A stretch of DNA of 64,000 nt. Source: Candidatus Sumerlaeaceae bacterium. Lineage in GTDB: Bacteria; Sumerlaeota; Sumerlaeia; Sumerlaeales; Sumerlaeaceae. Positions within the stretch are counted from its first letter, which is position 1; every line of letters starts with the position of its first letter. The translations under genes were made by a program, and so were the position numbers. A model generated the notes under the pieces. The model saw nothing but the letters and a program-made list of their open reading frames with translations, did no database searches and was not told the origin of the DNA. Shown here one piece after another: positions 1 through 64,000 of the stretch. The DNA lies in assembly GCA_019695055.1 (NCBI GenBank), contig JAIBAT010000063.1, positions 6,220 to 70,219 on the forward strand, read 5' to 3'.

Positions 1-346
1 TGGCGGCAATGATGAACGCGCTTGCCTTGGGGCAAAGGCGCGGATCCAACCCAAGATCGCCCACCCCGCGCGTCACCACTATGCGGATGTATCCGTCGGT
101 AATCTCATTGGCGCGGACCGTTTCGACCACGGCATCGCGCATCTCGTCCATGGTCATGGGGATCTTCAGCTTGATGAATTTCGCGGATTCCCAAAGGCGA
201 TCCAGGTGCTGATTCAGGCGGAAGACGCAGCCCTCGTAAACCCGGATCCCCTCGAAAATCCCGTCGCCATAAAGGACGCAATGATCAAATACGCTGATCT
301 TCGCCTCGTCCTTGTCGAAGAGCTTTCCGTCGAGCCAGATTTTCAT
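1..346 (-). CDS. ilvE: branched-chain amino acid aminotransferase (class IV), N-terminal portion; gene continues beyond window start
   Basis: Minus-strand translation from ATG at 346: MKIWLDGKLFDKDEAKISVFDHCVLYGDGIFEGIRVYEG... matches the class IV aminotransferase N-terminus; no stop before the window edge. Confidence 0.55.
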   Translation of the reverse strand, partial: MKIWLDGKLFDKDEAKISVFDHCVLYGDGIFEGIRVYEGCVFRLNQHLDRLWESAKFIKLKIPMTMDEMRDAVVETVRANEITDGYIRIVVTRGVGDLGLDPRLCPKASAFIIAA

Positions 347-841
347 AACGCCGCACTCCCGTAAAAGAATCGTCGGCGTCGATGAACCCGAGGAAACACT
401 CTGGTCGTCTCGTTTGACCGCGCCGAACTGTAGGATTTGAATCACAGGCCCGCAGCCCGATTTATTTCCGGATGGGTCCGACGACTTGGGCGTCGTGTAA
501 GTGACCAGTCCGGACAAAAACTAGTCGGGGAGAATTGGGAGGACAAAAAAGAAATAGTCGGGAACCCAACGTGAAAAACCGAAGTTTTCCAGCAAGCTGA
601 GCTCCCGACCGTCAGGGGGTATATGTCAGTCAGCAAGTTGCTTGCCAATAAGACCGGTCTTCTTATTCTAGCTTAATCACTGAAAATAGAGGAGTTAGTT
701 GTTTTTGGGGGAGGCGCAGACGTTTTCCATTGCAGACGCGGTCTCATTTGTGGACTCTTTTTGGGACAACCGCTGATTCGGAAGCCCCAGTTTTGCTGTA
801 AGTCGGTACGTGGGGGGCTTTAACTGGCGGTTTTAGAACAA

Positions 842-2284
842 TTGAGAGCGAGGGTGTCAGGGGTGGCGTCAGCGAAAATCGATGAATTGGCCCTTCCGGT
901 TCGGGCCCTGGTCCTTGATGACGACCCGACCACAGTTGCCGTACTGACCCGGATTCTCAGCCAGCAGCAATGGGAAGTCCAGAGTGCTCAAAGCATCGCC
1001 GAGGCCCGCACGGTCCTTAGCCACTTCGTTCCCGAGGTGGCCATTGTGGATGTCTACATTGGCTCCGAGGACGGTCTGGCCTTTACGGCGGAGCTTCGAA
1101 AGCGCATCCCCGAGGTCGGTATCGTTGTGATCTCCGTGGAGGACACGGAGACCCTGGCCAACAAGGCCATTGGGTCCGGGGCCGACAATTTCCTTTCCAA
1201 GCCCATCGTGCCGGCAGCCCTTTTGCTGGCGGCGGGGAAACTGGCCGAGCTGCGCCACGAGCGCCAGCGCGCCCGCCAACTGGAGCGCGAACTGCAGTCC
1301 ACGGTTTGGGAGCGCGTGTTCCCCGAAATCGTGACACACAGCGATGCCATGGAAGCCGTCCTGCGCCTGATACAGAAAGTCGGCCCCCGCGATCTGGCGG
1401 TTCTTGTTTGCGGTGAAAGCGGCACAGGAAAGGAGCTGGTGGCCCAAGCCATCCACCAGATCAGCCCACGGGCGCGGCACAGTTTCGTCGAGCTTAACTG
1501 CGCCGCACTGCCTCCCAATCTCGTGGAGAGCGAGCTGTTTGGCCACGAGAAGGGGTCCTTTACGGGGGCCGTGGCCGCCAAACCGGGAAAGATCGAGTTG
1601 GCAGCAGGCGGAACGCTTTTCCTCGACGAAATTGGGGAGCTTCCGCTGGACATCCAGCCCAAGCTGCTGCGCGCCCTCCAGGAGAAGCGGATTACCCGCG
1701 TCGGCGGCACGCGGACCATTGACTGCGATTTCCGCCTTGTGTCTGCGACCAACCGTGACCTGGCTGCCGAGGTGAAAGTTGGGCGTTTTCGCGAGGACCT
1801 GTTTTACAGAGTTGCTGTCTTTCCAGTCCAGCTTCCCGCCCTGCGCGACAGGATGGAGGACCTGGACCTGCTGCTGGCCCATTTCCTCAAGCGGGAAGCA
1901 GGCGGGCCCACGGTGGTGACTCCCGAGGCGCGCCAGTTGCTTCATGCCTACGATTGGCCGGGAAACGTCCGCGAGCTCCTGAATTTTGCCCAGGCCATCA
2001 GCCTGCTATCCGAGGGTGGCCATATTGACGGTCCGGCGGTCCGGGCCTACTTTGGATCGCGTTTTGGTGCCATGACCGGCGGGCCGGTTGCGCCCACCTC
2101 CTTGACGCGCCCGGTGCGCACCCTGAAAGAAGTGGAGCGGGAGGAGATCCTCTATGCCCTGCGCCACTTCCATGGGAATGTGGGAGAGGCGGCCCGCGCA
2201 CTCGGCATGGGCCGCGCCACGCTTTACAAATTCATGAGGCTTGAGGGCATAGAAGCCGCGGAATTGACTTCAGCTAAAGCTTAG
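842..2284 (+). CDS. sigma-54-dependent transcriptional regulator (receiver + AAA+ sigma54-interaction + Fis-type HTH; NtrC family)
   Basis: Receiver LVLDDD; Walker A GESGTGKELVAQAIH; GSFTGA (GAFTGA variant) loop; ...TLFLDEIGELP; C-terminal HTH; start probably GTG/TTG (no in-frame ATG before the receiver). Confidence 0.8.
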   Translation: MRARVSGVASAKIDELALPVRALVLDDDPTTVAVLTRILSQQQWEVQSAQSIAEARTVLSHFVPEVAIVDVYIGSEDGLAFTAELRKRIPEVGIVVISVEDTETLANKAIGSGADNFLSKPIVPAALLLAAGKLAELRHERQRARQLERELQSTVWERVFPEIVTHSDAMEAVLRLIQKVGPRDLAVLVCGESGTGKELVAQAIHQISPRARHSFVELNCAALPPNLVESELFGHEKGSFTGAVAAKPGKIELAAGGTLFLDEIGELPLDIQPKLLRALQEKRITRVGGTRTIDCDFRLVSATNRDLAAEVKVGRFREDLFYRVAVFPVQLPALRDRMEDLDLLLAHFLKREAGGPTVVTPEARQLLHAYDWPGNVRELLNFAQAISLLSEGGHIDGPAVRAYFGSRFGAMTGGPVAPTSLTRPVRTLKEVEREEILYALRHFHGNVGEAARALGMGRATLYKFMRLEGIEAAELTSAKA

Positions 2285-2303
2285 AATCGATGCCAGCGCA
2301 GCG

Positions 2304-3323
2304 CTAATCCTCATCTCTTTCGCGCAGCGATTCTGTGACGGCCTGCGATCCCCGTTCCCCACTGCCGCGAGCCACACGCCCCAGCCTGAGCAGGCGCTCA
2401 TAAAACGGTAGAAGCAACTGGGCCCGTTCCCATTCCGCGGGCGACGCGGCCGCATAGGCCGCGTCAAACGCACGGATGCGGTCGGGATCCGAAGCGCAGA
2501 CCCGGAAATGCACCGCGGCAATGTCCTGGGCCGGCGTTGCAAACTCGACACGGCTGTAGTCCACAAGGTGACAGGCCCCTTCGGCGCCATAGAGAATGTT
2601 CGCAAAGTGCAGGTCGCCGTGAATCAAGCTATAAGGTGGAAACTTGCCAAACTGTTCCTCGAACCCCCGAAACCACGCGCTGTGTTCCCTTGCTTCCACG
2701 CCGCTTAAGCGTCCTCCCTTTCGGGCCCGGCGCAGCTTTCGCTCGATGCCGCGAAGCGAGGAGAGAAAGAAGTCATTCGACCGAGGCTCACCGGGTGAAC
2801 CCCAGCGATCCGAGTAGATTCCGTGGAGTCGCCCCAATTGCACAGCGAGTTTCCCAAGGTAGTCGGGCGAAACATTCCACGGCCGTGTCATCTCCCCCTC
2901 AACAAACTCCTCGACCAGAATGACCGCGCCACATTGTTCCGGGTCATATTGAAAATCCACCAGCGCGGGCGCGTCGACACCATTCTCCTGAAGCAATTCC
3001 AGGATTCGCCGATGGCGTTCCGCATCGTGCAGCTCGCTCAGCGGGTAAAAGCGTATCACCGCTTTTTGATCACCAAAGGAAACAAACCACAGCCGCGACG
3101 AAACGCCCAGCGCGGGAATCTCAATCCGTGCATGCACGTCCTTTGCAATGTCGAGCTTGAGGCGCAGGTAATTGCGAACGTACATTTTCACTGCGCCAGC
3201 CACCTGCTCAAACGTGCGCGCCGACCGCCACGCCTTTCCGTTCAGGAATGGCGCCCAGCGTCGCGCGCTCAACATCAGTTGATGGCGTGTTTCGGACAGG
3301 ATGTCAAATAATTGAGAAGTCAT
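2304..3323 (-). CDS. phosphotransferase family protein (APH/choline-kinase-like kinase fold)
   Basis: Brenner-like motif LIHGDLHFANILY and HLVDYS; about 339 aa. Confidence 0.55.
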   Translation of the reverse strand: MTSQLFDILSETRHQLMLSARRWAPFLNGKAWRSARTFEQVAGAVKMYVRNYLRLKLDIAKDVHARIEIPALGVSSRLWFVSFGDQKAVIRFYPLSELHDAERHRRILELLQENGVDAPALVDFQYDPEQCGAVILVEEFVEGEMTRPWNVSPDYLGKLAVQLGRLHGIYSDRWGSPGEPRSNDFFLSSLRGIERKLRRARKGGRLSGVEAREHSAWFRGFEEQFGKFPPYSLIHGDLHFANILYGAEGACHLVDYSRVEFATPAQDIAAVHFRVCASDPDRIRAFDAAYAAASPAEWERAQLLLPFYERLLRLGRVARGSGERGSQAVTESLRERDED

Positions 3324-3358
3324 GTTCTTGGGACGGGGCTGGTGAAAATCGAAGCCGC

Positions 3359-3937
3359 TTACATGTCGCTAACCAACCGCTCCAGTGGCGGCTCATCCTC
3401 TTCGATGGCCTCGAACCGGCCGACGTCGAGATTCTCGAAGAAATTGTCATTGAGGTCGTCGTTCGCTGTCGAGACCTCGCCGATGATGCAGTAATCGCTG
3501 ACCGGCCAAAACTCGTGGTAAACGCCAGGGTAGAGCGTGATGCGGTCACCCTGAATCATATAGATCACGGAATTCGAGGGAAAGAACTGCTCCTCACCAT
3601 TTATAAGGACACGCACCGGCTTCCCGGCGCGGTTGGCGCGCCAGTCCTCCGTCCGGTCGGCCACACGAACTGCGAAAGTCCCGACCCGGCAGATGATATC
3701 TTCCTGCTTCTTCTTATGGCAATGGAGGAGCGTCACCTGGTTCTTCTTCGCAAACATCAGCTTCTCGCAATACTCGGGCAGATCGGTCAGGTTTACCAGC
3801 ACCAGCCCATTTTGCGGGAACCGTCCCAGCCCGAAACCGGTTACGTCCCAGCGCGGCTTGGGGGGCAGGTGCCAATGATGGCGCTCAAAGGCCAACCGGG
3901 CATCCGCAATGGCCGCATTGATTTCTGATCGTTTCAT
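3359..3937 (-). CDS. D-lyxose ketol-isomerase-like cupin (YdaE family)
   Basis: MKRSEINAAIA...WDVTGFG...HCHKKKQEDIICR...GEVSTANDDLNDNFFENLDVGRFEAIEEDEPP matches the recalled YdaE/D-lyxose isomerase blocks; start set at the MKRSEI ATG. Confidence 0.6.
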   Translation of the reverse strand: MKRSEINAAIADARLAFERHHWHLPPKPRWDVTGFGLGRFPQNGLVLVNLTDLPEYCEKLMFAKKNQVTLLHCHKKKQEDIICRVGTFAVRVADRTEDWRANRAGKPVRVLINGEEQFFPSNSVIYMIQGDRITLYPGVYHEFWPVSDYCIIGEVSTANDDLNDNFFENLDVGRFEAIEEDEPPLERLVSDM

Positions 3938-4135
3938 CCCACGAAAACCTCGTCCCAACCTGCCAAATTTGTCCTATTTAGGCACTATCCGGGCATTTTT
4001 CAAATCCATCCCTTGACGCATAGGCAATCCCAATGTGCATTGGAAAGGGTTTGGTGGTTGCTTTTCCCCCCTTTTTGGGGGGCGGGTAGGGAGAAAATGG
4101 CAAGGCAGGGCATCTCCCGGGCAGGGCTGCGTGCG

Positions 4136-4164
4136 TTGACGCAACCCCCGGCCCGGCATATACA
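4136..4164 (+). promoter_or_regulatory. candidate sigma70 promoter (TTGACG-17 bp-TATACA) upstream of the pseudopilin operon
   Basis: Hexamers read directly; 17-bp spacer; about 17 nt before the first operon start. Confidence 0.25.
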
Positions 4165-4180
4165 TCACTGGTAGACTATT

Positions 4181-4798
4181 GTGGTTTCGGGCACTTACAT
4201 AACAAAGGCGGGGGGCAGGCGTGCCTTCTCGCTCATCGAGTTGCTGGTGGTCATCGCCATCATGCTGATACTCACGGTTTTGGCCGTGGGCGCCTACGCC
4301 AATTTCAACAAGGCCCGCCGAATCCGCAGCTCCGCCGAATCCATCAATAGCATCTTCACCACCGCCCGGGCCTTCGCCATTTCCAAGAACCAATGGTATC
4401 GCGTGGTCTTCCAGTTCAAGAACCCAGACACCGGCGCCGAGGAATTCGCCTACTGGATCGACGAGATCGTCCGAAACACCAGTGCCAGCCCCTCCCCGCC
4501 AATTATCCAGCTTCCCAACGGGGTCATCACCCCCAAGGTCACCACTCCCGAATTCATGGATCAAAAGGTGCAGATCGAATCCATCTATGTGGACAACCTG
4601 GCTGACCCGGCAACGACCATAACCGCAAGCGCCGCGAATTACGCCGTCGTGCGGTTCCGGCCTGATGGTTCGTCGGACGCATCATCTGTCCACATCATCA
4701 GCCGTGCCACCGACCCCGCCGTGGATTCCAACTACTATACGATCAAGCTCTACAACCCCTCCGCGAAATCGAAAATCTATGCGGAAACGCGGAGGTAG
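4181..4798 (+). CDS. prepilin-type N-terminal cleavage/methylation domain protein (minor pseudopilin-like)
   Basis: GTG start; leader ...KAGGRRAFSLIELLVVIAIMLIL (class III signal-like, Ala at -1). Confidence 0.65.
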   Translation: MVSGTYITKAGGRRAFSLIELLVVIAIMLILTVLAVGAYANFNKARRIRSSAESINSIFTTARAFAISKNQWYRVVFQFKNPDTGAEEFAYWIDEIVRNTSASPSPPIIQLPNGVITPKVTTPEFMDQKVQIESIYVDNLADPATTITASAANYAVVRFRPDGSSDASSVHIISRATDPAVDSNYYTIKLYNPSAKSKIYAETRR

Positions 4799-5255
4799 CG
4801 CCGGCGTGCAACGTGACAACACATGGCTGCGCCGCGCAGTCCGGGCCTTCACGCTCATCGAGGTGCTTGTCAGCCTTGCCATCCTGCTGGCCGGCGTTGT
4901 GCCGATATTCTTCATCTTGCCCAACACCTTCCGCGCCCGCCAGGAGGCCGAATTCCTCACCAAGGCCGCCATGTTGGCGCAATGGAAGGCCGAGGAAATA
5001 CGCCGCGACGACGACACCTCGGGAACGCTCCTTGGCATCATCCAAAGCCGCACCACACCCACCACACCCATGCCGTTCACGGCGGAGTCGAAACTGAGCT
5101 ACAGCTTCAACGGACGGTCCATACTTTATGCGGATTTGCCGCCTTCGCCTCTGAATGACGCCGGCGTGGCCCGAATCATCATTTCGTTGACCCGGGTCGG
5201 CAATCCCCAACCATCACCCAGGGACGTGATCTATGAGTTGCGCTTTGCGTACTGA
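4779..5255 (+). CDS. prepilin-type pseudopilin-like protein
   Basis: MRKRGG...RRAVRAFTLIEVLVSLAILLAG; ATG at 4779 overlaps the upstream stop by 20 nt. Confidence 0.6.
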   Translation: MRKRGGSAGVQRDNTWLRRAVRAFTLIEVLVSLAILLAGVVPIFFILPNTFRARQEAEFLTKAAMLAQWKAEEIRRDDDTSGTLLGIIQSRTTPTTPMPFTAESKLSYSFNGRSILYADLPPSPLNDAGVARIIISLTRVGNPQPSPRDVIYELRFAY

Positions 5256-6186
5256 CGGCGCAGCCCGCCGCGCGCGGGCCTTCACGCTCATCGAGCTCCT
5301 CGTGGCCATTGCTGTTTGCATGGCTTTCCTGGGCGGCGCTGTCTTCACGTTCATCCAGATTGTCCGTGCTGGCGACCGCAGCCAGGCCCGCACCGAAGCC
5401 CTTGCCCAGGCGCGCCACGCCCTGGACACCATGGCCTCCGAGCTCAAGCAGGCCCGCTTTGGCCCACCCACTGCGTCTCCCATGAATCTGTTCGACGGCA
5501 AAACCGCCACTTTCCCGGGCAACCAGGGCAACCGCCTCGACGACGACGAGGATGGCCAGACCGACGAGGAGGACATTGATGGCCAGGCCAATTCCGGCTG
5601 GGCCGTGGGCGACGACAAGCATGTGCGCCTCGACAATGCCGCCGTTACACCCGTTTACGAACGAAAACAGTTCCTCGGCACCGCCGACTTGGACGATCAG
5701 CAGATTGACTATGACGTGAAGTTTGCCAACGCCGAGATTATCTTCCGCACCTTCCCAAATGTTTTTAATCCCACCTTTGGCATCCGTCAGGTGCGGTTTC
5801 TTCTCGGCACCTACGATGGCCAGACCAACGTGCTGCTACGCGAGGTCATCACGGACAAGGGCGGCGCCGCCGAATCCACCACCACATCTCCGCTCGCTTT
5901 CAATGTGGTTTCCTTCGGAGCACTTTTCTATAATTCCAATCCCGCATTCAGCACCCCCATGGGCAGCACCGGCTGGAGCAACTTCTGGAGCGCCGACGGC
6001 ATCCTGCCGGCCCTGGTGGAACTTCCGCCCACAGTTTACCTGACAGTCAGCGTCTACAGCGGCACCACGCCCCTCGCGATCCTGCCTCCCTCGAAACCCG
6101 TTGAGACCGTAACGCTCGGAACAGTCGTTGGCATCGAGGCCGTTCTCGCCGACGGCGACTATGCCCTGCAGCGCAACACCTACTGA
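5233..6186 (+). CDS. prepilin-type pseudopilin-like protein (larger, GspK/J-like size)
   Basis: MSCALRTDGAARRARAFTLIELLVAIAV...; overlaps the upstream gene by 23 nt. Confidence 0.6.
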   Translation: MSCALRTDGAARRARAFTLIELLVAIAVCMAFLGGAVFTFIQIVRAGDRSQARTEALAQARHALDTMASELKQARFGPPTASPMNLFDGKTATFPGNQGNRLDDDEDGQTDEEDIDGQANSGWAVGDDKHVRLDNAAVTPVYERKQFLGTADLDDQQIDYDVKFANAEIIFRTFPNVFNPTFGIRQVRFLLGTYDGQTNVLLREVITDKGGAAESTTTSPLAFNVVSFGALFYNSNPAFSTPMGSTGWSNFWSADGILPALVELPPTVYLTVSVYSGTTPLAILPPSKPVETVTLGTVVGIEAVLADGDYALQRNTY

Positions 6187-6215
6187 GTGATCCTCCTGGG
6201 GCTCGCAATCCACCA

Positions 6216-6665
6216 GTGAAAGCCATCCTGCAGCGCGTGCGCGAAGCCAGCGTGGACGTGGACGGGCAAACCGTTGGCCGCATCGGCCCCGGACTGCTCG
6301 TGCTAGCGGGATTCACCGCCTCGGATGACCGCCGTGCCCTCGAAGCCGTCGCCACCAAAATGGTGAACCTCCGCATTTTCGAGGACAATGACGGCAAGAT
6401 GAACCTCTCGCTGCTCGAAACCGGTGGCGGGCTGCTGGTTGTCAGCCAGTTTACCCTCTACGCCGATTGCCGCAAAGGCCGTCGCCCCAGTTTCATGAAC
6501 GCCGCGCCCCCCGACCAGGCCAAAAGTCTCTACGAGGAATTCGTCGGAATCTGCCGAAGCCTTGGCCCGCAGGTGGAAACCGGAATCTTTGCGGCCATGA
6601 TGGAGGTCCGGCTAAACAACTGGGGCCCTGTCACTATAACGTTGGATTCTGACGAACTCGCTTAG
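6216..6665 (+). CDS. dtd: D-aminoacyl-tRNA deacylase
   Basis: MKAILQRV..GPGLLVLAGF...SQFTLYADCRKGRRPSF matches the Dtd signature; 149 aa. Confidence 0.85.
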   Translation: MKAILQRVREASVDVDGQTVGRIGPGLLVLAGFTASDDRRALEAVATKMVNLRIFEDNDGKMNLSLLETGGGLLVVSQFTLYADCRKGRRPSFMNAAPPDQAKSLYEEFVGICRSLGPQVETGIFAAMMEVRLNNWGPVTITLDSDELA

Positions 6666-6672
6666 TTAATCT

Positions 6673-7758
6673 TCAGGCCAACTCTTCCTCAAACAGCGAA
6701 AGCTGCCCGTCCCCCGACGCCCGCCGAAACGCCTCCACAGACAGCGACGTGTCGCGCTGCACCAACCCGGCCCGCTTGCAAGCCAGCCCGAACAGCTTGT
6801 GGATGTTCTCCGCGTGCACCCCTTCGCCCCGCATACGCGCGCCAAACCGCGGATCGGTCAGCTTGCCGTCACGCATTTCCCGCAACCGGTTCATGACCTT
6901 CTCGCGCGCATCGGGCCGGTGCGTGGCCAGCCATTCCTCGAACATCTGTCCCACGCTGTAGGGGAGCCGCAAAATCGTGTAGTTGGCGAACTTCGCCCCC
7001 GCCCGCGCCGCCTCGCTGATGACCGACGGTATCTCGTGCTCGGTGAGCCCCGGAATGATGGGCGCCATCATGACCCCCACCGGGATCCCCGCCGCCGCCA
7101 GCTCCTCGATCGCCGCCAACCGCCCCGTTGGCGCCGAGGCCCGCGGCTCCAGGGTCCGCGCCAGCTCCGGATCCAGCGACGTGACCGACACGCACACCAC
7201 CGCCGCGTTATGCCTCGCCAGCTCGCCCAGCACATCAATGTCTCTCGTCACCAGCCGGCTTTTCGTGATGATCGCCACAGGGTTACGAAACTCCGCCATC
7301 ACTTCCAGGCACTGCCGCGTGATCCGCAGCCGTTTCTCCGCCGGTTGATACGGATCCGTCACACCGCTCATGGCGATCACCCGCGGCTTCCACCGCGGCG
7401 ACGACAACTCCTTCCGCAGCAGCCGCGGAGCATCCTCTTTCACCATGATGCGCGACTCGAAATCCAACCCCGACGAGAACCCAAGGTACTCGTGCGTCGG
7501 CCGGGCGTAGCAGTACACGCACCCATGCTCGCACCCGCGATAGGGGTTCAGCCCTGTATCAAACGGCACGTCCGGGCTGTCGTTGTGCGACAGCACACCC
7601 TTGGTCCGATCCTGGAAGAACTCCGTCGTGGGTGCCGGATCCGGGCACAGTCCCTCGACGGCCTCGCGCTCCACGTGGCGCTTGGCGAAACGGTTTCGCG
7701 GGTTGCCTGCGGTTCCCCGCCCGCGCAACGGGGAATGAATGGTGGTTATCGCGCTCAT
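6673..7758 (-). CDS. radical SAM protein, SplB-like DNA repair photolyase family (COG1533-like)
   Basis: CEHGCVYCYARPTHEYLGF cluster motif typical of the SplB/PA0069 family; 361 aa. Confidence 0.6.
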   Translation of the reverse strand: MSAITTIHSPLRGRGTAGNPRNRFAKRHVEREAVEGLCPDPAPTTEFFQDRTKGVLSHNDSPDVPFDTGLNPYRGCEHGCVYCYARPTHEYLGFSSGLDFESRIMVKEDAPRLLRKELSSPRWKPRVIAMSGVTDPYQPAEKRLRITRQCLEVMAEFRNPVAIITKSRLVTRDIDVLGELARHNAAVVCVSVTSLDPELARTLEPRASAPTGRLAAIEELAAAGIPVGVMMAPIIPGLTEHEIPSVISEAARAGAKFANYTILRLPYSVGQMFEEWLATHRPDAREKVMNRLREMRDGKLTDPRFGARMRGEGVHAENIHKLFGLACKRAGLVQRDTSLSVEAFRRASGDGQLSLFEEELA

Positions 7759-7763
7759 GATGT

Positions 7764-7779
7764 TAGAACTTATGTTCTA
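7764..7779. promoter_or_regulatory. Cheo-box-like palindrome TAGAAC-TTAT-GTTCTA (GAAC-N4-GTTC) beside the radical SAM start codon, with a third GTTCTAA half-site at 7786-7792
   Basis: Palindrome read directly; LexA of Gram-positive type binds GAAC-N4-GTTC (established knowledge). Confidence 0.35.
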
Positions 7780-7892
7780 CACGACGTTCTAATTCAAGGA
7801 AAATCGACATCCGCGCTTTTTTTGAGGGGGGCTTCCCTATGCCCCCACCCCGGGGGAATCACCGGTACCTTCCGCTTCCCCCGTTGGATCTG

Positions 7893-9367
7893 TTAGTGGC
7901 TTGTCCCGATTTTCGGCGGCTGGGCATCCGCATCCGTATCCATGTAGAAGCCCTCGTCGCTTGGCAGCAGCGGAGTCGCCGATTTCATCGCCGTCTGCAG
8001 GATCCAGTTCAGGGCCAGCGGCTTCTGGGCCTCCTTGCCGGCCGCCTCCAGGCGCTTCTGCAATTCCGCGACCTTCTCGGGATGCGCCGCGGCCACATTG
8101 TTCTTCTCGTAGGGATCCTCCGCAATGTTATAGAGGTCCACGCTCGTCGGAATCAGCGTGCGCCAGATGAGCTTCCAGTCACCCTGCCGCACGGCGCCCC
8201 GGAACGGCTCCACATTGTAGATGAACTCGCTGCGCGGTGACGGCTTGTTCTCCGCGATCGTCGCCCACACATTCTTGCCGTCCAGCGGCTTGCTCTTCGC
8301 CGTCGATGCGCCCGCCAGCTCTGCAAGCGTTGCATAGATGTCAACCGCATGGATCATCCCGGTCACCGTTTGCGGTTTGATATGCCCCGGCCAGTTCGCA
8401 AACGCGCAGACCAATGTGCCACCTTCAAAAAGCGAGCCCTTCCCGTCCCGGTATGAACCATTATCGCACGGCAGCGTGACTTTCGACATGTCCGCCATCT
8501 GGCCGGCAAACGCCGCGTTGCGCGTGCCGCCATTGTCGCTGTGGAATAGGATCAGCGTGTCATCGCGCAGGCCCTTCTTGTCCAGCGCCGTGACCACCTT
8601 GCCGATATTATCGTCCAGGCAGGTCACCATGCCGGCGTATGTGCGGCGCGTGGGGTCCTCGATGTTCTTGTAGCGGTCAATATACTCCTGCGGCGCCTGG
8701 TACGGCGTGTGCGGAGCGTTGAACGTCAGGTAAAGATAAAACGGCTGCTTGCCGTCCTGCTTGTCGATATATTTGACGGCATCGTCCCCCAGCAGGTTCG
8801 TCGTATAGCCCTTCTCCCGCACCGGCTTGTTATCGCGAAACCAATCCAGCACCCCGTGCTCGTCATGCGTGAAGTAGTCCAACTCCCCGATCATCGCGCC
8901 ATACTGGTAGTCAAAACCCCGCTGCTTCGGCCAATACTTCCTGTCCGCGTGGCCCAGGTGCCACTTGCCAATGATCGCCGTCTTGTAGCCCGCGTCGCTC
9001 AGGCACTGCGGCATCAGGTACTCGCTCGTGTCCAGCCCGTAGCCCGCCGCCGTGGGAATGACAATTGTCTGGAGACCATAGCGAAATGGATAGCGCCCCG
9101 TCATCAGCGCCGCCCGCGTCGGCGTGCACATCGGCTGCACGTAGAACTGCGCCAGCTTCGCGCCCCCATCGGCCAGCGCGTCCATGTTGGGCGTCTTGAT
9201 GTCCTTGCAGCCGTTGAACCCGACATCCTTCCACCCCAGGTCATCCGCGACGATGTGGACAATGTTGGGCTTCCTGGCCGCACTGCCCGCAGATGTTTCC
9301 TGCGCGGTCTGGCAAATAGCCACCGCCGACATCATCAAACACAGCCCTGCGATCAAAGGCCGATTCA
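7893..9367 (-). CDS. arylsulfatase (sulfatase family, secreted)
   Basis: Signal peptide MNRPLIAGLCLMMSAVA; sulfatase signature CTPTRAALMTGRY; VHIVADDLGW. Confidence 0.8.
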
Positions 9368-9601
9368 TGGGGGGGGAATCCTTTTCGTGGTCAAATTTTT
9401 CTGCCTGGCTAAAAGGAGTATAATAGCGTTGCCCCCAATCGCTATTCCCATTGATGACTGTCCTGCTCAATTTCGAACCAAACCGAGGCAAATCCGCCGT
9501 CCGGATCCGAAGAGAGAGTTGAAAGCCAGGAAAGAATATGTTCTTCATACAGCCAGGGAACTTGGTTGGGAGATAAAGAAGAAGTAAGGCGCCGTAAGAA
9601 A

Positions 9602-9826
9602 TTACCCTCTTCTCAGAATCCGCTCATATTCATCGTGCAATCCGATCCACACCCAGGTGAAATCCTCGCCTTCTTCAACGGCAGGGGCTCGATGGGAAAG
9701 GTCCACTCGCACGGACCATAAGGCGCCGACTTTCTTTAATTGCAGGCTGGGGTGTCTCGGATCGGCTTTCAGCAGTTCAAATGCCTTGTCGGCCCGCTTC
9801 CGGATACTCGGGCGAAAGGTCCTCAT
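9602..9826 (-). CDS. RelE/ParE-family type II toxin-like protein
   Basis: 74 aa; ...LWSVRVDLSHRA...EDFTWVWIGLHDEY aligns with the RelE/ParE C-terminal block (yRlRvgdyRviY..d....v.il.igHRkdvY). Confidence 0.5.
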   Translation of the reverse strand: MRTFRPSIRKRADKAFELLKADPRHPSLQLKKVGALWSVRVDLSHRAPAVEEGEDFTWVWIGLHDEYERILRRG

Positions 9827-9859
9827 AGTTCTTCCAAAACCGCTCTGTTGCGCGGTGCA

Positions 9860-10060
9860 TCAGAGGTTTTTCAAAGTGCCTTTGGTTTTGGCGTCAGCGG
9901 CTTCCTTGATCAGAAAGTCCAATTTACCTGCGGCGGAATCGGATGCGATTTGAGCATCCCATTTGTTCCAATCATGTTCGAGGAACCAGCGACGAAATTC
10001 GCTGTAGTCCTGATCCCGCAGATTGCCTACGGCCTTTTCGATTTCACTAAGTGTCGTCAT
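9860..10060 (-). CDS. putative antitoxin / addiction-module component (upstream partner of the RelE/ParE-like gene)
   Basis: MTTLSEIEKAVGNLRDQDYSEFRRWF...; small acidic helical protein 33 nt upstream of the toxin on the same strand. Confidence 0.4.
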   Translation of the reverse strand: MTTLSEIEKAVGNLRDQDYSEFRRWFLEHDWNKWDAQIASDSAAGKLDFLIKEAADAKTKGTLKNL

Positions 10061-10267
10061 GTGGTTTTCTTGCTGTTTTGCAAATACCATGGTAAGCGGC
10101 CAATTCATTCAGGGAAAGGCTGTCGAAAAACCAACCGTGTGAGATCTGGGAACAGCGTTTCCCGTTGCACTTTGCCACCACCTCCAACAATAGTAGTCGT
10201 GACAGCTAAGACACTTTCGAGAGCGATGGCTGCCACAACTATTCTGGAGATCAGCATGTGTTGAGCG

Positions 10268-10759
10268 TTGCTGGGGAGCGGTCTCATGTGGCCTAAAAAG
10301 GGAAGTGGGGCAAACACACAAATGGATTGGGCTCGAATGCCCAGCTCCATGTTGCAGGATTTATTGTATAATCCTGCGCCACGCACAGCATTGCGCCGGC
10401 TTTGCTTTGACATTACACAACCCCTATGGCGTCGGATACTATTTTGCCGAAGGAACAATGAAAGACTCCGAGACCTTCTTTTGAAATACGACTACGAGCC
10501 GTTGGCAACGGTCCGGAGAACAGACCTTAAATTTGCCTTCAACAAAGACTTCCTTCAAGAGTGTCTCGCCCAGAGATCGGAACCCGAACACACTGGTTTA
10601 TTGTTTCTCTTGAATTGGTCTGCGGACAAGGATCTAATCGATTATGCCATGACAATTGCTGGCGACCAGTCAGACCCGGCGCACAGGATTGCCAAACTGA
10701 TACTCGAAGAAGACTGCTGGTGTCCCGGTGGGAAGGCGAGTCGGAGTAAAATCGGCTAA
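10268..10759 (+). CDS. hypothetical protein (low-GC islet; start uncertain)
   Basis: ORF in a region of reduced GC; no recognisable motif. Confidence 0.3.
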   Translation: MLGSGLMWPKKGSGANTQMDWARMPSSMLQDLLYNPAPRTALRRLCFDITQPLWRRILFCRRNNERLRDLLLKYDYEPLATVRRTDLKFAFNKDFLQECLAQRSEPEHTGLLFLLNWSADKDLIDYAMTIAGDQSDPAHRIAKLILEEDCWCPGGKASRSKIG

Positions 10760-11066
10760 GTACTGAGTTTCGAAACCATCTTCATGCAAAGGTCCCTTTT
10801 GCCTTTGTCACAATTGCCAATTGGCCTTCTCGGATTAAGAAGCCATCTGGGAAGCCATGATTCCTGCAAACGGTGCCAGGTCGGTTCGCGGTTCTCAGCG
10901 TAAGGGTCGACAGTCCCAATTCTGGGACGCTCAAATTCGAGGATGCTTCACCTTTTCCCCAATTAACTTTTGGCGCCCACCTGCCAACACCACCCATCGC
11001 CCCGTTCCCTCGGTTTCCTTCGAGCCTTCGTGTCAGGACTTTGCCTTTCCCCCTCTGTGCCAATCT

Positions 11067-11123
11067 GCGAAATCTGTGGAGACGCTTCCTTAACTCAAAA
11101 TTGAGAATTGAGAATTTGAGATT
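11067..11123. repeat. dispersed repeat copy A (GAAATCTGTGGA...CAAAATTGAGAATTGAGAATTTGAGATT)
   Basis: About 75-80% identical over about 55 bp to 16129-16190; contains TTGAGAA heptad tandem. Confidence 0.4.
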
Positions 11124-11655
11124 ATGGGTCTACAAGGGGTTGCAAGGGGTCGTGGGGGAATAGGCAAACCCGTTCCCCCGTGCTACACCCATCCTCAGTT
11201 AAATTGCCCGATCTCCATTCCCGTCACCATCGCACGAATTACAAAGGAATGGGGATACAGCCCCCGCACCGGGCATTGTTCTTTGACATGACCAACAGGC
11301 CAGAAGGCCAACCCGATTCTCATTCGCCCAGCCGGCGTGTTTCGTGGGCAAGAAAGTGCACTTTCACGCACATTTGGACCGATTTTAGTACGCACAATTT
11401 GGCAATTCAAATCGGTTTAAGTGCGCTCTTAAATCATAAGAAACATTGATAATAAAGGACTTGTGCAAAAAGTGCATACCCCCCCTCCCCCTCCCCCCCG
11501 TTCGTAGTTAAGGGTTTCAGGCGGTCTCTCCCAAATCGCGTCGCACTTTCAACAGTTGCAACCTTACTCCGCCGTTCTTCCTCGGCACCCCAGCGCTCCC
11601 CGCCCCGAGTTTCCCGTTGCACACTCCAGCCCCGGTAGATTGGACTCAGCACTCC

Positions 11656-13623
11656 ATGGACGCCTTCCCCATCCGTCCTATCCGCAGGGCGATTGGCTGC
11701 ATGCTTCTTGCAATCGCCGGCCTGATGGCGCCATGCAACGGCGCTCCCGTTCCAATCCTCGCCAAAGTCGTCAACCTGGGAGACGGGGAACTCAAACTCA
11801 GTCCAGCTTGGCCGGAGTTTACCTCCACCACCCTTTCAAATGAACGCGAGCTGCTGGTGGAACTCCTCAAGCAAAGCGGAGTTTCCATTTCCGTTGATGC
11901 CCCCACCATTCACCTGGAAATCGGCAAAGTCGATGTAGCTGTCCGGCAATCTCGTTTCACTCCCCAGCTCCAGGCCGACGCCTACCGGCTCACGGTCACC
12001 ACCAACGCCGTCACCATTCGCGGCGGTTCCCCCGCCGGGGTCTTCTATGGCATCCAGACCCTCGTCCGTTCCCTTTCCAGCAATGGCACTCTCCCGGTCA
12101 TGGAGATCACCGACTGGCCCGATCTTCCCACGCGAATGATCATGGTGGACCCGGCCCGCCAGAACGAGAACTTCGATTACTACCGCCGCGTCATCGAGTG
12201 GGCCAGCCGCTACGGCATCAACGCGATTCTCGTTCACCTGACAGACGACCAGACCGCCTGCCTTCACCAGCCTGACTACCCCGAGCTGATGCATCCCCAC
12301 GCCTGGCGCCCCGATGAAATCCGGGCCTTGGTTGCCTTCGCCAGGAAACGCCATGTCGAGCTGATTCCCGAGATAGAGTCCTTTGGCCATTCCCGCATGT
12401 TTACCCGGCGCGACGACTTCCGCGAGATTCTCCACCAGAACCGCCTCACCACTGGCTCAGGCACCTGGTACGGCACCAGCATCCCTGGCTTCACCAACGT
12501 GCTTTGTCCCGCCAGCGAAAAGGCCTACGACTACCTCGACCGGATGTATGGTGCCGCCGCGGAAACTTTCACCAATCCGGTGCTCCACCTTGGATGTGAC
12601 GAGGTTGACATGACAAGTTGCGCCCGGTGTGAGGCAAAGTTCCCCGGCATTTCCCCCTCGGATTGGTTTCGCCAGCACCTGCTCCGGTGCCGCGAAATCG
12701 CCATCAAGCACGGGCGCATCGCAGCGTTCTGGGGCGACATGCTTATTGCCCATCCTGAGATACTTGATGGCCTTCCCACCTCGGGCACAATAATCTATGA
12801 CTGGCATTACCATCCCGAGGTCACCTCCGAGTCCGCCGCCATGTTTCGCCGCCGCGGCTTCGAGGTCGTCGCCTGCCCCGCCCTCGTCTGCTCGCCTCAC
12901 ATCGTGATCCCCGACGCTCACAACTACGAGAACATCCGCCGCTCCGCCGCGATCGCGCGCGAACTCGATCTCGCCGGTCTCAACACCACCATCTGGATTC
13001 CACCGCGCTATATGTCGGATGTACTCTGGCCGGGAATCGCCTACGCCGGCGCCCAGGCATGGGGTGGCTCCAACCTCGACGAATCCCGCTTCGCCCAATC
13101 CGTCGCGCGCGACCTCTTCGGCCTCGAAGGCACCAATTCCTTCGACACCGCATGGATTGCCTTGGCGGAAGCTGCGCCACACATGGATGTGTTCAACCTG
13201 TGCGCCTGGAGCGATGCCGCGACCTTGGCCAAGGCGCAACAGGCTGCCCCTGAAAAGCGCGCAGAGATTGCCCAGAAGCAGGAGAAACTCCGATTAGCCA
13301 GAAAAGAACTGATAAACTGCGCACCTCGCGTCACCCGTAACGACGATGCTTGGCACGCTGTGGTCCAATCTGCGGACATCCTCGACTACCTCTACGCCCG
13401 CTTCGATGCTGCCAACGATCCCACCCTCACCGCCACCGCCAAACTCCGCCGCCTCGAAATGCGCTGCGTAGAAATCATCGGCTGGATCGAAGCCGACTGG
13501 CGCCGCAACCGCTACGATGGGGATCCCAACATGGACGGGCTGTATCTCCCAGACCAACACCTTCTCCACCGATTCAAGAAGATGCAGGCCTATCACCGCA
13601 GCATTGGAGTGGCCTCTCCATGA
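11656..13623 (+). CDS. glycoside hydrolase family 20-like (beta-N-acetylhexosaminidase-like), secreted
   Basis: Signal-like MDAFPIRPIRRAIGCMLLAIAGLMA; HVELIPEIESFGHS and HLGCDEV resemble GH20 catalytic blocks (IPEID.PGH / HxGGDE). Confidence 0.55.
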   Translation: MDAFPIRPIRRAIGCMLLAIAGLMAPCNGAPVPILAKVVNLGDGELKLSPAWPEFTSTTLSNERELLVELLKQSGVSISVDAPTIHLEIGKVDVAVRQSRFTPQLQADAYRLTVTTNAVTIRGGSPAGVFYGIQTLVRSLSSNGTLPVMEITDWPDLPTRMIMVDPARQNENFDYYRRVIEWASRYGINAILVHLTDDQTACLHQPDYPELMHPHAWRPDEIRALVAFARKRHVELIPEIESFGHSRMFTRRDDFREILHQNRLTTGSGTWYGTSIPGFTNVLCPASEKAYDYLDRMYGAAAETFTNPVLHLGCDEVDMTSCARCEAKFPGISPSDWFRQHLLRCREIAIKHGRIAAFWGDMLIAHPEILDGLPTSGTIIYDWHYHPEVTSESAAMFRRRGFEVVACPALVCSPHIVIPDAHNYENIRRSAAIARELDLAGLNTTIWIPPRYMSDVLWPGIAYAGAQAWGGSNLDESRFAQSVARDLFGLEGTNSFDTAWIALAEAAPHMDVFNLCAWSDAATLAKAQQAAPEKRAEIAQKQEKLRLARKELINCAPRVTRNDDAWHAVVQSADILDYLYARFDAANDPTLTATAKLRRLEMRCVEIIGWIEADWRRNRYDGDPNMDGLYLPDQHLLHRFKKMQAYHRSIGVASP

Positions 13624-14600
13624 CAGAGAAGCCGGGCATCGAGCCTGAACCGGATTCAGCTGCGCCTAGGCAAGCGCTGGCACCGGAGGACGACCTTGCA
13701 GGTGCGTTAACTCCGGACGCGCCCAACCGCAAATACAAACAGTTTACAACCATGGTGGGAGCCTTTGTTGGAGCCTTCATGGTGCTTCTTGCATTGGTAG
13801 TGGACGTATCGTGGCCCATCCCCGGCCGGGATTTGTTCGACTCTCCGAGTTTGCACCACCTTTACTTTATCGTGAATTTGCCGGGTTACTGGCTGACCGA
13901 TCAGCTTCTCGGTGTGCGATATGGCCTCAGTGATTTGCGGATTTGGTTCACCGTACATCTCATCGGCATATTTATCCAATGGTTGCTTGTCGGGCTGGTT
14001 GTTGGCTTGGCTGTTGATTGCGCAGGAGACACGATCCGCTGGATTCGTACTCATTGGGACTACCGGCTGGTTTTTCGTTCAGTGCTATTGGCGGTAGTTG
14101 CTTTAATTATCATTGGCGCCCTGAACCCCCTGGATTTGGGGTCGAGACGAGGTACGGTAGCAAGAGTTCGGTCAGATATGCGGTCCTTCGCCACTGGATT
14201 GGAATCTTATTATGCGGACAACAATCGCTTTCCCCCTTTAGCACCTCTGACTTTTGGGGCGTCTTCACTCGCAGCAGGGTTCATCGAGAGAATGGGGGGC
14301 GCCAACTTGTCTGCCCCACATGCCGGCTCAACGCAGCTTGGCGGACTAACCACTCCAATCAGTTACCTGAATTCTTTGTTCTCGGATCCCTTTGTATTCG
14401 AGAACATTCCCTTTGCCTATTACGCCGACAGCGGGGGCTGGATAGTTTTTAGTCCGGGTCCCGACGGGTTTTACGATATAGTGCCCAATAGGGACTACGT
14501 CTCCAGTAATTCGCAGTCCCTTGATACTCTGCTCAGTAAGTCCTTCGATCCCACGAATGGCACTGTAAGCGGTGGAGATATCTGGCGCGTCAGGCAATAG
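13620..14600 (+). CDS. membrane-anchored pseudopilin-core paralog (polytopic N-terminus + GspG-like C-terminal domain)
   Basis: ATGA overlap with the upstream stop; C-terminus has RVRSDMRSFATGLESYYADNNRFPP...TTPISYLNSL...GGWIVFSPGPDG...FDPTNGTVSGGDIWR, paralogous to the 42657 and 43563 genes; N-terminus has several hydrophobic helices and no prepilin leader. Confidence 0.55.
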   Translation: MTEKPGIEPEPDSAAPRQALAPEDDLAGALTPDAPNRKYKQFTTMVGAFVGAFMVLLALVVDVSWPIPGRDLFDSPSLHHLYFIVNLPGYWLTDQLLGVRYGLSDLRIWFTVHLIGIFIQWLLVGLVVGLAVDCAGDTIRWIRTHWDYRLVFRSVLLAVVALIIIGALNPLDLGSRRGTVARVRSDMRSFATGLESYYADNNRFPPLAPLTFGASSLAAGFIERMGGANLSAPHAGSTQLGGLTTPISYLNSLFSDPFVFENIPFAYYADSGGWIVFSPGPDGFYDIVPNRDYVSSNSQSLDTLLSKSFDPTNGTVSGGDIWRVRQ

Positions 14601-14653
14601 AACAACCGTGAATGGTGCGCGCCTCTGCCTTCAATTCAGAATTCAGTATTGCC

Positions 14654-16027
14654 TCAGTACTTATAAACGCTGCCGCCGATATACTCGCGCATGAGGCTGT
14701 TGCGCGGGATGGCCTCCTCGTCGCGGATGGGCTCGACGGGCTCGAGGAGGTCATGGACCCGCTTGGCGCGGATGTAGGCGTCCAGCCGCGCGGGGGTGTC
14801 GTCATAAGCCGCGATGATGGACTCCATGTGTGGGAACAGGTATTTCTTGTGCACAATCAGTTCGTAGGGCAGCGAGCCATTGATGATGTGGTCGGCCTGG
14901 CCGATGAAGGGCACGATGTACTTCATCTCGCTGCGCCGAACATAGTGCCAGTGCCCCACGGTTTGGTCCGGCTGGTAGTGGCGGTGCCAGCTATCGCGTA
15001 CCATGCGGCGCAGCATGCGCAGGTCAGCCCAGCGCACGAACTCGCCGCGGGCGTCGCGGATCTGGCACAGGGCCTCGATGTAGATCTTGAATTTGAAATC
15101 ATTCGGCACGCTGGACGTCATTGGCTTGTAAAGGCCATGCAGGCTGTCCAGCAGCAGCACCTGGTTTGGCTTGAGTGAGAACGGCACCGTCTTCTCCTGC
15201 CGCAGCCCCGTCTTGAAGTCATAGATCGGTGTCTGGATCTCCTTCCCCTTCAGCAGGTCCGCCAGGTGCTGATTGATGAGCGCGAGGTCCAGCGCCTCGG
15301 GGCGCTCGAAGTCATAATCGCCAAACGCATCCTGCGGGTGCGTCTCAAGGTTGTGGAAATAGTTGTCCAGGTTCAGCGCCACGACCTCGATGCCCTTTTC
15401 CGCGAGGCGCTCGCTCATCTTGATCGTTGTCGTCGTCTTTCCGGAACTGGAGGGCCCCGCGATAATGATGATGCGAAGGTCGTTACGGCGCTTCAGCACA
15501 CGATCTGCCATGCGGTCGATTTCGGCGTGGTAGTTGGCTTCCGCCTCCTGGATCAGCCCGCCAATGCGCCCATCCCGCACCTGCTCATTCAGGCGCTCGA
15601 TGCTGTCGCACTCGTGGGCCACGTTCCAGGTAAACACCTGCCAAAGGGTTTTGTAGGGGATGGTGTCGTTGACGACGATCTGCTCGTCCTTTTCCTCGCG
15701 CTGGCGGGCGTGCTCGGTGCGATATTCGCGGTAGGCCGTGGCCACGTTCTTGTGCCCCTCGGCGTCCAGGGTCCGTACCACCATGTCCTGGATGTTCTCG
15801 ACGGTGGGGTAATCGCCGTTGCTGTAGGCCTCGGAAAGTCGCTGCACCACAATGTCCGACAACCGCTCCGCCAGGCTGCGGTCTTCCAGCTTCTGGCTGA
15901 GTTGCGCCTTGTAGATGGCGTGGGTGATGCGCTCCTGGTCGAATACGACCTGCACGCCGCTGCGCTTGACGATATACTCGGGGTGGCTGGTGACGCCCAT
16001 GGCCCCCTCCTTCGCAAAGTCTGGCAC
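14654..16027 (-). CDS. ATP-cone domain protein fused to a PRK/uridine-kinase-like P-loop nucleoside kinase domain
   Basis: N-terminal IVKRSGVQVVFDQERI (ATP-cone-like); P-loop IIIIAGPSSSGKTTTT...LNLDNYF typical of the uridine kinase/phosphoribulokinase family. Confidence 0.55.
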   Translation of the reverse strand: MPDFAKEGAMGVTSHPEYIVKRSGVQVVFDQERITHAIYKAQLSQKLEDRSLAERLSDIVVQRLSEAYSNGDYPTVENIQDMVVRTLDAEGHKNVATAYREYRTEHARQREEKDEQIVVNDTIPYKTLWQVFTWNVAHECDSIERLNEQVRDGRIGGLIQEAEANYHAEIDRMADRVLKRRNDLRIIIIAGPSSSGKTTTTIKMSERLAEKGIEVVALNLDNYFHNLETHPQDAFGDYDFERPEALDLALINQHLADLLKGKEIQTPIYDFKTGLRQEKTVPFSLKPNQVLLLDSLHGLYKPMTSSVPNDFKFKIYIEALCQIRDARGEFVRWADLRMLRRMVRDSWHRHYQPDQTVGHWHYVRRSEMKYIVPFIGQADHIINGSLPYELIVHKKYLFPHMESIIAAYDDTPARLDAYIRAKRVHDLLEPVEPIRDEEAIPRNSLMREYIGGSVYKY

Positions 16028-16128
16028 AATTGAAAAACGGCGATTTGCTCAAGCCACGATGCGGGTGTCAAGGCCCGCAACACGATCCCGGCGCAACCCA
16101 TAACTCAGAGCTGCTGCTCCGCGCTCTT

Positions 16129-16190
16129 TGTGAAATCTGTGAATGGCTTCTTCTTTCAATTGAGAATTGAGAATTTGGAACTGAGAATTG
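16129..16190. repeat. dispersed repeat copy B, directly upstream of the dcd start codon
   Basis: GTGAAATCTGTGAATGG...CAATTGAGAATTGAGAATTTGGAACTGAGAATTG; 19/20 match with copy A in the heptad core. Confidence 0.4.
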
Positions 16191-16196
16191 TTTTCC

Positions 16197-16730
16197 ATGA
16201 TTCTCTCGGGACTCGAAATTAAGAAGCGACTCGGCGGCGACATCGACATCCAGCCCTTCGACGAGAAACTGTTGAACCCAAACAGCTACAACCTGCGGCT
16301 CCACGACGAGCTTCTCGTCTATGAGAACCACGAACTCGATATGCGCCGCGAGAACCGAGCCGTCTCACTCAAGATTCCCGCGGAGGGGCTGCTTCTTGAA
16401 CCGGGGCGGCTTTACCTCGGTCGCACTCTCGAGTTCACGCGCACGGACAACCTCGTGCCAATGCTGGAGGGGCGATCCAGCGTTGGGCGGCTTGGCCTGT
16501 TCGTCCACATCACTGCAGGCTTCGGAGATGTAGGCTTCCGCGGCTACTGGACCCTCGAGATGCTCTGCGTCCAGCCGGTCCGTGTGTATGCCGGCGTCCA
16601 AATCTGCCAGATTTTCTACCACACAGTGGAGGGCGATTTCGTCCCCTACAAGAGCGGCAAGTACCAGAACAACTCGGGCATCCAGCCCAGCATGATGTTC
16701 CGGGATTTTGAAAAGAGTGATAATTCCTGA
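16197..16730 (+). CDS. dcd: dCTP deaminase
   Basis: MILSGLEIKKRL...NPNSYNLRL...GRSSVGRLGLFVHITAGFGDVGFRGYWTLEM matches the Dcd signature. Confidence 0.85.
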   Translation: MILSGLEIKKRLGGDIDIQPFDEKLLNPNSYNLRLHDELLVYENHELDMRRENRAVSLKIPAEGLLLEPGRLYLGRTLEFTRTDNLVPMLEGRSSVGRLGLFVHITAGFGDVGFRGYWTLEMLCVQPVRVYAGVQICQIFYHTVEGDFVPYKSGKYQNNSGIQPSMMFRDFEKSDNS

Positions 16731-16753
16731 CTCTGACGCGTAGTTGATTCCTG

Positions 16754-18223
16754 ATGCTGATTGATACCCATGCCCACCTTCACGGCGAGGAGTTTGACAC
16801 CGACCGCGCGGAGGTGCTTGCCCGGGCCCGCGAGGCGGGGGTCGAGCATATCGTTCTCATCGGCGTGGATGTGGACGACAGCCTCAAGGCCGCTGGAATG
16901 GCCAACGCCGATCCGCTTTTCTACGTGGCGGCCGGCGTTCATCCGCACGAGGCGGCCAAATGGAACGACGCGGAGGCCGCGCGCCTTCGCGACATCGTTC
17001 AGCGCGAACCCCGCATCGTGGCGGTGGGGGAGATCGGTTTGGATTACCACTACGATTTCGCCCCGCGCGAGAAGCAGCGGGAAGCGTTCCTGGCCCAGCT
17101 CGAAATTGCCAGGGAAGCTCGCAAGCCTGTGGTCATTCACTGCCGCGAGGCATATGACGATGTGCTGGCCATTCTGCGCGATTTTCATGGTGACCCACTG
17201 CCCCATGTGACGCCCGCCGTGCCCGGAAGTCTGGACGAACCACCGCCTACCTGCCCCACGCCTGGCTGCCCCCATCACCTTTCCGCAGGCATCATGCATT
17301 GCTACTTTGGCAGCGTGGAGCAGGCGGCCGCCTTCACGCATCTTGGATATGCCCTCGGCATTGGCGGGTCCTCCACTTTTAAGAAGGCCGAGGAGTTGCA
17401 TGAGGTCATCCGCCAGACTCCCATCGAGCATCTCGTGCTGGAGACCGACGCGCCCTACATGGCGCCCGTTTCCTTTCGCGGTAAACGCAATGAATCGGCC
17501 CATTTGCCCCTCATTGCCGCGCGCATCGCCGAGCTGAAGGGGATGACCGTGGATGACGTTGTCCGCGTGACCCGCCACAATGCGCTGGCCATGTTCCAAC
17601 TCCATGACGACGAGCCGCCCGCCATCGCCTATGTCATTCGGAACAGCCTTTACATCAACCTTACCAATCGCTGCTCGGCGCTTTGCGTGTTCTGCGACCG
17701 ATTGGGGGACGCATCGGTAAAGGGGCATAACCTGCGCATGCACAAGGAGCCGGAAGCGGCCGAGGTGATCGCAGCCATCGAGGCCCAGGGCGGCGCGGCG
17801 AAGTTCGATGAGGTTGTGTTCTGCGGTTACGGCGAGCCAACCCTGCGGTTGCCGGTCCTTCTGGAGGTCGCCCGGTGGCTGAAAGGCCCCGGCGGCGCCC
17901 GCCGCGTTCGCCTGAACACGAACGGCCACAGCGATCTCATCAACCAGCACGCGACCCTCCCCGAAATGGAGGGCCTGATTGATGCCGCCAGTATCAGCCT
18001 CAATGCTCCCGATGAGGCGACCTACAACTGGATTGTGCGACCTTTTGACCGCAAACGGGCCTTTGGGGCTGTGGTTGACTTCATCCGGGCGGCCCCCCGG
18101 CACATCCCCGACGTTACGGCCACCGCCGTGGGCATCCCGGGGCTCGACGTTCCAGCCACGGAGGCCCTCGCCCGCGAATTGGGGGTCAGCTTCCGCCTCC
18201 GCATTTTTAATGACGTGGGCTAA
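16754..18223 (+). CDS. TatD-family hydrolase fused to a TatD-associated radical SAM domain
   Basis: N-terminal MLIDTHAHLHGEEFDTDR...(TatD); C-terminal INLTNRCSALCVFCDR (CxxxCxxC) ...VVFCGYGEPTL; single uninterrupted 489-aa ORF. Confidence 0.65.
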   Translation: MLIDTHAHLHGEEFDTDRAEVLARAREAGVEHIVLIGVDVDDSLKAAGMANADPLFYVAAGVHPHEAAKWNDAEAARLRDIVQREPRIVAVGEIGLDYHYDFAPREKQREAFLAQLEIAREARKPVVIHCREAYDDVLAILRDFHGDPLPHVTPAVPGSLDEPPPTCPTPGCPHHLSAGIMHCYFGSVEQAAAFTHLGYALGIGGSSTFKKAEELHEVIRQTPIEHLVLETDAPYMAPVSFRGKRNESAHLPLIAARIAELKGMTVDDVVRVTRHNALAMFQLHDDEPPAIAYVIRNSLYINLTNRCSALCVFCDRLGDASVKGHNLRMHKEPEAAEVIAAIEAQGGAAKFDEVVFCGYGEPTLRLPVLLEVARWLKGPGGARRVRLNTNGHSDLINQHATLPEMEGLIDAASISLNAPDEATYNWIVRPFDRKRAFGAVVDFIRAAPRHIPDVTATAVGIPGLDVPATEALARELGVSFRLRIFNDVG

Positions 18224-18397
18224 ACCGGGTAAAAAACGCTTGAATGGCCCTTATGGATGGTGCTGTTCTCGACTCCGGCAGTCAGCGCCGGGGTCTGCAC
18301 AAGCAGAAATAGCCCGGTGGGTTTATGTTTTCCTGACCGTTGGTGGGGTACGCCAACTGCCATGCATTCCTAATATGAAGTTTGGAGGACGGGTTTG

Positions 18398-19117
18398 ATG
18401 TTTCGCTCCACGATGAAGGCATTTGCCGCACTGACCGCATTGACGCTGATCTTGGGCTCCGGTTCGGAAGTCTCGGCCGCCACGGCTGGCCAGGCGCGCG
18501 TTCGGCTGGTCCATGCCTGCCCCGGGCTCGGCTCGGTAAAGGCAAAGGTTAACGGCCGCTACATTACCCGCAGCCTTCCCTATGGCCAGGTGACGGGCTA
18601 CGCCGTCGCACGCCCCGATCTCGCCCTTGTCGATTTGTTTGACGCGGCGACCCAGGAGCCCCTCGAGTTTCAGTTCGAGGTTCCCGTGGACGCCGGCTAT
18701 GACTACACGGCCCTCGTGATTCGCGATGACCTTCAGCCTGACCCCAACCCGACGCTCGCCACTCCGTTCCTCGATGACGTAAACCTGGCCCTGACAGCCC
18801 ATCCTCGCGGCGGTGTAAGCCGCAACAGTTCGTCTTTCTATTTCATCCATGCCGTCCCTGATGCAGGACCGGTGGACCTGTACATTAACAATGTGCTTGT
18901 CCCGACGGGAACGATTCCTTTTACGGATTATCGCGGTCCGTTCAATTTGGGCCCCGGCGCGAATACCATCGAGGCATGGGACCCGGTGAACAACATCTCC
19001 GTTTACGGACCCACTTCCGTGAACTTCCGCAGTGGCCGCATCACGACAATCGTGATTACCGGCACACTGGACGAGTTTGATGAATTCCCGGTTGTTGGGA
19101 ATTTGTACCTCGACTGA
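18398..19117 (+). CDS. DUF4397-like secreted protein
   Basis: Signal peptide; repeated RVRLVHACPGLGSVKAKVNG / FYFIHAVPDAGPVDLYINN blocks resemble DUF4397. Confidence 0.5.
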   Translation: MFRSTMKAFAALTALTLILGSGSEVSAATAGQARVRLVHACPGLGSVKAKVNGRYITRSLPYGQVTGYAVARPDLALVDLFDAATQEPLEFQFEVPVDAGYDYTALVIRDDLQPDPNPTLATPFLDDVNLALTAHPRGGVSRNSSSFYFIHAVPDAGPVDLYINNVLVPTGTIPFTDYRGPFNLGPGANTIEAWDPVNNISVYGPTSVNFRSGRITTIVITGTLDEFDEFPVVGNLYLD

Positions 19118-19143
19118 TTGGGCCCCACTATACCGAGTTTAGA

Positions 19144-19182
19144 CCCCGGTCGGCCCCGGCGCTGACCGGGGTTTCTTCTTTT
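19144..19182 (+). terminator. rho-independent terminator
   Basis: CCCCGGTCGG...GACCGGGG hairpin followed by TTTCTTCTTTT. Confidence 0.45.
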
Positions 19183-19301
19183 GGGGACACTTGGGGTTGG
19201 CGCAATTTGTTTGCTTTTCAGGGGCAATCCGCTAACCCCGCACATACCGATTTGGCGGTCCATTTCCGCCAACCGGCACAAAACTTGTTCTGGAATGGCT
19301 C

Positions 19302-21140
19302 ATGATTAAGATTGGAATGCCCCGCCGTCTCGCCACGGGAATCTTGGCGTTGTCTGTGGCGTGGACTGGTACCGCCCTTGCCGATACCACGGCCACCCAA
19401 AAGACCGATTCCGAGGCCGATCCCATAGAATGGCGCGCCAAGCCGGCCCCAGAGGGATTCAAGCTCCCCTTCCCGGATGCGTTGCCAGCCACGGACATCG
19501 AGCCTGGCAAGCGCGGCGGCAAGTTCGTCTACGTCAGCTTTGGCGAGGGCCCGAAGGATTTCAATGCAATCACTGCCAACGATTCCGGGTCTAATGACAT
19601 TCTTGGCCTGATCCACTCGTCGCTGATTGGGTTTGATAACAAGACCCAGAAGTACGTTCCCAGCCTCCTGAAGGAATGGTACATGGAGGAGGACAAGCGA
19701 AACTGGATCGTGAAATTCCGGGAGGGAATCAAGTGGTCTGACGGCAAGCCCATAACGGCCGACGATCTTATCTTCACGGTACAGGTGATTTTTGACCCGA
19801 AAATCCTCAACGCCGTGCGCGATAACCGCATGGTGGATGGTAAGCCGATGGAATTTGAAAAGGTGAATGAGACAACCGTTCGTGTCAAACTTGCGAAGCC
19901 CAGCGCCTCGTTTGAACCTCTCATGGGTTTCCCCATCCTTCCCAAGCACGCATACGAAGCCGCTTACAAGGAGGGAAAGTTTGAGCAGGTTCTAAATATA
20001 AACGTGGATCCCGCGACCATAATTGGCAGCGGCCCCTTCAGAATCAAGCAGTACCAGCAGGGCGAGCGCGTGATCCTGGAGCGCAATCCCCATTATTTCA
20101 AATATGACAGGAACGGTACCCAGCTTCCTTACCTCGACAACCTGATTGTGACCTACGCGCCCGACATGGATCAGCAACTGCTTCGCTTCCAAAACGGCTC
20201 GGCGGATGCCCTCGTACGGCCACGGCCCCAATCCGTGCCCGACCTTAAGGACGGACAGGCCAAGGGCAACTACACTCTCTATGATTGCGGCCCCGGCGAT
20301 GGAGCAAATTGCTTCTGGTTCAATCTCAAGGAGGGAAAGAACAAGGAAAACGGCAAGCCGTTCGTGGATCCAGTCAAAATGGCCTGGTTCCAGGACAAGC
20401 GTTTCCGGCAGGCTGCTCTTTACGCGTTGGACAAGGATAGCGTGATAGCCACGGAATTACGGGGTTTGGCCGTGAGTGTGTGGGGGCTGGAATCGCCAGC
20501 CATCAAGAACTGGTACAATCCAGACATCGCAAAGTTTGAGTATGACCCTGAGAAGGCCAAGGCGCTATTGGACGAAATGGGCCTCAGGGATCGCGACAAG
20601 GATGGGATTCGCGAGGACGAAAAGGGGAACAAGGTTTCATTTACCTTCATCACCAACAAGGGAAACAAGGTTCGTGAAAATATCGCCAACCTCTTCTCGG
20701 AGGATTGGCGAAACGTCGGAATCGACGGGCGACCGGACTTTGTGGATTTCAACGCCCTCGTTACGCGTACCGCGGACACGTTTGCTTATGACGCATGCCT
20801 TCTCGGTTTTGGCGGGGGCGGCGTCCATCCATCGAACAGCATGAACGTCTATCGCAGCAGCGCTCGAACCCACTTCTGGAACCCGCAGCAGGAAAAACCC
20901 GCAACACCCTGGGAGGCCGAGATCGACAGGCTGTCGGAAAAGTTCAACGCCACTCTCTCTGTCACGGAACAGCGGGAAATCTTCAACAGGATGCAGGCGA
21001 TTATTGCGGACAACACGCCTTTCCTGCCACTTCATACATCGAAGGTGTTTATCGCAGTCCGAAACACATTCGGAAACCTGAAGCCTGTGGCCATCGACCC
21101 GGAACTGCTTTGGAATGCCGATGAGATTTATGTCAAGTAG
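19302..21140 (+). CDS. ABC transporter substrate-binding protein, family 5 (peptide/nickel, OppA/DppA-like)
   Basis: 612 aa; signal peptide; family-5 solute-binding protein architecture. Confidence 0.75.
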   Translation: MIKIGMPRRLATGILALSVAWTGTALADTTATQKTDSEADPIEWRAKPAPEGFKLPFPDALPATDIEPGKRGGKFVYVSFGEGPKDFNAITANDSGSNDILGLIHSSLIGFDNKTQKYVPSLLKEWYMEEDKRNWIVKFREGIKWSDGKPITADDLIFTVQVIFDPKILNAVRDNRMVDGKPMEFEKVNETTVRVKLAKPSASFEPLMGFPILPKHAYEAAYKEGKFEQVLNINVDPATIIGSGPFRIKQYQQGERVILERNPHYFKYDRNGTQLPYLDNLIVTYAPDMDQQLLRFQNGSADALVRPRPQSVPDLKDGQAKGNYTLYDCGPGDGANCFWFNLKEGKNKENGKPFVDPVKMAWFQDKRFRQAALYALDKDSVIATELRGLAVSVWGLESPAIKNWYNPDIAKFEYDPEKAKALLDEMGLRDRDKDGIREDEKGNKVSFTFITNKGNKVRENIANLFSEDWRNVGIDGRPDFVDFNALVTRTADTFAYDACLLGFGGGGVHPSNSMNVYRSSARTHFWNPQQEKPATPWEAEIDRLSEKFNATLSVTEQREIFNRMQAIIADNTPFLPLHTSKVFIAVRNTFGNLKPVAIDPELLWNADEIYVK

Positions 21141-21146
21141 GAGCGA

Positions 21147-22118
21147 ATGGCGAAGTTAGTCCTCCGGCGGATACTTGAATCCATCCCTTTGCTACTGGCG
21201 ATTTCGCTGGTCACATTTTTCCTGCTGTTTCACAGCCCCGGCGATTTCACCTCGCAGCTCAAGATGGACCCGAAAATTTCCAACGAACTGTTGGAAATGG
21301 AAATCAAGCGGATGGGGCTGGATCAGCCCTGGTACGTGGTTTGGGGAAAATGGGTCGTTAATGCCACCACCCGCGGAGACCTCGGCCAATCCTTCACCTA
21401 CAAGGTGCCCGTCGCCTCGCTCATCGGGGCCCGCCTTTATAATACATTCCTCCTCGCCCTGACATCCACGATCTTTGCATGGCTGATCGCCGTTCCCCTC
21501 GGTATCCTTGCCGCCGTCAGGCAGGACAAGCCCATTGACCGCATTGCTTCGGGAATCGCATTCCTCGGACTTTCGATACCCTCCGTGCTGCTGGCTCTGT
21601 TCGCCATCTACCTCGCCGCTGTAACAGGGTGGTTTCCCGTGGGGGGCATGACGAGCGAAAATTACTTCGACATGACGTCCACTTGGGACAGATTCAAGGA
21701 TGTCTGCCACCACTTATTCCTCCCAACCATCGTGCTTGGTGTCGGCGGCTTTGCCATCTACACTCGCCAGATGCGGTCGAACCTGCTTGAGACCTTGAAA
21801 GCGGATTACGTGCGCACGGCCAGGTCAAAGGGAGTCTCGGGCGGATCGGCGGTGATGCGCCATGCGCTTCGCAATGCCATAAATCCCATGATCACGCTCT
21901 TCGGTTTTGCCTTCAGCGACTTGTTGAGCGGCGCCTTCCTCGTGGAAAACGTCATGGCGTGGCCCGGTCTCGGGCGCACAACCATCGAGGCGTACGGGTC
22001 CAAGGATATGTGTGTCGTTGCCGCAGCCGTGCTGCTGGCTGCGGTCATGCTGATCATTGGGAATTTGATTGCGGACATCTTGCTGGCGCTGAATGACCCG
22101 AGGATCCGCTATGATTGA
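21147..22118 (+). CDS. ABC transporter permease (OppB/DppB-like)
   Basis: Binding-protein-dependent inner membrane component; polytopic. Confidence 0.8.
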   Translation: MAKLVLRRILESIPLLLAISLVTFFLLFHSPGDFTSQLKMDPKISNELLEMEIKRMGLDQPWYVVWGKWVVNATTRGDLGQSFTYKVPVASLIGARLYNTFLLALTSTIFAWLIAVPLGILAAVRQDKPIDRIASGIAFLGLSIPSVLLALFAIYLAAVTGWFPVGGMTSENYFDMTSTWDRFKDVCHHLFLPTIVLGVGGFAIYTRQMRSNLLETLKADYVRTARSKGVSGGSAVMRHALRNAINPMITLFGFAFSDLLSGAFLVENVMAWPGLGRTTIEAYGSKDMCVVAAAVLLAAVMLIIGNLIADILLALNDPRIRYD

Positions 22119-23235
22119 ATCCGTGGAAGACAAAGTTCTTTCCCCGGGTGCGCTGGCGTGGCGGCGCCTGCGGCGAAATCGGTCCGCCCTTATCGGCGGC
22201 ATTATGCTCATCATCCTTTATGTGGGCACGCTATTCGGTAGTTTCATTGCACCCCATGAACCCTCGGCCCGAGATTATCGTGCTACCAATATGCCTCCCA
22301 CGGTTCCCCATTTCTTCGACGAGAAAGGGACGTTCCATGCGCGTCCATTCGTCTATGGTATGAAGCTTGTCGATGCCGAGCGCCAGAAGTGGGAAGTGGT
22401 CACCGATAAGAAGTATCCCATTAATTTCCTGGTGAAGGGCGCTCCCTACAAACTCTGGTGGCTGTTCAACATGGAGACCCATCTGTTTGGCGTGGAGAAG
22501 CCGGGGCGCATCGCTCTCTTTGGCACGGACTCCGTGGGTAAGGATGTGTTTTCACGCGTTATCGAGGGCGGAAAGATTTCCCTCTCCATTGGCCTGCTGG
22601 GCATAGGCATTTCCCTGGTCATCGGGATGTTCATGGGATCACTGGCCGGCTACTTCGGGGGCTGGTGGGACACAGTGATCATGCGCGTCGTGGAGTTCCT
22701 GCTCTCCATCCCGTCGCTATACCTCATCATCTCGCTTCGCGCGTATTTTCAGACGGAGGGGATCTTCGGCATTGGCCGCGGCGGTCAAATCACCTCGACC
22801 CAAATGTACGTCATCATTGTCGTAATCCTCGCCATAATCGGCTGGGCCGGCCAGGCCCGCGTCATCCGTGGCATGGTGCTTTCCATCAAGGAGCAGGATT
22901 TCATCACCGCCGAGCGCGCCATGGGAGCCGGCACCCTTCGCATCATCACCAAACACATCCTGCCAAACACGATGAGTTACGTCATTATCTCGGCCACCAT
23001 TGCCGTACCTGGTTATATTCTCGGGGAGGTGGCCCTCAGCTACCTTGGAGTCGGCATCCAGGAGCCGCAGGTGAGTTGGGGCATCATGCTGGAGAACGCC
23101 CAGAGCACCACTGTCATCAAGAACTTTCCGTGGCTGCTCATGGCGCCGGCTTTCTTCATCTTCATCACGGTTTTTGCATTCAATTTCCTCGGTGACGGCC
23201 TGCGCGACGCGCTGGACCCGAAACACCGGAAATGA
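22111..23235 (+). CDS. ABC transporter permease (OppC/DppC-like)
   Basis: MIESVEDK...; EAA-like loop; overlaps the upstream stop. Confidence 0.75.
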   Translation: MIESVEDKVLSPGALAWRRLRRNRSALIGGIMLIILYVGTLFGSFIAPHEPSARDYRATNMPPTVPHFFDEKGTFHARPFVYGMKLVDAERQKWEVVTDKKYPINFLVKGAPYKLWWLFNMETHLFGVEKPGRIALFGTDSVGKDVFSRVIEGGKISLSIGLLGIGISLVIGMFMGSLAGYFGGWWDTVIMRVVEFLLSIPSLYLIISLRAYFQTEGIFGIGRGGQITSTQMYVIIVVILAIIGWAGQARVIRGMVLSIKEQDFITAERAMGAGTLRIITKHILPNTMSYVIISATIAVPGYILGEVALSYLGVGIQEPQVSWGIMLENAQSTTVIKNFPWLLMAPAFFIFITVFAFNFLGDGLRDALDPKHRK

Positions 23236-23262
23236 AAACGCCGCCCATATAGGGCGGCGTGT
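23234..23262. terminator. bidirectional hairpin terminator between the permease gene (+) and the tRNA pair (-)
   Basis: ACGCCGCCC-ATATA-GGGCGGCGT stem with an A/T-run on the minus-sense side. Confidence 0.4.
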
Positions 23263-23277
23263 TGATGCTGAGAAAAC

Positions 23278-23354
<77 letters not shown>

Positions 23355-23411
23355 GCAAGGGCCTTTACTCCTACTTCATGCTGCCGCTTTTATTTCGGCA
23401 GCGGGGAAAAC

Positions 23412-23488
23412 TGGTGGGTAGAGTAGGGCTCGAACCTACGACCCCCAGCTTGTAAGGCTGGTGCTCTAACCAACTGAGCTATCCACCC
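23412..23488 (-). tRNA. tRNA-Val (TAC)
   Basis: GGGTGGATAGCTCAGTTGGTTAGAGC...; anticodon loop CTTACAA; CCA encoded. Confidence 0.85.
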
Positions 23489-23518
23489 AGGGGCGGTTCC
23501 GCAAGCGGAGCCGCAAAA

Positions 23519-23908
23519 CTATTCGGCGCGGAAGGGCAGCAGCGCGATGATGCGGGCGCGCTTGATGGCCGTCGTCAGCATGCGCTGGTACTTTGCCGAA
23601 ACTCCCGTGATGCGACGGGGAAGAATCTTGCCGCGATCCGTGACGAAGCGGCGCAGGGTCTTCACATCCTTGTAATCAATGTAATCAATCTTGTTGGCCA
23701 GGAAGGGGCAGACCTTGCGGCGCTGGAAGCGGCGCGCGCCGCCCGGGCCACCGGGGCCACGGCGCTGGTAGCCACCTTCGCCGCGGGACTGATATCCGCC
23801 CTCGGGGCGGCTTGTGGGGCCTGTGGGGGCAACGGTGGCTGTCGGGGCTGCTTCCGCTGCAGGAGCCGCTTCCGCGGCGGGGACGTCGTTGGTAATTTCT
23901 TCGCTCAT
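23519..23908 (-). CDS. rpsR: 30S ribosomal protein S18 (with low-complexity N-terminal extension)
   Basis: [47 protein letters not shown]. Confidence 0.85.
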
Positions 23909-23949
23909 TTGTTTTTCCTCAGTAATGATATTTTATAGTAGGTGGTGGT

Positions 23950-24447
23950 TTAGAACGGAATGTCGTCCTGGACGTTCGAGTCCTGGAAATCGAGGCCATC
24001 GGAAGGTGAAGCTCCGCCGGACTGGCGCGCCGCAGGACGGCTGCCGCCGGAACGGGCCGGGCCGGAAGCCGGAGCGCTGTCGCCAGCGTCGCCGCCTTCT
24101 TCGCCGCCACCCGCGCGCTGTGGAACGTCAAAACCCGTTACACGCTCGGCAACTATGCGAATCTTCGACTGCTTCTGTCCGTCCTTCTCCCAGGTATCCT
24201 GCTTGAGGCGTCCGTCCACGTAGACTGGGCGACCTTTGCGCAGCGTCTCCGCGGCGCGCTCGGCCGTCTTACCCCAAGTCTCAACGTCTATGAAGGTCGT
24301 CTCGTCCCGCCATTCGCCATTCTTGTCCTGAAACCGGCGATTAACCGCCACGGACAATGTGGTAACCGCAGCGCCCGAAGGCAGATACTTTGTTTCCGGA
24401 TCCCGGGTCAAGCGCCCGGTGACCATGACTTTGTTGATGGAAAGCAT
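23950..24447 (-). CDS. ssb: single-stranded DNA-binding protein
   Basis: OB-fold N-terminus MLSINKVMVTGRLTRDPE...; Gly-rich tail ending DDIPF. Confidence 0.85.
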   Translation of the reverse strand: MLSINKVMVTGRLTRDPETKYLPSGAAVTTLSVAVNRRFQDKNGEWRDETTFIDVETWGKTAERAAETLRKGRPVYVDGRLKQDTWEKDGQKQSKIRIVAERVTGFDVPQRAGGGEEGGDAGDSAPASGPARSGGSRPAARQSGGASPSDGLDFQDSNVQDDIPF

Positions 24448-24465
24448 GATGGCCTCCTTCGTGGC

Positions 24466-24912
24466 TTACTGCGCGGTTTCGGTGGATGCTGGCAGGCTTG
24501 CACCGGCATCGCCAGCGGAACGCTGCTCGTAGTGGCGACGCTCGCCGGCGCTGGAGTAGCCTTCGCCCGACTGACCTGCCGACTTCACCTTCTTCGGCTT
24601 CACGGGCTTCTTGACCTTGGGCTTGGGCACGCGGGTGATCATGTTGCGAAGCAACAGTTCGTTCACGCGCAGGTTGCGCTCGATCTCGGAGAAATTGACC
24701 ACGTTCGGCTCGCCCGTGAACAGGACGATGGCATAGTAGCCCTCTTCCTTCTTGTTGATCGGGTAGGCCAGGCGGCGCTTGCCCCAGACATCCACGCTGG
24801 TGACTTCGCCCTTGTAGCGAGCCACCATATCCTTCACCTTCTGGATCTGGAGCTCGTACTCGCCTTCCTGCTGGTAGGGGTCATAAATAACAACAAGTTC
24901 GTAATTCGCCAT
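24466..24912 (-). CDS. rpsF: 30S ribosomal protein S6 (Lys-rich C-terminal extension)
   Basis: MANYELVVIYDPYQQEGEYE...; strong RBS AAGGAAGG upstream of the ATG at 24912. Confidence 0.8.
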   Translation of the reverse strand: MANYELVVIYDPYQQEGEYELQIQKVKDMVARYKGEVTSVDVWGKRRLAYPINKKEEGYYAIVLFTGEPNVVNFSEIERNLRVNELLLRNMITRVPKPKVKKPVKPKKVKSAGQSGEGYSSAGERRHYEQRSAGDAGASLPASTETAQ

Positions 24913-25134
24913 TCTTGCTACCTTCCTTTGGATATAGCCGGTTGAAGTTCGTGGCGTTGCGCCGTGAATCAATCGGCAGGATGCGCGGGAACAAGCCCGC
25001 GTCGAACCGAGAATGGCTACAGGCCCCCAAAAGCGAATATTCAGGCGGCCGGGAACGGGTTCCTCTGCCCTTCGGGGCCGCGATTTCAAGGTTTTTGCAA
25101 ATAACATTCGTTTAAGCGAATATACGAAAACAAC

Positions 25135-25530
25135 ATGCGCGACCTCTTCAAATGCCTCGCCGACCCAACCCGACTCCGGGTTCTTCATCTCCTGGCCCAC
25201 CGCGGCCCTGAAATCTGTGTCTGCGATCTCGTGGCGGTCCTCCAGCAGCCCCAGGGAACCATCTCCCGCCACCTCATGCAACTTCGCCACCTTGGGATGG
25301 TACGTGACCGCCGCCAGAACACGTGGATGCACTACTCTCTGGCGGAGCCCTCCACCAAACTCCACGGCGCTCTCCTGGATTGCCTGCGCACTGCTTGCGA
25401 CGAGGAGCCTCAGCTTGCCGCCGATTTGGTCCATTTCGACAAGCTCCGCGAGCAGAAGAGCCTCGCCTGCTGTGCCATTCCTGCGGTGACGGTTTACCTT
25501 CAAACGAGTGTGGCGGAGGCACCGCATTGA
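25135..25530 (+). CDS. arsR: ArsR/SmtB-family transcriptional repressor
   Basis: LADPTRLRVLHLL...CVCDL...ISRHL (wHTH with metalloid-binding Cys). Confidence 0.75.
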   Translation: MRDLFKCLADPTRLRVLHLLAHRGPEICVCDLVAVLQQPQGTISRHLMQLRHLGMVRDRRQNTWMHYSLAEPSTKLHGALLDCLRTACDEEPQLAADLVHFDKLREQKSLACCAIPAVTVYLQTSVAEAPH

Positions 25531-25943
25531 CGCCATCCAGGACCCACCTTCTGTTTGTGTGCGTGGAGAACTCCAACCGTTCCCAGATGGCCGAGGCCTT
25601 TGCCCGGTTCCACGGTGGCGACGTCATCAAGGCCCACAGCGCAGGCTCCCGCCCCTCGGGAATCATAAACCCGAACGCAACTACCGCGATGGCTCAGCGC
25701 GGCATCAGTCTTAAGTCCCATCACTCCAAGGGCCTCGCGGACCTGCCCCCTCTGGAATGGGACTGGGTCATTACCATGGGCTGCGGCGATTCCTGCCCCA
25801 ATCTGCCAGCCCGCCATCGCGCCGATTGGGCCCTCCCAGACCCGCGCAACATGGACCCCGGTGACTTCAATCAGGTGCGCGACGAAATCGAACGCCGTGT
25901 CGTCGATCTTCTTCAATCAATCAAACAGGAGACCAATACGTGA
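25527..25943 (+). CDS. arsC: arsenate reductase (LMW-PTP family, thioredoxin-coupled)
   Basis: LLFVCVENSNRSQMAEAF (CX5R P-loop); TTG start overlapping the arsR stop (TTGA). Confidence 0.7.
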   Translation: MTPSRTHLLFVCVENSNRSQMAEAFARFHGGDVIKAHSAGSRPSGIINPNATTAMAQRGISLKSHHSKGLADLPPLEWDWVITMGCGDSCPNLPARHRADWALPDPRNMDPGDFNQVRDEIERRVVDLLQSIKQETNT

Positions 25944-26830
25944 CCCCGAACGCAACCCCTCCAGGACAGCACGAGGAGAAAATTCGTGAAGTCGTTCGCG
26001 AGCGATATGCTGCCGCCGCCCAGTCGGCCCTTGGTCAGAAGACCTCTTCATGTTGTGGTGCCGGCAGTTGCTGCCCGGCGGAAGATTTGTCCGACAAGGC
26101 CAAGGATTTCATATCCCGCGACCTCTACTCCGACTCCGAGATCGGCGGGCTGCCGCTGGCGGCCCATCTTGCCTCCCTCGGGTGTGGAAATCCCACCGCC
26201 CTCGCCGAACTCAGCCCGGGGGAAGTTGTTCTCGACCTCGGCTCTGGCGGTGGCATCGACGTCCTTCTGTCAGCCCGACGCGTCGGCGCCGACGGATTTG
26301 TCTACGGCCTCGACATGACCGATGAAATGCTGGACCTTGCCGAGCGCAATCGCGTCGAGGCTGGCGTCAGCAACGTAGAATTCCTCAAAGGCCAAATCGA
26401 GGAGATACCCCTCCCTGACGCCACCGTGGACGTGATTATTTCCAATTGCGTCATCAATCTTTCGGCCGACAAGGACCGCGTCCTGCGCGAAGCCCACCGC
26501 GTCCTGAAACCCGGCGGCCGCTTTGCCGTGTCCGACGTCGTCGTGGATGGTGAACTCGGCCTTCCCGATGAAATCCGCAGCGACCTCCTCGCCTGGAGTG
26601 GGTGTGTTGCCGGGGCCCTCAGCGTTGAGGACTATCTTCAGAAACTTCGTGCCTCCGGTTTCGAAACAGCCGACGTCGAGCCCGTCCGCCGCTACGAGAT
26701 CGCCGCTATGGTCGAGTCAGGTTATGGCTCCATGATCGAGCGCCTCACCGCCGAGCAGCGCGAGAATATCGATGGTCGCATCATGAGCGCCTTTATCCGA
26801 GCCCGCAAGGGTAACGGCACAAAGGGTTAA
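25940..26830 (+). CDS. arsM: arsenite S-adenosylmethionine methyltransferase
   Basis: [15 protein letters not shown] motif; conserved Cys pairs (CCGAGSCC); GTG start overlapping the arsC stop. Confidence 0.75.
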
Positions 26831-26841
26831 ATGGACAAGGA

Positions 26842-27960
26842 ATGACTTTGCAAGCCGCCACAGCACCTGCCGTAGCCAGCGATGCTGGGTGCCCGGGCAC
26901 GCTTTCCTTCCTCGACCGTTTTCTCACCCTCTGGATATTCGTCGCCATGGCCGCGGGCGTTGCCCTGGGTCATTGGGCCCCTGCCGTACCCGCCGCCATT
27001 ACCGGCTGGAGTATAGGAACAACCTCCATCCCCATCGCGGTTGGGTTGATCCTGATGATGTATCCGCCCCTCGCGAAGGTCCGCTATGAGGAACTCCCCG
27101 AGGTCTTCACGAACTGGAAAATACTTGGGCTCTCGTTGGTCCAGAATTGGATCGTCGGCCCCATCCTGATGTTCGCCCTCGCGGTTTTATTCCTCTTTGA
27201 CAAACCCGAGTACATGGCGGGATTGATACTCGTGGGCTTGGCCCGCTGCATCGCCATGGTCATCGTTTGGAACGACCTTGCACGCGGAAACAAGGAGTAC
27301 GCCGCAGGTCTCGTTGCCTTTAACTCAGTGTTCCAAGTTCTTTTCTACTCGGTTTATGCATGGGTCTTTATGACATGGCTCCCGCCCAAGCTTGGCCTCG
27401 CCTCCACCGTTGTCAGTATTTCCATGGCAGACGTGGCGCAAAGTGTCTTCATCTATCTCGGCATTCCCTTTCTGGCGGGAATGTTCACGCGTTTCGCCCT
27501 GGTCAAAGCAAAGGGCCGCGAATGGTACGAACGCGCCTTCATTCCGAGGATCAGCCCCATCACGCTCGTTTCCCTGCTATTCACGATAGTGGTTATGTTC
27601 GCCCTGAAGGGTGACACCATCGTGCGCCTCCCACTCGACGTGGCCCGCATTGCCCTTCCGCTTCTCATTTATTTCGTGGTCATGTTCCTCGTCTCGTTCT
27701 GGATGGGGAGGAAGGCCGGAGCTGACTACTCCAAGGCCGCCACACTGTCCTTCACTGCCGCCAGCAACAATTTTGAACTGGCCATCGCCGTCGCCATTGC
27801 CGTGTTCGGCATTCACTCGGGCGCCGCTTTTGCAGCCGTCATTGGCCCTCTCGTCGAGGTGCCCGCGCTGATAGGTCTCGTCAGCGTTTCACTTTGGATT
27901 CAAAGACGCTACTTCGCTGTTGGGGACAAACCCCACAGCCTCTCCCCCGGGGGCGCCTGA
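26842..27960 (+). CDS. acr3: arsenite efflux permease, ACR3 family
   Basis: [21 protein letters not shown]-terminal block typical of ACR3; polytopic. Confidence 0.8.
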
Positions 27961-28018
27961 ATGGAATCAGGATATCAATCAGGCTGCTTCGCGCAGCAAG
28001 TAAAAGGGAGAGAAGGAC

Positions 28019-28897
28019 ATGCACACCGAAAAGGGGAGGGCCACCCGCGACCGTAATCGCAGGGGCCTCCAGCACCATCTGCAGATTGCCGTCATGGTTT
28101 TGATGGCTATGATGCCCGCCACCAAGGGGTTTGTCGCACCGGCCGAATCACCGACCGCCGCCCAACCTTCCCCCGGCAGTGCGGCCATAGCCAAGGCTGC
28201 CGCCAACAAACGCTACCTTTTCATTTTCTTTCATTCCGCCAATTCCAACGCCGGCAACAAGTTTGCCTTATTCGGACGCAGCCGTGCCGAGCAAACGGCG
28301 GCCCTCAAAGCGAGCTTTGATGCAGCCACCCAGAAAGCCGGCGATCGGGCAGAGTCCGTCGCCATCGACATCAGTGATCCAGCCGAGAAGGACGTTGTTA
28401 AACGGTTCGATGTGAGCCGCTCGCCCATGCCCATGGTTCTTGTGCTCGCGCCCAACGGCGCCATCACCGGGGGCTTTCCCGGAAAGTTCACGGAGGAGCA
28501 AATACTCGGCGCCGTCACCACTCCTGCCATGGCCAAATGCCTGAAGACACTACAGGATCGGAAGCTGGTATTTCTTTGCGTGCAAAACGACAAGACCCGG
28601 GGCAATGACGAGGCCATGCGCGGCGTCAAGGATTTCAAAGCCGATCAGAAATATGGGTCAGCCACCGAGATCATCACCGTCGATCCCGCGGACAAAGCCG
28701 AGGCCGCCACGCTCGGCAAATTCCACGTGGATCCATCCACGAAGGACGCTGTAACTGTGTTTATCGCTCCACCTGGGACCACCATTGCCACCTTCCAGGG
28801 GGCAACTGACAAGAAGACACTGGTCGCCAAGCTGACGGCCGCGGTCGCAAGCTGTGGCAGTGGTTGCGGCCCAAGTGGCTGCGGCCCGGCCCAGTGA
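28019..28897 (+). CDS. hypothetical exported protein with tandem thioredoxin-like segments and a C-terminal Cys-rich tail (CGSGCGPSGCGP)
   Basis: Hydrophobic N-region; repeated ...V(L/F)(V/I)APxG...; terminal SCGSGCGPSGCGPAQ. Confidence 0.4.
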   Translation: MHTEKGRATRDRNRRGLQHHLQIAVMVLMAMMPATKGFVAPAESPTAAQPSPGSAAIAKAAANKRYLFIFFHSANSNAGNKFALFGRSRAEQTAALKASFDAATQKAGDRAESVAIDISDPAEKDVVKRFDVSRSPMPMVLVLAPNGAITGGFPGKFTEEQILGAVTTPAMAKCLKTLQDRKLVFLCVQNDKTRGNDEAMRGVKDFKADQKYGSATEIITVDPADKAEAATLGKFHVDPSTKDAVTVFIAPPGTTIATFQGATDKKTLVAKLTAAVASCGSGCGPSGCGPAQ

Positions 28898-28913
28898 GGG
28901 GAGCCCGCCAACT

Positions 28914-30134
28914 ATGAAACTCCACACCCTCGTCTTCCGCGAGATCTTCGAGCGCAAGAGCCAGCTGCTTACCAGCTTTCTGGCAATCCTGCTTGGCATC
29001 ACTGTGATCGTTTCCATCAAGAACATCAGCTTCTACTCGGAGAAAGCCGTGGCCCGCGAACTGGACGCCCTGGGCGCAAACATCCTTGTCTTGCCCAAGT
29101 CGGCAACGCTTCAGAACTACTACAGCGCCGACATGCAGGACGAGGAGCTCCCCGAGGAGTACGTAACCATTCTCGCCACCTCGGGCCTCGAAGGACTCGA
29201 CAACATTTCGCCGAAGTTGTCCGCCGCGGTCAGTGTGCGCGGCACCACCTGTACTCTCACCGGCATCCTTCCAAAGCAGGAGTTTCAGTCCAAGGCTGCG
29301 TGGGAGGGTGCCGGCATCTTTTCGCGACCCGCCGGATGCGGTGTCGTTGCCCAGATGCCCGGCGCTGATAACACACCTGCCAGGGAGACACTTGTTCGAA
29401 AACGGGTCATTGACACCCTCCAGCCCGATGAGGCCCTCGTCGGCTCCGAAGTTGCCGCCAGCCTGTCTCTCAAGGAAAACGAATCCTTTGATATTCTGGG
29501 TCGTCCATTTCGCGTGACGGCCCTCTTGCCCCAGACCGGCACCGTGGACGACTCGCGCATCTTTGCGCATCTGCATTCGGTCCAGGAACTTCTCGGCAAG
29601 GGCCCCGTCATTAATGCGGTAGAAATCGTCGGCTGCTGCCAGGAAATCTCCAGGGGGCTCGTTGCCAAGCTGAACCAAGCCCTTCCCGACGCCAAGGTGG
29701 TTACCGTGGCCCAGGTCGTTGATACGCAGATCAAAACCAACAGCATGATGGCTGGTTTGTCGCTGGTATTCCTTTCAATCATCGTGCTGGTGGGCGGAGC
29801 CAGCATCGCCAATTACATGTACGCCAATGTTTACGAGCGCCGCCGGGAAATCGGAACCCTGTTGGCTCTCGGTGCCAGCCCTTCCCTCGTCGTGATGATG
29901 TTCCTGTTCAAAGCACTGCTTCTGGGAATTGTTGGCGGGATCGGAGGATTCCTCCTGGGAACGGTGCTTGCAGCCGCCCTTGGGCCGCGCATTGCAAACG
30001 TGCCCGTATTTCCGATGCCGATGCTGCTCTTGTGGGCCGTGTTGATTTCGGCGGCCATTTCGCTCGTCGCCAGCCTGCTTCCGGCCCGCAACGCCTCCCG
30101 TCTCGATCCTTGCGCAACTCTCCAGGAAGGCTGA
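28914..30134 (+). CDS. ABC transporter permease, FtsX-like (MacB/LolE type)
   Basis: N-terminal TM, large periplasmic domain, C-terminal FtsX 3-TM bundle. Confidence 0.7.
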   Translation: MKLHTLVFREIFERKSQLLTSFLAILLGITVIVSIKNISFYSEKAVARELDALGANILVLPKSATLQNYYSADMQDEELPEEYVTILATSGLEGLDNISPKLSAAVSVRGTTCTLTGILPKQEFQSKAAWEGAGIFSRPAGCGVVAQMPGADNTPARETLVRKRVIDTLQPDEALVGSEVAASLSLKENESFDILGRPFRVTALLPQTGTVDDSRIFAHLHSVQELLGKGPVINAVEIVGCCQEISRGLVAKLNQALPDAKVVTVAQVVDTQIKTNSMMAGLSLVFLSIIVLVGGASIANYMYANVYERRREIGTLLALGASPSLVVMMFLFKALLLGIVGGIGGFLLGTVLAAALGPRIANVPVFPMPMLLLWAVLISAAISLVASLLPARNASRLDPCATLQEG

Positions 30135-30142
30135 AAACATCA

Positions 30143-30826
30143 ATGTTGACACTTACCTCTGTTCATAAAACATATAGTCGGCGAAACCAGAAGGTCGCGG
30201 CATTGGATAATGTCACACTTACCGTCGGTTCCGGGGAGTTCGTCTCCGTCGTCGGCCCCAGTGGAAGCGGCAAGAGCACCCTGCTGCTGGTTCTGGGCGG
30301 GATGCTTACTCCGGAATCAGGCGAGGTGGAGATTGGCGGCGAATCCCTTTATGCCATGTCTCCGTCAAACCGGGCGCGGGTGCGCCGTGAGAAGGTTGGT
30401 TTCGTATTCCAGACCTTCAACCTCGTTCCCTACCTTACAGCACTGGCCAACGTGCAGGTTCCCCTTTACCTCCGCGGCAAGGAACCGGCGGAGCAAATTG
30501 CCCGGGCAACCGAACTCCTTGAGCAAGTCGGCCTGGGGGATCGACTCGACCACAAGCCCTCCGAGTTGAGCGTGGGCCAACAACAGCGCGTTGCTCTTGC
30601 CCGGATGATGGCAAATGACCCGCAGATCATCCTCGCGGACGAACCAACCGGGAACCTCGACCCGGCAACCGGAGACCAAATCCTTGGGTTTCTCGAAACC
30701 CTCAATCGCGCGGGCAAACTGGTGTTGATGGTCACACATGACATGCGCGCGGCATCCCGTGCGGGGCGCATCCTGAAACTCAAGGACGGCCGGGTGGAAG
30801 AACTGAATGTGGCGGATGATTCGTAG
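30143..30826 (+). CDS. ABC transporter ATP-binding protein (MacB/LolD type)
   Basis: GPSGSGKSTLL Walker A; LSVGQQQRVALARM signature; ILADEPTGNLD Walker B. Confidence 0.8.
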   Translation: MLTLTSVHKTYSRRNQKVAALDNVTLTVGSGEFVSVVGPSGSGKSTLLLVLGGMLTPESGEVEIGGESLYAMSPSNRARVRREKVGFVFQTFNLVPYLTALANVQVPLYLRGKEPAEQIARATELLEQVGLGDRLDHKPSELSVGQQQRVALARMMANDPQIILADEPTGNLDPATGDQILGFLETLNRAGKLVLMVTHDMRAASRAGRILKLKDGRVEELNVADDS

Positions 30827-30984
30827 AGTAAATCTGAGATGAAATCCGCCCACAGCATTCCTGACTGGGAGATCCACTTGGGCGTGTTAAGATTGCAGAA
30901 TTGCTTCCGGGTACCACCAACCTGCTGTCCGCAACGCATTTTTCCTTGCCTGTAAACTCACCCTGATTCACCCCGAATGCCGAA

Positions 30985-32094
30985 ATGCACTTCGGAAACG
31001 ACCTATCACCCCGTCAGGTTGGCCAGCATTGTGGCAGTCCCTCGCAATTGGCCCGCATTTCCTCCAGCGAGCTGTGCGATGGGAAGGAAAAGGGTGTCCA
31101 CGTCCTCGATTTTCGCACCGGCAGCGGTTTCAATTTTTTGGTCGTGCCGGACCGCGGTATGGACATCGCCTTTGCGGAATACAAGGGGCACAACCTCGCC
31201 TGGATGTCCGGCACCGGCATCGTGGCTCCCGCCTATTACGAACCGGAAGGCTGGAACTGGAGTCGCGGATTCTTTGGCGGACTGCTGACCACCTGCGGTC
31301 TGCTTCATGTGGGAATCCCTGACACCTACAAGGGCGAACCCATCGGCGCCCACGGGCGCGTCTCTTACACGCCGGCCAGAAACGTTTCCCATGCGGCGGA
31401 ATGGTCAGCCGATGGGTGTCGGCTTTCGGCTGCCGGGGAGATGCATGACATTCGCCCCTCTCTCTATAGTCTGCTCCTGCGCCGCCGCATTGAGGCCGAA
31501 GCCGGCGGGAAATCCCTGCGGATCCATGACACTGTGATCAATTCAGGCTGTACCCGCACACCCCATCAGATAATTTACCACATCAACGCCGGTTTCCCGA
31601 TCTTGTCCGCGGTATCGCGCCTTGTCGCTCCCTCGCGCAAGGTTACCCCGCGCGAATCAGTCGCGGCTGAGGGGGCGAAGGATTATCACCTTTGCGAGGC
31701 ACCCGCTGCCGAATACCGAGAGAAGGTCTACTATCACGATATGGCCCCTTGCTCGGATGGACGCGTCTGGGTTGCGCTGGTCAACTCCGCCCTTGGCGAT
31801 GGGCTTGGTCTCTACGTCAAGTATGCGCCCGAAAACCTGCCCCGAATGATCCAGTGGAAGATGATGGGGGAGGGAACCTATGTGATGGGCATGGAGCCGT
31901 CCAATTCCTACGGCACCGGCATGGCCCACGTTGAGAAGTTGGGTTCCTTGCGCCAGCTTGAGGCCGGTGAACAGGTGGAATACCGCCTGGAGATCGGCGT
32001 ACTGGAAGGCCGTGAGGAAATCGCCGCCTTCGAAGCCGAGGTGGCCCGCGCAAAGCCCGCGCCGACCATCATTGCCCCGCCGCTGCTTCCCTAA
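30985..32094 (+). CDS. hypothetical protein (possibly mutarotase-like/DUF4432-type fold; tentative)
   Basis: 369-aa ORF with clean ATG; no decisive motif. Confidence 0.4.
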   Translation: MHFGNDLSPRQVGQHCGSPSQLARISSSELCDGKEKGVHVLDFRTGSGFNFLVVPDRGMDIAFAEYKGHNLAWMSGTGIVAPAYYEPEGWNWSRGFFGGLLTTCGLLHVGIPDTYKGEPIGAHGRVSYTPARNVSHAAEWSADGCRLSAAGEMHDIRPSLYSLLLRRRIEAEAGGKSLRIHDTVINSGCTRTPHQIIYHINAGFPILSAVSRLVAPSRKVTPRESVAAEGAKDYHLCEAPAAEYREKVYYHDMAPCSDGRVWVALVNSALGDGLGLYVKYAPENLPRMIQWKMMGEGTYVMGMEPSNSYGTGMAHVEKLGSLRQLEAGEQVEYRLEIGVLEGREEIAAFEAEVARAKPAPTIIAPPLLP

Positions 32095-32783
32095 AACCCC
32101 TTGGGTTCGTCAGTTTCCTCCAACGGGTAAAGCGTCACCTTCCGCAGGAACACGTTGCGATCCTCGCCCTTCTCGGGGTCGTCGAAATTGTTGTAGAATC
32201 GGAACGTCACCTTGTAGTCGCCCGGCTCGAGTGGCATGTCCAGTTTGCGGCGAAACTCAAAGTAGGTCGAGGTCGTGACATAATCCGTGGGCCATGGGAA
32301 ATAGTTTTTCTGGATCGTGTAGTTGTACATGTTCAGGTCCACCTCGGGCCAAACCGGTGGGTTGCCGGTGGACTGGCCGCGCATCTCCAAAGCCACCTCA
32401 CCCACCTTGAACGGCACCTTGTACGGATCCAGGCTCAACGCACCGTTCGACACAAGCTGCCAGCCGCCAGTGCCATCCGCGTCGCCATTGTCGGCTTTCA
32501 TCTCCTTGGCCCAAAACGTCACTGGCGTTGGAACCGGTGTGGGAACCGGCGTGGGTGGTGGTGTGAATTCCGGTGTCACGTCCCGGCGTCGCGGAGTCGG
32601 CTTGGCCGCGGACTTTTTCGCCGTCGTCTTTTCGTTCTTGAGGTCCTCGGGGCGCTTCAGCGGCTTGACGATGCTCTTGTCCTCGCACCCCGTTATCACG
32701 GCGCACAGGAGAATCGTCGCGATGGTGCTCGTTATTCCCGTTCGAAGCAACTGACCCAAGTTCACGTCCTGTTTGTAAGCCAT
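32091..32783 (-). CDS. hypothetical lipoprotein with (PTPV)n linker
   Basis: Lipobox-like ...AVITGC; PTPVPTPVPTPV linker. Confidence 0.45.
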   Translation of the reverse strand: MAYKQDVNLGQLLRTGITSTIATILLCAVITGCEDKSIVKPLKRPEDLKNEKTTAKKSAAKPTPRRRDVTPEFTPPPTPVPTPVPTPVTFWAKEMKADNGDADGTGGWQLVSNGALSLDPYKVPFKVGEVALEMRGQSTGNPPVWPEVDLNMYNYTIQKNYFPWPTDYVTTSTYFEFRRKLDMPLEPGDYKVTFRFYNNFDDPEKGEDRNVFLRKVTLYPLEETDEPKGF

Positions 32784-32866
32784 TGTCCTATTCCAAGTCT
32801 ATGTCCATTTCCCCTAAATGCAGGATTCATACCCGAAAAATGGGAGCGAAATGCCGTGTACGCGCC

Positions 32867-34987
32867 TTATTTCCCGCGCTTTGACGGCGTTTTGGCGGGA
32901 TTTTTGGGGTCCAGTCCTGCCAGGGGCTTGTGAAATCTCGATGGAACCTGTTCCAGCAGGTCCGCGTGGGCTTGCTGCGTCAAGATCAGGAACCCTGCGC
33001 ACCACACGTGCGCCAGCTGTAACATGCAACCCTTCGGCTGCCACCATTCCGTGTGGTACCATTGCTCACTCATCATTCCCTTGCGTGCGTTCATGTCGCC
33101 GTCGCAGCGCGCAATCATCTGGAGCGAATAGTGCAAATGGTCGCGCGCGCGATCCAGGTAGTGCTGGTCGCCGGTCCACATCCACAGCTTGAGGAGTGCC
33201 TCATGGGCAATGAGCCCGTAATTGTGGAGATGCTGGTTTGGCGGGGACGCCACATCGCCGCCAAAGGTGTGAAACTTGTAGACATCGAGGAAACTGTCCC
33301 GCGGCCAGACCGTGTTGTACATCCAGCGGAACGTCAGCATCCACTCGGCGCATTGCTGTGCGTCGCGCAGGAAGCATGGATCGTCCGTTGCCTCGAACAG
33401 CGCCGCATAGGCCCGCAGCGCATTATAGCCGTCTTCCGAGGACGGCGACAACGACACATCCTCGCACCCGCCAAAGAAGTGCGCGTCCTCCACGTAGCGC
33501 CGATAAAAGTTCCCCGCCTTCACAGCGGCGGCGGAAAAAACCTTGGCCTGGGATTTGGAAATACCGGTCAGCTTCGCCGCCTTCAGCAGCGCCGGGATCC
33601 AAGCCAATCCCGCGGTCCCGCTCCACTCCGCGACTTGCGAAGTGTTCACATCGTAATAAGCGCCGAAGTTCCCGTCGTCACCCTGCACGGCGACTGCAAA
33701 ACCGAGGCATGAGATCAGTGCCTTGCGCCAGAGCTTCGTGCGTGCGGCATTTCCCCGCCCCTGTCGGATTTCCCACGCGAGCGCATCGCTCAGAAACGAA
33801 CACGCTTCTCCCAGCGTGCGCGCGTGCAGCCATTCCGGGCGCGGATTCCAGCCCGCGTCCCAGCCGTGCTCACTGGTCCATTGCGCCCAAAACGCCCCAC
33901 AAGGCGCCATGCCTTCGCCGCAAATCTTGTCGATGACGGACGCCCCGGCCTCCGCCGCGTCTTCATCGCCATGCTCCTCGCCCCACCGCGACAGCGCATG
34001 AGCATAAGCAATCCCGCTGACCCACGACACATGCATGTGCGGCCGGTCCACATACCCCGGCAGGTTGCGCGCTTGGGCGAAGTATTTGTCGAATCCGCAC
34101 GTCTCATACAAGACATGTTCCTCGGGGTCATAAAACCAATGGAGAAGTCCGTGTGCCGCCAGCCCGGCGGCCTTGTCCAGCCCCATCCATGGCGCCGACT
34201 TCGCTGTTGCCGAGTGATGCCGGTAAAGTTCCCTCAGCACCGGCGCGTAGGCGTGCCGGTCGGCGGCCGGTGTGGCCCCGACGCGGAACTTGAACCGCAA
34301 CGTCTCCCCGGCCCCAAGCCGTGCAAAAGTCGCCTTTCCGTTTAGGTGCTCCGGGTCATGCGGCGCATAATGCGCGGGTGCCTCGCGCCACGGGAAGTGC
34401 AGCGCCAGCGCCGCCGCCGAGGAGCCGTCCGGCATCGTGTCGTAGGCAAACCCCACGCTGCTCATTCCGTGGGAGAATTGCTCGTCTGTCCCCAGATGGT
34501 AAAGATAATCATGGACTCCCGCAAACACCACCGGGGCCGCACAACGATCAGCCCGGAAATTCCAGAACGGGGACACGAACTTCTCCGGTTCCTGGATCGC
34601 CGGGTGAAACCGCGGAAAGACCCTTGTATTGTTGGGCTCAAACCCGTTGTCCTTGTAAAACATCCCCGGGATCAGCCACCGCGGTATTTCCGGTGCGGGA
34701 ATGACGAACATGACCTCCGCCGCAATCCCCAAATCCCGCCGCGACGAGTTTCGGATGATGACCTCCGCCTCAATCCACCACCGATTGCGATTTTGCGGTT
34801 GGAATCGAATTTCCGCATCCAACGGAAACGCTTTCGCCCGATGCTTGCCTTCAGGTGACGTCATGGCCCGTCCTGAAAGTTTGAGTCCGCTCGTCGCCGC
34901 ACCCCGCGAAGTCACCTTGAGTGGGACATGGAGGGTTTCGTGGTTGTGATCATCCAACACCCACAGCACCAACGGGGCCATCACCAT
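32867..34987 (-). CDS. large hypothetical protein (about 700 aa; alpha/alpha-toroid glycoside-hydrolase-like character is only suspected)
   Basis: Long ORF; start set at MVMAPLVL with a GAGGGAAG RBS; the ORF track extends to 35197 but that would overlap the upstream gene. Confidence 0.45.
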   Translation of the reverse strand: MVMAPLVLWVLDDHNHETLHVPLKVTSRGAATSGLKLSGRAMTSPEGKHRAKAFPLDAEIRFQPQNRNRWWIEAEVIIRNSSRRDLGIAAEVMFVIPAPEIPRWLIPGMFYKDNGFEPNNTRVFPRFHPAIQEPEKFVSPFWNFRADRCAAPVVFAGVHDYLYHLGTDEQFSHGMSSVGFAYDTMPDGSSAAALALHFPWREAPAHYAPHDPEHLNGKATFARLGAGETLRFKFRVGATPAADRHAYAPVLRELYRHHSATAKSAPWMGLDKAAGLAAHGLLHWFYDPEEHVLYETCGFDKYFAQARNLPGYVDRPHMHVSWVSGIAYAHALSRWGEEHGDEDAAEAGASVIDKICGEGMAPCGAFWAQWTSEHGWDAGWNPRPEWLHARTLGEACSFLSDALAWEIRQGRGNAARTKLWRKALISCLGFAVAVQGDDGNFGAYYDVNTSQVAEWSGTAGLAWIPALLKAAKLTGISKSQAKVFSAAAVKAGNFYRRYVEDAHFFGGCEDVSLSPSSEDGYNALRAYAALFEATDDPCFLRDAQQCAEWMLTFRWMYNTVWPRDSFLDVYKFHTFGGDVASPPNQHLHNYGLIAHEALLKLWMWTGDQHYLDRARDHLHYSLQMIARCDGDMNARKGMMSEQWYHTEWWQPKGCMLQLAHVWCAGFLILTQQAHADLLEQVPSRFHKPLAGLDPKNPAKTPSKRGK

Positions 34988-35097
34988 CGGGAAACTTCCC
35001 TCGCATCCCGCGCAAGCGGTCATGCCGCCGTGGATTACGTCCGGTGTGGTCTCAAGGCGGAGGTTGGAACCGTCCTTCTTTGGTGACCCAGCTTTTC

Positions 35098-36138
35098 TCA
35101 CTTCGGTTTCTCCCCACTTTTGGACTGGTCCACGACCATTGATCTGGACGTTTCCGCGTCCATTGCATTTTTCAGGGAGTGGATTACGTCGTTCCACTGC
35201 AGCCGCACATAGGAGTACTCTGGGCTGTCAAAGTCATTGTATTTGTCGACAAGCACAAGCAAGTCCCGCGCGTCGGAAGTATGCCCATCCTTGATCCACG
35301 CCTGTGCGACCATCAGTTCGGGCCAGGGCGAGCCAATATTGAGTACACCGAGGGGCGTCTTGCTGGCCGACTGCCGCCAGGTATAAAGTTCCTCCAGTTT
35401 TGCAATGGCTTCGGTGCGGTTGCTTGTCTTCCAACTCTTCTTTTGCCATTCGTGTCCAAACCATTCCTGAATGGCAAATGTCCCGGAGCGGAAACCCGTT
35501 CCGAAAAAGACCAGAAATAGGCACGCATAGGACGCCCCATTGACCATCAGCGACCACCGGAGCGACTTGCCCCAGTTCCCGGTCAGCTTGTTGTAAATCA
35601 CGGACTCATAAAACGTGGTCAGGCAGAACGCGGCAAATAGCAGCACATAAACCTGAACCACAAACATCGGAATGGATGGCATGGGCAGCAGAAATGCGAA
35701 GAAAACCACCAGCAGCCCAACCGAGAGAGCCAGCTCCCTCGCGAGACCCCATTTGAGGTGCTTTCCGATCCTGATACCGGCGTCTGACGCTATGATGAAG
35801 GCAACGAGCAACTCAAATGGATGGAACATTATGCCGACGCCGATAACCGTTGTGAGCAAGTTCGCCAGGGAAACAACCTTGAGTGCCTTCCCAAACGGGT
35901 TCTTCAGTGCAAACGCAAGAACCGCGGTCTCAATGGCTATGACGCCGAAGAAGGAGGCGAGAAACACCATCCACCCGCCAATGACTGTGGGCGAAAATAC
36001 GAAAATAGTGGGAAGCGGGACATTTGCGCAAGCCGGCGTCGGCGCCAGAACCAGTGTTCCAGCGATTGCGATACACCAAAAACCACGGAATAGACTCATT
36101 GGCGCACCTACAGGAAGACGTAACTTGCGTATCCGCAT
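35098..36138 (-). CDS. hypothetical polytopic membrane protein
   Basis: Signal/TM N-terminus MRIRKLRLPVGAPMSLFRGFWCIAIAG; multiple hydrophobic helices. Confidence 0.45.
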   Translation of the reverse strand: MRIRKLRLPVGAPMSLFRGFWCIAIAGTLVLAPTPACANVPLPTIFVFSPTVIGGWMVFLASFFGVIAIETAVLAFALKNPFGKALKVVSLANLLTTVIGVGIMFHPFELLVAFIIASDAGIRIGKHLKWGLARELALSVGLLVVFFAFLLPMPSIPMFVVQVYVLLFAAFCLTTFYESVIYNKLTGNWGKSLRWSLMVNGASYACLFLVFFGTGFRSGTFAIQEWFGHEWQKKSWKTSNRTEAIAKLEELYTWRQSASKTPLGVLNIGSPWPELMVAQAWIKDGHTSDARDLLVLVDKYNDFDSPEYSYVRLQWNDVIHSLKNAMDAETSRSMVVDQSKSGEKPK

Positions 36139-36254
36139 GGCAGGTCCACATCGCCATCCCAGGTTGCTGCCGTCCACCAAATTCCCGCAAGTATGGTGCC
36201 ATGCGATTGTTTCTCTATTGCCATTTGTCTGCCTGGCGCCATGCTCTGCACTGA

Positions 36255-36632
36255 ATGGATACTGCAGGGCAGGTAAAATACTGGGTTGATGGCGCCCGCG
36301 AGGATTGGGAAGCTGCGGTGGACTTGGTCCATCAAGGCCGGATGCGCCATGGCCTCTTCTTTGCTCACCTTGCTCTCGAAAAAGCTTTGAAGGCGCATGT
36401 CTCGCTCAGGACAAATACGCCCCCGGCACGGATACACAACCTTGTCCGCCTTGCCCAAACTGCAGGCCTTGCTCTGACGGACGACGTAATGGATCTCCTG
36501 GCTGACATGAATCAGTTTAATCTGGAGGGGCGTTATCCTCAGCCCCAACAACAGAATATTTCAGGCCCCGGTGCGGCAGAATACATGAAACGGGCCGGAG
36601 AGGTGTTGGCATGGTTGACGCGGCAACTTTAG
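36255..36632 (+). CDS. HEPN domain protein (HEPN-MNT toxin-antitoxin-type module)
   Basis: All-helical 125 aa; GRMRHGLFFAHLALEKALKAH...RIHNL; partner nucleotidyltransferase overlaps. Confidence 0.55.
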   Translation: MDTAGQVKYWVDGAREDWEAAVDLVHQGRMRHGLFFAHLALEKALKAHVSLRTNTPPARIHNLVRLAQTAGLALTDDVMDLLADMNQFNLEGRYPQPQQQNISGPGAAEYMKRAGEVLAWLTRQL

Positions 36633-36940
36633 CAAGCGTTACGGGATACCTAAGCAAACTTGCGGATACAGGTGTGCCTGCCAGTTTTGGAGTGCTATTT
36701 GGTTCCCGCGTCTCGGGAACTGCCGACGACCAGAGCGACATTGACCTGATTGTTGTTTCCCCGGTATTCGACGGCCCCTTCTCCCGTGACCTCGTCAATC
36801 AGCTTTGGCGCACAGCCGCTCGCGTGGACAGCCGCATCGAACCCATTCCGTGCGGCCAAAACCAATGGGAATCCGACCAGATTACCCCAATTCTCGAAAT
36901 GGCACGACAGAATGGATTGAGGGTATTGCCGGGCGGGTAA
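36611..36940 (+). CDS. minimal nucleotidyltransferase (MNT) domain protein
   Basis: GVLFGSRVSGTADDQSDIDLIVV (GS...SDIDL NTase motif); 22-nt overlap with the HEPN gene. Confidence 0.65.
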   Translation: MVDAATLASVTGYLSKLADTGVPASFGVLFGSRVSGTADDQSDIDLIVVSPVFDGPFSRDLVNQLWRTAARVDSRIEPIPCGQNQWESDQITPILEMARQNGLRVLPGG

Positions 36941-36942
36941 AA

Positions 36943-39372
36943 TTATGACGGCGCCTTCTGTCGGCGCCGACGCGTCCACAATAATCCGGCCAGCCACAGG
37001 CCGCCCCCAATACACGTCATGACGGCGCCCACGCTGAATCCCGGCGCGGAATAACTCAGATTAACAGTGTGACTCCCCGACAATAACGGCAATGCCCGCC
37101 CCACCGCATTGGCTCGATACAGCTTCGCGGGCAGGCCATCCACGGTTGCAGTCCAGCCCGGCAGCAACTGATCCATCATGACAAGCCAACCGGCGGCGGG
37201 CATTTCGGCCTGAATGATGATGCTTTCCGGCCGGTTGCTCCCGATGACCTTGATATGCGGCGCGGGGAGACCAGTGACATTCCCCGATCCCATCCCCGGC
37301 GGCACATCTTCGATCAGCACTTCCCTCGCCGGGTCAAAACCCAATGCATTCACTTCTGTCAGTGGATCTGTGGTCACCCGGGCCTCAGTTGCCACATAAT
37401 ACATAGGCATAGCGCCGGTGGTTTCGTAAAGCGAAAGTGTATCCTTCCGGGCGATCCTGCTCCAGCCTGCCGCAGGCGTGGGGGCATCCGCCCGCTTCCG
37501 GCGCAGCAGGAATCGCATCCCTAGCGACTGTGTCAGCGGCGACGTCGTTGCCGTACTTAGCGACGGCGGTGGCAACGTGAACGCCACCTTCTGGCTGCGG
37601 AGAATTGCCTGCCCATAACGGTAACTCGCAGTGGGTTCATTCCCCCAGACGCTTTGTACCCCGGTGCCCATGGCCTGGCACTGGTCCACGGACAAGCCCT
37701 CAATACCGATTCGCCAGGAGTCGCCTGCATTGTGAAGTGGCGTTGTGATTTCGGCCGGCCATTTGATGCTTTGCGGGGAGAAGGAGGTCCGGTAGGGCCA
37801 CCCAAATACCAACAGTTCCACGCCAACACATCCCGCCAATAACACTGGCGCCACGCGTCGGGCCATTCCCGAGCCGGCCAATGCCATCAATCCCAGCCCC
37901 GCCACCGCCGAGGCCCCTGCGGCAAGCATTGCCGTTTCAAAACTCCTAAACAGCGCCGACAACACTTCCGGCGTCAAATCCTTCGGTGACACATAGGGCA
38001 TTCGCGTCAGCATCATACCCCGAAATACCGCCGATTCGCCACCGCGCCAGAAAATTGTCAAGTAGCCCACGGTGCCCGCAAGAATTGCCGCTGCCGCAAT
38101 GCCAAGGCCTTTGCGAACCAGTTTTCGTTCTTCCGCTGAGTTCCAGGATAGTCGGTCCAGTCCCAGCGATGCCAACTGCGACCACCCGAACGCCGCGACA
38201 AAAAGAAACCGCCCCGGATTTCGAAACAATCCGAAACCCGGAAACCATCTGTGCAGCATCGGGAATAACCCAGAGTTGGCTCCCAAGGCCAGAAATCCCC
38301 CCAACACACAAAGCGCAAGGCAGGCCCGGTGGTAGGGTGGACAAGACCTCCAGTTTGCCAGCGCGCCTAGCGCCAGCAGCAAAGTCGTAACCCCGACAAA
38401 CCCGCAGACCTCCCAGTGCGATTCGCCCCCCGTGTATTTTTGTCCCCCCGGCCGACCTCCAAATGCCCACGGAGCCCCATACGTTATCAAATCCTGCACT
38501 GGCTGGCTGCCCGCTTCATAATAGGCCATCGGTGCGTTTCCAGCACGAACCGTTTCCGCCGAGTAAAGCAGCGTCGGGTACGCCTGTATGCCGCAGAGCA
38601 ATCCCGCCAGCATCAAAGCCAGTCCCACGGATGCGGTGGCTCGCAGCATTCCGACCTTGTCGGGCGTACCGAAGTGGAACAGCCACCCGCAATGCAACAC
38701 AGCCAGCACGAGGAGCGACATATAAACCATTTGCGGGTGCCCGGCAAGAAACTGCATTGCTAACGCAGCGGCAAGTATCAGTGCGGGGCCACTCACCAGA
38801 CGCCGCGACGAAACGGCATTGAGCCAGGCCCACACCATGACCGGAAGCCATGGCCACTCCAACACAAACACCAGGTGCCCGGCCCACCAGTGCAGCACGG
38901 CGAAACCCGAAAACCCAAAAACCAGCGCCGCGACAAAAGCCGCCGGTCGGCTCCTTCCCAACCTACGCCCCAGGCCATAGGTCGCCGCCACCCCAAACCA
39001 GAAATGGGCAATCATCTGGAAGTTCAGGACCATGCCCACAGGGAGAAAGGCGAACAGGAGGTTCGGTGGGTAGAAAATGGCGGATTGCCCGGATGCGAGA
39101 AACGGCGTTCCCGCCATAAGATGCGGGTTCCAAAATGGAATGCGGCCCTTCGCCAGCGTCTCGCCCAAAAAACCGCGCTTCCACAGCCACTCCGACGCCA
39201 CGTCCCCCGAAACAGAAGACAGAATTCGTCCCCCGGTGGTCAGGGGAGCAAAATAAATTAACACCAGCGCGCCAAGCAGGGCCACCACCAGCCAATCCCG
39301 CCTGTCCCAATCCTGCGCCGACTCATCTCTTCCGGAAAAATCCGCGACGGGCAGCGGCACCGGAGGTGTCAT
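36943..39372 (-). CDS. YfhO-family-like large polytopic membrane protein (putative glycosyltransferase/glycan-modifying)
   Basis: 809 aa; N-terminal GRIPFWNPHLMAGTPFLA block resembles the YfhO PLWNP motif; many TM helices. Confidence 0.5.
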   Translation of the reverse strand: MTPPVPLPVADFSGRDESAQDWDRRDWLVVALLGALVLIYFAPLTTGGRILSSVSGDVASEWLWKRGFLGETLAKGRIPFWNPHLMAGTPFLASGQSAIFYPPNLLFAFLPVGMVLNFQMIAHFWFGVAATYGLGRRLGRSRPAAFVAALVFGFSGFAVLHWWAGHLVFVLEWPWLPVMVWAWLNAVSSRRLVSGPALILAAALAMQFLAGHPQMVYMSLLVLAVLHCGWLFHFGTPDKVGMLRATASVGLALMLAGLLCGIQAYPTLLYSAETVRAGNAPMAYYEAGSQPVQDLITYGAPWAFGGRPGGQKYTGGESHWEVCGFVGVTTLLLALGALANWRSCPPYHRACLALCVLGGFLALGANSGLFPMLHRWFPGFGLFRNPGRFLFVAAFGWSQLASLGLDRLSWNSAEERKLVRKGLGIAAAAILAGTVGYLTIFWRGGESAVFRGMMLTRMPYVSPKDLTPEVLSALFRSFETAMLAAGASAVAGLGLMALAGSGMARRVAPVLLAGCVGVELLVFGWPYRTSFSPQSIKWPAEITTPLHNAGDSWRIGIEGLSVDQCQAMGTGVQSVWGNEPTASYRYGQAILRSQKVAFTLPPPSLSTATTSPLTQSLGMRFLLRRKRADAPTPAAGWSRIARKDTLSLYETTGAMPMYYVATEARVTTDPLTEVNALGFDPAREVLIEDVPPGMGSGNVTGLPAPHIKVIGSNRPESIIIQAEMPAAGWLVMMDQLLPGWTATVDGLPAKLYRANAVGRALPLLSGSHTVNLSYSAPGFSVGAVMTCIGGGLWLAGLLWTRRRRQKAPS

Positions 39373-40772
39373 TTCCGGGTCCCGGCTTCAAAGCGTCGCA
39401 GACCTCGATCCAGCACGGCTTCCAGCCTCCTGAAAGCTTCGCTGGTGGCCTGATCAACTGTTAAAATGGGATTCCCCGTGCGGCTGTCCCGCAGCAGCGC
39501 CTTCTGGATCTGTTGCTGCAACACCCAGTCGATACGCTCACCGCCGGGGACCAGCGGGAACATCACCCCTGCCGGGAACAACTCAAACACGTTTCCCAGC
39601 GCGGCATTATCCGCCCACAGGTTGCCCGTGCTCTTCAGCGAGGGGTAGCAGTTCTCGTACTTCAGGACCTTCTGTCCTTCGCCGCTGATAAGGAACCGCG
39701 CGAATTTCGCGCACAGTGCCCTCTTGCGGGAATCCTTCTGTTTGAAAACCACATAGGTCGTCAGGCCCGACGACCCGAGAATCGGCGTTGTCCCCTCATC
39801 GTTTGGCGGCGCGGCAATAGCCCAGTGGATGGGCTTCTCAATCTCGTCCAGCCGCCCCGCGGCACGCTTCTTCGCGTTGGTTTCCTCCACCGCCTCGTTG
39901 GCCACCTGTACCGCCGTGATGCACCATCCCCCCTGGAACGTCACCGCACAGTTTCGCCCGTCACGCCACACGTTCCAGCTCTGCTCCTGCGTCATGGCCC
40001 CCACGCCTGGCATGCAAACCTTGTACTTGTACTCGAGGTCCACCAGCCTCTGCAAACCCTCGCGAAACGCCGCCGAGTTCACCCCGATCTCCGCCGTTCC
40101 GTCCGGCCTTGCCGACACGATGCGCCCGCCGTTCATGTAAATGATCGAGTAGGCTTCATACTCCATCGGTCCAAGGTTCGTGACCAAGCCGTAATGCTGC
40201 CGCCCCTCCACCGTTGTGGTCAGCGCATCCATCTTCTTCAGGAACTCACCCCACGTCCAGCGCCCGTTCTTCGGCGGCTCCACCCCAAACTTCTCGAACA
40301 AATCCAAATTCAGAAGCGCCACATAGCACGCCTTGAACCACGGGATTGCGTAGATTTGCCCGCGATACGTCACCGCGTCGAGATAATCGGGATAGAAGTC
40401 GTCCTTGATGTCGGCCAGGTAATCATTGAGCGGCTCCAGGACCTCCTGCGAGATGTACATCGGCGACACGTTCACCTGCCCGCACACGTCCGGCGGCCTC
40501 CCGGAATTCACGGAAAGCGTCACCTTCTGCTGCCCATCCTGCCACGGCAGGCGAGTGTAGCGGATCTTCACTCCCGGATTCTCGCGCTCGAAGCGCGCCA
40601 TGGCTTCGGTCAAGTAGGCTGCAGTTTTCGGCAACCGTGGGAAATCCCAGAACTCGATGGTAATGGGTGTACCCGCATCCGCTGTTGCTGCCGATGCCCG
40701 GCGGCCGAACGCAGCCATTCCGATAACGAGGAGGGCGGTAACCAGAAGTGCATGATGGCGGCGGAATTTCAC
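39369..40772 (-). CDS. ABC transporter substrate-binding protein, family 1 (carbohydrate type)
   Basis: GTG start with RBS GGGGAAAGGTGA; signal peptide MKFRRHHALLVTALLVIGMAAF; 4-nt overlap with the downstream YfhO-like gene. Confidence 0.6.
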   Translation of the reverse strand: MKFRRHHALLVTALLVIGMAAFGRRASAATADAGTPITIEFWDFPRLPKTAAYLTEAMARFERENPGVKIRYTRLPWQDGQQKVTLSVNSGRPPDVCGQVNVSPMYISQEVLEPLNDYLADIKDDFYPDYLDAVTYRGQIYAIPWFKACYVALLNLDLFEKFGVEPPKNGRWTWGEFLKKMDALTTTVEGRQHYGLVTNLGPMEYEAYSIIYMNGGRIVSARPDGTAEIGVNSAAFREGLQRLVDLEYKYKVCMPGVGAMTQEQSWNVWRDGRNCAVTFQGGWCITAVQVANEAVEETNAKKRAAGRLDEIEKPIHWAIAAPPNDEGTTPILGSSGLTTYVVFKQKDSRKRALCAKFARFLISGEGQKVLKYENCYPSLKSTGNLWADNAALGNVFELFPAGVMFPLVPGGERIDWVLQQQIQKALLRDSRTGNPILTVDQATSEAFRRLEAVLDRGLRRFEAGTRK

Positions 40773-40916
40773 AATGTAATCACCTTTCCCCCCAATGGCC
40801 CACATTCAAGGCCGACTTGGCCTTTCAGGTCGGCTAATTGTGCTGGCTGGCCTGCATGTGTATTTTTATCGCCAGCCTTTGACATTGGTTTTTGCCCCCG
40901 AGCGTATTTGATTTCC

Positions 40917-41732
40917 GTGAGCCCTACATTGTCACTTCCGGGAGAAGTTCTGGCGGCGCGGGTGAAGTATCCCCTGACGCCGCAGGAACGCGAACTTCTC
41001 CTGCAGATTGTCCCCGAACGCCTGCCGCGCCATATTGCCATCATCATGGACGGTAACGGCCGCTGGGCGCGCCAGGCCGGGTTCCGCGACCGCATCCGCG
41101 GTCACGAGGCCGGCATCGATTCCGTCCGAACCGCCGTGCGCGCCTGCGGCGAGCTTCACCTGCGCGCCCTCACGCTGTATGCCTTCTCTGTCGAAAACTG
41201 GCAGCGCCCGAAGAAGGAAGTGGACGCCCTCATGCGCCTCCTGATCCGCTTTCTGAACGAGGAAATCCCCGAACTGAACGAAAACAACGTCCGCTTGGTC
41301 GCCTCGGGCCGCACGCAGGACTTGTCCGACGAATGCCGCCGCGCCCTTGATAACACAATGGCAGTTACGGCCGGCAACACGGGCCTCGTCCTGAACCTCG
41401 CCCTCAGCTATGGCGGCCGCACCGAGATCATCGAGGCCGTGCGCCAGATCGCCACCGAAGCTCTTGCGGGCACTCTCGACCCCGTCTCCCTCACCGAGGA
41501 AGCCTTTTCCGCCCGTCTCTATCATCCCGAGCTCGGCGATCCGGACCTCCTCGTCCGCACCAGCGGCGAATTCCGCGTCTCCAATTTCCTGCTCTGGCAG
41601 ATTGCCTACACGGAAATCTACGTCACTCCAACGCTGTGGCCCGATTTCCGCCGCGCTCATCTGTACGAGGCCATCCTGGACTATGAGAAGCGCGAGCGCC
41701 GCTTCGGAAAAGTCCTGGAGAAGCCATCCTGA
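40917..41732 (+). CDS. uppS: isoprenyl transferase (undecaprenyl diphosphate synthase); start codon uncertain
   Basis: HIAIIMDGNGRWA...LTLYAFSVENWQRP...RTSGEFRVSNFLLWQIAYTE. Confidence 0.8.
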   Translation: MSPTLSLPGEVLAARVKYPLTPQERELLLQIVPERLPRHIAIIMDGNGRWARQAGFRDRIRGHEAGIDSVRTAVRACGELHLRALTLYAFSVENWQRPKKEVDALMRLLIRFLNEEIPELNENNVRLVASGRTQDLSDECRRALDNTMAVTAGNTGLVLNLALSYGGRTEIIEAVRQIATEALAGTLDPVSLTEEAFSARLYHPELGDPDLLVRTSGEFRVSNFLLWQIAYTEIYVTPTLWPDFRRAHLYEAILDYEKRERRFGKVLEKPS

Positions 41733-41827
41733 CCCCGCCCCGCAAAGCCAGCCGCGCGCGTGTTGCCATTGTTGCGGCGTTTGTCACTGTTCTCGCCATC
41801 GGCTACAGTGAGCTCTTCTTCCTTCTT

Positions 41828-42589
41828 GTGGCCCTCGCCCTCTTCGGTGGTCTCATGGCCACCTACGAGTACCACCGCATGAGCCGCGCCAAGGGAATCG
41901 AAAGCTCCCTCCTCGTCGGCATCGTTGGCAGTACCGCACTCATTCTTGCGGGCCTTTCCGATTCCGAGACCTTCATTCGTGCCCTGCCGGGAATTCTCGC
42001 TGTTCTGGTTATTGCAGCGTTCCTGACCCAAATGATCGCCCGCGCCAGCGACGACGCCTTCCGTGCCGTCTCGGTCACGGCCTTCGGCCCCATTTATGTC
42101 GCCCTGCCCCTCGCCCTCGGCTTCCAACTTATGAAACCCGAGCGCCTCGTGGTCCTGTTTGTCATCCTCATGGTCTGGGCCACCGACACTGGCGCCTACT
42201 ACATCGGCTGCAAGTTTGGCCGCCACAAGCTGATGCCCAGCCTGAGTCCCAAGAAGACCTGGGAGGGCGCCCTCGGCGGCGTGGCCGCCTGTGTTCTCGC
42301 TGCGCTGGCGTTTAAGCGCCTCGTTCCCGCCGTCAGCTTCAGCCTCGGCTGGGGAGATGTGCTGGTTCTCGGCTGCCTCGTCTCCATCTTCGCAGAGCTC
42401 GGCGACCTTGCCGAGTCTGCCCTCAAGCGAGACGCTGGCGTCAAGGATAGCGGGTCCGCCATGCGCGGCCACGGCGGCGCCCTGGACCGCTTGGACTCGC
42501 TCCTCTTTGCCTTCGCAGTGACTTACGTCTACCTGTTGGCCACCGGCCACCTTGGCCTGCCTGCGCCGGAAACGCTGCCCTACCAATAA
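41828..42589 (+). CDS. cdsA: phosphatidate cytidylyltransferase
   Basis: C-terminal ...SALKRDAGVKDSGSAMRGHGGALDRLDSLLF matches CdsA; polytopic. Confidence 0.75.
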   Translation: MALALFGGLMATYEYHRMSRAKGIESSLLVGIVGSTALILAGLSDSETFIRALPGILAVLVIAAFLTQMIARASDDAFRAVSVTAFGPIYVALPLALGFQLMKPERLVVLFVILMVWATDTGAYYIGCKFGRHKLMPSLSPKKTWEGALGGVAACVLAALAFKRLVPAVSFSLGWGDVLVLGCLVSIFAELGDLAESALKRDAGVKDSGSAMRGHGGALDRLDSLLFAFAVTYVYLLATGHLGLPAPETLPYQ

Positions 42590-42623
42590 AAGAAAAGCGC
42601 CGCCGGGTTGCCCCGACGGCGCT
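42586..42623 (-). terminator. rho-independent terminator for the 42657 pseudopilin gene
   Basis: GCGCCGCCGGG-TTGC-CCCGACGGCGC hairpin; T-run on the minus sense. Confidence 0.4.
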
Positions 42624-42656
42624 TAAATCAAACGCAGTTCAACTCTGAGCTACGTG

Positions 42657-43355
42657 TCAGTTTTGACCATTCGTTGCTGTTGTTATGACCGGATTGTAAG
42701 GAATGCTACCCTCCGAGCTTCTTGCAGTACGAATAATATTACCTACACTAACAGTTCCGTTAGTCGGGTCGTAACGTGTATAAACACGGTTAACGCCAAG
42801 TAACGACGGCACGGCAGTGTCGAAATTTCCCGCCTGGTCGGGCCCGAAGGAATAGAACAGCCATCCACCCGTCATTTCAATTCGGGCACCATAATTGGTA
42901 ACCAAGGATGGACTGGCGACATTGGCTTCCAGGAATTCATAATAATTGAAATACGTGTAACGATATCCCGTTCCTTCGCCATAGACGTTTGGGGCCAGCG
43001 GCGGAGGGTTGGTCTTTGGCAAAAAGACATCCTGACCCAATGATGTGATGTAAGCAATGGGTGTGGATATCCATGATGGAACCCTGGAATGGAAAGGGAA
43101 ATTCCCTGCGGTATTGCTTGGTGTTAATCCGGCGTTGGGGTAGTCGGCGGCCGGAGGATATTTGTTCCCATCCACACGATACGATTCCAAAGCCGTTGCA
43201 ATGGACCGCATATCTGCCTTGGTACGACTGACCTTGGCGCGCGTTTGCGCCTCAAGGAAGTTGGGAACCGCTATCGCTGCGAGAATCGCAATGATTGCCA
43301 CAACGATGAGCAGCTCGATAAGGGTAAAACCACGAAAACTAATAGGTTTTCTCAT
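42657..43355 (-). CDS. GspG-like prepilin-type pseudopilin
   Basis: MRKPISFRG|FTLIELLIVVAIIAILAAIAVPNFLEAQTRAKVSRTKADMRSIATALESYRVDGNKYPP; RBS AAAGGA. Confidence 0.7.
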   Translation of the reverse strand: MRKPISFRGFTLIELLIVVAIIAILAAIAVPNFLEAQTRAKVSRTKADMRSIATALESYRVDGNKYPPAADYPNAGLTPSNTAGNFPFHSRVPSWISTPIAYITSLGQDVFLPKTNPPPLAPNVYGEGTGYRYTYFNYYEFLEANVASPSLVTNYGARIEMTGGWLFYSFGPDQAGNFDTAVPSLLGVNRVYTRYDPTNGTVSVGNIIRTARSSEGSIPYNPVITTATNGQN

Positions 43356-43562
43356 TTGAGCACCCATCCTTTATGATTATGGTATAAAGAGCACCGCCAC
43401 AGGGACACAAAAGCGCCCCAAGGCAACCGATGTTTCTATGTGGCGTTTCGCGCCCCAGTCAAAGCAATTCGCATTTGGCGCGATCCCAAAGGACGCCAAT
43501 GAAAACGGGTGGGTCCCAAGGTAACCCACCCGATCTCTAAGACAAACCCAGTTTGATTTGGA

Positions 43563-44234
43563 TTACGGCGTTGTGTAGAAGTATGCCACCGTTCCCAATT
43601 TGTCGCCACTGCCTTGCGTCCGGAAAACATTGCCGAGGCTGACGGTGCCATTAGTTGGATCATAGTCGCGGTAAACACGCTGGCCCACTACGGCAACTGC
43701 GCCTGGAGTGTTGAACTCATCGCGATCTGGCCCTATGGAGTACATCAACCAGGCCCCTGCCAGCTTCGTGGCTTCGGTGAAGTTGTTCACGTTCGGGGGG
43801 GCGAGAGACGGCGTGACAAAGTAGTACTTAAAGTTGAAGTAGATCTGCCGACGCTCCACGAGGTTTAACGGAGGCGTCAGGGCGCCAACTGTCGTAGAGC
43901 GGAATGGATCCTCGGGCAGGCTGGTCATGTAGGAGATCGGGGTGGTGATATAGTTCGGAACGCGGGAGTGAAACGGTGGGGTCACCAGAGTACCCCACGT
44001 CAGGGTGCCTCCAAATGTCGTGTCCCAAGCTGGCGGATAGGCATTGTTGTCTACTGCATAGGCCTCCAGCCCCGTGGCCAGCGACCTCAAATCTGCCTTG
44101 TTACGACTAACCTTTGAGCGCACTTGCGCCTCAAGGAAGTTGGGAACCGCTATCGCCGCGAGAATCGCAATGATTGCCACGACGATGAGCAATTCGATAA
44201 GGGTAAAACCACGACAACTAATAGGTTTTCTCAT
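43563..44234 (-). CDS. GspG-like prepilin-type pseudopilin (tandem paralog)
   Basis: MRKPISCRG|FTLIELLIVVAIIAILAAIAVPNFLEAQVRSKVSRNKADLRSLATGLEAYAVDNNAYPP; same RBS context. Confidence 0.7.
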   Translation of the reverse strand: MRKPISCRGFTLIELLIVVAIIAILAAIAVPNFLEAQVRSKVSRNKADLRSLATGLEAYAVDNNAYPPAWDTTFGGTLTWGTLVTPPFHSRVPNYITTPISYMTSLPEDPFRSTTVGALTPPLNLVERRQIYFNFKYYFVTPSLAPPNVNNFTEATKLAGAWLMYSIGPDRDEFNTPGAVAVVGQRVYRDYDPTNGTVSLGNVFRTQGSGDKLGTVAYFYTTP

Positions 44235-44516
44235 TTGAGTACCCGTCCTTTACTGAGAGTGATATGTATGGCGTAACCATGTTCCACAAAGGGGCCCATG
44301 GCAAATTGGAGAATTAGGGTTCGCGGTGGCCGGAGTCAAAGCAATTCGCTTTTGTGCTTCGTTCCGCCTTCCGGGGGCAATCGCCTCTTACCTGTCCACG
44401 GCCCTGCAATTGATAAACCGCCCTCAAAACAGACTGCTGAGAATCCTCCATCCTTGGAACCCCGCTCCCGTTCCCGCAGTCTAAGTTCCTAATTCGAACA
44501 AGGAGGCACATCCCCC

Positions 44517-44945
44517 ATGCCCACTGTTTCCGAAATTCTTCGCCGCAAGGGCGACGACGTTTTCACTGTTTCCCCCACAGCCACAGCCATGGACGCCATT
44601 CGCGCCATGAACAATCATCGCCTCGGTGCCGTTGTCGTGGTGGATGACGGCCAGGTTGTCGGGATGTTCACCGAGCGCGATGTGCTGGTGCGGCTCCTCG
44701 GCGCCAGCCTCGACCCCGAGTCCACCCGCGTGGAGGATGTGATGACCACCCCGGTGGCCTATTGCACTACGAACACGCCGCTGACCGAGTGCAAATCCAT
44801 CTTCACGGAACGTCGCATACGCCACCTGCCCGTGATGGAGGACGACCGTCTGGCCGGAATGGTCACAAGCGGCGACATCCTTGCGTTCGAAGCCACCGAC
44901 CACGAACAGACCATCCGCTACCTCGAGTCCTACATCCAGAGCTAA
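44517..44945 (+). CDS. CBS-pair domain protein
   Basis: Two CBS-like repeats (...LGAVVVVDDGQVVGMFTERDVL / ...RHLPVMEDDRLAGMVTSGDIL); RBS AAGGAGG. Confidence 0.7.
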   Translation: MPTVSEILRRKGDDVFTVSPTATAMDAIRAMNNHRLGAVVVVDDGQVVGMFTERDVLVRLLGASLDPESTRVEDVMTTPVAYCTTNTPLTECKSIFTERRIRHLPVMEDDRLAGMVTSGDILAFEATDHEQTIRYLESYIQS

Positions 44946-44960
44946 GGCGGAAGGCGGCGT

Positions 44961-46148
44961 CTACCCCATCGCCGCGGCGAGGGGTTTCCAGCCGCTCAGG
45001 TCGTTAAGGCGGTTCATCATAAGGTTGTACTGATCGCCGTAAAGCCTGCGGATCGTATCCTCATTGATGCGGCGCGGCTTCTGGTGCCACAGCCGGTACA
45101 CGCAGTTGCCCATGGAGATGTTGCGGTCCGTTTCCAGGCTCTGCTCCAGGCGGCCAAAGTCGCTTTGTCGCAGGTAATTCTTTTCCGCGTAGGTGATGTT
45201 GAGGATTTCGTAAATTGGGAACACACCCGAGCCATCCACGGCCTTTAGCAATTGCTGGCTGATGATGCCGCGCAGAGTCGTGGCAAGCCGCGCGTGGAAT
45301 TCCCCCTCGCCGCCGCTGGCCGCGCCCGCGCCCAGCACGATGTGCTGCAATCGGCTAATAGCCGGGATGGCGCCGATGGCGTGAAGCGTGCAGAACGACA
45401 TGATACCCGTTTCCGCCGCATTCAGGGCAATTGTGGCTGTCTCCTGGTCGCGCACTTCGCCGATGAGCAGCACGTCCGGGTTCTTGCGCACGCTCGCGCG
45501 AAGCGCGTGGGCGAAGTCCGGCGTGTCGCGACCGATTTCGCGCCGTGTCACCAGGCACTTGTCGCTGTGGATCGTGTATTCCACAGGGTTCTCAATCGTC
45601 GTGATGGATCCCAACCGGTTGTGATTGATGTAATCCAGCATCGCGGCGATGGTCGTCGTCTTGCCGGAGCTGGTTTCTCCCGCCACGATGATGAGTCCGC
45701 TCTCCGTCGCGATGAGTTTCTTCAGCATGTCGGCATCCACGCCGATCTTATCGATCGGGATCAGGTTGGCGCGCAGGTACCGCATGACGAGGTAGTAGCG
45801 GCGGCCATTTGCGAAACCCACGTTGATGCGGCCCGTCGCATCTTCAAAGTCCATGGAGAAATCGCTGTCGGCATGCTTGCGGAATTCGTCGAGCTGGTCC
45901 TGCGCCAGCGCAAATTCCATGATCTCCTCGATGTCGCGCCGCGTCACCACGGGGTGATCCTTGCTCTCGATGGGGAGCAAATCCCCCTGGATGCGCACCC
46001 GGGGGCGTTCCCCCTCCATCAGGTGGATATCCGAGCCGTTCTTGTCCTTTACGAGCGCCACGATGCGCTCGAGCAGAAGCATTCCGCCCGAAGTCGGGCT
46101 GCCTGAGCCCTGGTGTTCGTGGGTCATCCCCTCTGGGGCATCCTGCAT
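44961..46148 (-). CDS. pilT: type IV pilus retraction ATPase PilT/PilU family
   Basis: GETSSGKTTT Walker A; ITTIENPVEY...DVLLIGEVRDQETA...AETGIMSFCTLHA. Confidence 0.75.
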   Translation of the reverse strand: MQDAPEGMTHEHQGSGSPTSGGMLLLERIVALVKDKNGSDIHLMEGERPRVRIQGDLLPIESKDHPVVTRRDIEEIMEFALAQDQLDEFRKHADSDFSMDFEDATGRINVGFANGRRYYLVMRYLRANLIPIDKIGVDADMLKKLIATESGLIIVAGETSSGKTTTIAAMLDYINHNRLGSITTIENPVEYTIHSDKCLVTRREIGRDTPDFAHALRASVRKNPDVLLIGEVRDQETATIALNAAETGIMSFCTLHAIGAIPAISRLQHIVLGAGAASGGEGEFHARLATTLRGIISQQLLKAVDGSGVFPIYEILNITYAEKNYLRQSDFGRLEQSLETDRNISMGNCVYRLWHQKPRRINEDTIRRLYGDQYNLMMNRLNDLSGWKPLAAAMG

Positions 46149-46329
46149 GGGTCAATTCCTCCCGTGGTCCGGCAGGCAAGAAATGCGGGGGAAAACCGTA
46201 GTACTTTGCCAAGCCACTGATTGAAGAACCTATTCCTGCAAAAACACTTCGCAAGCAAACTTTCTGCACGATTAGACAGCCAGGGGGGCGACCTCTTTTT
46301 CCTTCCCTTCGTCGCCAAGGTCCCGCCAC

Positions 46330-47262
46330 TTGGAGGACATGGATCAGCCCACCGCCGCCCCCTTCCGTTCCGGCTACGTTGCGATTCTTGGCAAGCCCAA
46401 CGCCGGGAAATCGACGCTTATGAATGCCATTGTGGGTGAGAAAATCGCCATTGTTTCCGACAAACCCCAGACCACCCGTGACCGCATCGCCGGCATTTTC
46501 ACGACCACGGAATTTCAAATCGTCTTCCTCGACACACCGGGAATCATCGTGCCCCAGGACCGTCTCAATGAATCCCTCATGGCCCGCGCCGCCGAGGCTC
46601 TCGAGGGGATTGACGTCCTCTACCATCTCGCCGACGCCACCGACCGCGAGCCGCCCAATGAGCGCCTCCTCGAACTGCTCCGTCGCGCCAAACCCCGCGC
46701 GAGGTTCCTCGTCATCAACAAGATCGACCGCGCCCGCGGCGATCGCGAGCCTATTCCGCCGGGCATTGATCCGACCCGCTACGACGAGGTCTTCTTCGTG
46801 TCGGCGCTCAAGCGCCAGGGGCTGGACAAGCTCATCGAGCGCACCACCGCCCTCCTGCAGCCCGGGCCCATGTATTACGACCCCGAGCAGCTCAGCGATC
46901 GCGACGAACGTTTCCTCGCCGCCGAGATTGTCCGCGAAAAAGTCTTCCGCCACACCGGTGCCGAGATCCCCTACGCCGTTTACACCGAGGTCGCCGCCTT
47001 CGAGGAACGCCCCGGTAAGGACTTCATCAGCGTTGCCATCTACGTCGAGCGCGACTCTCAAAAAGGCATCATCATCGGCGATGGCGGCCGCACGCTCAAG
47101 ACCATCGGCTCCGAGGCCCGCCGCGGCATTGAAAAACTCACAGGCCGTCCCGCCTATCTCGAACTTCGCGTCAAGTTGCGCAAAAACTGGCGCAAAAAGG
47201 AAAACGAACTGGCTAATTTTGGCTTCAAGCCACCGCCCAAGAAGGGAAGAAAGAAATCTTGA
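46330..47262 (+). CDS. era: GTPase Era
   Basis: GKPNAGKSTLMN G1; DKPQTTR; DTPGI; C-terminal KH-domain block. Confidence 0.85.
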   Translation: MEDMDQPTAAPFRSGYVAILGKPNAGKSTLMNAIVGEKIAIVSDKPQTTRDRIAGIFTTTEFQIVFLDTPGIIVPQDRLNESLMARAAEALEGIDVLYHLADATDREPPNERLLELLRRAKPRARFLVINKIDRARGDREPIPPGIDPTRYDEVFFVSALKRQGLDKLIERTTALLQPGPMYYDPEQLSDRDERFLAAEIVREKVFRHTGAEIPYAVYTEVAAFEERPGKDFISVAIYVERDSQKGIIIGDGGRTLKTIGSEARRGIEKLTGRPAYLELRVKLRKNWRKKENELANFGFKPPPKKGRKKS

Positions 47263-48713
47263 ACAGGGATCGCACCGCCATGCGTAGTTTCATTGTAACG
47301 CAACATCAGGGGGAACAAAAAGTGTCACTCTATTATCCGCGCAATATTGTCTTATGCCTCATCGCCGTATCGCTCTTCGCGGCAGCACCTTCGGTATTGG
47401 CGCAGCCCGCCGGCAGTCAGCCTACTCAGGAATCAACCAGGATGTCCGATGCTGCCTCCACAAACACCGATTTTTTGAGCGACCCGGATTTTCGCCAATT
47501 GTCGCGCGAAGAGCGCCGCCGCCGCGGCCAGGCCAGCTATATCGCCCGCTTTGAGCCCACCGGCAAACCCTCCGTCGAAAAGCTCAATGATTACATGGAG
47601 AAGTTTGTCGAGATCAACGTCTTCGATCCGCGGCTTTTCGTCTGCAAGCTCACGGCCGAGCGAGTTCCCGATACCACCGGTTCCGTCATCCTGCGCGGCG
47701 AGGTTTCGGCGCCGCAGTTCAAATCGGGGATTGAGAACACCCTCAAGCGGCTCGGGTTCAACGTCGACAAGAACGAAATCGCCCTATTGCCGTCGCCCGA
47801 TCTGGTAGCGCCTTACGCCGTGAGCACCACCTCCGCCGCCACCCTGCGCAAGGAACCGCGCCGCAACGCCGAGCAGGTGAATTCCGTGCCCATTGGCGGC
47901 GGCATCCGCCTGCTTCGCGCCGCCCGCGCCGAGGATGTGACCACCACAGCCACGGGCCGCGGCAACCGCGGTGGAGGACGCATGGGGCGCCGCCAGCCCG
48001 AGGACAATACCACTCCCGCGGATTGGTTCCTCGCCCAAACTCCAGAAGGCTACACTGGGTTTGTCCTGAACGACGAAATCCGCCTCCTGCCCGAGTTCGT
48101 CCAGCCCGATGCCATCCTTCTCGTGCCGACGATTATCAAGCACGACGATCAGGCGCTGACGATCCCGATGGGAGCGCTCCTTCATGCCGGCAAAGAGAAG
48201 ACACCCAGGGACCAGCGCACCGCGGAGCAACAAATGCTCGCGTTCCGGCTGCCGCTTGGCAAGACTAACGTAACATTGTCGCTCCCCGCCGCAAACGTGC
48301 GCCAGTTTCACCCCGTCTTCACCGCGGAACAAATCGAGGCTCTCGTCAAACCTTTCGACGGCACCACCTACGTCTGGGGCGGCACCACAAACGACGGTAT
48401 CGACTGCTCCGGATTCAGCCAGTTTGTCTACAAATCCCGCGGTGTGTTCCTGCCCCGCGACGCCGTCGAGCAGGCCATCGTCGGCCGCATTGTCGCCTGG
48501 GGTACCGATGTGGAAAAGTACGTCCAGCCCGGCGACCTGATCTTCTTCCTCAGCGACACTGGCCGCGTCTCCCATGTCGCCGTCTCCCTCGGCGGCGACA
48601 AGATCGTCCACTCCAGCCATGACCGCGTAAAGTACGGCACCATCGCCGACCAGGAAGACAACGAGTCGCCTTCTCTGCGCACTCGTGCGGTTTTTGCGCG
48701 TCGGGTGTTCTGA
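47259..48713 (+). CDS. NlpC/P60 (C40) family peptidase with a long N-terminal region; start uncertain
   Basis: C-terminal ...YVWGGTTNDGIDCSGFSQFVY...SHVAVSLGG (Cys-His catalytic arrangement). Confidence 0.6.
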   Translation: MNRDRTAMRSFIVTQHQGEQKVSLYYPRNIVLCLIAVSLFAAAPSVLAQPAGSQPTQESTRMSDAASTNTDFLSDPDFRQLSREERRRRGQASYIARFEPTGKPSVEKLNDYMEKFVEINVFDPRLFVCKLTAERVPDTTGSVILRGEVSAPQFKSGIENTLKRLGFNVDKNEIALLPSPDLVAPYAVSTTSAATLRKEPRRNAEQVNSVPIGGGIRLLRAARAEDVTTTATGRGNRGGGRMGRRQPEDNTTPADWFLAQTPEGYTGFVLNDEIRLLPEFVQPDAILLVPTIIKHDDQALTIPMGALLHAGKEKTPRDQRTAEQQMLAFRLPLGKTNVTLSLPAANVRQFHPVFTAEQIEALVKPFDGTTYVWGGTTNDGIDCSGFSQFVYKSRGVFLPRDAVEQAIVGRIVAWGTDVEKYVQPGDLIFFLSDTGRVSHVAVSLGGDKIVHSSHDRVKYGTIADQEDNESPSLRTRAVFARRVF

Positions 48714-48722
48714 GGGGGCTAT

Positions 48723-49196
48723 GTGACCCCGCCTGACGCTTCGTACATAAAGGAATTGGAGCTCGATATCAGGCCGGCTCGGAGCACATATATCGTGCTG
48801 CTTGTCTTGGGTGCACCAGTGCTAATTACGTCGATACTCGCTGAGATCAAGACCGGCCGCAATACGGGCGTTCTCTTAATGGTTGTGGGCTTCTTGGCCC
48901 TTCTTGTTTACTTGGTAGCGGCAACGCACATTAGGGTAACAAGTGGATATCTCTATTACCATGGTCCATTTTCGCGCCGAAAGGTTCGGCTTGAGGACAT
49001 CCGAGAGGTTGTTTCGGTGGTAGGAGGAAAGACCTACTCGGAAAGGACATTTCTACCACCCATTCGTCTGGAGGTTCACGCCAAGGCCCATCGGTTCAAG
49101 ACGTTTTGGATAAATGCCAAGATTTTTAGGTTGGAAGATTTGGCGTTACTTCGGAAGCTGCCCGAGTTGAGCAGGGATCCAAATCGCTTGGGTTAG
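48723..49196 (+). CDS. hypothetical small membrane protein (reduced-GC segment)
   Basis: Two hydrophobic helices then a soluble domain; local GC drop. Confidence 0.35.
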   Translation: MTPPDASYIKELELDIRPARSTYIVLLVLGAPVLITSILAEIKTGRNTGVLLMVVGFLALLVYLVAATHIRVTSGYLYYHGPFSRRKVRLEDIREVVSVVGGKTYSERTFLPPIRLEVHAKAHRFKTFWINAKIFRLEDLALLRKLPELSRDPNRLG

Positions 49197-49425
49197 GCAA
49201 ATTGATGCCAACAGGTTTAGCCTTGGGGAGTGGCACAGCGATCGAATCCTTTGGAGAGGCTTGGAAAGGCAACGGAAGTTGGTGGATCATAAACCTTCTC
49301 GCAAAGTTAAGACGGTCGCAGGGGACGGGAGTCCGACAGCGATTTGCGTTTGACAGCCCCCCAACACGGCCCGAACTTACCCCATTAATTGACCAAAACG
49401 AAAGACGAAGAGCGCTAAAAATCGA

Positions 49426-50559
49426 ATGATCCAGTTTGTAGACATACCCGCGACCCACAACGCCTTCCTGCGCGACTATTTCAAGGAGCTGCAGCAGCTT
49501 TTCACGACGTGCGACTTTATCGGGGCCAGCTCCAAGACCGCAGCTCAGTTCGAATGCCAGTTTGCCGGCTACATCGGCGCGAAGTACGCCATTGGCGTCG
49601 CGTCCGGCACAGATGCGCTCTTGTTGCCTCTCCATGCCGTGGGTGTCGGCCCCGGCGACGAAGTCATCCTCCCCGCCTACGGATTTATTGCCAGCGCCGA
49701 CGTGGTCGTCCGCCTTGGCGGTCGCCCGGTGTTTATCGATGTGGACCCGATTTCCTACAACATGGACCCAGCCCGGCTCGAAGCGGCAATCACGGACCGC
49801 ACCAAGGCCATCATGCCCGTCCACCTGTTCGGTCAGGCCTGCAACATGGACCCCATCATGGAGATCGCCAACCGTCGTGGGATTCCCGTGATTGAAGACG
49901 TGGCCCAGGCCTGCGGCGCCGAGTACGGCGGCAAGAAACTGGGGAACATCGGCGCCTTTGGCGGATTCAGCTTTTACCCCACCAAGAACCTCGGCGGTGC
50001 CGGCGACGGCGGCGCCATCACCACCAACGACGACGCCCTTGCCGAGAAACTGTACAAGTTCCGCGACCACGGCCGCAACAAGAGCGGCGCCTTCGAGATC
50101 ATTGGTTATAACAGCCGCCTCGACACCATCCAGTCCCTTTATCTGGCCCATAAGCTCGAAGACTTGGATGATTCCATCATGGATCGCATCGAGAACGCGC
50201 GGCTCTACAACCAGCTCTTCGAGGGCTCGGAGATAGTCACCCCTGCCGTTCCCGACGACATGAGCCATTCCTTTAATCTCTACACGATCCGCGTCCGCGA
50301 CCGCGATCGCCTGCAGACCTTCCTGCGCGAAAAGCAGGTGGCCACGGCGGTCTATTACAAGGAACCCATGCACATGACGCCCGCGCTGGCCGGTCTCGGC
50401 TACAAGCCCGGGGATTTCCCGATCTCCGAGAAGTCCACCAGCGAGGTGCTGCAATTGCCCGTGTATCCCGGCCTCAAGAAGCGCGAGATCGAGACCGTCG
50501 CGCAGCTTGTGCTCGAATTCCTCAACAACAACGTGGCGGCCATCAAGCTGGGTCGATAG
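49426..50559 (+). CDS. DegT/DnrJ/EryC1/StrS-family PLP-dependent sugar aminotransferase
   Basis: ...GASGTDALLLPL...SFYPTKNLGGAGDGGAITTND. Confidence 0.8.
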   Translation: MIQFVDIPATHNAFLRDYFKELQQLFTTCDFIGASSKTAAQFECQFAGYIGAKYAIGVASGTDALLLPLHAVGVGPGDEVILPAYGFIASADVVVRLGGRPVFIDVDPISYNMDPARLEAAITDRTKAIMPVHLFGQACNMDPIMEIANRRGIPVIEDVAQACGAEYGGKKLGNIGAFGGFSFYPTKNLGGAGDGGAITTNDDALAEKLYKFRDHGRNKSGAFEIIGYNSRLDTIQSLYLAHKLEDLDDSIMDRIENARLYNQLFEGSEIVTPAVPDDMSHSFNLYTIRVRDRDRLQTFLREKQVATAVYYKEPMHMTPALAGLGYKPGDFPISEKSTSEVLQLPVYPGLKKREIETVAQLVLEFLNNNVAAIKLGR

Positions 50560-50677
50560 TAACTGTCCGGTTTGCAGCAAGGACTGAGGAGTAGCGACCT
50601 GGCCGCAAAAAAAGTGAAGTCATGAAGCCATCTGTTGAAGCTTTTGGGAAAGTACACTAAACGAAAGGCTCCCCCAA

Positions 50678-51211
50678 ATGTTTACCAACATCCTCATAGG
50701 CATTGCTGTTGTTGTCGTGCTGTTCGTTGTGGTTGTGGCCCTGCGGCCTGGAGGGTTTCGGGTCATGCGAGCCACGTCCATTTCCGCTCAGCCGGGCGTC
50801 GTCTTTCCCCTCGTCAATGACTTCCACAATTGGGACGTGTGGTCGCCATGGGCAAAACTGGATCCCAACATGAAGCAAACCTTTGAAGGCCCGTCCGCCG
50901 GCACCGGCGCCATTTACAGTTGGCTTGGGGACAAAAAAGTCGGCGAGGGGCGTATGACGATACTGGAAAGCCGCTCGGACGAACTGGTCCGGATCAAGCT
51001 GGAGTTCCTGAAACCTTTTGCTTCCACCAATACGGCGGAGTTCACTTTCAGGAATCAGGACAACCAAACCCACGTGACCTGGACCATGACAGGTGAGTGC
51101 AATTTCGTGTTCAAGGCCTTCGGTCTGTTCATGAACATGGATAAGATGGTGGGGCCGGATTTCGAAAAGGGCCTAGCCCAGATGAAGGCCGCGGCGGAAT
51201 CAGCCCGCTGA
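50678..51211 (+). CDS. SRPBCC-family (polyketide cyclase/START-like) protein with N-terminal TM helix
   Basis: TM MFTNILIGIAVVVVLFVVVVAL, then a helix-grip-like domain. Confidence 0.5.
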   Translation: MFTNILIGIAVVVVLFVVVVALRPGGFRVMRATSISAQPGVVFPLVNDFHNWDVWSPWAKLDPNMKQTFEGPSAGTGAIYSWLGDKKVGEGRMTILESRSDELVRIKLEFLKPFASTNTAEFTFRNQDNQTHVTWTMTGECNFVFKAFGLFMNMDKMVGPDFEKGLAQMKAAAESAR

Positions 51212-51297
51212 TTTGGGATGCAGCTTCTCAATAAGGTTGATTATCGGGCCGCAGCAGATTCGGATGTCGTTCCAATTTTGTCAGGAGGGTTCAAAGC

Positions 51298-52413
51298 ATG
51301 AGTAGTGTTCGGGTATTGGTCGGCACCAAGAAGGGTGCGTTTATCCTCACGTCGGATGGCAAGCGCGACAAGTGGACGGTCAGCGAACCCCATTTCACCG
51401 GCTGGGAAATCTACCACATGAAGGGTTCGCCCGTGAACCCCAACCGCATCTACGCGTCGCAAACCAGCGGGTGGTTCGGCCAGAAAATCCAGCGCTCCGA
51501 CGATGGCGGGAAAACCTGGGAGCCCGTGGGCAGCGAGTTCGCCTACGACGGCACTCCCGGAAACCACCTGTGGTACGACGGGACGCAGCATCCCTGGGAG
51601 TTTAAGCGCATCTGGCACCTTGAACCCTCCCTGACGGATCCCGACAAGGTTTATGCGGGCGGCGAAGACGCGGCCCTCTGGCATTCGGCGGATGGCGGCC
51701 AGAGCTGGCAGGAGATTTCCGCGTTGCGCGCCGTTAAACCAAACCTTTGGATGCCCGGCGCCGGCGGCATGGGGCTCCACACCATCGTTCTCGATCCAAC
51801 CAATCCGAACCGGATCTATATCGCTATCTCGTCCGCGGGCGCGTTCCGCACGGATGATGGCGGCAAGTCTTGGAAGGCTATCAACAAGGGGCTGAAGTCC
51901 CTCTATGAGCTTCCCGATCCGGATGCGGATGTGGGGCATTGTGTCCACCGCATTGCGATCCATCCGTCGCGCCCCGATGTGCTGTATATGCAGAAGCACT
52001 GGGACGTCATGCGCAGCGACAACGCCGGCGACATGTGGAATGAGGTCAGCGACAACCTCCCGACGGATTTTGGATTCCCCATCGATGTGCACGCGCACGA
52101 ACCCGAAACGATTTATGTTGTTCCGATCAAGAGCGACTCGGAGCATTTCCCGCCAGACGGCAAGCTGCGCGTTTACCGCAGCAAGACCGGTGGCAACGAT
52201 TGGGAAGGCCTCACGAAGGGTCTGCCACAGAAGGACTGCTACGTGAACGTCCTCCGCGATGCCATGGCCGTGGATTCCCTTGATAAATGCGGTGTCTACT
52301 TTGGCACCACGGGCGGCCAGGTTTACGCGTCGGCAGACGGCGGAGATTCCTGGAATGCCATCGTCCGTGACCTGCCGGCCGTGCTGTCCGTCGAAGTCCA
52401 AACGCTTTCCTGA
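51298..52413 (+). CDS. BNR/Asp-box repeat protein (sialidase/glycosidase-like beta-propeller)
   Basis: Repeated SxDxGxTW/SW boxes ([32 protein letters not shown]); RBS AGGAGGG. Confidence 0.6.
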
Positions 52414-52415
52414 TC

Positions 52416-52718
52416 GTGCCTGTAATTCGTGTCATCATTCCATTTCACCTGCGCCGCCTGGCGAATGTCAGCGGCGAGGTGGAACTGGAAGTGCCGGACC
52501 CTGCGACCATCGGCTCTTTGCTGGAGGCGTTGGAAACGCGCTTCCCAGTCCTGCGCGGCACGATTCGAGACTTTGGCACCCTCCAGCGGCGGCCGCTGCT
52601 TCGATTCTTTGCGTGCCAGGAGGACTGGTCCCTCGAACCGCAGACCACACTGCTGCCCGAGGCGGTGCTTCGCGGCCAGGAGCCATTCATGGTTGTCGGC
52701 TCCATGGCGGGCGGCTGA
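52416..52718 (+). CDS. MoaD/ThiS-like ubiquitin-fold sulfur-carrier-type protein (C-terminal GG)
   Basis: 100 aa ending ...MVVGSMAGG. Confidence 0.4.
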   Translation: MPVIRVIIPFHLRRLANVSGEVELEVPDPATIGSLLEALETRFPVLRGTIRDFGTLQRRPLLRFFACQEDWSLEPQTTLLPEAVLRGQEPFMVVGSMAGG

Positions 52719-52951
52719 GCCGGTCCCACCGTTCCGTCTGTTTTATGGGGTTGACTGGCCCAAATTGCACCGCCAAACCGAATCCATAAAACAGTTCCGA
52801 AATTTGCCGGCATCTGTTTCGCCGGAGAAGTTCGGCATTGCGGGGCATCGCGGCCCCATGCGTTTTTCGGTTTCATCTCTCTCCCCGTGAAATTCCCCCG
52901 CACTTCCCCCGGTGCGCCGCGACCTGACCGCGAAGGGAGAATGGGTATTAC

Positions 52952-54295
52952 ATGACGTACGTTGATGATGTCCTGAATGAAGTCACGGCCCTGAACCCGG
53001 CGCAGCCGGAGTTTATCCAGGCCGTCACGGAAGTGTTTCACAGCCTCAGGCCCGTGGTGGAGAGGGAGCCAAAGTACCAGAAGAACGGCATCCTCGAGCG
53101 CCTCGTGGTTCCCGACCGCATTATCATATTCCGCGTCGGCTGGCTGGACGACGCCGGCCGCTTCCGGGTGAACCGCGGCTACCGCGTCCAGTTCAACAAT
53201 GCCATCGGCCCTTACAAGGGCGGGCTGCGATTCCATCCCAGTGTTTATCTGGGATTGCTGAAGTTTCTCAGCTTCGAGCAAATCTTCAAGAACGCCCTTA
53301 CGACGCTGCCCATGGGCGGCGCAAAGGGCGGCTCCGACTTTGATCCCAAGGGGCACTCCGACAACGAGGTCATGCGATTCTGCCAGTCGTTTATGACGGA
53401 GCTGTTCCGCTACATCGGCCCCGACACGGACGTACCTGCCGGCGACATCGGCGTCGGCGGCCGCGAAGTCGGCTATCTGTTTGGCCAGTACAAGCGAATC
53501 TGCAACGAGTTCCGCGCCGGCACGCTCACCGGCAAGGCCTTTGCCTGGGGCGGCAGCCTGATCCGGCCCGAGGCGACCGGCTACGGCACCACCTACTTCG
53601 CCCAGGAAATGTTGGCCACCCGGGGTGAGTCCCTGAAATCCAAGATCTGCACGGTTTCCGGATCCGGCAATGTCGCCCAATACCTCATCGAACGCGTCAC
53701 GCAGTTCGGTGGAAAGTGCGTTACGGCCTCCGACTCCAGCGGTACGATCCACGACCCCGACGGTATCGACGCCGAAAAACTGGCGTTCATCATGGAGTTG
53801 AAGAACGAGAAGCGCGGGCGCATTGGCGAGTATGCCGCGAAATATCCCAAGGCTAAATATTTAGCAGGGGCGAAGCCTTGGGCGATTCCCTGCGATTGCG
53901 CCTTCCCCTGCGCCACGCAAAACGAAATTAGCGTGGAAGACGCGAAAACCCTGGTCGCCAACGGCTGCAAACTGGTCAGCGAGGGTGCCAACATGCCCAC
54001 CGAGCCCGGCGGCGTGGACGTGTTCCAGGCCGCCAAGGTCCTCTATGGGCCGGCAAAGGCCGCCAATGCCGGCGGCGTGGCCGTTTCGGGACTCGAAATG
54101 GCCCAGAACTCACAGCACCTGTTCTGGTCGCGCGAAGAGGTGGACCACCGACTGCGCGAAATCATGCATTCCATTCACGAGGTCGCGCGCAGCACCGCCG
54201 CCGAGTATGGCGACGAAGGCAACTATGTTCTCGGCGCCAACGTGGCCGGCTTCATCAAGGTTGCGGACGCGATGATTGATCAGGGGATTGTGTAG
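52952..54295 (+). CDS. gdhA: NADP-specific glutamate dehydrogenase
   Basis: ...FNNAIGPYKGGLRFHPSV...TLPMGGAKGGSDFDPKG; RBS GAAGGGAGA. Confidence 0.85.
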   Translation: MTYVDDVLNEVTALNPAQPEFIQAVTEVFHSLRPVVEREPKYQKNGILERLVVPDRIIIFRVGWLDDAGRFRVNRGYRVQFNNAIGPYKGGLRFHPSVYLGLLKFLSFEQIFKNALTTLPMGGAKGGSDFDPKGHSDNEVMRFCQSFMTELFRYIGPDTDVPAGDIGVGGREVGYLFGQYKRICNEFRAGTLTGKAFAWGGSLIRPEATGYGTTYFAQEMLATRGESLKSKICTVSGSGNVAQYLIERVTQFGGKCVTASDSSGTIHDPDGIDAEKLAFIMELKNEKRGRIGEYAAKYPKAKYLAGAKPWAIPCDCAFPCATQNEISVEDAKTLVANGCKLVSEGANMPTEPGGVDVFQAAKVLYGPAKAANAGGVAVSGLEMAQNSQHLFWSREEVDHRLREIMHSIHEVARSTAAEYGDEGNYVLGANVAGFIKVADAMIDQGIV

Positions 54296-56027
54296 GCGGC
54301 CTCAGGATCGTAGAGGCCGCCGGTGGGGCTGCCTCAGGCCTGCTGGCAGCCTTCTGCGCCTGGCGCAACTTGTCTGAAAATAAAAAGCAGAAGATTAGCA
54401 TGTAGATACCCGCGATAATGCCGATGGCGTAAAAGATTTTCTGGCTCCTGAGCTTGTGCGGCGGAACGGCATGGATCTCTTCATCGGTGACTTGCTGGAC
54501 ACTGGCCAGTGCCCCCTGCCGATTTCCGACGGCAAAGTCCGCCACGGCGGAAGCCATGGCTTGTTCAACGAGTGCCGTCACCGTCGCGATTTCGACGGTG
54601 CTGGTGATTCGATGCAGCGAACGCTCGTCCCCCGGCGACAGACACGCGGTAACCTGCCCGTCGCGCGCAATGTCCACCCAGCTCATGCTGGAAAGCAGGC
54701 ACTTGGCGGGCAGCATGGCCTGGGCTGGCGACGGGCTGATGGGATTCAGGTAAAACCGCCTGCCGCTCAAGGTTGGTGATTGCCATGAGATCAGGTAGTT
54801 CTCTCCCAGGAACTGACCAAATCGAACCAACGTCTCTGCAGGAACTGGCTTGGGTTCCGTAATTCGGCCGGCGAGTTGCCCCATGGCAGCCCGCTGGAAC
54901 AGGTTGTAGTCCATGCGATTGGGTCGGGATTCCCGCACATGAAAGATGATCACGTTCATGACCAGGAACGAGGGCATCACCCAAAGCGGTGGCAGGTCGG
55001 CAAGGCAGACGATAATGAAAGCGGCGGCAACGATTGCGTTGGCGATAGCCATGGCCCCGATGAACCGGTTGTTGGTGTGGCGCCATTGCCAATAACCTGC
55101 ATAGGACGTCACGCCCATTAAAGCTCCCAGGAATGCAAAGACCGCATTTGTGCCATACCGATGCCCGGCGACAAGTGTCAAGGCGACCAGCACGCCGACC
55201 GTCAGCATCAGCGTCACATAGTTTCGGCGCAGGATTCCCGTCCGAACCTCACGGTCCCGGGCGAAGTTGCGCGCCATGCGGCTATTGAACCAGCCCACCA
55301 TTCCGAAAGTTACGCCGAACGGTATAAATTGCAACAGGTAGGGGAGAAGCGCAAATCCCGCTGCGCCTCCTCCAATGCCACCGCCAAGCATGGGAACCGC
55401 CGGGATGGCCGCCATTACCTTGGACTTCATATTGGTGTCGCTGCCAAGCTGGCGCAATTCGGATTCGATAGTCTCCTGCATCTGCGACCGCAGCGCAATG
55501 CGGGCCCGGTGGAGCCGCGTGCGCAGTGCCGCCTCGGAAATGCCCAGAATCTCGGCACACTGGCGTGTACTTTTCTCCTCCACGTGAAACAGGACAAGGG
55601 CCTCGCGATACTTGTCCGGAATCCGCGCCAGGGCCGAATTGACTTCAATCGCGGTGGCCTCTCCGGCGCCCGAGTCTGACGTCGGGCCAGCCGGCATGCT
55701 TTCGCCCCACTGGCGCATCCGGCGATCCTCCGAGGCCGACCGCTTTGACAGTCGAATCGCCAGATTGCGGGCGATCCGTGCCATCCACCCCGGCAGCCGC
55801 GACGGATCTCGCAGGACAGGCAGATACCTGTAGGCCTGAAGGAAGGTCTCCTGCACCACATCCTCGGCCAGGTCGCTCCGCCGCAGCCGGCTCCAGGCCA
55901 CCGCGTAAAGCATCCGCTGATACCGCTCCACAATCTCCCCGAACCGGTCGCAATGGCCGTCACGAATCGCGGCAATCAGATCGCTGTCCGTGGCGGGAAC
56001 CGCAAGGTCGAGTGTTTCAGTCTTCAT
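54255..56027 (-). CDS. ECF-type sigma-70 factor fused to a polytopic membrane / anti-sigma-like C-terminal region
   Basis: Region 2 (...AEDVVQETFLQAYR) and region 4 (EALVLFHVEEKSTRQCAEILGISEAALRTRLHRAR), followed by about 5 TM helices and about 250 aa more in one ORF. Confidence 0.6.
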   Translation of the reverse strand: MKTETLDLAVPATDSDLIAAIRDGHCDRFGEIVERYQRMLYAVAWSRLRRSDLAEDVVQETFLQAYRYLPVLRDPSRLPGWMARIARNLAIRLSKRSASEDRRMRQWGESMPAGPTSDSGAGEATAIEVNSALARIPDKYREALVLFHVEEKSTRQCAEILGISEAALRTRLHRARIALRSQMQETIESELRQLGSDTNMKSKVMAAIPAVPMLGGGIGGGAAGFALLPYLLQFIPFGVTFGMVGWFNSRMARNFARDREVRTGILRRNYVTLMLTVGVLVALTLVAGHRYGTNAVFAFLGALMGVTSYAGYWQWRHTNNRFIGAMAIANAIVAAAFIIVCLADLPPLWVMPSFLVMNVIIFHVRESRPNRMDYNLFQRAAMGQLAGRITEPKPVPAETLVRFGQFLGENYLISWQSPTLSGRRFYLNPISPSPAQAMLPAKCLLSSMSWVDIARDGQVTACLSPGDERSLHRITSTVEIATVTALVEQAMASAVADFAVGNRQGALASVQQVTDEEIHAVPPHKLRSQKIFYAIGIIAGIYMLIFCFLFSDKLRQAQKAASRPEAAPPAASTILRPPTQSPDQSSRPQP

Positions 56028-56269
56028 GCAGGGATAGAGATACTGCCCGTTGAAATGTTACAAACGCGAGACAGATTTCCGCCGTTCTTGGTTCCAGCCT
56101 GCAGGCCGGTGTCCGGAACACTCCTTTCGCAGTTTCGCCCCAAGCGCAATCCTTAACATCCCTCTACGAGGACCCGTGTCCTCACAGGCACGATCAAATC
56201 AACCTTTACACCTTCTAATCTCTGGCAACAATGCGGCCTCCAGCATTTCATCCACAGGGAGAAACGACA

Positions 56270-56754
56270 TGGCCGAACCCGCCAAGAATACGATTTGCCT
56301 TTGGTACGACAAAGACGCCGAGGGCGCGGCGCGGTTTTACGCCGAAACCTTTCCCGATTCGGCGGTGGGCGATGTGCTCCACGCGCCCGGCGACTTTCCC
56401 GGCGGCGGTAAAGGCCAGGTACTGACGGTCCAGTTTACCGTCCTCGGCATTCCGTGCATGGGCATCAATGGCGGACCGGCGTTCAAACAAAGCGAAGCCT
56501 TCTCGTTCCAGGTCGCCACCGTCGATCAGGAGGAAACAGACCGCTACTGGAATGCCATTGTCGGCAACGGTGGCGCCGAGAGCGCGTGTGGTTGGTGCAA
56601 GGACCAATGGGGCCTAAACTGGCAGATCACCCCCATCGCCCTCACCAAAGCGATCTGCGATCCCGACCCCGCTGCCGCCAAACGCGCCTTCGAGGCAATG
56701 ATGACAATGGGAAAAATCGACATCGCAGCCATCGAAGCCGCCCAACGCGGCTAA
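56270..56754 (+). CDS. PhnB-like VOC (glyoxalase-fold) family protein
   Basis: ICLWYDKDAEGAARFYAETF... resembles the 3-demethylubiquinone-9 methyltransferase-like/PhnB domain. Confidence 0.55.
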
Positions 56755-56971
56755 GGTTGGTATCGGCGGGCTAGGCAGGGCCCCGACTCCACGGGCGGGC
56801 TCCGTGTGCCACTTTTTGGAGGTTCCCGGTGGGGGGGAGGGGGAGGGGGGGGACTCCCCGAGATTTCTAAAATGTTTATTTTCAGCGATTTGCATTTTGA
56901 GTGGTAGCCCTTTTGGGATGTTTTTTGTGCTTTTTAAATCGGTTTAAATTGCGATGAAATGATGCTTTTGG

Positions 56972-57005
56972 GGCCCTCAAACGGGGTAGTTTGAGGGCCT
57001 TTTTG
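56972..57005 (+). terminator. rho-independent terminator
   Basis: GGCCCTCAAAC-GGGG-TAGTTTGAGGGCC followed by TTTTT. Confidence 0.45.
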
Positions 57006-57029
57006 GTTGGGTGGCGACGGCGCTGGAGA

Positions 57030-57488
57030 TCAGGTTGGGTCGGCGGGTGGGCGGCGTTTGCGGGGAAACAGGTATGGGTCGTCACGCCGAATGTTTTCGT
57101 CGGCGAGGTGGAGGCGGTAAAGCTGGGCCAGGGCGTAAATGCCGGCGTTGACGTCGGCGACGCGCTGTGTGAGCTGTAGCGGATCGCAGGTCTTGATGCG
57201 GCGGCGCTCGAGGGAATGGAAGAGTCGACGGCATGCGACGGCGGCGATGCCGATGGTCTGACCGAGGACCTGGTTGACGGTTTCGGTTGGCTGACCGGCA
57301 ACGGGCTTGTCGTTCTCGTAGAAGACGAGTTCGCCGTTGTGTTCGGGCACATCGTCGGGGTCGGGATCTTCTCGCGGATCTTTGGGGGGGCCATCGGGCC
57401 AGATAGGATCGGGCAGGGGCTGCTTGCTGAGCCCAGTGATGTCATCGCCGAAAGGGTCGGGGACGGGGGTGAGGTCTTCGTTAAGCAT
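57030..57488 (-). CDS. hypothetical acidic Pro/Asp-rich protein
   Basis: RBS AAAGGAG 6 nt before the ATG; no known motif. Confidence 0.4.
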   Translation of the reverse strand: MLNEDLTPVPDPFGDDITGLSKQPLPDPIWPDGPPKDPREDPDPDDVPEHNGELVFYENDKPVAGQPTETVNQVLGQTIGIAAVACRRLFHSLERRRIKTCDPLQLTQRVADVNAGIYALAQLYRLHLADENIRRDDPYLFPRKRRPPADPT

Positions 57489-57941
57489 GGTGATACTCCT
57501 TTTTGACTAAGATGGGAGCATTATGCACGGGGAAATGGCTTTGCCTATTCCCCCACGACCCCTTAGAACCCCTTAGAGACCCATAACTTTCAGTTCTGAG
57601 TTTTGAGTCCTGAGTTCTGAGTTCGGAGTTAAAGGCAAAAGTTGACCACCAAATCACCAAAGCACCAAAAGCACTCAAAATGAAGGGCGCGAAGAAAAGG
57701 CGGTGAACCGAGGAGCACGCGGAGGACGAAGAGAAAGAGAATTGGGTGGGTTGCGAGTTGCTTGTACGATTTAATTGGGGAAAACGTCAAGCAGCCCCGA
57801 ATTTGAGGCCTCTTAAAGACCCAAAAACTCAATACACAGAAGCGCCAAGACGGTGGGCGTGATATTGACAGCGGATTTGGTTGCGTTTGGATGGCTAACG
57901 ATGCAAGTACTGACGCATTAAGGGTGGAGGCCGATTAGAAA

Positions 57942-59291
57942 TTGATCCATCGAATCCGCGTTACTCTCGTCTTGGTGGCGTGCCTGCTGGTTTTAATACC
58001 ATCAATTTCCCACCCCAACGCCAGCACCGCCGAATATGACTCCTCGGTGGCCGGCCAGCTTGTGCCGAAGACCGACACGACGCTGGAAGTCGTCGAGGAG
58101 TACCTTGATATTCGCTTTGAACGGCTACCGTGGGATTTGAGCCTGCTGGCGAATCGTGTGGGGTGGTCGATCAATGCTCCGGTAAGGGTCTACTGTACGG
58201 CTTCGTATCGAATTCGAAATCCGTCGAAGAGAAGCGTGTCTCCATTATTGGTATTTCCGATCATGTTTGGAGGGAGCGAGGGGCACCTTAAATGGGTCAG
58301 GTCCTCCTATATGCATTGGTTTCTCAACAAGTCCCTGCCATTGCCCATCCGTCGGGGTGTACGATTCAACGTGGATTGCGGGGGAACGACAGTACCTTCT
58401 AACTATGTGTCCTTTGAGTCGCTCTTTGGCAAACATCGCCAGAAGTGGATCAAATCAATTCGAGATGTGGTATTTGCTGGCCCCAATCCCGAGCGATTGG
58501 AACAGGAAAGAAAAATAGCATCAAATCGGCTCGACGCACCAAAACGGGCGACAGATTACCACAATTTGGAAATTCAGGACTTCCACGGAGTGCGCGTGAA
58601 GTGGTCAGACGGCCAATTAGACGATTCCTACAATATTTCGAGGGATGACGAGACAACCAGAAAACTCACAGCTTTTGCCGGAATGGCGAGTTGGCATTGG
58701 GATCAAATTGTGGATTGGGATCTCGACTTTTTGGCCTTTTGCGGAAGGGTCTTGAATCCAGGTAAGCAGGACGACATTCAAGAAATGTTGGACCGCTGGG
58801 GAGTGGAGCAGTCCTATATTTTACCGGATTCGGGCGAGCGCTTTTCGACTATACCAACTTTCGGTTTTGGGGCTCTCGATTATAACTATTCGCGAATGCG
58901 AATGCGGATTGATTTCATGGAATTCAAACCGGAACTCAAATCGGAGTCGGAGACGACATTGACGGTGCGATTCAGCCATCTTTTGGACAATGATCTGGGG
59001 CAACCGACCACAACAAGTAAGGCCGCACCCACACTCAGAAACAACACTAACCAATTCCAGTACATTCTGAAGACAGCGAAGAACTGGAAGTCCTTTGGTC
59101 CCATTCACCTGGCGGTGCGTGTGCCTAAGGGAGTGAAACGAGCGAGTAGTATTGAGATGAAGCAGATTGGAACGGATGGCGATTGGGATGTGTTGAAAAC
59201 GACACTGGATGGAAAGACGATAGACCGAAACCTGCTCATTGGGCTCGAAATGCCCTATGGGACGCCGGAATCCAACAAAGATGTTAAATGA
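57942..59291 (+). CDS. hypothetical secreted protein (reduced-GC island)
   Basis: Signal peptide MIHRIRVTLVLVACLLVLIPSIS; 449 aa; GC well below the window average. Confidence 0.45.
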   Translation: MIHRIRVTLVLVACLLVLIPSISHPNASTAEYDSSVAGQLVPKTDTTLEVVEEYLDIRFERLPWDLSLLANRVGWSINAPVRVYCTASYRIRNPSKRSVSPLLVFPIMFGGSEGHLKWVRSSYMHWFLNKSLPLPIRRGVRFNVDCGGTTVPSNYVSFESLFGKHRQKWIKSIRDVVFAGPNPERLEQERKIASNRLDAPKRATDYHNLEIQDFHGVRVKWSDGQLDDSYNISRDDETTRKLTAFAGMASWHWDQIVDWDLDFLAFCGRVLNPGKQDDIQEMLDRWGVEQSYILPDSGERFSTIPTFGFGALDYNYSRMRMRIDFMEFKPELKSESETTLTVRFSHLLDNDLGQPTTTSKAAPTLRNNTNQFQYILKTAKNWKSFGPIHLAVRVPKGVKRASSIEMKQIGTDGDWDVLKTTLDGKTIDRNLLIGLEMPYGTPESNKDVK

Positions 59292-59966
59292 TTTAGGGGT
59301 GTTTCTGGGTGATTTCGCGTGGAGCTGGATTTGGCCGCGTCACTCATGAAGGCAGCACGGAGCTGGTGTGCGTGATTTGTGCGTGACCGCCGTGTCATGG
59401 CGGTGGCTATGGCTCGTCAGTATGATTACGTCCTCGGCGGGCTCGCGGCGGTGGTGTTGATGGTTCGGATTTGGCGGGTTAAGGAGTAATCACGACCAAA
59501 ATGGAAGAGGCAGTTGAGTCAGAATTTATCCTGTGCCTGTCCTGACTAAACCAACAGGCGGGGTGGTTCGGTTCAACCACATTCGTGGTTGGGGATAAGG
59601 GGGCACCCGGGTCCGGGGGCTGGCGCACCCCGGCTATTCATATTCATCCCCGTTGGGGATGGTAGAGATTGCCGGATAATTTTTGAAACATTTGTCGCGC
59701 AAGTGGACAGGAATGCCACCTCCCTATTAGGGGCGCTTGAGGCGCTTTTCCAGCCGCTCGCGGCGTTTGGCGAGGTTGGCCTTCAGTTCCGCCAACTCCT
59801 AGGTGCGGCCCAAGGAGGGCCATTGCTGCATCTGTCGTTCGGCTTCGGTGATGATTTCGAGGGCGGCGGGGAAGGGCACCATTTTCCGTTGCAAGTGGGA
59901 CCGGTTGAGGGGTCAGGTTGATATTTGTGACCGGGGCACACTGGAAAGCGTACTGATTAGGGAAGT

Positions 59967-61295
59967 ATGGAATTAGAAGGCCGCCTTAACCCAGCACTGA
60001 GCATTCCCGAAGTTCTCCAATTTCTCAGCATGGGGAAAATGACGGGAACGCTGACGATTGTGCATGGCGAAAATCAGGTCTCGCTTGTGCTCAAGGGGGG
60101 GCGTCTGGTCAATTCGTCCAGCCTGAATCGTCCTCACCGGCTCGGGCAACTTTTGGCCAGCCGCGGCGTGGTGGAGCGAAGCGTGGTGGAGGAGGCTGTC
60201 GCCACCCAGCAGGACCAGGATTCGCCTGAAATGCTGGGACGGATGCTGATCCAGCGGGGAGCCATCACCCCCGAGCAACTCCGCTCGGCGATGCGCCTCC
60301 AACTCGAAGAGGAGCTTTGGGAGCTGTTCCGGATTACCGAGGGCACTTTCAAGTTTGAGCGTATCGACAACCTGATTATCCGCGATGTGGCGGTGGAACT
60401 CGACATCGGCCCGCTGCTGATTGAAGGTACGCGCCGACTGGACGAGTGGACCCGGATCATCAAGAACGTTCCAAGCGACTTATGCGTTCCCGTGGTAAGG
60501 CCGATGGAGGATCGCTCCGAGCGCGAGGTCATGCCGTTTTCCGAGAATGAATGGCGGGTCCTGTCGCTGATTAACGGTTTCTTCAATGTCGGCAGCATCG
60601 CCAGCCGAAGCGGTGTTGGGAGATTCGAGACATACAGGATCCTCAATTCCTTCCTGGCCAGCGGCCTTGTCGTCATCAAGCCCGAGGAGCGGGCCACGCG
60701 CCGCGCGCTGGAGGATGTGCCGCTGAGCAAACCACCGGCCAACGGCGCGAAGCCCAAGACCGATACAGTTGGCTCTTCTTCGGCGCGGCTGATGGCGGTT
60801 TTTTTCAAGTCCCGCGACGCCGAGGCCGAGGCCCAGGCGCGCCAGGAGGAAAGGACGATCCTGGAATTTCGCAACCCCGTGGAATTTGTCGCGGCCCTGG
60901 CAAACAGCATTACCGAGAAACTCCTCGGCAATCCCGAGTTCTACAAGGGGGAGCTGGACGAGCGCATTGCGGAATTCCACTGGAATAACATCCTGATGAG
61001 TTACCCCAAGGCCGATCTCGTGACGGCCGTTGGCCGACGCATTGAAACGGCACGGTTCAATCGGTTTGTGGAGGAAGCGGGCATTGACGGGCCCTTCAAG
61101 GCTTGTTACGAAGACACCCTCGAAGCGCTGAATCACCACCTCCGCACGATTTTCCTGATGGCGGCGCAGCGGCTGGGCACACGGGAGGCGGAGGCGGCGT
61201 TCAAGCAGTATTTCGACAATTTCAGGCAGCGATCAAAGATCGGAAATGATGACCAGTTTTTCTTCAAGGATTTTGCCGGGAAGGTTTATGCGTAA
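59967..61295 (+). CDS. DUF4388-like domain protein
   Basis: N-terminal ...LSIPEVLQFLSMGKMTGTLTIV matches the recalled DUF4388 block (L.ELLQ.LSMG.KTG.L.V). Confidence 0.5.
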   Translation: MELEGRLNPALSIPEVLQFLSMGKMTGTLTIVHGENQVSLVLKGGRLVNSSSLNRPHRLGQLLASRGVVERSVVEEAVATQQDQDSPEMLGRMLIQRGAITPEQLRSAMRLQLEEELWELFRITEGTFKFERIDNLIIRDVAVELDIGPLLIEGTRRLDEWTRIIKNVPSDLCVPVVRPMEDRSEREVMPFSENEWRVLSLINGFFNVGSIASRSGVGRFETYRILNSFLASGLVVIKPEERATRRALEDVPLSKPPANGAKPKTDTVGSSSARLMAVFFKSRDAEAEAQARQEERTILEFRNPVEFVAALANSITEKLLGNPEFYKGELDERIAEFHWNNILMSYPKADLVTAVGRRIETARFNRFVEEAGIDGPFKACYEDTLEALNHHLRTIFLMAAQRLGTREAEAAFKQYFDNFRQRSKIGNDDQFFFKDFAGKVYA

Positions 61296-61304
61296 TGCCC
61301 AAGC

Positions 61305-62735
61305 ATGGTGATACCCGTGGCCGGTGAACGCATACTGGTTGTTGATAACAACGTGGCGGTGCAGGACCTGTGCCGCTATGTGCTGGAGAATGCTGGGTAC
61401 CGCGTCGGCACGGCCAGCAACGGCGTGGCGGCTTTGGCGCTTCCCGACCTCTCGGAGATCGATCTGCTGATTGTGGACCTCGCCCTGCGCGAAATGACGG
61501 GGCGCGAACTTTCGAAGTTTCTAAAGTCGGACGAGGAGCTTTTTCAGAAGCCGGTCCTGGTCCTTATCAATGACGACGAACTGACAGACCGGGAAAACCC
61601 CAATCTCATGGGGGCCAACGGGTACCTGAAGAAGCCGTTTCAGCCCGAGTCGCTGACGGCGAAAGTCCGGGTGCTGCTGGAGGAGCGCGACATTCTGGTG
61701 CGTGGGCGCGAGCACCTTCGCGAAGCCGCGGATGCCATGATGCGCAAGCTGGCCGAGCAGCAGATCCAGCAGGCCGTGGAACAGCGAACGCAGATCATCG
61801 TGGAGCGGGCCCTGCAGCTCGTTGTGACACAGGTGGACCAGAAGGCGCGCCGTGAGGTGGACTCGCGCGTGAACCAACTTTCCGCGGAGAAGGAAGAGGA
61901 ACTGGTCAAGCTCACCGTGCATGAGGTTGCCAAAAGCATGGTGGAAAAGCTGGCCGAGCGCAAGGTGACGGAGGCGATGGAGTCCATCCTGCGCGAAGGA
62001 ACGGACCGCGCCGTGAAGCGTGTGGCCGAGAGTGTGCTGCCGGGCCTTGCGCGCGAACGCATCCGGGAAAACATTGAGCAGATGCTGCCCAAGGAGGTTC
62101 AGCGGCGCGTCCAGAAGGAAGCCGAGAACCTTGTTCCCGAGGCAACAGAGCGCGTGGTGCTGGTGATCGAGTCGGCGGCCCAGAAGATTGTGCCGAAGAT
62201 TGCCCGCGAATTGATGGCCGATCTTGCCGACCGCACCATCGGCGACGCTTTGGACAATCAGCTTCCGAAGCGCACACAGAGCATTGTTTCCCAGGAATTG
62301 GACGCCCAGATCCGCGTCAAAATGGCCCCGCAGATTCGCGATGCCATCGAACTTGTGAAGAAGCGCGTGTCCGTAATGATGGGAATGATGGTGGCCCTGT
62401 TTGCCTTTGCCCTGATGTTCATTGTGGTGGATCGCATTTGGGGCGACATGCTGTTTGGCCGGCGCGGTGGAAACACCCGGGCTTCCGGCGAGGTGACCAA
62501 GGCGCAGCCGACACCGAAACCTGTCGAGAAGCAGGTTGCCGCGCCGACGCCAACGAAGGCTCCCATGGCAACGGTCAATGCCACGGTTCAGGAACCCTTG
62601 CCGTCTCCCAACCGAGCTCCGACGCCGGAGGTAAAGGCGACGCCGACGGCAACCCCGGAGCCGACCAAAAAACCGACTGCCGAAATTGGTAAATTGCTCG
62701 ATAAGATCAGCAATCGCCCGTCGCCGCGCAATTAG
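61305..62735 (+). CDS. response regulator receiver protein with coiled-coil region, one TM helix and Pro/Thr-rich C-terminal tail
   Basis: Receiver ILVVDNN...DLLIVDLAL...YLKKPF; long E/K/R-rich coiled-coil; MMGMMVALFAFALMFIVV TM; PTPKP/TPEP-rich tail. Confidence 0.6.
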   Translation: MVIPVAGERILVVDNNVAVQDLCRYVLENAGYRVGTASNGVAALALPDLSEIDLLIVDLALREMTGRELSKFLKSDEELFQKPVLVLINDDELTDRENPNLMGANGYLKKPFQPESLTAKVRVLLEERDILVRGREHLREAADAMMRKLAEQQIQQAVEQRTQIIVERALQLVVTQVDQKARREVDSRVNQLSAEKEEELVKLTVHEVAKSMVEKLAERKVTEAMESILREGTDRAVKRVAESVLPGLARERIRENIEQMLPKEVQRRVQKEAENLVPEATERVVLVIESAAQKIVPKIARELMADLADRTIGDALDNQLPKRTQSIVSQELDAQIRVKMAPQIRDAIELVKKRVSVMMGMMVALFAFALMFIVVDRIWGDMLFGRRGGNTRASGEVTKAQPTPKPVEKQVAAPTPTKAPMATVNATVQEPLPSPNRAPTPEVKATPTATPEPTKKPTAEIGKLLDKISNRPSPRN

Positions 62736-62970
62736 GCGGTTCCACGGGCGGTTTTTAGGCGTGGTAATTGGCCATGGGTAAGCAAAAAGTCCTCTGTAAG
62801 CTCATTGAATTCAATGGCTTGGACTCCGAGTGGGAGGTCGCGCCGGCGGTGGTTGCGGGCCTATCGTTTGGGCCCACCCGAATAGTCGGGAGGCTTGCGG
62901 GTAATGATGCACGGTTTCGCCGGTGTAGCGGCGCTTAGACACGCGGTAAATTATTGGGAGATAGAGTTTC

Positions 62971-63288
62971 ATGTACGCGATCATTCGCACAGGGGGCAAG
63001 CAGTTCCGGGCCGAAAAGGGCGCCGTTTTGCGTGTGCCGCTGATGGAAGCCAGCGCTGGCGACAGCATTGAAATCAGTGATGTTTTGCAGGTAACCAGCG
63101 AGGAAAAGAGCACCCTCGGCAAGCCGTTGATTCCCAAGGCCAAGGTCAGCGCCACGGTGCTGCGCCACGGCAAGGAGCCGAAGATTCTCGTCTATACCTA
63201 CAAGCGTCGCAAGGGCTACGAGAAGCGCAAGGGGCACCGCCAGGATTTCACCGAGATTCGCATCAACGACATTCAGGTCGGCGCGTAA
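62971..63288 (+). CDS. rplU: 50S ribosomal protein L21
   Basis: [23 protein letters not shown]... Confidence 0.9.
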
Positions 63289-63324
63289 CACCGCGGCCGC
63301 CGAACAGATAACGGAGCAACTGAA

Positions 63325-63591
63325 ATGGCACATAAAAAAGGCGTCGGCAGTTCACGCAACGGCCGCGACAGCAACGCGCAGCGGCTCGGCTGCAAGGCCA
63401 CGGGCGGCAACCTCGTCACCGGTGGCAGCATCATCATCCGCCAGCGCGGCACCAAGTTTCATCCCGGCGTGAACGTCGGGCGTGGCAAGGACGACACCCT
63501 TTTTGCCAAGGTTGGCGGCGTGGTGGAGTTCAGCCAGCGCGGCGGGGTTCGCTATGTGAACATCCGCGCCACCGCTGCACCTGCCAAGTAA
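63325..63591 (+). CDS. rpmA: 50S ribosomal protein L27
   Basis: [22 protein letters not shown]... Confidence 0.9.
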
Positions 63592-63611
63592 CGCGACTTA
63601 CGATTTGAAAG

Positions 63612-63645
63612 CGGGCCGTTTGCGCGGCCCGCTTTTTTTATTTTA
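63612..63645 (+). terminator. rho-independent terminator after rpmA
   Basis: GCGGGCCG-TTTGCG-CGGCCCGC followed by TTTTTTTATTTT. Confidence 0.6.
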
Positions 63646-63648
63646 GCC

Positions 63649-64000
63649 ATGGCCCGCGATAACATCGAAAAACCCGAATCGCGCGCGGCGCTCCCTGAGC
63701 CGCTGCAGGAGGAACTGCAACACCTGCGCCTGCTGTGGAGCCTGGCCCTCCTGAGTCCCATTATTTATCTGGCGATCGCGAAGTATGCACAGGGCAACTG
63801 GCTTGATCCCAAGACCGGCGCCGGACTGGTCTCTCTTTCCGCCCTTTCCCTCAGGAATCTTTGGGTGGGCGCCTGCGCTGCACTGGCCCTGCTTCAGCCA
63901 ATCCACTGGGCCTACCGTAGAAGGATGGACCGGGCCCTGGCCCGCGAGGCAGCCAGCGAGGAGCGGCTGAAGGCGCTCCTCTCCCGTCGTACGATGGTGC
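63649..64000 (+). CDS. hypothetical membrane protein, 5' portion (runs off the window end)
   Basis: ATG at 63649; open frame to the window end; hydrophobic segments. Confidence 0.3.
   Translation, partial: MARDNIEKPESRAALPEPLQEELQHLRLLWSLALLSPIIYLAIAKYAQGNWLDPKTGAGLVSLSALSLRNLWVGACAALALLQPIHWAYRRRMDRALAREAASEERLKALLSRRTMV

Follow-up and report, generated by a model that had tools for sequence, protein, structure and literature searches.

The 64,000-nucleotide (64-kb) stretch of Candidatus Sumerlaeaceae DNA considered here, referred to as the window, holds a perfect inverted repeat right beside the start codon of a radical SAM gene. A sequence-only reading of this DNA had taken the repeat for a LexA operator in front of a DNA repair gene related to spore photoproduct lyase (SPL). 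Is the repeat an SOS operator, and what kind of enzyme would it control?

The radical SAM gene and its product

The gene lies on the minus strand (6673-7758, ATG at 7756-7758) and encodes a protein of 361 aa that is 100% identical to MBX7244889.1, listed as 'PA0069 family radical SAM protein' of Candidatus Sumerlaeaceae bacterium, encoded on a contig of 130 kb and the single member of its protein cluster. Pfam returned the radical SAM core only. Among the NCBIfam models, NF033668 (PA0069 family) scored 468.9 bits against a cutoff of 360, with residues 12-356 aligned to profile positions 1-348, followed by a sub-threshold match to NF038135 (Rv2578c family) with 227 bits against a cutoff of 430. 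The CxxxCxxC context described earlier is present as C76-EHG-C80-VY-C83 (CEHGCVYC, codons at 7510-7533 on the minus strand), and this radical SAM cluster motif is unchanged across 26 homologues. With the family cutoff exceeded and the motif in place, the protein is a full-length member of the PA0069 family.

No SPL family model is found among the NCBIfam matches at E≤0.001, and phmmer against the SPL chains of the PDB gave E-values of 0.14-0.48, which do not indicate membership at the sequence level. The AlphaFold model of the protein (pLDDT 74, cluster loop of low confidence) finds its best solved match in the SPL structure 4FHC, that is SplB, likewise a radical SAM CxxxCxxC enzyme, with a TM-score of 0.53-0.56 over ~309 aligned columns and E 1.2e-6. 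The radical SAM structure that ranks next reaches a TM-score of 0.40. Identity to 4FHC is 16-17%, with an E-value of 0.14 in the sequence comparison. An SPL-like fold is predicted by the model, and 'SPL-like fold' is the accurate label on this basis, because 4FHC is the best structural match yet sequence-level membership is absent. Spore photoproduct lyase proper could be ruled out, as no SPL model appeared in NCBIfam and the resemblance is confined to the fold (16% identity). The proposed membership in the SPL-like (COG1533) repair family holds insofar as the PA0069 family is the 'splB' or COG1533 of the SOS literature; it does not extend to SPL itself.

A second radical SAM protein related to DNA or nucleotides is encoded at 16754-18223 (plus strand), where a single ORF of 489 aa fuses a TatD-family nuclease (TIGR00010) to a 'TatD-associated radical SAM' domain (TIGR04038). 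It stands beside a dCTP deaminase and an ATP-cone plus uridine-kinase-like gene (neighbours at 14654-16027, minus strand, and 16188-16730, plus strand) and carries no LexA-like box.

The palindrome and its proposed promoter context

A gap of 134 bp separates the radical SAM gene from the stop codon of a sulfatase gene (7893-9548, minus strand). Starting from the radical SAM gene, the plus strand reads CAT GATGT TAGAAC TTAT GTTCTA CACGAC GTTCTAA TTCAAGG; in gene orientation the region is ccTTGAATtaGAACgtcgtgtaGAACataaGTTCtaacatcATG. The perfect 16-bp palindrome TAGAAC-TTAT-GTTCTA described earlier is confirmed at 7764-7779, with the half-sites TAGAAC (7764-7769) and GTTCTA (7774-7779) around the spacer TTAT. 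An extra T at 7763 turns the left half into TTAGAAC. The core GAAC-N4-GTTC at 7766-7777 (GAACTTATGTTC) shows zero mismatches and is an exact match to the most widespread LexA motif. The palindrome had been placed on the start codon, 3-4 nt from the ATG. The measured gap is 5 nt, or 4 nt if T 7763 is counted, so that the repeat adjoins the ATG (7758-7756) instead of covering it.

A third half-site, GTTCTAA, follows 6 nt further on at 7786-7792, exactly as reported before, and might serve as an auxiliary half-site. It repeats 7774-7779 in direct orientation with a period of 12 bp and pairs with TTAGAAC at 7763-7769 as a perfect inverted repeat of 7 nt (spacer 16 nt). The spacing of 12 bp between second and third half-site is awkward for two LexA dimers. 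With 8 nt between GTTC 7774 and GTTC 7786, the direct-repeat LexA motif of Alphaproteobacteria, GTTC-N7-GTTC, is not formed. The half-sites are also oriented opposite to those of the Verrucomicrobia motif TGTTC-N4-GAACA, and the arrangement GTTC-N4-GAAC is thus not present either.

The extended LexA consensus of Bacillus is CGAACRNRYGTTYC. Compared with this consensus, which may not be that of the host clade, AGAACTTATGTTCT bears A/T rather than C/G at the outer positions, and its first spacer base is a T in place of a purine. The A/T flanks of the core likewise differ from the C/G found in both the Bacillus and the Actinobacteria consensus.

How much of this could be expected by chance? The window contains 13 perfect inverted repeats of 6+6 nt whose halves are 4 nt apart, close to the prediction from base composition, and palindromy alone is not unusual here. 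The core GAAC-N4-GTTC was found twice in 64 kb with 1.18 expected and is not enriched; the second copy, at 36048, lies, judging from the sequence, within a minus-strand gene that appears to encode a membrane protein. These counts would fit a chance palindrome in an AT-rich promoter region, or else a decaying relic, a box transferred together with the gene from a lineage using GAAC-N4-GTTC and ignored by the LexA of its new host. For the relic, the closest homologues, spread over many phyla at 60-65% identity, are compatible with horizontal transfer. On the other side, the probability of the 8-base core landing in this one 134-bp, AT-poor intergenic region is ~0.002, and the full set of 12 specified bases should turn up 0.0016 times in 64 kb. 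An additional exact copy of the 7-mer half-site GTTCTAA no more than 30 bp away would arise with a probability of ~0.004. An unselected, AT-rich perfect palindrome of 16 bp should, moreover, not persist in a stretch with 63% G+C. Chance or a relic is unlikely in view of these values. The weight of the site comes from a specific sequence in a specific place, neither from its palindromy nor from counts over the window.

Conservation among close relatives gives no further guidance. The nearest orthologues are 60-65% identical, and the best relatives in 185,579 species genomes and the JGI metagenomes 58-63%. They belong to other phyla and the palindrome box is absent in front of them, so that there is no phylogenetic footprint. 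In the top protein match (P0002) a scaffold N-gap lies exactly upstream of the gene.

The half-site TTAGAAC is over-represented in the window, with 7 copies against 2.47 expected. Two of the seven belong to the site described here and the remaining five are isolated half-sites, one within tRNA-Asp, one at the ssb stop codon and three elsewhere. At 3315-3328, AGAAGTCATGTTCT deviates from AGAAC-N4-GTTCT by one core mismatch, and an APH-family kinase gene (2304-3323, minus strand) has its start codon in the spacer of this sequence. The site is probably not an operator: the preceding gene, a cupin gene (lyxose-isomerase-like), stops only 35 nt before it, and matches with a single mismatch are as frequent as chance predicts. 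Three short TGAGTTC direct repeats are found in an intergenic stretch at 57590-57630.

The palindrome lies between the ATG and a hexamer resembling a -35 box, TTGAAT (7792-7797, minus strand), and hence in a promoter-proximal position, if the promoter itself is correctly placed. TTGAAT was recognized by eye and by analogy with two orthologous loci of Elusimicrobia (L007 and L024, see below), and its 3' end is overlapped by the third half-site (7786-7792). Candidates for the -10 element are CATAAG, ATAAGT and TAAGTT (7767-7774, minus strand), which would lie inside the palindrome, 17-19 nt after TTGAAT. Since a strict scan for consensus sigma-70 promoters and terminators between 7600 and 8000 returned no match, we infer these elements rather than observe them. 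The radical SAM ATG is not preceded by a Shine-Dalgarno sequence and follows the weak -10-like element by 8-10 nt, which together suggests an mRNA that is leaderless or has a very short leader.

This layout also bears on a possible role of the repeat in RNA. As a hairpin UAGAAC-AUAA-GUUCUA in the 5'-UTR it could modulate translation or stability, and the repeat is indeed able to form a stem of 5-6 bp located 5 nt upstream of the AUG. The predicted hairpin is weak, with a centroid energy of -3.8 kcal/mol and a z-score of -1.55 for the whole region, and 15 of 200 shuffled sequences fold as well; nor is there a Shine-Dalgarno sequence that could be sequestered. Should the -35-like box be genuine, the transcript would begin within or beyond the repeat and would probably not contain the complete hairpin. 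A function at the RNA level is thus very improbable.

Further upstream in the same intergenic gap, at 7814-7846, a GC hairpin GGGGGC-N8-GCCCCC is found with a T7 run before it on the plus strand and an A7 run after it on the minus strand; on neither strand does it have the form of a canonical terminator that could serve the sulfatase gene. A low-GC stretch at 9600-11600 (0.525 versus about 0.59) contains small tandem ORFs on the minus strand (9602-9826 and 9860-10108), which have no Pfam or NCBIfam match and resemble a toxin-antitoxin pair in their layout. The prepilin N-terminal methylation motif recurs in several genes at 4181-6186 and 43563-44234 (pseudopilin cluster), and a T2SS/T4P ATPase is encoded at 44961-46148.

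LexA boxes in front of orthologous genes

To place the site in the context of its gene family, 160 orthologous loci were compared, half of them (80) taken from species-representative genomes and the other 80 from metagenomes. In the region from -250 to +40 we counted exact matches to the cores of four classes of LexA motif, and the rest of each locus served as background. An exact core of a known class was present upstream in 51 of the 160 loci, with ~2.5 expected. The most frequent class was GTTC-N7-GTTC, with 17 loci in the genome set (0.23 expected) and 17 in the metagenome set (0.34 expected). CTGT-N8-ACAG occurred at 4 loci (0.05) and 1 locus (0.27), GAAC-N4-GTTC at 5 (0.46) and 2 (0.21), and GTTC-N4-GAAC at 2 (0.41) and 5 (0.55), respectively.

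In the genome set the classes largely follow taxonomy: GTTC-N7-GTTC is mostly found in Alphaproteobacteria, CTGT-N8-ACAG in Beta- and Gammaproteobacteria, GAAC-N4-GTTC in Elusimicrobia and KSB1, and GTTC-N4-GAAC in Verrucomicrobia. The Verrucomicrobia-type arrangement TGTTC-N4-GAACA was seen at L016, L019, L089, L090, L097, L118 and L122. Exceptions to the taxon rule occur in Planctomycetota. In one metagenome-assembled genome of this phylum (L011; JAEUIB010000498.1, 2266-3010), lexA and the PA0069-family gene are oriented divergently, and GAAC-N7-GAAC (2901-2915) lies between their starts. A second locus (L033) also carries GAAC-N7-GAAC and a third (L004) the CTGT-N8-ACAG motif typical of Gammaproteobacteria, so that orthologues within Planctomycetota differ in their class of LexA motif.

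Parallels to the window site come from two metagenome-assembled genomes of Elusimicrobia. L007 (about 100-190) shows TTGACT-17-TAGAAT-tGAACagATGTTC, in which the LexA box GAACagATGTTC directly follows the promoter elements and holds the start codon within its spacer; L024 (about 2940-2990) shows TTGATAtcGAACagttGTTCgatTATACTgtggcATG. At both loci GAAC-N4-GTTC is located inside a clear -35/-10 promoter, few bases from the ATG or on it. Judged by their sequences these are clear leaderless SOS promoters, and their layout appears to be the same design as that of the window site.

In the literature, LexA control of COG1533/splB was reported for Actinobacteria and for Proteobacteria of the alpha, beta and gamma classes (PMC4951493), and splB is predicted to be one of the three operons that make up the core LexA regulon of Verrucomicrobia (Erill et al. 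2016, PMC4951493) as well as a part of the SOS network of Bacteroidetes (PMC8565304). The Verrucomicrobia case concerns the same gene family in a related environmental lineage, and extra half-sites, tandem or degenerate, were described there (PMC4951493), similar to the third half-site of the window. The motif TGTTC-N4-GAACA, on the other hand, is the mirror image of GAAC-N4-GTTC. For P. aeruginosa, Cirz et al. 2006, as cited in bioRxiv 10.1101/2022.03.14.484287, count PA0069 as one of 15 SOS genes. It belongs to the same protein family as the window gene (NF033668) and is, according to that citation, SOS-induced, whereas Pseudomonas LexA uses CTGT-N8-ACAG and not GAAC-N4-GTTC. Both the published regulons and the orthologous loci compared above show the family recurring in SOS regulons. 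The PA0069/splB family is among the most consistently LexA-boxed genes in bacteria, and a LexA-type core before a radical SAM gene of this kind is therefore expected rather than surprising.

Mycobacterial SOS boxes are of the GAAC-N4-GTTC type. In M. tuberculosis, Rv2578c/Rv2579 corresponds to LexA ChIP-seq peak 20 and shows RecA-dependent induction (PMC3381160). Its SOS box is similar to the window site in motif class and in its position before a COG1533 radical SAM gene of a sister family. Rv2578c has a family of its own, NF038135, while the window protein stays below the cutoff of that model (430) and belongs to the PA0069 family. The two sites further differ in their flanks (TC...GA in M. 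tuberculosis, TA...TA in the window), in the third half-site present in the window, in the phylum and in the kind of evidence, which is ChIP-seq for M. tuberculosis and sequence here.

Proposed regulation and its meaning for Sumerlaeota

Does the host possess the repressor? Neither lexA nor recA was found in the 64-kb window by tblastn with LexA and RecA of E. coli. Classical SOS genes are likewise missing from the window according to Pfam scans of 40 ORFs, with the exception of the housekeeping gene ssb (23950-24447), which lies in an rpsF-ssb-rpsR operon. No AGAAC-N4-GTTCT with up to two mismatches is located directly before ssb, and a two-mismatch match is found at 25539, 9 nt upstream of the first ORF of the operon. 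Among 16 Sumerlaeota genomes, 14 are recorded with lexA (K01356) in a supplementary table of PMC8092238; members of the phylum thus usually have the repressor.

A description of a Sumerlaeota LexA motif was not found in the literature searched. In some Verrucomicrobia the LexA proteins have diverged recognition helices and no recognisable motif (PMC4951493). Together with the three half-sites in inverted plus direct arrangement, unlike a standard single LexA box, this would leave room for another dimeric transcription factor using GAAC/GTTC half-sites, possibly one that binds three sites or acts as a tetramer. No regulator gene is adjacent to the palindrome, however, the core is exactly the LexA motif, and the gene family is controlled by LexA across phyla. 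We regard a different factor as improbable.

Taken together, the palindrome is probably an SOS operator of the GAAC-N4-GTTC class that controls the PA0069-family radical SAM gene in Candidatus Sumerlaeaceae, and the host LexA would accordingly be expected to recognize this motif. The earlier proposal of a LexA operator of this type before a COG1533 radical SAM gene is supported by the exact core, the LexA record of the family, the boxes at the orthologous loci and the occurrence of lexA in most of the Sumerlaeota genomes listed. The claim that a non-canonical repair enzyme is thereby placed in the SOS regulon stands only in part: placement in the regulon is supported, and the enzyme is not non-canonical, as the place of its family among SOS genes was already established.

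In the proposed mechanism, a LexA dimer binds TAGAAC-TTAT-GTTCTA between the -35-like TTGAAT and the ATG and would then cover the likely -10 element and the transcription start of the leaderless or short-leader mRNA, so that RNA polymerase would be kept off the promoter. Upon DNA damage, self-cleavage of LexA stimulated by RecA would free the promoter and the radical SAM enzyme with its SPL-like fold would be made, presumably for a role in DNA repair. The third half-site, touching the -35-like box, may stabilize the binding of LexA.

A more far-reaching reading of the third half-site treats GAAC-N4-GTTC-N8-GTTC as a composite operator, in which the palindrome is combined with a direct repeat only one base off GTTC-N7-GTTC, the class seen upstream of the Alphaproteobacteria orthologues and at two Planctomycetota loci. 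We consider this a speculative idea with little likelihood. LexA motifs were proposed to evolve by rearrangement of the same monomer sites (Erill et al. 2016, PMC4951493). If the composite operator were real, it would be a living intermediate of such a rearrangement, and the LexA of Sumerlaeota might bind both geometries.

Neither LexA control of this radical SAM family nor the motif GAAC-N4-GTTC is new, each being already well established from several phyla. All that the site adds is Sumerlaeota as a host lineage and, implicitly, the class to which the LexA motif of this lineage probably belongs. The understanding of the SOS system is unchanged by a LexA operator at this position. If it is real, one more phylum would have the PA0069/Rv2578c/splB radical SAM family under SOS control, which would strengthen the published view of this enzyme as a near-universal core SOS gene.

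Follow-up and report, generated by a model that had tools for sequence, protein, structure and literature searches.

Heptanucleotide SSRs form a described class that is over-represented in bacterial intergenic DNA (PMC4679880, PMC4692102). Known heptamers include the LSSRs (Mrazek et al. 2007), the STRR of Calothrix and Anabaena, GGGAATC of Xanthomonas and GGGGAYT of Nostoc (PMC4692102, PMC4679880). The repeats described here, located in a 64-kb stretch of the MAG of an uncultured Candidatus Sumerlaeaceae bacterium (the whole stretch analysed, hereafter the window), belong to this known kind of bacterial heptanucleotide SSR or LSSR (STRR-like) and are present in 3.1, 4.7 and 5.6 copies. Like LSSRs and STRRs, they consist of 3–6 head-to-tail 7-nt units, are intergenic with several arrays per genome region, occasionally take an inverted arrangement, and have no established function; a quick turnover of unit and length among related copies would be a further likeness. 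They differ in the unit itself, TTGAGAA (or AACTCAG), of which no description was found in the literature searched, and in the physical coupling of the heptad array to a 9-nt SSR, AATCTGYGN; this coupled pair recurs in unrelated lineages.

In marine Beggiatoaceae, some Cyanobacteria and Bacteroidetes, start codons are preceded by TAACTGA direct repeats (MacGregor 2015, PMC4679880). One of the arrays of the window, in copy B, similarly comprises 2–6 heptamer units ending a few nucleotides before a start codon devoid of a Shine–Dalgarno (SD) sequence, and the stops in all three frames of the sense strand and the patchy cross-phylum distribution are also alike. However, assignment to the TAACTGA type was rejected on the unit, which is AATTGAG or AACTCAG here. 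Only one of the three arrays abuts a start codon, a forward heptamer a few nucleotides from an SD-less start being true of B (6 nt, dcd) and untrue of A and C, and the wider sample follows no orientation rule.

In Haemophilus influenzae, 7-bp repeats in the promoters of hmw1A and hmw2A tune expression, an example of SSR phase variation (PMC12721329). The likeness lies in a 7-nt SSR in a promoter or leader, where the number of units would alter promoter geometry. Unlike these genes, dcd is a housekeeping gene and encodes no surface antigen, only 3–5 units are present, and the repeat itself would provide both promoter hexamers. The operators of the omega repressor (pSM19035) are contiguous WATCACW 7-bp units, direct or inverted, upstream of promoters. 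The contiguity of 7-bp units is shared, whereas the unit sequence differs, the context is chromosomal and there is no adjacent ribbon-helix-helix (RHH) gene; an omega/RHH heptad operator was rejected, as Pfam revealed no RHH regulator among the neighbour ORFs.

Two adjacent arrays in copies A and B

The dispersed repeat of about 55 bp with heptad tandems, as first described, is real, and its sequences were found where they had been placed. Copy A (11054–11123) and copy B (16125–16190) both carry GAAATCTGTGRA and the exact 20-mer AATTGAGAATTGAGAATTTG, a sharing far above chance. GAAATCTGTGRA occurs in the window only at 11069 and 16132, i.e. in A and B. A search for TTGAGAATTGAGAATTTG with up to three mismatches gave exactly two matches in the window, at 11101 and 16160, with 0.03 expected, and this count was reached in none of 100 shuffles. 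By blastn, A and B are 79% identical over 53 nt, and their 20-nt exact identity takes in an imperfect third heptad unit. Only three period-7 arrays with at least three copies were detected by TRF in the 64 kb (11099–11121, 16158–16190 and 57592–57630). The similarity of A and B holds beyond the heptads: with these left out, the alignment of the 45-nt upstream flanks beats 99.7% of random window segments (62/19925). The idea of a small heptad-bearing repeat in promoter-proximal DNA is supported.

We consider it very probable that the ‘55-bp repeat’ is made up of two simple-sequence arrays standing side by side in intergenic DNA. The first is built of (A)ATCTGYGN units of about 9 nt, repeated two to three times; after a gap of 14–18 nt follows the second, TTGAGAA repeated three to five times. 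It had been overlooked that each half of the 55-mer is a simple-sequence array and that the unit types of both recur widely. In copy A, module 1 (11054–11081, plus strand) reads as three 9–10-nt units, TCTGTGCCAA, TCTGCGAAA and TCTGTGGAG, and includes GAAATCTGTGGA; it is the sole match in the window to the pattern (ATCYGYG N1-3) repeated at least twice, and its unit family is also present in Prevotella and phage contigs. The heptad array of copy A (11099–11123, plus strand; TRF period 7, 3.1 copies) reads AATTGAG AATTGAG AATTTGAG ATT and contains the exact 20-mer common with B. Directly 5' of it, at 11092–11098, lies one inverted-type unit, AACTCAA. Copy B, on the same strand, has a shorter module 1 at 16125–16144 (TCTTTGTGAAA and TCTGTGAAT, including GAAATCTGTGAA) and a heptad array at 16158–16190 of the form AATTGAG AATTGAG AATTTGG AACTGAG AATTG (TRF period 7, 4.7 copies).

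Unit C as the fuller counterpart of copy A

Copy A is part of a unit of about 570 bp (10930–11499), the fuller inverted counterpart of which, unit C, occupies 57807–56831; this relationship had also been missed. The order in unit C is box1, tandem arrays, box2, 5'UTR and then the ORFan gene p152. Unit A has the same non-coding frame and has lost the p152 coding sequence, the two being colinear from box1 through the position of the p152 ATG. The ‘third, looser heptad array’ reported at 57592–57630 does exist according to TRF, but it is not independent of A, since it lies within the approximately 320 nt that are colinear with A in inverted orientation. The outer boundary of the repeat unit is box1, which in A (CTCAAATTCGAGGATGCTTCACCTTTTCCCCAATTAA, 10930–10966, plus strand) is 89% complementary to 57771–57807, the box1 of C (minus strand). 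Box2 of unit A (11122–11183, plus strand) starts with TTATGGGTCTnnAAGGGGTTnnAAGGGGTCGTGGGGGAATAGGCAAA, carries 10-nt direct repeats and a GGGGGAA/TTCCCCC hairpin, and is 88.7% identical over 62 nt to 57586–57525; a 25-mer is exact in both. Box2 of unit C (57525–57586, minus strand) holds a promoter-like TAGGCA-16-CATAAT at 57547–57520. The inner boundary is a C-rich 21-mer, CCCCCCCTCCCCCTCCCCCCC (11479–11499, plus strand), 100% complementary to 56831–56851 (its minus-strand counterpart in C), directly after which the similarity ends in the global alignment.

The cargo of the intact unit, p152 (57030–57488, minus strand), has a good SD, AAAGGAG. Among 5.8e9 proteins, its only homologs are itself and a 66%-identical paralog of the same MAG, encoded at K1X53_08290, and it has no Pfam or PHROG match. 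The global alignment places the decayed counterpart of its 5'UTR in unit A at 11184–11218 (plus strand), with SD and ATG lost and no coding sequence downstream; tblastn with p152 detected no remnant. The ATG at 11124 that follows copy A opens an ORF of 55 codons, and not of 13 as originally reported. Its equivalent in unit C runs into a stop after three codons, so that this ATG is not coding. The low-GC islet described around A was confirmed (GC 0.49–0.51 against about 0.59), and both A and C sit in such islets with ORFans and a ParE-like toxin–antitoxin pair. A weak ParE-like toxin match was found by Pfam among the neighbour ORFs, 1 kb from A.

The homologous arrays of A and C are unlike in unit number and in unit sequence. 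The heptad array of C (minus strand, TRF period 7) reads (AACTCAG)x5.6 on the strand colinear with A, and its unit differs from that of A at two of seven positions in all copies. Such a concerted change, AATTGAG against AACTCAG, fits slippage and turnover. The position of module 1 is occupied in C by an octamer array, (CTTTGGTG)x3.9 (57647–57679, minus strand, TRF), whose similarity to module 1 is not significant (score 5–6, equal to background).

A regulator-binding array, one of the roles first suggested, is conceivable. The presence of direct repeats of 7, 9 and 10 nt allows one to speculate about protein-binding iterons, candidate operator arrays through which dcd and the p152 paralogs would be regulated jointly. 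An RHH protein resembling omega of pSM19035 might read the heptads, or a winged-helix response regulator might recognise the AAGGGGT repeats of box2, which are 10 nt long. Consistent with this, the spacing between GAAATCTGTGRA and the heptads is similar in A and B, the 10-nt repeats adjoin the promoter-like site of box2, box2 being 89% conserved from A to C, and small palindromes mark the array starts (TCAATTGA in B, CTCAAAATTGAG in A). However, there is no candidate regulator gene adjacent, the units are unlike the omega heptad WATCACW, and the heptad unit changed between A and C while box2 was conserved, so that the heptads look unconstrained; operators of this sort appear quite unlikely to us. 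Replication-origin repeats were rejected as well: TTATCCACA with up to one mismatch has 10 matches where 6.7 are expected, these matches do not cluster at any of the three copies A, B and C, and no dnaA was found among the neighbour genes.

A and C are mutually inverted and lie 46 kb apart, and both are bounded by box1 on the outside and by the C-rich 21-mer on the inside. This could recall a MITE- or REP-like miniature element, or a larger segment, mobile or invertible, with the two units as its ends. Such a reading seems highly improbable: the units have no terminal inverted repeats, target duplications or transposase, the interior of the 46-kb segment holds housekeeping genes and tRNAs, GC skew does not switch at A, and only 53 nt are common to B. 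Nor do A and B end in inverted repeats, and the MITE/REP class was rejected. The flanks had no match in 596 Gb of genomes, in a metagenome collection or in the fetched loci, and the non-repeat flanks were absent from about 80 kb of related Sumerlaeaceae. The suggested remnant of a mobile or miniature element, having neither these hallmarks nor a hairpin, is thus not borne out. Rather, the two-array module would have been copied within the Sumerlaeaceae genome through duplication or recombination, copy A lying in a duplicate, now decayed, of the p152 cassette's non-coding frame, with C as the intact version of the cassette, and copy B representing a 53-nt piece of the module.

Copy B and the start of dcd

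Copy B does end 6 nt 5' of the ATG of dcd at 16197, as was noticed initially. This gene (16197–16730, plus strand) encodes dCTP deaminase (Pfam DCD, E=2.4e-39), has no SD sequence, and its start, M-I-L, is conserved in relatives. On the other side, again as described before, lies the divergent ATP-cone/uridine-kinase gene (14654–16000, minus strand; Pfam ATP-cone and PRK), preceded by a strong SD, GAAGGAGG; its product is 100% identical to the NCBI protein K1X53_05310.

The heptad period of B creates a sigma-70-like site at 16160–16188 (plus strand), in which TTGAGA and GAGAAT are separated by 17 nt, leaving 8 nt between the end of the second hexamer and the dcd ATG. With 9 of 12 consensus positions matched, it is the sole promoter-like site on either strand of 15950–16250, where 0.1 is expected. 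Three heptads span 21 bp, so that at least four TTGAGAA units automatically set the two hexamers 17 bp apart; the arrays of A and C do not form this geometry, and by consensus a sigma-70-type layout with a 16–18-nt spacer upstream of a gene is present in B only. We tentatively propose, from the consensus match, that the heptad array of B may be the core promoter of dcd, a reading we hold as possible rather than probable. The -35-like TTGAGA and -10-like GAGAAT would then drive a leaderless or nearly leaderless mRNA, with C-A at the predicted start, and promoter strength would vary with the number of heptad units. The arrays of A and C lie 50–110 bp upstream of the promoter-like site in box2 and would probably have a modulatory role at most. 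SD sequences are lacking at dcd and strong at the neighbouring kinase gene and p152. SD-less starts may nevertheless be common in this genome, given that an SD-preceded start candidate was present in only 26 of 50 crude gene calls of this DNA.

The same proximity to an SD-less ATG could be explained at the RNA level. The arrays would be transcribed as an unstructured, G-poor 5'UTR recruiting a single-strand RNA binder (ribosomal protein S1, a cold-shock protein or similar) that drives or tunes SD-independent translation. The TAACTGA repeats of Beggiatoaceae offer a precedent (PMC4679880), and consecutive co-oriented genes of Mu-like phage contigs have (TTCTCAA)n and (AATCTGCGN)n...GGGAAAT directly at their start codons. 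However, the start-abutting sense in these phages is TTCTCAA whereas that of B is TTGAGAA, and no promoter-like site was found upstream of the B array; as the sole such site lies inside it, almost no 5'UTR would remain for dcd. Only two tRNAs pass Rfam gathering scores in the window, excluding a known riboswitch or leader RNA from the list of candidates, permissive Rfam scans of A, B and C returned chance-level matches only, and no significant structure was found, fold z-scores of the tested regions ranging from +0.14 to -1.79. The earlier suggestion of a 5'UTR element controlling dcd translation (fold z-score -0.27) is therefore possible and unsupported, and we judge an RNA-level leader unlikely, also because arrays stand beside start codons in both orientations (within 60 nt, 14 are forward and 17 reverse; 22 against 17 in a second count).

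Recurrence of the two units in other DNA

A further point that had been overlooked is that the heptad motif, taken by itself, is generic and occurs across phyla; the non-repeat flanks are genome-specific. Arrays of (TTGAGAA)n were found in Prevotella, in Mu-like phages and in metagenome contigs, of which more than 120, unrelated to one another and with GC of 20–67%, carry them. TTGAGAA is 5–8 times commoner than composition-matched permutations; viral stretches with the array number 61, against 8, 13 and 10 for permuted units. The density of other heptad arrays is about 177 per Mb in heptad-rich loci and 4.8 per Mb in control DNA, an approximately 37-fold enrichment, and the three arrays of the window, all intergenic, correspond to about 47 per Mb. 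Arrays of AATCTGYGN were counted 39 times in heptad-associated loci, for example in Prevotella (L083) and Mu-like phages, and once in control loci.

The absence of an orientation preference of (TTGAGAA)n relative to neighbour genes in metagenome and viral contigs speaks against a general promoter role. The arrays could instead be a by-product tolerated for being harmless, filler made by slippage in intergenic DNA that is AT-rich and probably of horizontal origin, with no role for dcd or p152. We regard this as a serious rival to the dcd promoter, although somewhat unlikely. Besides the lack of an orientation or position rule in other genomes, it would account for the missing conservation in about 80 kb of related Sumerlaeaceae and upstream of an 86%-identical kinase gene, for the decayed, geneless state of A and for the setting of A and C in low-GC islets, and published work on comparable heptamer SSRs detected no function for them (PMC4692102). 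Against it stand the exact 20-nt identity of A and B, imperfect third unit included, which points to a recent copy or constraint, the position of B at a housekeeping start codon as the sole promoter-like sequence there, and the excess of TTGAGAA over its permutations.

In the explanation that we propose, replication slippage generates such arrays and keeps changing them, and the B array would act as cis-regulatory DNA. Taken as a whole, composite-array identity together with B as the dcd promoter, it receives from us, as a compromise, an evenly balanced estimate. It is established how the repeat is built, that A, B and C are homologous, that the units are generic and that hallmarks of an RNA family or a mobile element are lacking. 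Slippage alone leaves unexplained why the same two units recur in unrelated lineages. It is conceivable, if unlikely, that the TTGAGAA heptad and the AATCTGYGN nonamer are two parts of one sequence-specific system populating intergenic DNA and 5' leaders across Sumerlaeota, Prevotella and Mu-like phages. They could possibly be sites to which some conserved component of the expression machinery binds, or products of a dedicated phage-carried repeat-seeding process; either would explain the co-occurrence, the TTGAGAA excess and the heptad clustering.

If the proposed promoter is real, dcd, which feeds dUMP and dTTP synthesis, would be driven by a promoter made wholly of a slippage-prone 7-nt repeat and read into a leaderless mRNA, and its expression could shift stepwise as heptad units come and go. 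Heptanucleotide repeats are the most over-represented class of long SSR in bacteria and have no accepted function. Two units travelling together in a candidate phylum, rumen Prevotella and Mu-like phages would provide a handle for telling selected signals from mutational debris.

Tandem arrays in copies A and B

Copies A (11054-11123) and B (16125-16190) of the repeat, each about 55 bp long and ending in TTGAGAA heptads, carry the sequences described for them in the original prediction. The repeat is real, small and specific to this genome, and its nature is ordinary, as it is a composite of simple-sequence arrays, a known class. Duplication carried the arrays along with an ORFan cassette's regulatory frame, and carried part of them into the promoter region of dcd.

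With up to three mismatches allowed, the window contains the 18-mer TTGAGAATTGAGAATTTG at just two sites (11101 and 16160), against 0.03 occurrences predicted by shuffled sequences, and GAAATCTGTGRA was found in the window only at 11069 and 16132, each time 5' of one of these two heptad arrays. The proposed identity of 75-80% between the copies agrees with blastn (79% over 53 nt). As a low-complexity check, the 45 nt 5' of each heptad array were compared alone, and the A-B local alignment score was equalled by 62 of 19,925 random window segments (p ~0.003). The likeness of the copies thus extends beyond shared low complexity into heptad-free flanks. Tandem Repeats Finder detected only three period-7 arrays with at least three copies in the 64 kb (11099-11121, 16158-16190 and 57592-57630). 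A fourth mini-array of the heptad unit family, two AATTCAG units at 14633-14646, occupies the 53-nt gap between a convergent 416-codon gene and the ATP-cone/uridine-kinase gene.

The 55-mer consists of short tandem repeats throughout. Module 1, the array 5' of the heptads, reads as units of about 9 nt, TCTGTGCCAA / TCTGCGAAA / TCTGTGGAG in A and TCTTTGTGAAA / TCTGTGAAT in B, so that the conserved GAAATCTGTGRA is the junction of two such units. The remnant of a mobile or miniature element considered originally was not borne out, as terminal repeats, target duplications and other copies were absent from this window and the searched collections. Genes of the low-GC islet gave no prophage or defence annotation matches. 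About 1 kb 5' of A, two small islet ORFs (9602-10108, minus strand), one with a weak ParE-like toxin match and the other its 82-codon upstream partner, are consistent with horizontally acquired DNA. Elsewhere in the window, a 224-nt direct repeat of 83% identity (43150-43373 and 44029-44252) lies in two adjacent paralogous minus-strand genes, and a 46-nt inverted match (14173-14218 and 43171-43216) ties it to the 416-codon gene (13350-14600); this probably reflects a shared protein domain.

Units A and C and the p152 cassette

Comparing the intergenic regions at 11 kb and 57 kb, the repeat finder returned three matches, all inverted and colinear: box1 (10930-10966 and 57771-57807, 89%), the arrays with box2 (11092-11183 and 57525-57616, 79%) and a perfectly matching C-rich 21-mer, CCCCCCCTCCCCCTCCCCCCC (11479-11499 on the plus strand and the complement of 56831-56851). 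In blastn and global alignments, the homology between unit A (10930-11499) and the inverted unit C (57807-56831) is continuous from box1 through the tandem arrays and the 62-nt box2 to the start-codon position of p152. The array at 57592-57630, initially taken for a third, looser one, is genuine according to Tandem Repeats Finder, but it is part of C and is homologous and colinear to that of A.

The gene p152 (57488-57030, minus strand), which encodes 152 codons in unit C, has a good Shine-Dalgarno sequence (SD), AAAGGAG, and sequence scanning placed a promoter-like TAGGCA-16-CATAAT inside box2 of C. In unit A, global alignment showed the SD and ATG to be decayed and the coding sequence to be missing, and tblastn detected no p152 remnant there. 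From this and the A-C homology it follows that A duplicates the non-coding frame of a small ORFan cassette and has since decayed. The ATG following copy A opens 55 codons, not the 13 first counted, and its counterpart in C reads ATG GGT CTC TAA; lacking conservation in the homologous region, this ORF is not a gene. The idea that the 46 kb separating A from C have been inverted was rejected, there being no skew switch at A.

No Pfam or PHROG match was obtained for p152, and a search of 5.8 billion proteins returned one homolog, a 66%-identical paralog (K1X53_08290) in the same metagenome-assembled genome (MAG). The N-terminal half of p152 is rich in proline and aspartate, and the C-terminal half is helical. 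At 100% identity, the kinase matches the NCBI protein K1X53_05310 and p152 matches K1X53_05520, both of a Candidatus Sumerlaeaceae bacterium MAG (130-kb contig).

Read on the colinear strand, the heptads of A have the unit AATTGAG and those of C the unit AACTCAG, with two identical substitutions in all units. Since box2 has nevertheless retained 89% identity (one 25-mer is exact), this points to concerted turnover, as expected from slippage-driven arrays, and suggests that the heptad sequence at A and C is not under strong constraint. At the position of module 1, C carries a different octamer array, (CTTTGGTG)x3.9, in which alignment revealed no significant similarity to module 1.

Box2 (11122-11183 and 57525-57586), conserved although the adjoining heptads changed unit, contains two to three copies of a 10-nt direct repeat (nnAAGGGGTy) and a GGGGGAA/TTCCCCC hairpin. 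In C the 10-nt repeats directly abut the promoter-like sequence, a layout that resembles response-regulator (pho-box-like) sites. The copies of the C-rich 21-mer each mark the end of the A/C homology; perfect conservation of so slippage-prone a sequence is odd, and a G-quadruplex could arise on its G-rich strand. Between ~2.5 kb and 56 kb the GC skew has negative values, from 56.5 kb onward positive ones, and its cumulative minimum (~56000-57500) adjoins C. An origin of replication near C, suggested by this switch, was rejected, as neither a dnaA gene nor a DnaA-box cluster lies nearby; the switch may stem from the genes, as a local effect of strand or composition.

The box2 21-mer had zero exact matches in 185,579 species genomes and the JGI metagenomes, sets that exclude the source MAG, and the A/C frame is therefore private to this genome. 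In related Sumerlaeaceae contigs, found through the kinase (78-86% identical), dcd is not a neighbour of the kinase gene, and about 80 kb of them contained no heptad arrays or box sequences, so that the module is young or lineage-specific. One related MAG carries a 23-nt tandem repeat, CGGTCAGCGAGTACGCCATCAGG, twice, ~380-500 bp apart, by a URO-D gene (L202, 17148-17570; L203, 17149-17697), with a copy number that differs between the two assemblies.

Copy B and the start of dcd

Copy B shares only 53 nt with A (module 1 and the heptads) and lacks box1 and box2. As predicted, it ends 6 nt before the dcd ATG (16197); the dcd protein matches the Pfam DCD family and its M-I-L start is kept in relatives. 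The heptads of B contain TTGAGA (five of six positions of TTGACA) and GAGAAT exactly 17 bp apart, a distance set by any run of at least four TTGAGAA units because three heptads span 21 bp. GAGAAT keeps A2 and T6, the critical positions of TATAAT. This is the sole promoter-like site on either strand of the 300-bp divergent region, where 0.1 was expected; 8 nt separate its -10-like hexamer from the dcd ATG, and a C-A lies at the predicted start. No SD precedes dcd; SDs are present at the divergent kinase gene (14654-16000, minus strand; GAAGGAGG) and at p152.

From the uniqueness of the site, its spacing to the ATG and the lack of an SD, we infer that the heptad array of B might be the dcd core promoter; the mRNA would then be leaderless or nearly so, and promoter strength would depend on the number of heptad units. 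This reading is tentative and rather doubtful, because it consists of a consensus match only, SD-less starts may be frequent, A and C do not have this geometry and heptad arrays show no orientation preference. An SD-preceded start candidate was found in 26 of 50 crude gene calls, and SD-less starts may thus be common in this genome. Scanning A and C revealed no promoter geometry of the B type.

A general promoter or leader role of (TTGAGAA)n found no support in orientation statistics for 117 metagenome arrays, among the matches listed, and 72 viral arrays, which were unbiased. Arrays within 60 nt of starts among the metagenome matches listed were 14 forward versus 17 reverse, and those of viral contigs 22 versus 17 relative to genes, a soft negative given crude ORF calling (greedy longest ORF) and mixed phyla. 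The absence of preference, as a neutral origin predicts, also weakens an RNA-leader model. The 5'-UTR element envisaged earlier found no backing in Rfam, where no family matched at gathering or permissive thresholds, or in single-sequence folding, which was not significant (z = -0.27 in B; between -0.9 and -1.8 in A and C).

Searching with dcd for orthologous loci gave a best match of 76% identity, in other phyla; the gene is too conserved for this purpose. Planctomycetota dcd leaders were rejected as relatives of copy B, their sequences being unrelated. MAGs labelled Planctomycetota/Kuenenia have a strongly conserved leader of their own, GCAGTTGAATCC ... TACGCTGCGG ... TTCGAACCGGCAGGTGCTTCATG, ~160 nt 5' of dcd (L019, L020, L033, L058, L059, L067, L073, L074); it has no Rfam match, and its fold is one small hairpin in which a single pair is compensatory.

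Heptad and 9-nt units in other bacteria and phages

Heptanucleotide units are the most over-represented long simple-sequence repeats in many bacteria, possibly owing to polymerase slippage (Mrazek 2007, as summarised in PMC4679880 and PMC4692102). Described heptamers include the STRR of Calothrix, GGGAATC in Xanthomonas, with inverted pairs, and GGGGAYT in Nostoc (PMC4679880, PMC4692102), as well as TAACTGA arrays in Beggiatoaceae, Cyanobacteria and Bacteroidetes, which lie a few nucleotides 5' of SD-less start codons and for which a translational role was proposed (PMC4679880). Function has been demonstrated for none of them. Our literature search for unit sequences found no paper naming TTGAGAA in bacteria.

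The 18-mer scan of JGI metagenomes gave at least 120 stretches on contigs of 20-67% GC. Among the matches listed, most were genuine arrays of 3-14 units, and none contained the module 1, box1 or box2 of the window. Many metagenome matches show an 'AATTTG' junction followed by CTGCCGCC; the search pattern imposes this junction, which is therefore left uninterpreted. Three controls establish that chance low complexity does not account for heptad recurrence. In IMG/VR, (TTGAGAA)3 was present in 61 stretches versus 8, 13 and 10 for three permutations of the heptad with the same composition. Around the JGI matches listed, 0.78 Mb held 262 period-7 arrays, ~139 of them with other units (~177 per Mb), versus 6 in the 1.25 Mb of unrelated bacterial sequence retrieved for dcd (4.8 per Mb). 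Module-1-type arrays, (ATCTGYG N1-3) with at least two units, numbered 39 in 1.34 Mb of heptad-associated loci versus 1 in the 1.25-Mb control, a partly redundant count that corresponds, roughly, to 10 independent contig families, as several loci derive from a single phage contig or from related ones.

Among the module-1-type matches are ATCTGTGAAATCTGTGG, from a Prevotella contig (L083), and CCAATCTGCGTAATCTGCGGGAAAT, from Mu-like phage contigs, the latter identical to copy A at 19 of 22 positions by manual comparison. In one phage (L234/L208, IMGVR_UViG_3300026159_000618), which encodes Mu-F-like and terminase genes, three repeat types make up almost every intergenic region, often running up to the next ATG. 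In the Mu-like contigs L234, L208, L247 and L219 (GC 58%), nearly all intergenic regions are put together from these three types: (TTCTCAA)n, an (AATCTGCGN)n array that closes with GGGAAAT, and (GCTCTAACCAGC N3-6)n. The repeats are co-oriented with genes and often reach the start codon. At metagenome loci (L102, L147, L196, L200, L145 and others) many heptad arrays form inverted complementary pairs with 10-45 nt between them, such as (AATGTTG)5.7 with (TTCAACA)3.4 and (TTGAATT)13.6 with (AATTCAA)11.7. These are long potential hairpins in intergenic DNA, in some contigs at intervals of 1-3 kb.

Slippage alone does not explain why the 7-nt and the 9-nt unit recur together in bacteria and phages that are unrelated, and these co-travelling units, outside the window, are the most interesting remaining point.

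Follow-up and report, generated by a model that had tools for sequence, protein, structure and literature searches.

What does a GspG-type head do at the end of a polytopic membrane protein that has no prepilin leader? Pilins and pseudopilins, with the cleavable class III leader as their defining feature, are regarded as subunits of filaments, and the question is raised by a 326-aa ORF at positions 13620–14600 (+) of a 64,000-nucleotide stretch of DNA (the window) from a Candidatus Sumerlaeaceae MAG. The ORF, closed by a stop codon at 14598–14600, is identical in start and length to the NCBI hypothetical protein K1X53_05305, the name used below; an exact-sequence contig look-up returned no record of it. 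The features of the locus are collected in Table 1.

Table 1. Coordinates of K1X53_05305, its upstream neighbour and its paralogues within the window.
Feature	Position	Strand	Basis
GH20 beta-N-acetylhexosaminidase gene	11617..13623	+	Pfam Glyco_hydro_20 1.3e-23, Glyco_hydro_20b 3.8e-15; NCBI name
Coupling signals: GGAG + ATGA overlap	13606..13623	+	GGAG 13606–13609, 10 nt ahead of ATG 13620
N-terminal tail, aa 1–43, predicted cytoplasmic	13620..13748	+	hydropathy, charge count; codon score +0.07, best of six
TM1, aa ~44–63	13749..13808	+	Kyte-Doolittle (KD) 19-residue window maximum 2.48; AF2 helix
Loop, aa ~64–107, predicted periplasmic	13809..13940	+	KD <1 throughout
TM2, aa ~108–133	13941..14018	+	KD maximum 2.54; AF2 helix 106–145
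Short loop, aa ~134–149, predicted cytoplasmic	14019..14066	+	charge count: 3 Arg, 2 His
TM3, aa ~150–170, decayed pilin alpha1-N	14067..14129	+	KD maximum 2.73; MAFFT; AF2
GspG-type pseudopilin head, aa 171–326, predicted periplasmic	14130..14597	+	alpha1-C, variable alpha/beta loop, beta-sheet
Second canonical prepilin-type pseudopilin paralogue	42657..43367	-	BLASTP E=5e-13
Canonical GspG-like pseudopilin, leader ...RG|FTLIE, closer paralogue of the head	43563..44234	-	BLASTP E=2e-17

The C-terminal part of K1X53_05305 has the GspG-type alpha/beta head fold. BLASTP alignments to both pseudopilin paralogues of the window span residues 177–325, bearing out the paralogy proposed by the initial annotation, and every sequence block listed there is present; a head profile recognises three head genes in the window. 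PDB profile matches of the head were to GspG exclusively (2kep, 9.7e-5; 3g20, 2e-4), while a Foldseek search against the PDB returned nothing significant (best E 0.4). As in GspG/PulG/EpsG (TIGR01710, PF08334), a hydrophobic helix in register with alpha1-N directly precedes an alpha1-C helix with the motif R-x-x-V-x-R-x-x-x-D-x-R-x-x-A-x-x-L-E-x-Y-x-x-D-x-x-x-Y-P, and the D-P-[FW] and S-x-G-P-D-G loop motifs align to GspG structures. The head differs from GspG in its longer alpha/beta loop, in extra sequence inserted between the SPGPDG and DPTNG loops, and in a C-terminus fixed as RV[KR]Q. GspG has a calcium site in its C-terminal loop; in the head, the conserved SPGPDG and DPTNGTVSGGD loops belong to an Asp/Gly-rich SPGPDG...DPTNGTxSxGD pattern, and the protein closes with RVRQ (C-terminus FDPTNGTVSGGDIWRVRQ-stop).

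Neither Pfam nor NCBIfam recognises K1X53_05305: it has no match to T2SSG (PF08334, threshold 21 bits) or TIGR01710 (threshold 88.85 bits), and N_methyl (PF07963) and TIGR02532 gave no match at E≤1. The window paralogues do reach PF08334 but score just 56–59 bits on TIGR01710. The paralogue at 43563–44234(-) matches Pfam N_methyl at 1.7e-8 and T2SSG at 5.5e-5, with 59 bits on TIGR01710 against a cut-off of 88.85, and that at 42657–43367(-) matches N_methyl at 9.6e-8 and T2SSG at 1.1e-4. A further difference from GspG is that K1X53_05305 lies outside any secretion or pilus operon; the pseudopilin and T2SSE ATPase genes of the window are ∼28–31 kb away, and no secretion or pilus machinery adjoins it.

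The leader itself has been lost in a recognisable way. When aligned by column with 23 canonical prepilins, D147, Y148 and F152 occupy the pilin G(-1), F1 and E5 positions, R149 aligns to T2, and L150, V151 and F152 of TM3 fall at L3, I4 and E5. N169-P170 falls at P22-N23. TM3 is in register with alpha1-N (MAFFT), and its proline is one position off P22. AF2 models a helix at 148–168, a break and then the alpha1-C helix at 175–201, and a hydrophobic alpha1-N continuous with an amphipathic alpha1-C is thus present. No class III signal peptide (basic leader, Gly(-1), F/M-x-x-x-E5) is found; 146 residues with two TM helices precede D147. These replacements (Gly(-1)→Asp, Phe1→Tyr, Glu5→Phe) make cleavage by prepilin peptidase implausible. 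The initial annotation was therefore right that the G|F cleavage motif is absent and that the pilin hydrophobic helix is kept, TM3 aligning to it column for column. It had also called the head grafted; the extra N-terminus is real, but the last TM segment is itself a decayed alpha1-N rather than a foreign anchor, and the history accordingly looks like N-terminal extension of a prepilin, not transfer of a head.

Three segments of K1X53_05305 exceed a KD value of 1.6. The sequence NRKYK immediately precedes TM1, and Arg, Lys and His are concentrated in the N-terminal tail and the 134–149 loop. Hydropathy and the positive-inside rule together suggest an N-in/C-out topology with the head in the periplasm; the TM helices being odd in number, the head comes to lie outside. 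An extension had been proposed of ∼230 residues with three or four additional helices. It is real, yet shorter: ∼149 residues precede the pilin-like helix and ∼175 the head, and two additional helices are clear (aa ∼44–63 and ∼108–133), while the third stretch (aa ∼78–95, within the 64–107 loop) is a weakly hydrophobic helix (KD maximum <1; AF2 helix 76–98, low confidence). From the lost leader together with three TM helices that fit N-in/C-out we infer, as the initial annotation did, a permanently anchored, unprocessed and non-polymerising head; it would face the periplasm, assuming a diderm organism, rather than the cell surface envisaged earlier.

The N-terminal module (aa 1–175) is an orphan among the proteins searched. 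Neither a word-indexed search of 5.8 billion proteins nor phmmer --max, run on every family member and locus ORF, turned up a homologue, and a survey of relatives for the same module came back empty. Among ∼15 billion proteins K1X53_05305 forms a cluster of its own, and the searches yielded no orthologue sharing its architecture by which conservation over the full length could be judged. SpoIIGA-like matches of the N-terminus (E 0.18 and 0.03) fell far below cut-offs and were taken as hydrophobic noise.

The head, in contrast to its N-terminal module, has many relatives. The family, leaderless RVKQ-type GspG-like heads, was defined here by a profile of leaderless members built from five seeds that include K1X53_05305. 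At E≤1e-3 this profile matched 5555 cluster representatives, of which 331 were left at a cut-off of E≤1e-30. K1X53_05305 was the third best of 1.84 billion representatives (E 1.4e-66, 239.8 bits), a rank that is partly circular for a seed; its 39–43% identity to the relatives P0002–P0005 is independent of the profile. The best 150 members by profile comprise 7 canonical prepilins, 46 single-TM proteins, 31 polytopic proteins, 44 with a large N-terminal extension and at least one TM, 8 with an extension and no TM, and 14 N-terminally too truncated to classify. The class III motif is absent from 129 of the 136 classifiable members, although some single-TM proteins counted as leaderless may be cleaved at degenerate sites. 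An RVKQ-like C-terminal motif occurs in 123 of the 150. The typical C-terminus reads ...YDPTNGTxSxGDIxRV[KR]Q, and K1X53_05305 ends directly after such a motif, with nearly all family-conserved residues retained and one conservative Tyr-to-Phe change.

In these relatives the head follows a wide range of anchors and modules: single or multiple TM segments, DUF3352, DUF4190, zinc ribbons, ECF sigma factors, zf-HC2/FecR anti-sigma factors and BlaR1-type proteins. Among 79 long members we counted DUF3352 (13), DUF4190 (8), ECF sigma (4), Zn ribbon (4), Peptidase_M56 (1) and FecR (1); Pfam T2SSG recognises only 22 of them. At one Sumerlaeota locus (L007), an ECF sigma gene overlaps a zf-HC2+FecR anti-sigma gene whose product ends in the head. 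P0004 carries it on an ECF sigma fusion behind an Ala/Pro linker, and the BlaR1-type (Peptidase_M56) protein P0028 has two heads. In this family the head serves as an autonomous extracytoplasmic domain, a view supported by the tandem double heads of some members.

Genome matches of the family are mostly to Sumerlaeota, where prepilin-type paralogues are abundant (dozens per genome) and canonical RVKQ-type prepilins are found alongside leaderless ones in MAGs. Over a hundred leaderless architectures recur in independent assemblies. No common neighbour emerged for the leaderless relatives P0004, P0005 and P0023. The literature searched on leaderless pseudopilin heads, pilin-like sensor domains and Sumerlaeota pilins held no description of this family. 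The earlier view that no such system had been described stands to that extent, but K1X53_05305 is no isolated case: it belongs to a large family that apparently has yet to be described.

Among known systems, signalling proteins bear comparison with several of these relatives. In zf-HC2/FecR anti-sigma factors, membrane-fused ECF sigma factors and BlaR1/MecR1 transducers, the C-terminal position beyond the TM segment usually carries a sensor domain, and it is there that the heads of L007, P0004 and P0028 lie; these heads may receive the signal. K1X53_05305 differs in having no recognisable cytoplasmic signalling module: Pfam and NCBIfam gave no match to zf-HC2, FecR or Sigma70_r2/r4, and no sigma gene adjoins it. 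A pilin fold as the sensor domain of these classes is not described in the literature searched. DUF1559 / H-X9-DG prepilins of Planctomycetes (PVC-type) resemble the Sumerlaeota case in their phylum-wide expansion of GspG-like N-terminal-methylation proteins. These families keep the class III leader, and their Pfam or NCBIfam models did not match K1X53_05305 at E≤1. In Geobacter sulfurreducens, PilA-N (61 aa) and PilA-C (104 aa) together make up the heterodimeric major pilin (PMC11046646), and PilA-C likewise is a pilin globular part made without its own prepilin leader. PilA-C, however, pairs with the adjacent PilA-N and is built into the filament, whereas K1X53_05305 keeps its own alpha1, locked by extra TM helices. 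No PilA-N-like headless pilin gene lies beside it, the neighbours being the GH20 gene upstream and a convergent ATP-cone/PRK kinase gene at the 3' side. Two further candidate precedents were set aside: CpaL of Caulobacter keeps its prepilin site, and Bd0109 of Bdellovibrio (PMC3818213) is a loose analogy only.

We consider it probable (roughly 0.6) that K1X53_05305 is a three-helix protein tethered in the inner membrane, whose periplasmic GspG-type head acts as a binding module. Its ancestor would have been an ordinary prepilin, in which an extension of ∼149 aa with two more TM helices replaced the class III leader and the residues for processing and assembly were lost. As for polytopic proteins in general, insertion of the product would rely on Sec/YidC; prepilin peptidase would neither cut nor N-methylate it, and it could not be extracted from the membrane into a pseudopilus. 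Without cleavage or extraction, the folded head would remain on permanent display on the periplasmic side of the inner membrane, as a module for binding or recognition. As there is no cytoplasmic output domain, the protein would tether a partner from the periplasm to the membrane or act as its receptor. Co-translation with the GH20 in this genome makes a chitooligosaccharide, or the GH20 itself, a candidate ligand, which the loci compared below do not bear out.

A broader reading, which we offer as speculation and think rather doubtful, is that GspG-type heads form a widespread unrecognised class of periplasmic sensor or binding domains. The head might then have been freed repeatedly from filament assembly through loss of the class III leader, and Sumerlaeota heads might signal to ECF sigma/anti-sigma and BlaR1-type transducers. 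The periplasmic signal could conceivably consist of glycan fragments, or reflect the condition of the secretion machinery or the pseudopilus, and within this circuitry anchor-only versions such as K1X53_05305 might function as receptors, as tethers or as decoys.

A narrower role tied to the neighbouring gene is unlikely. Here, the head would bind chitooligosaccharides or the co-translated GH20 hexosaminidase, and so keep the substrate or the enzyme close to sugar uptake at the inner membrane. This moves to the periplasm the glycan-binding or presentation role that the initial annotation had suggested from the GH20 neighbour. The start codon of K1X53_05305 (ATG 13620–13622) does overlap the GH20 stop codon (TGA 13621–13623), as the initial annotation had read from the DNA, and this 4-nt ATGA with its Shine-Dalgarno sequence indicates a two-gene operon; Rfam, promoter and terminator scans around it found nothing above background. 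The GH20 ORF is listed from TTG 11617, the likelier starts being ATG 11656 or the NCBI start at 11701 (640 aa), and its N-terminus, judged by eye from the translation, resembles a signal peptide. Chitin degradation by means of GH20 hexosaminidases is predicted for Sumerlaeota (PMC8092238), and the tandem heads of some relatives resemble carbohydrate-binding-module arrangements. Against this, no head gene lies downstream of the three closest GH20 orthologues examined (P0175, P0177 and P0180; 60, 57 and 52% identity), which precede other genes, the one at L089 being coupled by 4 nt to an unrelated 304-aa ORF with no Pfam match. When the GH20 was searched by tblastn against 84 family loci, L077, a locus that holds a canonical prepilin, was the only one hit, with weak matches (21% identity); no GH20 was found near a leaderless member in the 84 fetched loci. 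A conserved linkage to GH20, proposed for testing alongside the initial annotation, was therefore rejected. The G+C content of K1X53_05305 is also unlike that of the GH20 (53%, vs 61% in its neighbours), and the gene could be a newcomer that lies in this operon by chance.

Somewhat less likely again is a role at the filament itself, in which TM3 and the head dock at the assembly platform, beneath the final pseudopilin. Not being extractable, the protein would end or anchor the filament, or it would titrate assembly factors, by analogy with the terminator subunits of other pilus systems. The register of TM3 with alpha1-N, including a helix-breaking Pro one position off, would suit this role, as would the residues common to canonical and leaderless relatives that are kept in the head. 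However, Glu5, which is needed for subunit docking in type IV filaments, is Phe here, and about 28 kb separate the gene from the pseudopilin and ATPase genes of the window. Nor can a filament-core role be general, since many members have no alpha1-N-like helix, e.g. P0004, with its linker, and L007, whose head follows a soluble domain. The coexistence of canonical and leaderless RVKQ-type proteins in Sumerlaeota MAGs does favour it, and pilin-like-fold non-pilins have been proposed as pilus modulators (Bd0109, PMC3818213).

It is improbable that K1X53_05305 is an evolutionary relic, i.e. a functionless, lineage-specific extension or fusion of a redundant prepilin paralogue that came to lie behind the GH20 by chance. 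Its singleton status, the N-terminal module shared with nothing else searched, the lower G+C, a codon score in the head below that of neighbouring genes and the abundance of prepilin paralogues in Sumerlaeota would all fit such an origin. The ORF, on the other hand, is intact with a well-placed start, the odd number of TM helices puts the head outside, conserved residues are nearly all kept in a protein that ranks so high on the family profile (240 bits), and other leaderless architectures exceed a hundred in independent assemblies.

Least probable is a wrong gene model, with the real start at an internal GTG or TTG near residues 150–156 (in-frame at V155 and L156), a single-anchor product of ∼175 aa like the short single-TM forms among the best relatives (46/150), and 13620–14060 non-coding or a separate small membrane-protein gene: the annotated frame has the best codon score of six over the entire N-terminal part (13620–14144), with stronger support there than in the head, it contains no stop from 13350 to 14598, Shine-Dalgarno and ATGA coupling mark 13620, and a V155 start would leave no positively charged n-region ahead of the anchor. 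The best-scoring frame switches from the GH20 to K1X53_05305 at about 13575–13620; codon statistics thus support the start at ATG 13620, and an internal start near residue 155 was rejected.

That the GspG head survives without a leader, under apparent conservation, in K1X53_05305 and many relatives is a break from the textbook picture of pilins, as these heads appear to be fixed in the membrane, to come as tandem duplicates, or to be joined to sigma, anti-sigma and BlaR1-type modules. It also exposes an annotation gap, K1X53_05305 having been missed wholly by Pfam and NCBIfam. If the head does bind or sense, it would represent a new domain class for bacterial envelope signalling and would help to explain why prepilin-like genes have expanded in Sumerlaeota and phyla like it. 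A connection between polysaccharide use and the biology of secretion or pili could also follow.

The C-terminal part (aa 171-326) of the 326-residue target protein is a GspG-type pseudopilin head. BLASTP aligned aa 177-325 with both canonical pseudopilins of the window (see table), and the paralogy proposed in the initial annotation held, every sequence block that it listed being found. Both paralogues match Pfam N_methyl and T2SSG and carry a ...RG/FTLIE leader, while the target matched no Pfam or NCBIfam model at E<=1 except noise. A profile of five leaderless heads (i.e. without a class III prepilin leader) had GspG alone among its top matches in PDB sequences (2kep, 9.7e-5; 3g20, 2e-4; PulG 1t92, 8.5e-3). 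The AlphaFold2 model of aa 146-326, obtained from a 90-sequence alignment (pLDDT 92.4, pTM 0.83), runs in the order helix, break, helix and small beta-sheet; Foldseek matches were not significant, the best-ranked ones being pilins. The canonical pseudopilin genes adjoin an ATPase gene, with a small, putatively CBS-like ORF in between.

Coordinates of features in the window and in fetched genome loci (L-numbers)
Feature	Location	Strand	Remarks
Target ORF	13620-14600	+	Intact, 326 codons; G+C 53%
Canonical pseudopilin	42657-43367	-	BLASTP with target E 5e-13; G+C 49%
Canonical pseudopilin	43563-44234	-	BLASTP with target E 2e-17; G+C 55%
T2SSE-family (PilT/GspE-like) ATPase	44961-46148	-	Pfam 7.7e-42
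Pseudopilin to ATPase stretch	42657-46148		
Two tRNA genes	23281-23488	-	Sole Rfam gathering-level matches in window
Stretch 5' of GH20 gene	10800-11600		~800 nt; no frame positive for codon usage
GH20 orthologue	L089:5001-7915 (with the overlapping 304-aa ORF)		52% identity
ECF sigma/anti-sigma pair	L007:4058-6480		Candidatus Sumerlaeota MAG JAUWMI010000032.1
DUF3352-head proteins	L008:4138-6450; L011:316-2076; L016:1479-3545		550-770 aa
Leaderless head gene pair	L005:5577-6251 and 6359-6895		Both single TM anchors
Leaderless head gene pair	L001:2492-3388 and 3741-4697		DUF4190 + head; Zn ribbon + DUF4190 + head
Stop-free frame	L030:2502-9953		2483 codons; Sumerlaeota MAG JAFGFK010000142.1

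The target ATG (13620-13622), with GGAG 10 nt 5' of it, overlaps the upstream TGA (13621-13623) as ATGA, so that the proposed overlap with the stop codon of a GH20-like gene can be read directly in the DNA. The upstream gene matches Pfam Glyco_hydro_20b and Glyco_hydro_20 and is named beta-N-acetylhexosaminidase by NCBI; the gene 3' of the target, for an ATP-cone/PRK-family kinase, is convergent, and the operon therefore consists of the GH20 gene and the target. A search for Rfam families and promoters in the stretch 5' of the GH20 gene gave no Rfam family and no convincing promoter. A GH20- or chitooligosaccharide-specific partner for the head is a less likely reading, with the local operon as the one observation in its favor. 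The coupling is real in the source genome but not conserved: the GH20 orthologues at 60, 57 and 52% identity have other neighbors. The last of these (in locus L089) shares a 4-nt overlap with a downstream ORF of 304 aa that resembles neither the target nor any Pfam family; coupling to a gene downstream thus recurs, the identity of that gene does not. A tblastn search with GH20 against all 84 family loci matched only L077, weakly, beside a canonical prepilin, and the compared genomic contexts of three relatives (P0004, P0005 and P0023) had no common theme.

The initial annotation had described about 230 extra N-terminal residues with three or four additional helices; the extension exists, but comprises 149 aa with two TM helices; as a whole it replaces a leader of ∼10 aa and is the new part of the protein. 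Kyte-Doolittle hydropathy exceeded 1.6 in three segments (aa ∼44-63, ∼108-133 and ∼150-170), with a weak hydrophobic stretch (<1) at aa ∼78-95. Basic residues lie before TM1 (NRKYK), others in the 134-149 loop, and together with hydropathy are consistent with an N-in/C-out topology and a periplasmic head. A MAFFT alignment of the target with 23 canonical prepilins places its third helix exactly in register with alpha1-N of the pilins: D147, Y148, R149, L150, V151 and F152 align with G(-1), F1, T2, L3, I4 and E5, respectively, and N169-P170 with P22-N23. The pilin hydrophobic helix is therefore kept and the G/F cleavage motif absent, as had been claimed, and the anchor nearest the head is a decayed pilin helix rather than a foreign one. 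No homologue of aa 1-175 was detectable in a protein database search or among family members and locus ORFs.

Cleavage of class III signal peptides by prepilin peptidase requires Gly(-1), and subunit docking requires Glu5. The target has lost both residues; it would be inserted by Sec/YidC and escape both prepilin peptidase processing and polymerization. A role as a pseudopilus stopper or anchor, acting via the alpha1-N-like helix, is weakened by the loss of Glu5 and by relatives that have no such helix. That the target is a neutral relic is likewise weakened, since its motifs are intact and its profile score is very high. Codon statistics argue against a mis-called start: under a codon-usage log-odds score, for which 22 long window ORFs served as the training set, the annotated frame is the best of six (N-terminal tail +0.07; TM region +0.11), and the best frame passes from that of GH20 to that of the target at ∼13575-13620. 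An identical 326-aa hypothetical protein with the same start is found in a Candidatus Sumerlaeaceae MAG. Target G+C is below the 61% of both neighbors, and that of the canonical pseudopilin genes is also low; GC3 of all three lies below that of neighboring housekeeping genes (G+C ∼61%, GC3 0.74-0.85).

The target belongs to a large family. Leaderless relatives were already present in the first homology search: P0002 (a FecR-type anti-sigma factor fragment), P0003 (polytopic), P0004 (ECF sigma, linker and head) and P0005 (DUF4190 and head), all ending in ...YDPTNGTxSxGDIxRV[KR]Q. An exhaustive search of 1.84 billion cluster representatives with the five-head profile gave 5555 matches at E<=1e-3, 2647 at E<=1e-10 and 331 at E<=1e-30. 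Among the best 150, only 7 had a class III motif in the 60 residues that precede the head; 46 had a short single TM anchor without the motif, 31 were polytopic, 44 carried >100 extra residues plus TM, 8 had no TM and 14 were N-terminally truncated and unclassifiable. The RVKQ-like C-terminal motif was present in 123 of these 150, and six had two tandem heads. Proteins with such tandem heads are P0027 (Zn ribbon, TM and two heads), P0028 and P0033, also P0029, P0030 and P0032. A scan of GTDB species genomes yielded 80 loci, nearly all from Sumerlaeota/BRC1, the remainder including some from UBP4, Omnitrophota and unclassified MAGs. RVKQ-type heads occurred there both with the canonical GFTLIE leader (e.g. 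L010, L012-L014) and leaderless (L005-L008, L011, L015, L016, L066).

Pfam recognized T2SSG in just 22 of 79 long members; other domains were DUF3352 (13), DUF4190 (8), ECF sigma domains (4), Zn ribbon (4), and Peptidase_M56 (BlaR1), FecR and GYF_2 (one each). P0028 is a BlaR1-type M56 protein and carries two heads. The L007 locus pairs an ECF sigma gene (Sigma70_r2/r4_2) with a zf-HC2+FecR anti-sigma gene, the two sharing a 4-nt overlap. The 609-aa anti-sigma protein has a single TM, then a ∼170-aa domain and, at its C-terminus, an RVKQ-type head; P0002 is a fragment of a closely related protein, and P0031 (1177 aa) is a longer relative. The DUF3352 proteins of 550-770 aa that end in a head (those of L008, L011 and L016, also P0051, P0054 and P0066) usually have an N-terminal signal-like segment and keep the distal half of alpha1-N near-verbatim (..AAIAVPNFLEAQ..) without GFTLIE; the topology of this helix is puzzling if the segment is a cleaved signal peptide. 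Leaderless head genes lie in adjacent pairs in L001 and L005. The L030 frame has several hydrophobic stretches and, beginning near residue 1005, a head-like segment; it may represent one giant multidomain protein or consecutive calls fused together.

The target head is homologous to that of GspG and would work like it; the target has no class III leader, scores below curated HMM thresholds and lies outside the operon context, so that classifying it as a pseudopilin would be inappropriate. A leaderless pilin head has a precedent in Geobacter PilA-C, which partners an adjacent headless pilin (PMC11046646), a neighbor that the target lacks. In the literature covered, mostly outside subscription journals, we saw no account of a leaderless GspG head serving as a membrane-anchored or sensor module, an absence that is not proof. 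The family is of more interest than the target gene, itself moderately interesting. In proteins of the sigma, anti-sigma and BlaR1 types the head recurs past the membrane, and it is also duplicated in tandem. This distribution points to a putative autonomous module for periplasmic binding or sensing; the target, having no output domain, would then be a tether or receptor.

Follow-up and report, generated by a model that had tools for sequence, protein, structure and literature searches.

A TatD hydrolase-radical SAM fusion gene in a Candidatus Sumerlaeaceae bacterium and the context of its relatives in family TIGR04038

The fusion gene and its two domains

The window (the whole 64-kb stretch of Candidatus Sumerlaeaceae DNA that was analysed) includes a complete gene in which a TatD metal-dependent hydrolase is joined to a minimal radical SAM domain, flanked by genes for a dCTP deaminase (dcd), an ATP-cone kinase and a DUF4397 protein (Table 1). 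Translation of the ORF gives a single stop codon, at its end, and an NCBI protein with 100% identity to the product (P0001) is named "TatD family nuclease-associated radical SAM protein" from a Candidatus Sumerlaeaceae bacterium, a record that is probably derived from the same assembly as the window.

Table 1. Features of the fusion gene and of its surroundings, with positions counted from the first nucleotide of the window.
Feature	Position	Strand	Basis or remark
ATP-cone + PRK/uridine-kinase-like gene, divergent	14654..16027	-	PF03477 + PF00485
dcd (dCTP deaminase), upstream, co-directional, 23 nt from the fusion	16188..16730	+	TIGR02274, 111.7 bits vs cutoff 92.8
TatD-radical SAM fusion gene, complete, 489 aa	16754..18223 (stop codon included)	+	ATG start; ORF list
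TatD metal-dependent hydrolase domain (YcfH/YabD-type, Group II), residues 1-285	16754..17608	+	PF01026, TIGR00010
HxH motif, H6-A7-H8 (HAH)	16769..16777	+	sequence
Pro-rich insertion, residues 146-177 (32 residues), lineage-specific	17189..17284	+	only in P0001-P0003; absent from P0004 onward
Inter-domain linker, residues 282-290 (QLHDDEPPA), 9 residues	17597..17623	+	alignment of 120 homologs, similar short length throughout
Minimal radical SAM domain, TIGR04038 / IPR023821, residues 291-485	17624..18208	+	
CX3CX2C predicted [4Fe-4S]-binding motif, C307/C311/C314 (CSALCVFC, 307-314)	17672..17695	+	invariant in fused and stand-alone relatives
FCGYGEP (356-362), 'GGE'-type predicted SAM-binding motif	17819..17839	+	C/G/G/E columns invariant in fused and stand-alone alignments
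DUF4397 gene, downstream, co-directional	18395..19117	+	PF14344
Terminator-like hairpin, 14-bp stem + T-run	19141..19174	+	consensus scan only

The reading frame is intact. All 120 of the closest homologs, which come from several phyla, are 443-489 aa long, possess both domains, and align over their full length through the fusion junction, with invariant residues flanking it on either side (F281 ... Y293 in the homolog alignment). Because the homologs span the junction and are conserved on both sides of it, a frameshift artefact can in practice be discounted. The uninterrupted 489-aa frame described in a first-pass annotation of this DNA is thereby borne out, neither a frameshift nor a stop that would part the two halves was found, and the orthologs of the same architecture that it proposed to look for exist. 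An assembly or sequencing artefact that merges two separate genes is a general possibility, the more so as the identical database protein probably stems from the same assembly, but the chance of it here is negligible, given that hundreds of assemblies, independent of one another, show the same continuous architecture and that residues are conserved across the junction.

The N-terminal half is a member of Pfam TatD_DNase (PF01026), which it matches over residues 3-282 with 258 bits (E 1e-76; cutoff 27), and of NCBIfam TIGR00010 (YchF/TatD), with 248.6 bits against a cutoff of 206. The first-pass annotation had correctly called a TatD domain at this position but had made it too short, at ~260 aa rather than the ~285 aa that include a 32-residue insertion. 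This Pro-rich segment, which only the nearest Sumerlaeaceae relatives share, divides the TIGR00010 match in two, and it is modelled as disordered by AlphaFold, with pLDDT below 50 for residues 149-176. An HxH motif, the feature that defines Group II TatD enzymes (PMC10085689), is accompanied by the full set of metal-ligand residues, placing the domain in Group II (YcfH/YjjV/TATDN3 type). The metal ligands are taken to be H6, H8, E93, H129, H182, and D232, each of which is retained by 97% or more of the 120 homologs; in a 59-sequence alignment (A1), E93, H129, H182, and D232 are invariant, with H6 and H8 nearly so (90% or more).

Among solved structures, the best relatives of the TatD half are those of S. 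aureus YcfH/SAV0491 (2gzx/6l25; E 1e-53; Foldseek TM 0.95), with T. maritima TM0667 (1j6o) and E. coli YcfH (1yix) as further examples. Because of its YcfH-type closest structures, its HxH motif, its conserved metal ligands, and the metG-type context of the family described below, the TatD half is probably a housekeeping YcfH/YabD ortholog; no second TatD gene is present within the 64-kb window. The resemblance to YcfH, YabD, SAV0491, and DTD3 thus extends from the motif and the metal-ligand residues to the best sequence and fold matches. There are two differences from YcfH/YabD: the fusion bears a C-terminal radical SAM domain that is missing from the solved YcfH-type chains (253-265 residues), and the Sumerlaeaceae gene is not beside metG, whereas relatives fill the metG-adjacent slot.

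The C-terminal half is matched by Pfam Radical_SAM (PF04055) over residues 301-466 (63 bits, E 4e-17; cutoff 29.5) and by NCBIfam TIGR04038 (tatD_link_rSAM) over residues 291-485, with 233 bits against a cutoff of 129.7 and coverage of model positions 2-191 of 192. TIGR04038 is typed as a 'subfamily_domain', so that fused members are already provided for in the curated model, and corresponds to InterPro entry IPR023821; the TatD hydrolase that is the partner in this family lies in the same polypeptide, separated by the 9-residue linker. A partial TIM-barrel radical SAM fold was confirmed for the C-terminal half, for which the model has a pLDDT of 92.2, and its ~195 residues amount to essentially a bare core. 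The residues of the cluster motif (C307/C311/C314) and of G358-Y-G360-E361 are invariant across the family. Directly before G-Y-G-E lies C357, the sole Cys outside CX3CX2C that is invariant in fused and stand-alone members alike, and which in an alignment with MoaA is paired with the T of 'TGGEP'. No conserved second-cluster motif was found in the fused or the stand-alone alignments, C357 being the only extra invariant Cys. The radical SAM core postulated in the first-pass annotation is thus confirmed by PF04055, TIGR04038, and the fold, and the HAH, CSALCVFC, and FCGYGEP motifs that it quoted are all present.

The full-length model of the fusion has a pLDDT of 91 and a pTM of 0.86, values that are consistent with a fixed arrangement of the two domains in the predicted structure. 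When this model was compared with the PDB by Foldseek, no solved chain spanning both domains was found, and neither single-sequence nor profile searches of PDB chains found a solved close relative of the radical SAM half, for which the matches are marginal and generic (MoaA, 1.4e-3; YydG, 0.024; PflA, 0.026; QueE, 0.5-0.7). A search of the literature on TIGR04038, IPR023821, TatD-associated radical SAM proteins, and TIGR04100 returned one passing mention and no functional study, in keeping with the earlier description of the radical SAM partner as biochemically uncharacterised.

Given that both halves score above curated HMM cutoffs, that the identical NCBI protein carries the family name, and that the fold is confirmed, the fusion is, judged from its sequence, almost certainly an ordinary member of the catalogued TIGR04038 / IPR023821 family and not a new one. 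It has the CX3CX2C and FCGYGEP motifs of the family and the fused architecture of most members, and it differs from them in nothing of substance, only in the Pro-rich insertion and in its idiosyncratic neighbours. The single gene matters little: public databases already give it a correct and specific name, and its domain arrangement is the usual one for the family. The sister family TIGR04100 ('rSAM_pair_X') likewise comprises small (~200 aa) radical SAM proteins and is matched over its full length with 168.1 bits, but this falls below its cutoff of 262, and TIGR04100 members, such as P0368, are stand-alone. At the level of the family, no sequence match links the fusion to other minimal radical SAM cores (the MoaA N-terminal domain, PflA, the NifB core, viperin, and QueE).

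Fused and split forms of the family

Relatives were found in at least 582 GTDB species genomes and in at least 594 metagenome stretches. Because pattern-based scans favour query-like sequences, the scans were run from both the fused and the stand-alone side. In every sample taken, fusion of the two domains is the prevailing state: it accounts for 120 of the 120 closest homologs, for 75 of 80 loci from GTDB species genomes (one more is cut by a contig end), for 51 of 80 metagenome loci that were collected by means of a profile built from stand-alone members, and for 83 of 122 complete representatives at 50% identity, the other 39 being stand-alone. The family spans at least 10 named lineages. 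Its taxa include the Desulfuromonadales/Geobacteraceae, Nitrospirota, Ignavibacteriales/Bacteroidota, Brocadiales, Verrucomicrobiota, Nitrospinae, Zixibacteria, and Sumerlaeota; stand-alone forms are found in Firmicutes, Margulisbacteria, and some Gammaproteobacteria. Most of the taxa that bear the family are presumably anaerobic or microaerophilic.

Separate but adjacent partners are a minority. A separate tatD gene lies directly upstream of the radical SAM gene, on the same strand and within 170 nt, at 8 of the 80 metagenome loci, and at 9 of the 80 the flanks, of at least 1 kb each, have no TatD. Seven further cases with no TatD in the examined flanks were found in Carboxydothermus, Margulisbacteria, Syntrophothermus, and four Thiodiazotropha/Chromatiales loci. 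The existence of stand-alone members without a flanking TatD implies that a TatD partner in cis may not be an absolute requirement for the radical SAM protein. These distributions reverse the expectation of the first-pass annotation that separate neighbouring genes are the rule and the fusion special; its further claim, that fusion is evidence of a joint mechanism, is better founded, since fusion does argue for functional coupling.

A neighbour-joining tree combined with parsimony gives ~20 fusion/fission transitions (about 21 changes), a crude estimate that is good to an order of magnitude only, and suggests that fusion and fission have been repeated in the history of the family. Together with the short linker, the pTM of the model, the adjacent tatD-radical SAM pairs, and a shared operon, this recurrence is evidence of coupling, and the evolutionary coupling of the two catalytic modules, both of which are intact with every expected ligand residue conserved, is strong.

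Conserved and local gene neighbourhoods

The neighbours of the family were tallied by all-vs-all clustering of flanking ORFs, with Pfam annotation of cluster representatives. The arrangement that recurs is tmk-holB-PSP1-metG, which is directly upstream of the fusion at 28 of the 80 GTDB loci, as in Desulfuromonas versatilis and at a further locus (L009), with a holB-metG version in a Bacteroidota MAG. A metG-type context is likewise found at 25 of the 80 metagenome loci, split forms included, and split loci have the order metG-tatD-rSAM, followed by yabE-like and ksgA-like genes. The housekeeping TatD paralog classically occupies such a place, in the order tmk-holB-ycfH (E. coli) or metS-yabD-yabE-rnmV-ksgA (B. 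subtilis). Within this YcfH/YabD housekeeping operon, the radical SAM gene is an accessory, and the conserved metG/holB/tmk context points to a translation and replication housekeeping set, not to dNTP metabolism. On our reading, the adjacency to metG was inherited from plain YcfH/YabD genes, so that little can be learned from it about the radical SAM half as such. The family is of some interest as a widespread and conserved radical SAM system (about 600 or more species-level genomes) in a highly conserved housekeeping operon.

The translation-type neighbours differ by lineage, and include metG, pheT, hisS, gatCAB/tsaD, ksgA-like, MnmL/YtqA, TilS/TtuA-like, and MiaB-like genes. Outside the inherited metG operon, the neighbours lean towards translation: hisS is a neighbour in nine Nitrospirota loci, where it is mostly convergent rather than operonic; gatCAB and tsaD are directly upstream of stand-alone radical SAM copies; yabE-like and ksgA-like genes are found directly downstream; MnmL/YtqA, a tRNA-modification radical SAM gene, is directly downstream in four gammaproteobacterial loci; and TilS and a TtuA-like gene are further neighbours. 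Several of these neighbour observations are of single loci.

The surroundings of the Sumerlaeaceae gene are of another kind. The metG-downstream slot is not seen in the window, where dcd occupies the upstream side of the fusion, and none of the three local genes (dcd, the ATP-cone kinase, and the DUF4397 gene) is found at any of 80 related loci. Even the closest relatives are placed differently: a Sumerlaeaceae relative with 61% identity has other neighbours, pheT among them, and the other of the two closest Sumerlaeia relatives lies next to TPR and MiaB-like (methylthiotransferase) genes. The local arrangement with dcd and the ATP-cone kinase was rightly described in the first-pass annotation, but the nucleotide-pool context drawn from it does not hold, as the arrangement is local to one genome. 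Scans of the window for tRNA genes and Rfam families returned nothing near the fusion locus.

Candidate functions of the coupled domains

Taken as a whole, membership in the catalogued family combined with the mechanism outlined here is, on balance, the explanation to be preferred, with somewhat better than even prospects. In this mechanism, the two-metal site of the TatD half (H6, H8, E93, H129, H182, and D232) would bind a nucleic acid and hydrolyse it at its 3' end, the radical SAM half would hold a [4Fe-4S] cluster through C307/C311/C314, and C357, next to the SAM-binding motif, would be a candidate H-atom donor or thiyl-radical site. The odds are about even that a single nucleic-acid substrate, bound by the TatD half, is shared by both halves.

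The identity of such a substrate can be suggested with less assurance. That it is tRNA or RNA specifically, with the protein serving in a housekeeping, translation-related step of processing or quality control under anoxic conditions, is a tentative proposal. The lean towards RNA comes from the translation-gene neighbours and from reports on the TatD half's closest counterparts: according to the passage of PMC10711561 that cites Wydau et al. 2009, D-aminoacyl-tRNA is deacylated by Synechocystis DTD3 and by E. coli YcfH, and E. coli TatD is described there as not having this activity. A more specific version, and a distinctly speculative one, is an anaerobe-specific housekeeping translation enzyme in which a tRNA that is (mis)acylated or damaged would be handled at its 3' end by the YcfH/DTD3-like half. 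The same tRNA or its aminoacyl moiety would then undergo, in the radical SAM half, a radical reaction of a kind not described before, with C357 as the H-atom donor. If this version is true, the family would add a new type of radical SAM chemistry to the quality control or modification of tRNA, and the gene in the window would be one ordinary example of it.

The TatD half by itself would fit DNA as well as RNA, because E. coli YcfH also acts as a 3'-exonuclease (ssDNA) and as an AP-endonuclease (dsDNA); the triple mutant that lacks tatD, yjjV, and ycfH is sensitive to H2O2 (PMC10085689). These activities are the foundation of the closest competing explanation, radical DNA repair in anaerobes, in which the radical SAM half would reverse or open a lesion by H-atom abstraction, in the manner of the radical SAM DNA repair enzyme spore photoproduct (SP) lyase, and the TatD half, as AP endonuclease or 3'-5' exonuclease, would finish the repair. 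Several features of the family would fit such a role, including the presence of holB and tmk (replication and dTMP) in the conserved operon, a UPF0102/YraN nuclease-like gene upstream in the Brocadiales, and the fourth invariant Cys beside the SAM motif, which recalls the H-atom donor of SP lyase. In SP lyase, the donor is Cys140, and the GGE motif is replaced by Ser142/Asp143, two residues further on (PMC3467042). The two proteins share a radical SAM core and a fourth conserved Cys shortly before the motif that binds the SAM amino group, but the fusion has no family-level sequence match to SP lyase, and the parallel between C357 and Cys140 is a positional analogy drawn from motif positions only. 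DNA repair is accordingly regarded as possible yet doubtful, and the RNA/tRNA role is ranked slightly above it because translation neighbours recur in several lineages. The comparative picture (a YcfH/YabD partner, repeated fusion and fission, translation neighbours, and a fourth Cys) in this way narrows the candidate substrates, with tRNA or aminoacyl-tRNA first and damaged DNA second.

Appreciably less probable than either is a maturase or activase, in which the radical SAM half would act on a protein, whether the TatD half or another, and not on the substrate of TatD. The similarities to known radical SAM proteins are generic core matches, and no glycyl-radical enzyme or peptide-precursor gene recurs among the examined flanks. 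The TatD half, moreover, is strongly conserved at its metal-ligand residues only and has no obvious modification site.

A nucleotide-pool enzyme that modifies or hydrolyses free (deoxy)nucleotides in a viperin-like manner, together with dcd and the ATP-cone kinase, is very unlikely. Its appeal comes from the local neighbours, and as a conserved association this linkage is largely refuted, since neither gene recurs at any of the 80 related loci, and both are missing from the loci of the two closest Sumerlaeia relatives. As for tmk, it is part of the tmk-holB operon that also accompanies plain ycfH genes. Viperins bind nucleotides through a C-terminal extension, and an extension of this type is presumably absent from the TatD-linked radical SAM domain, a bare core of ~190 aa.

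Least plausible of the functional alternatives, and rejected here, is an anti-phage defence nuclease akin to QatD of the Qat system: the matches to QatD are weak (NCBIfam NF041926, 54.5 bits, far under the cutoff of 230; PADLOC QatD, 42 bits), relatives in different phyla keep the housekeeping operon context, and there are no Qat partner genes among the neighbours, because dcd and the DUF4397 gene have no PADLOC match and the ATP-cone kinase has a weak match to mad8 only (E 1.4e-05, 22.7 bits). As for the transcription of these local genes, the terminator-like hairpin downstream of the DUF4397 gene possibly marks the end of a dcd / tatD-rSAM / DUF4397 unit.

Gene neighbourhood and insertion loop of the fusion

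The DUF4397 gene 3' of the TatD-radical SAM fusion is followed by a terminator-like hairpin, the strongest of the region, and this succession suggests that dcd, tatD-rSAM and the DUF4397 gene form one local transcription unit. On the other side lies the kinase gene, whose 457-aa product carries an N-terminal ATP-cone (residues 18-107) and a PRK/uridine-kinase-type P-loop kinase domain (residues 186-383). Against the uridine kinase equivalog cutoffs the protein scores 100 bits, far under 220; it may be a nucleoside or nucleotide kinase under allosteric regulation. Apart from the two tRNA genes listed below, no RNA genes were detected in the 64-kb window.

The Pro-rich insertion in the TatD half contains two cysteines, C167 and C172, and is disordered in the structure model of the fusion. 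An insertion at this site is common to P0001, the NCBI protein identical to the fusion, and to its closest Sumerlaeaceae relatives, P0002 and P0003, in which the sequence differs from that of P0001; none was found there in more distant relatives.

Features of the window and of related loci (L-handles; locus-own coordinates)
Feature	Location	Strand	Remarks
ATP-cone and PRK/uridine-kinase-type kinase gene	window 14654-16027	-	457 aa
Pro-rich insertion of fusion	window 17189-17284	+	32 residues (146-177), TatD surface loop
DUF4397 protein gene	window 18395-19117	+	3' of fusion
Terminator-like hairpin	window 19141-19174		14-bp stem, 9 GC pairs, T-run
tRNA-Asp(GTC) and tRNA-Val(TAC) genes	window 23278-23488	-	adjoining
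Stand-alone rSAM gene and MnmL/YtqA	L064 5980-9438		Thiodiazotropha/Chromatiales; also L062, L069, L070
Stand-alone rSAM gene after gatB	L091 62-5624		Margulisbacteria and two metagenome contigs; also L094, L133
Stand-alone rSAM gene	L092 5001-7822		Syntrophothermus MAG
Radical_SAM_C (PF16199) radical SAM gene	L002 1-796	-	Desulfuromonas versatilis
UPF0102/YraN-like gene beside fusion	L024 1902-2396; L042 6573-7061		Brocadiales

Stand-alone radical SAM genes

In the four Thiodiazotropha/Chromatiales loci the stand-alone gene scores 262-265 bits against TIGR04038, has no TatD gene found near it, and is followed directly by MnmL/YtqA, a tRNA-modification radical SAM gene (366 bits), after which come the anaerobic ubiquinone hydroxylases UbiU and UbiV in L064 and L070. 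The order tsaD-gatC-gatA-x-gatB-rSAM in L091, with a gap of 2 nt, suggests that the radical SAM gene would be co-transcribed with those for the tRNA-dependent amidotransferase.

In the Syntrophothermus locus, DUF348-G5-3D (yabE-like), RrnaAD (ksgA-like) and VEG-domain genes lie directly 3' of the stand-alone gene, which sits in the slot that yabD (TatD) occupies in Bacillus. No TatD gene lies within 5 kb, and this looks like a fission event after which the TatD gene moved elsewhere or was lost.

Neighbours of the fusion in other lineages

The Radical_SAM_C gene of Desulfuromonas versatilis adjoins rnc, about 5 kb 5' of the fusion, and is divergent from the tmk-holB-PSP1-metG-fusion operon. Its product and those of the MnmL/YtqA genes in the Thiodiazotropha/Chromatiales loci share one Pfam pair; the proximity of the gene to the fusion could be coincidence. 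In anammox Planctomycetota, five Brocadiales loci have a nuclease-fold gene of the UPF0102/YraN-like (NERD/NucS-like) type on the 5' side of the fusion and a GNAT acetyltransferase gene on its 3' side.
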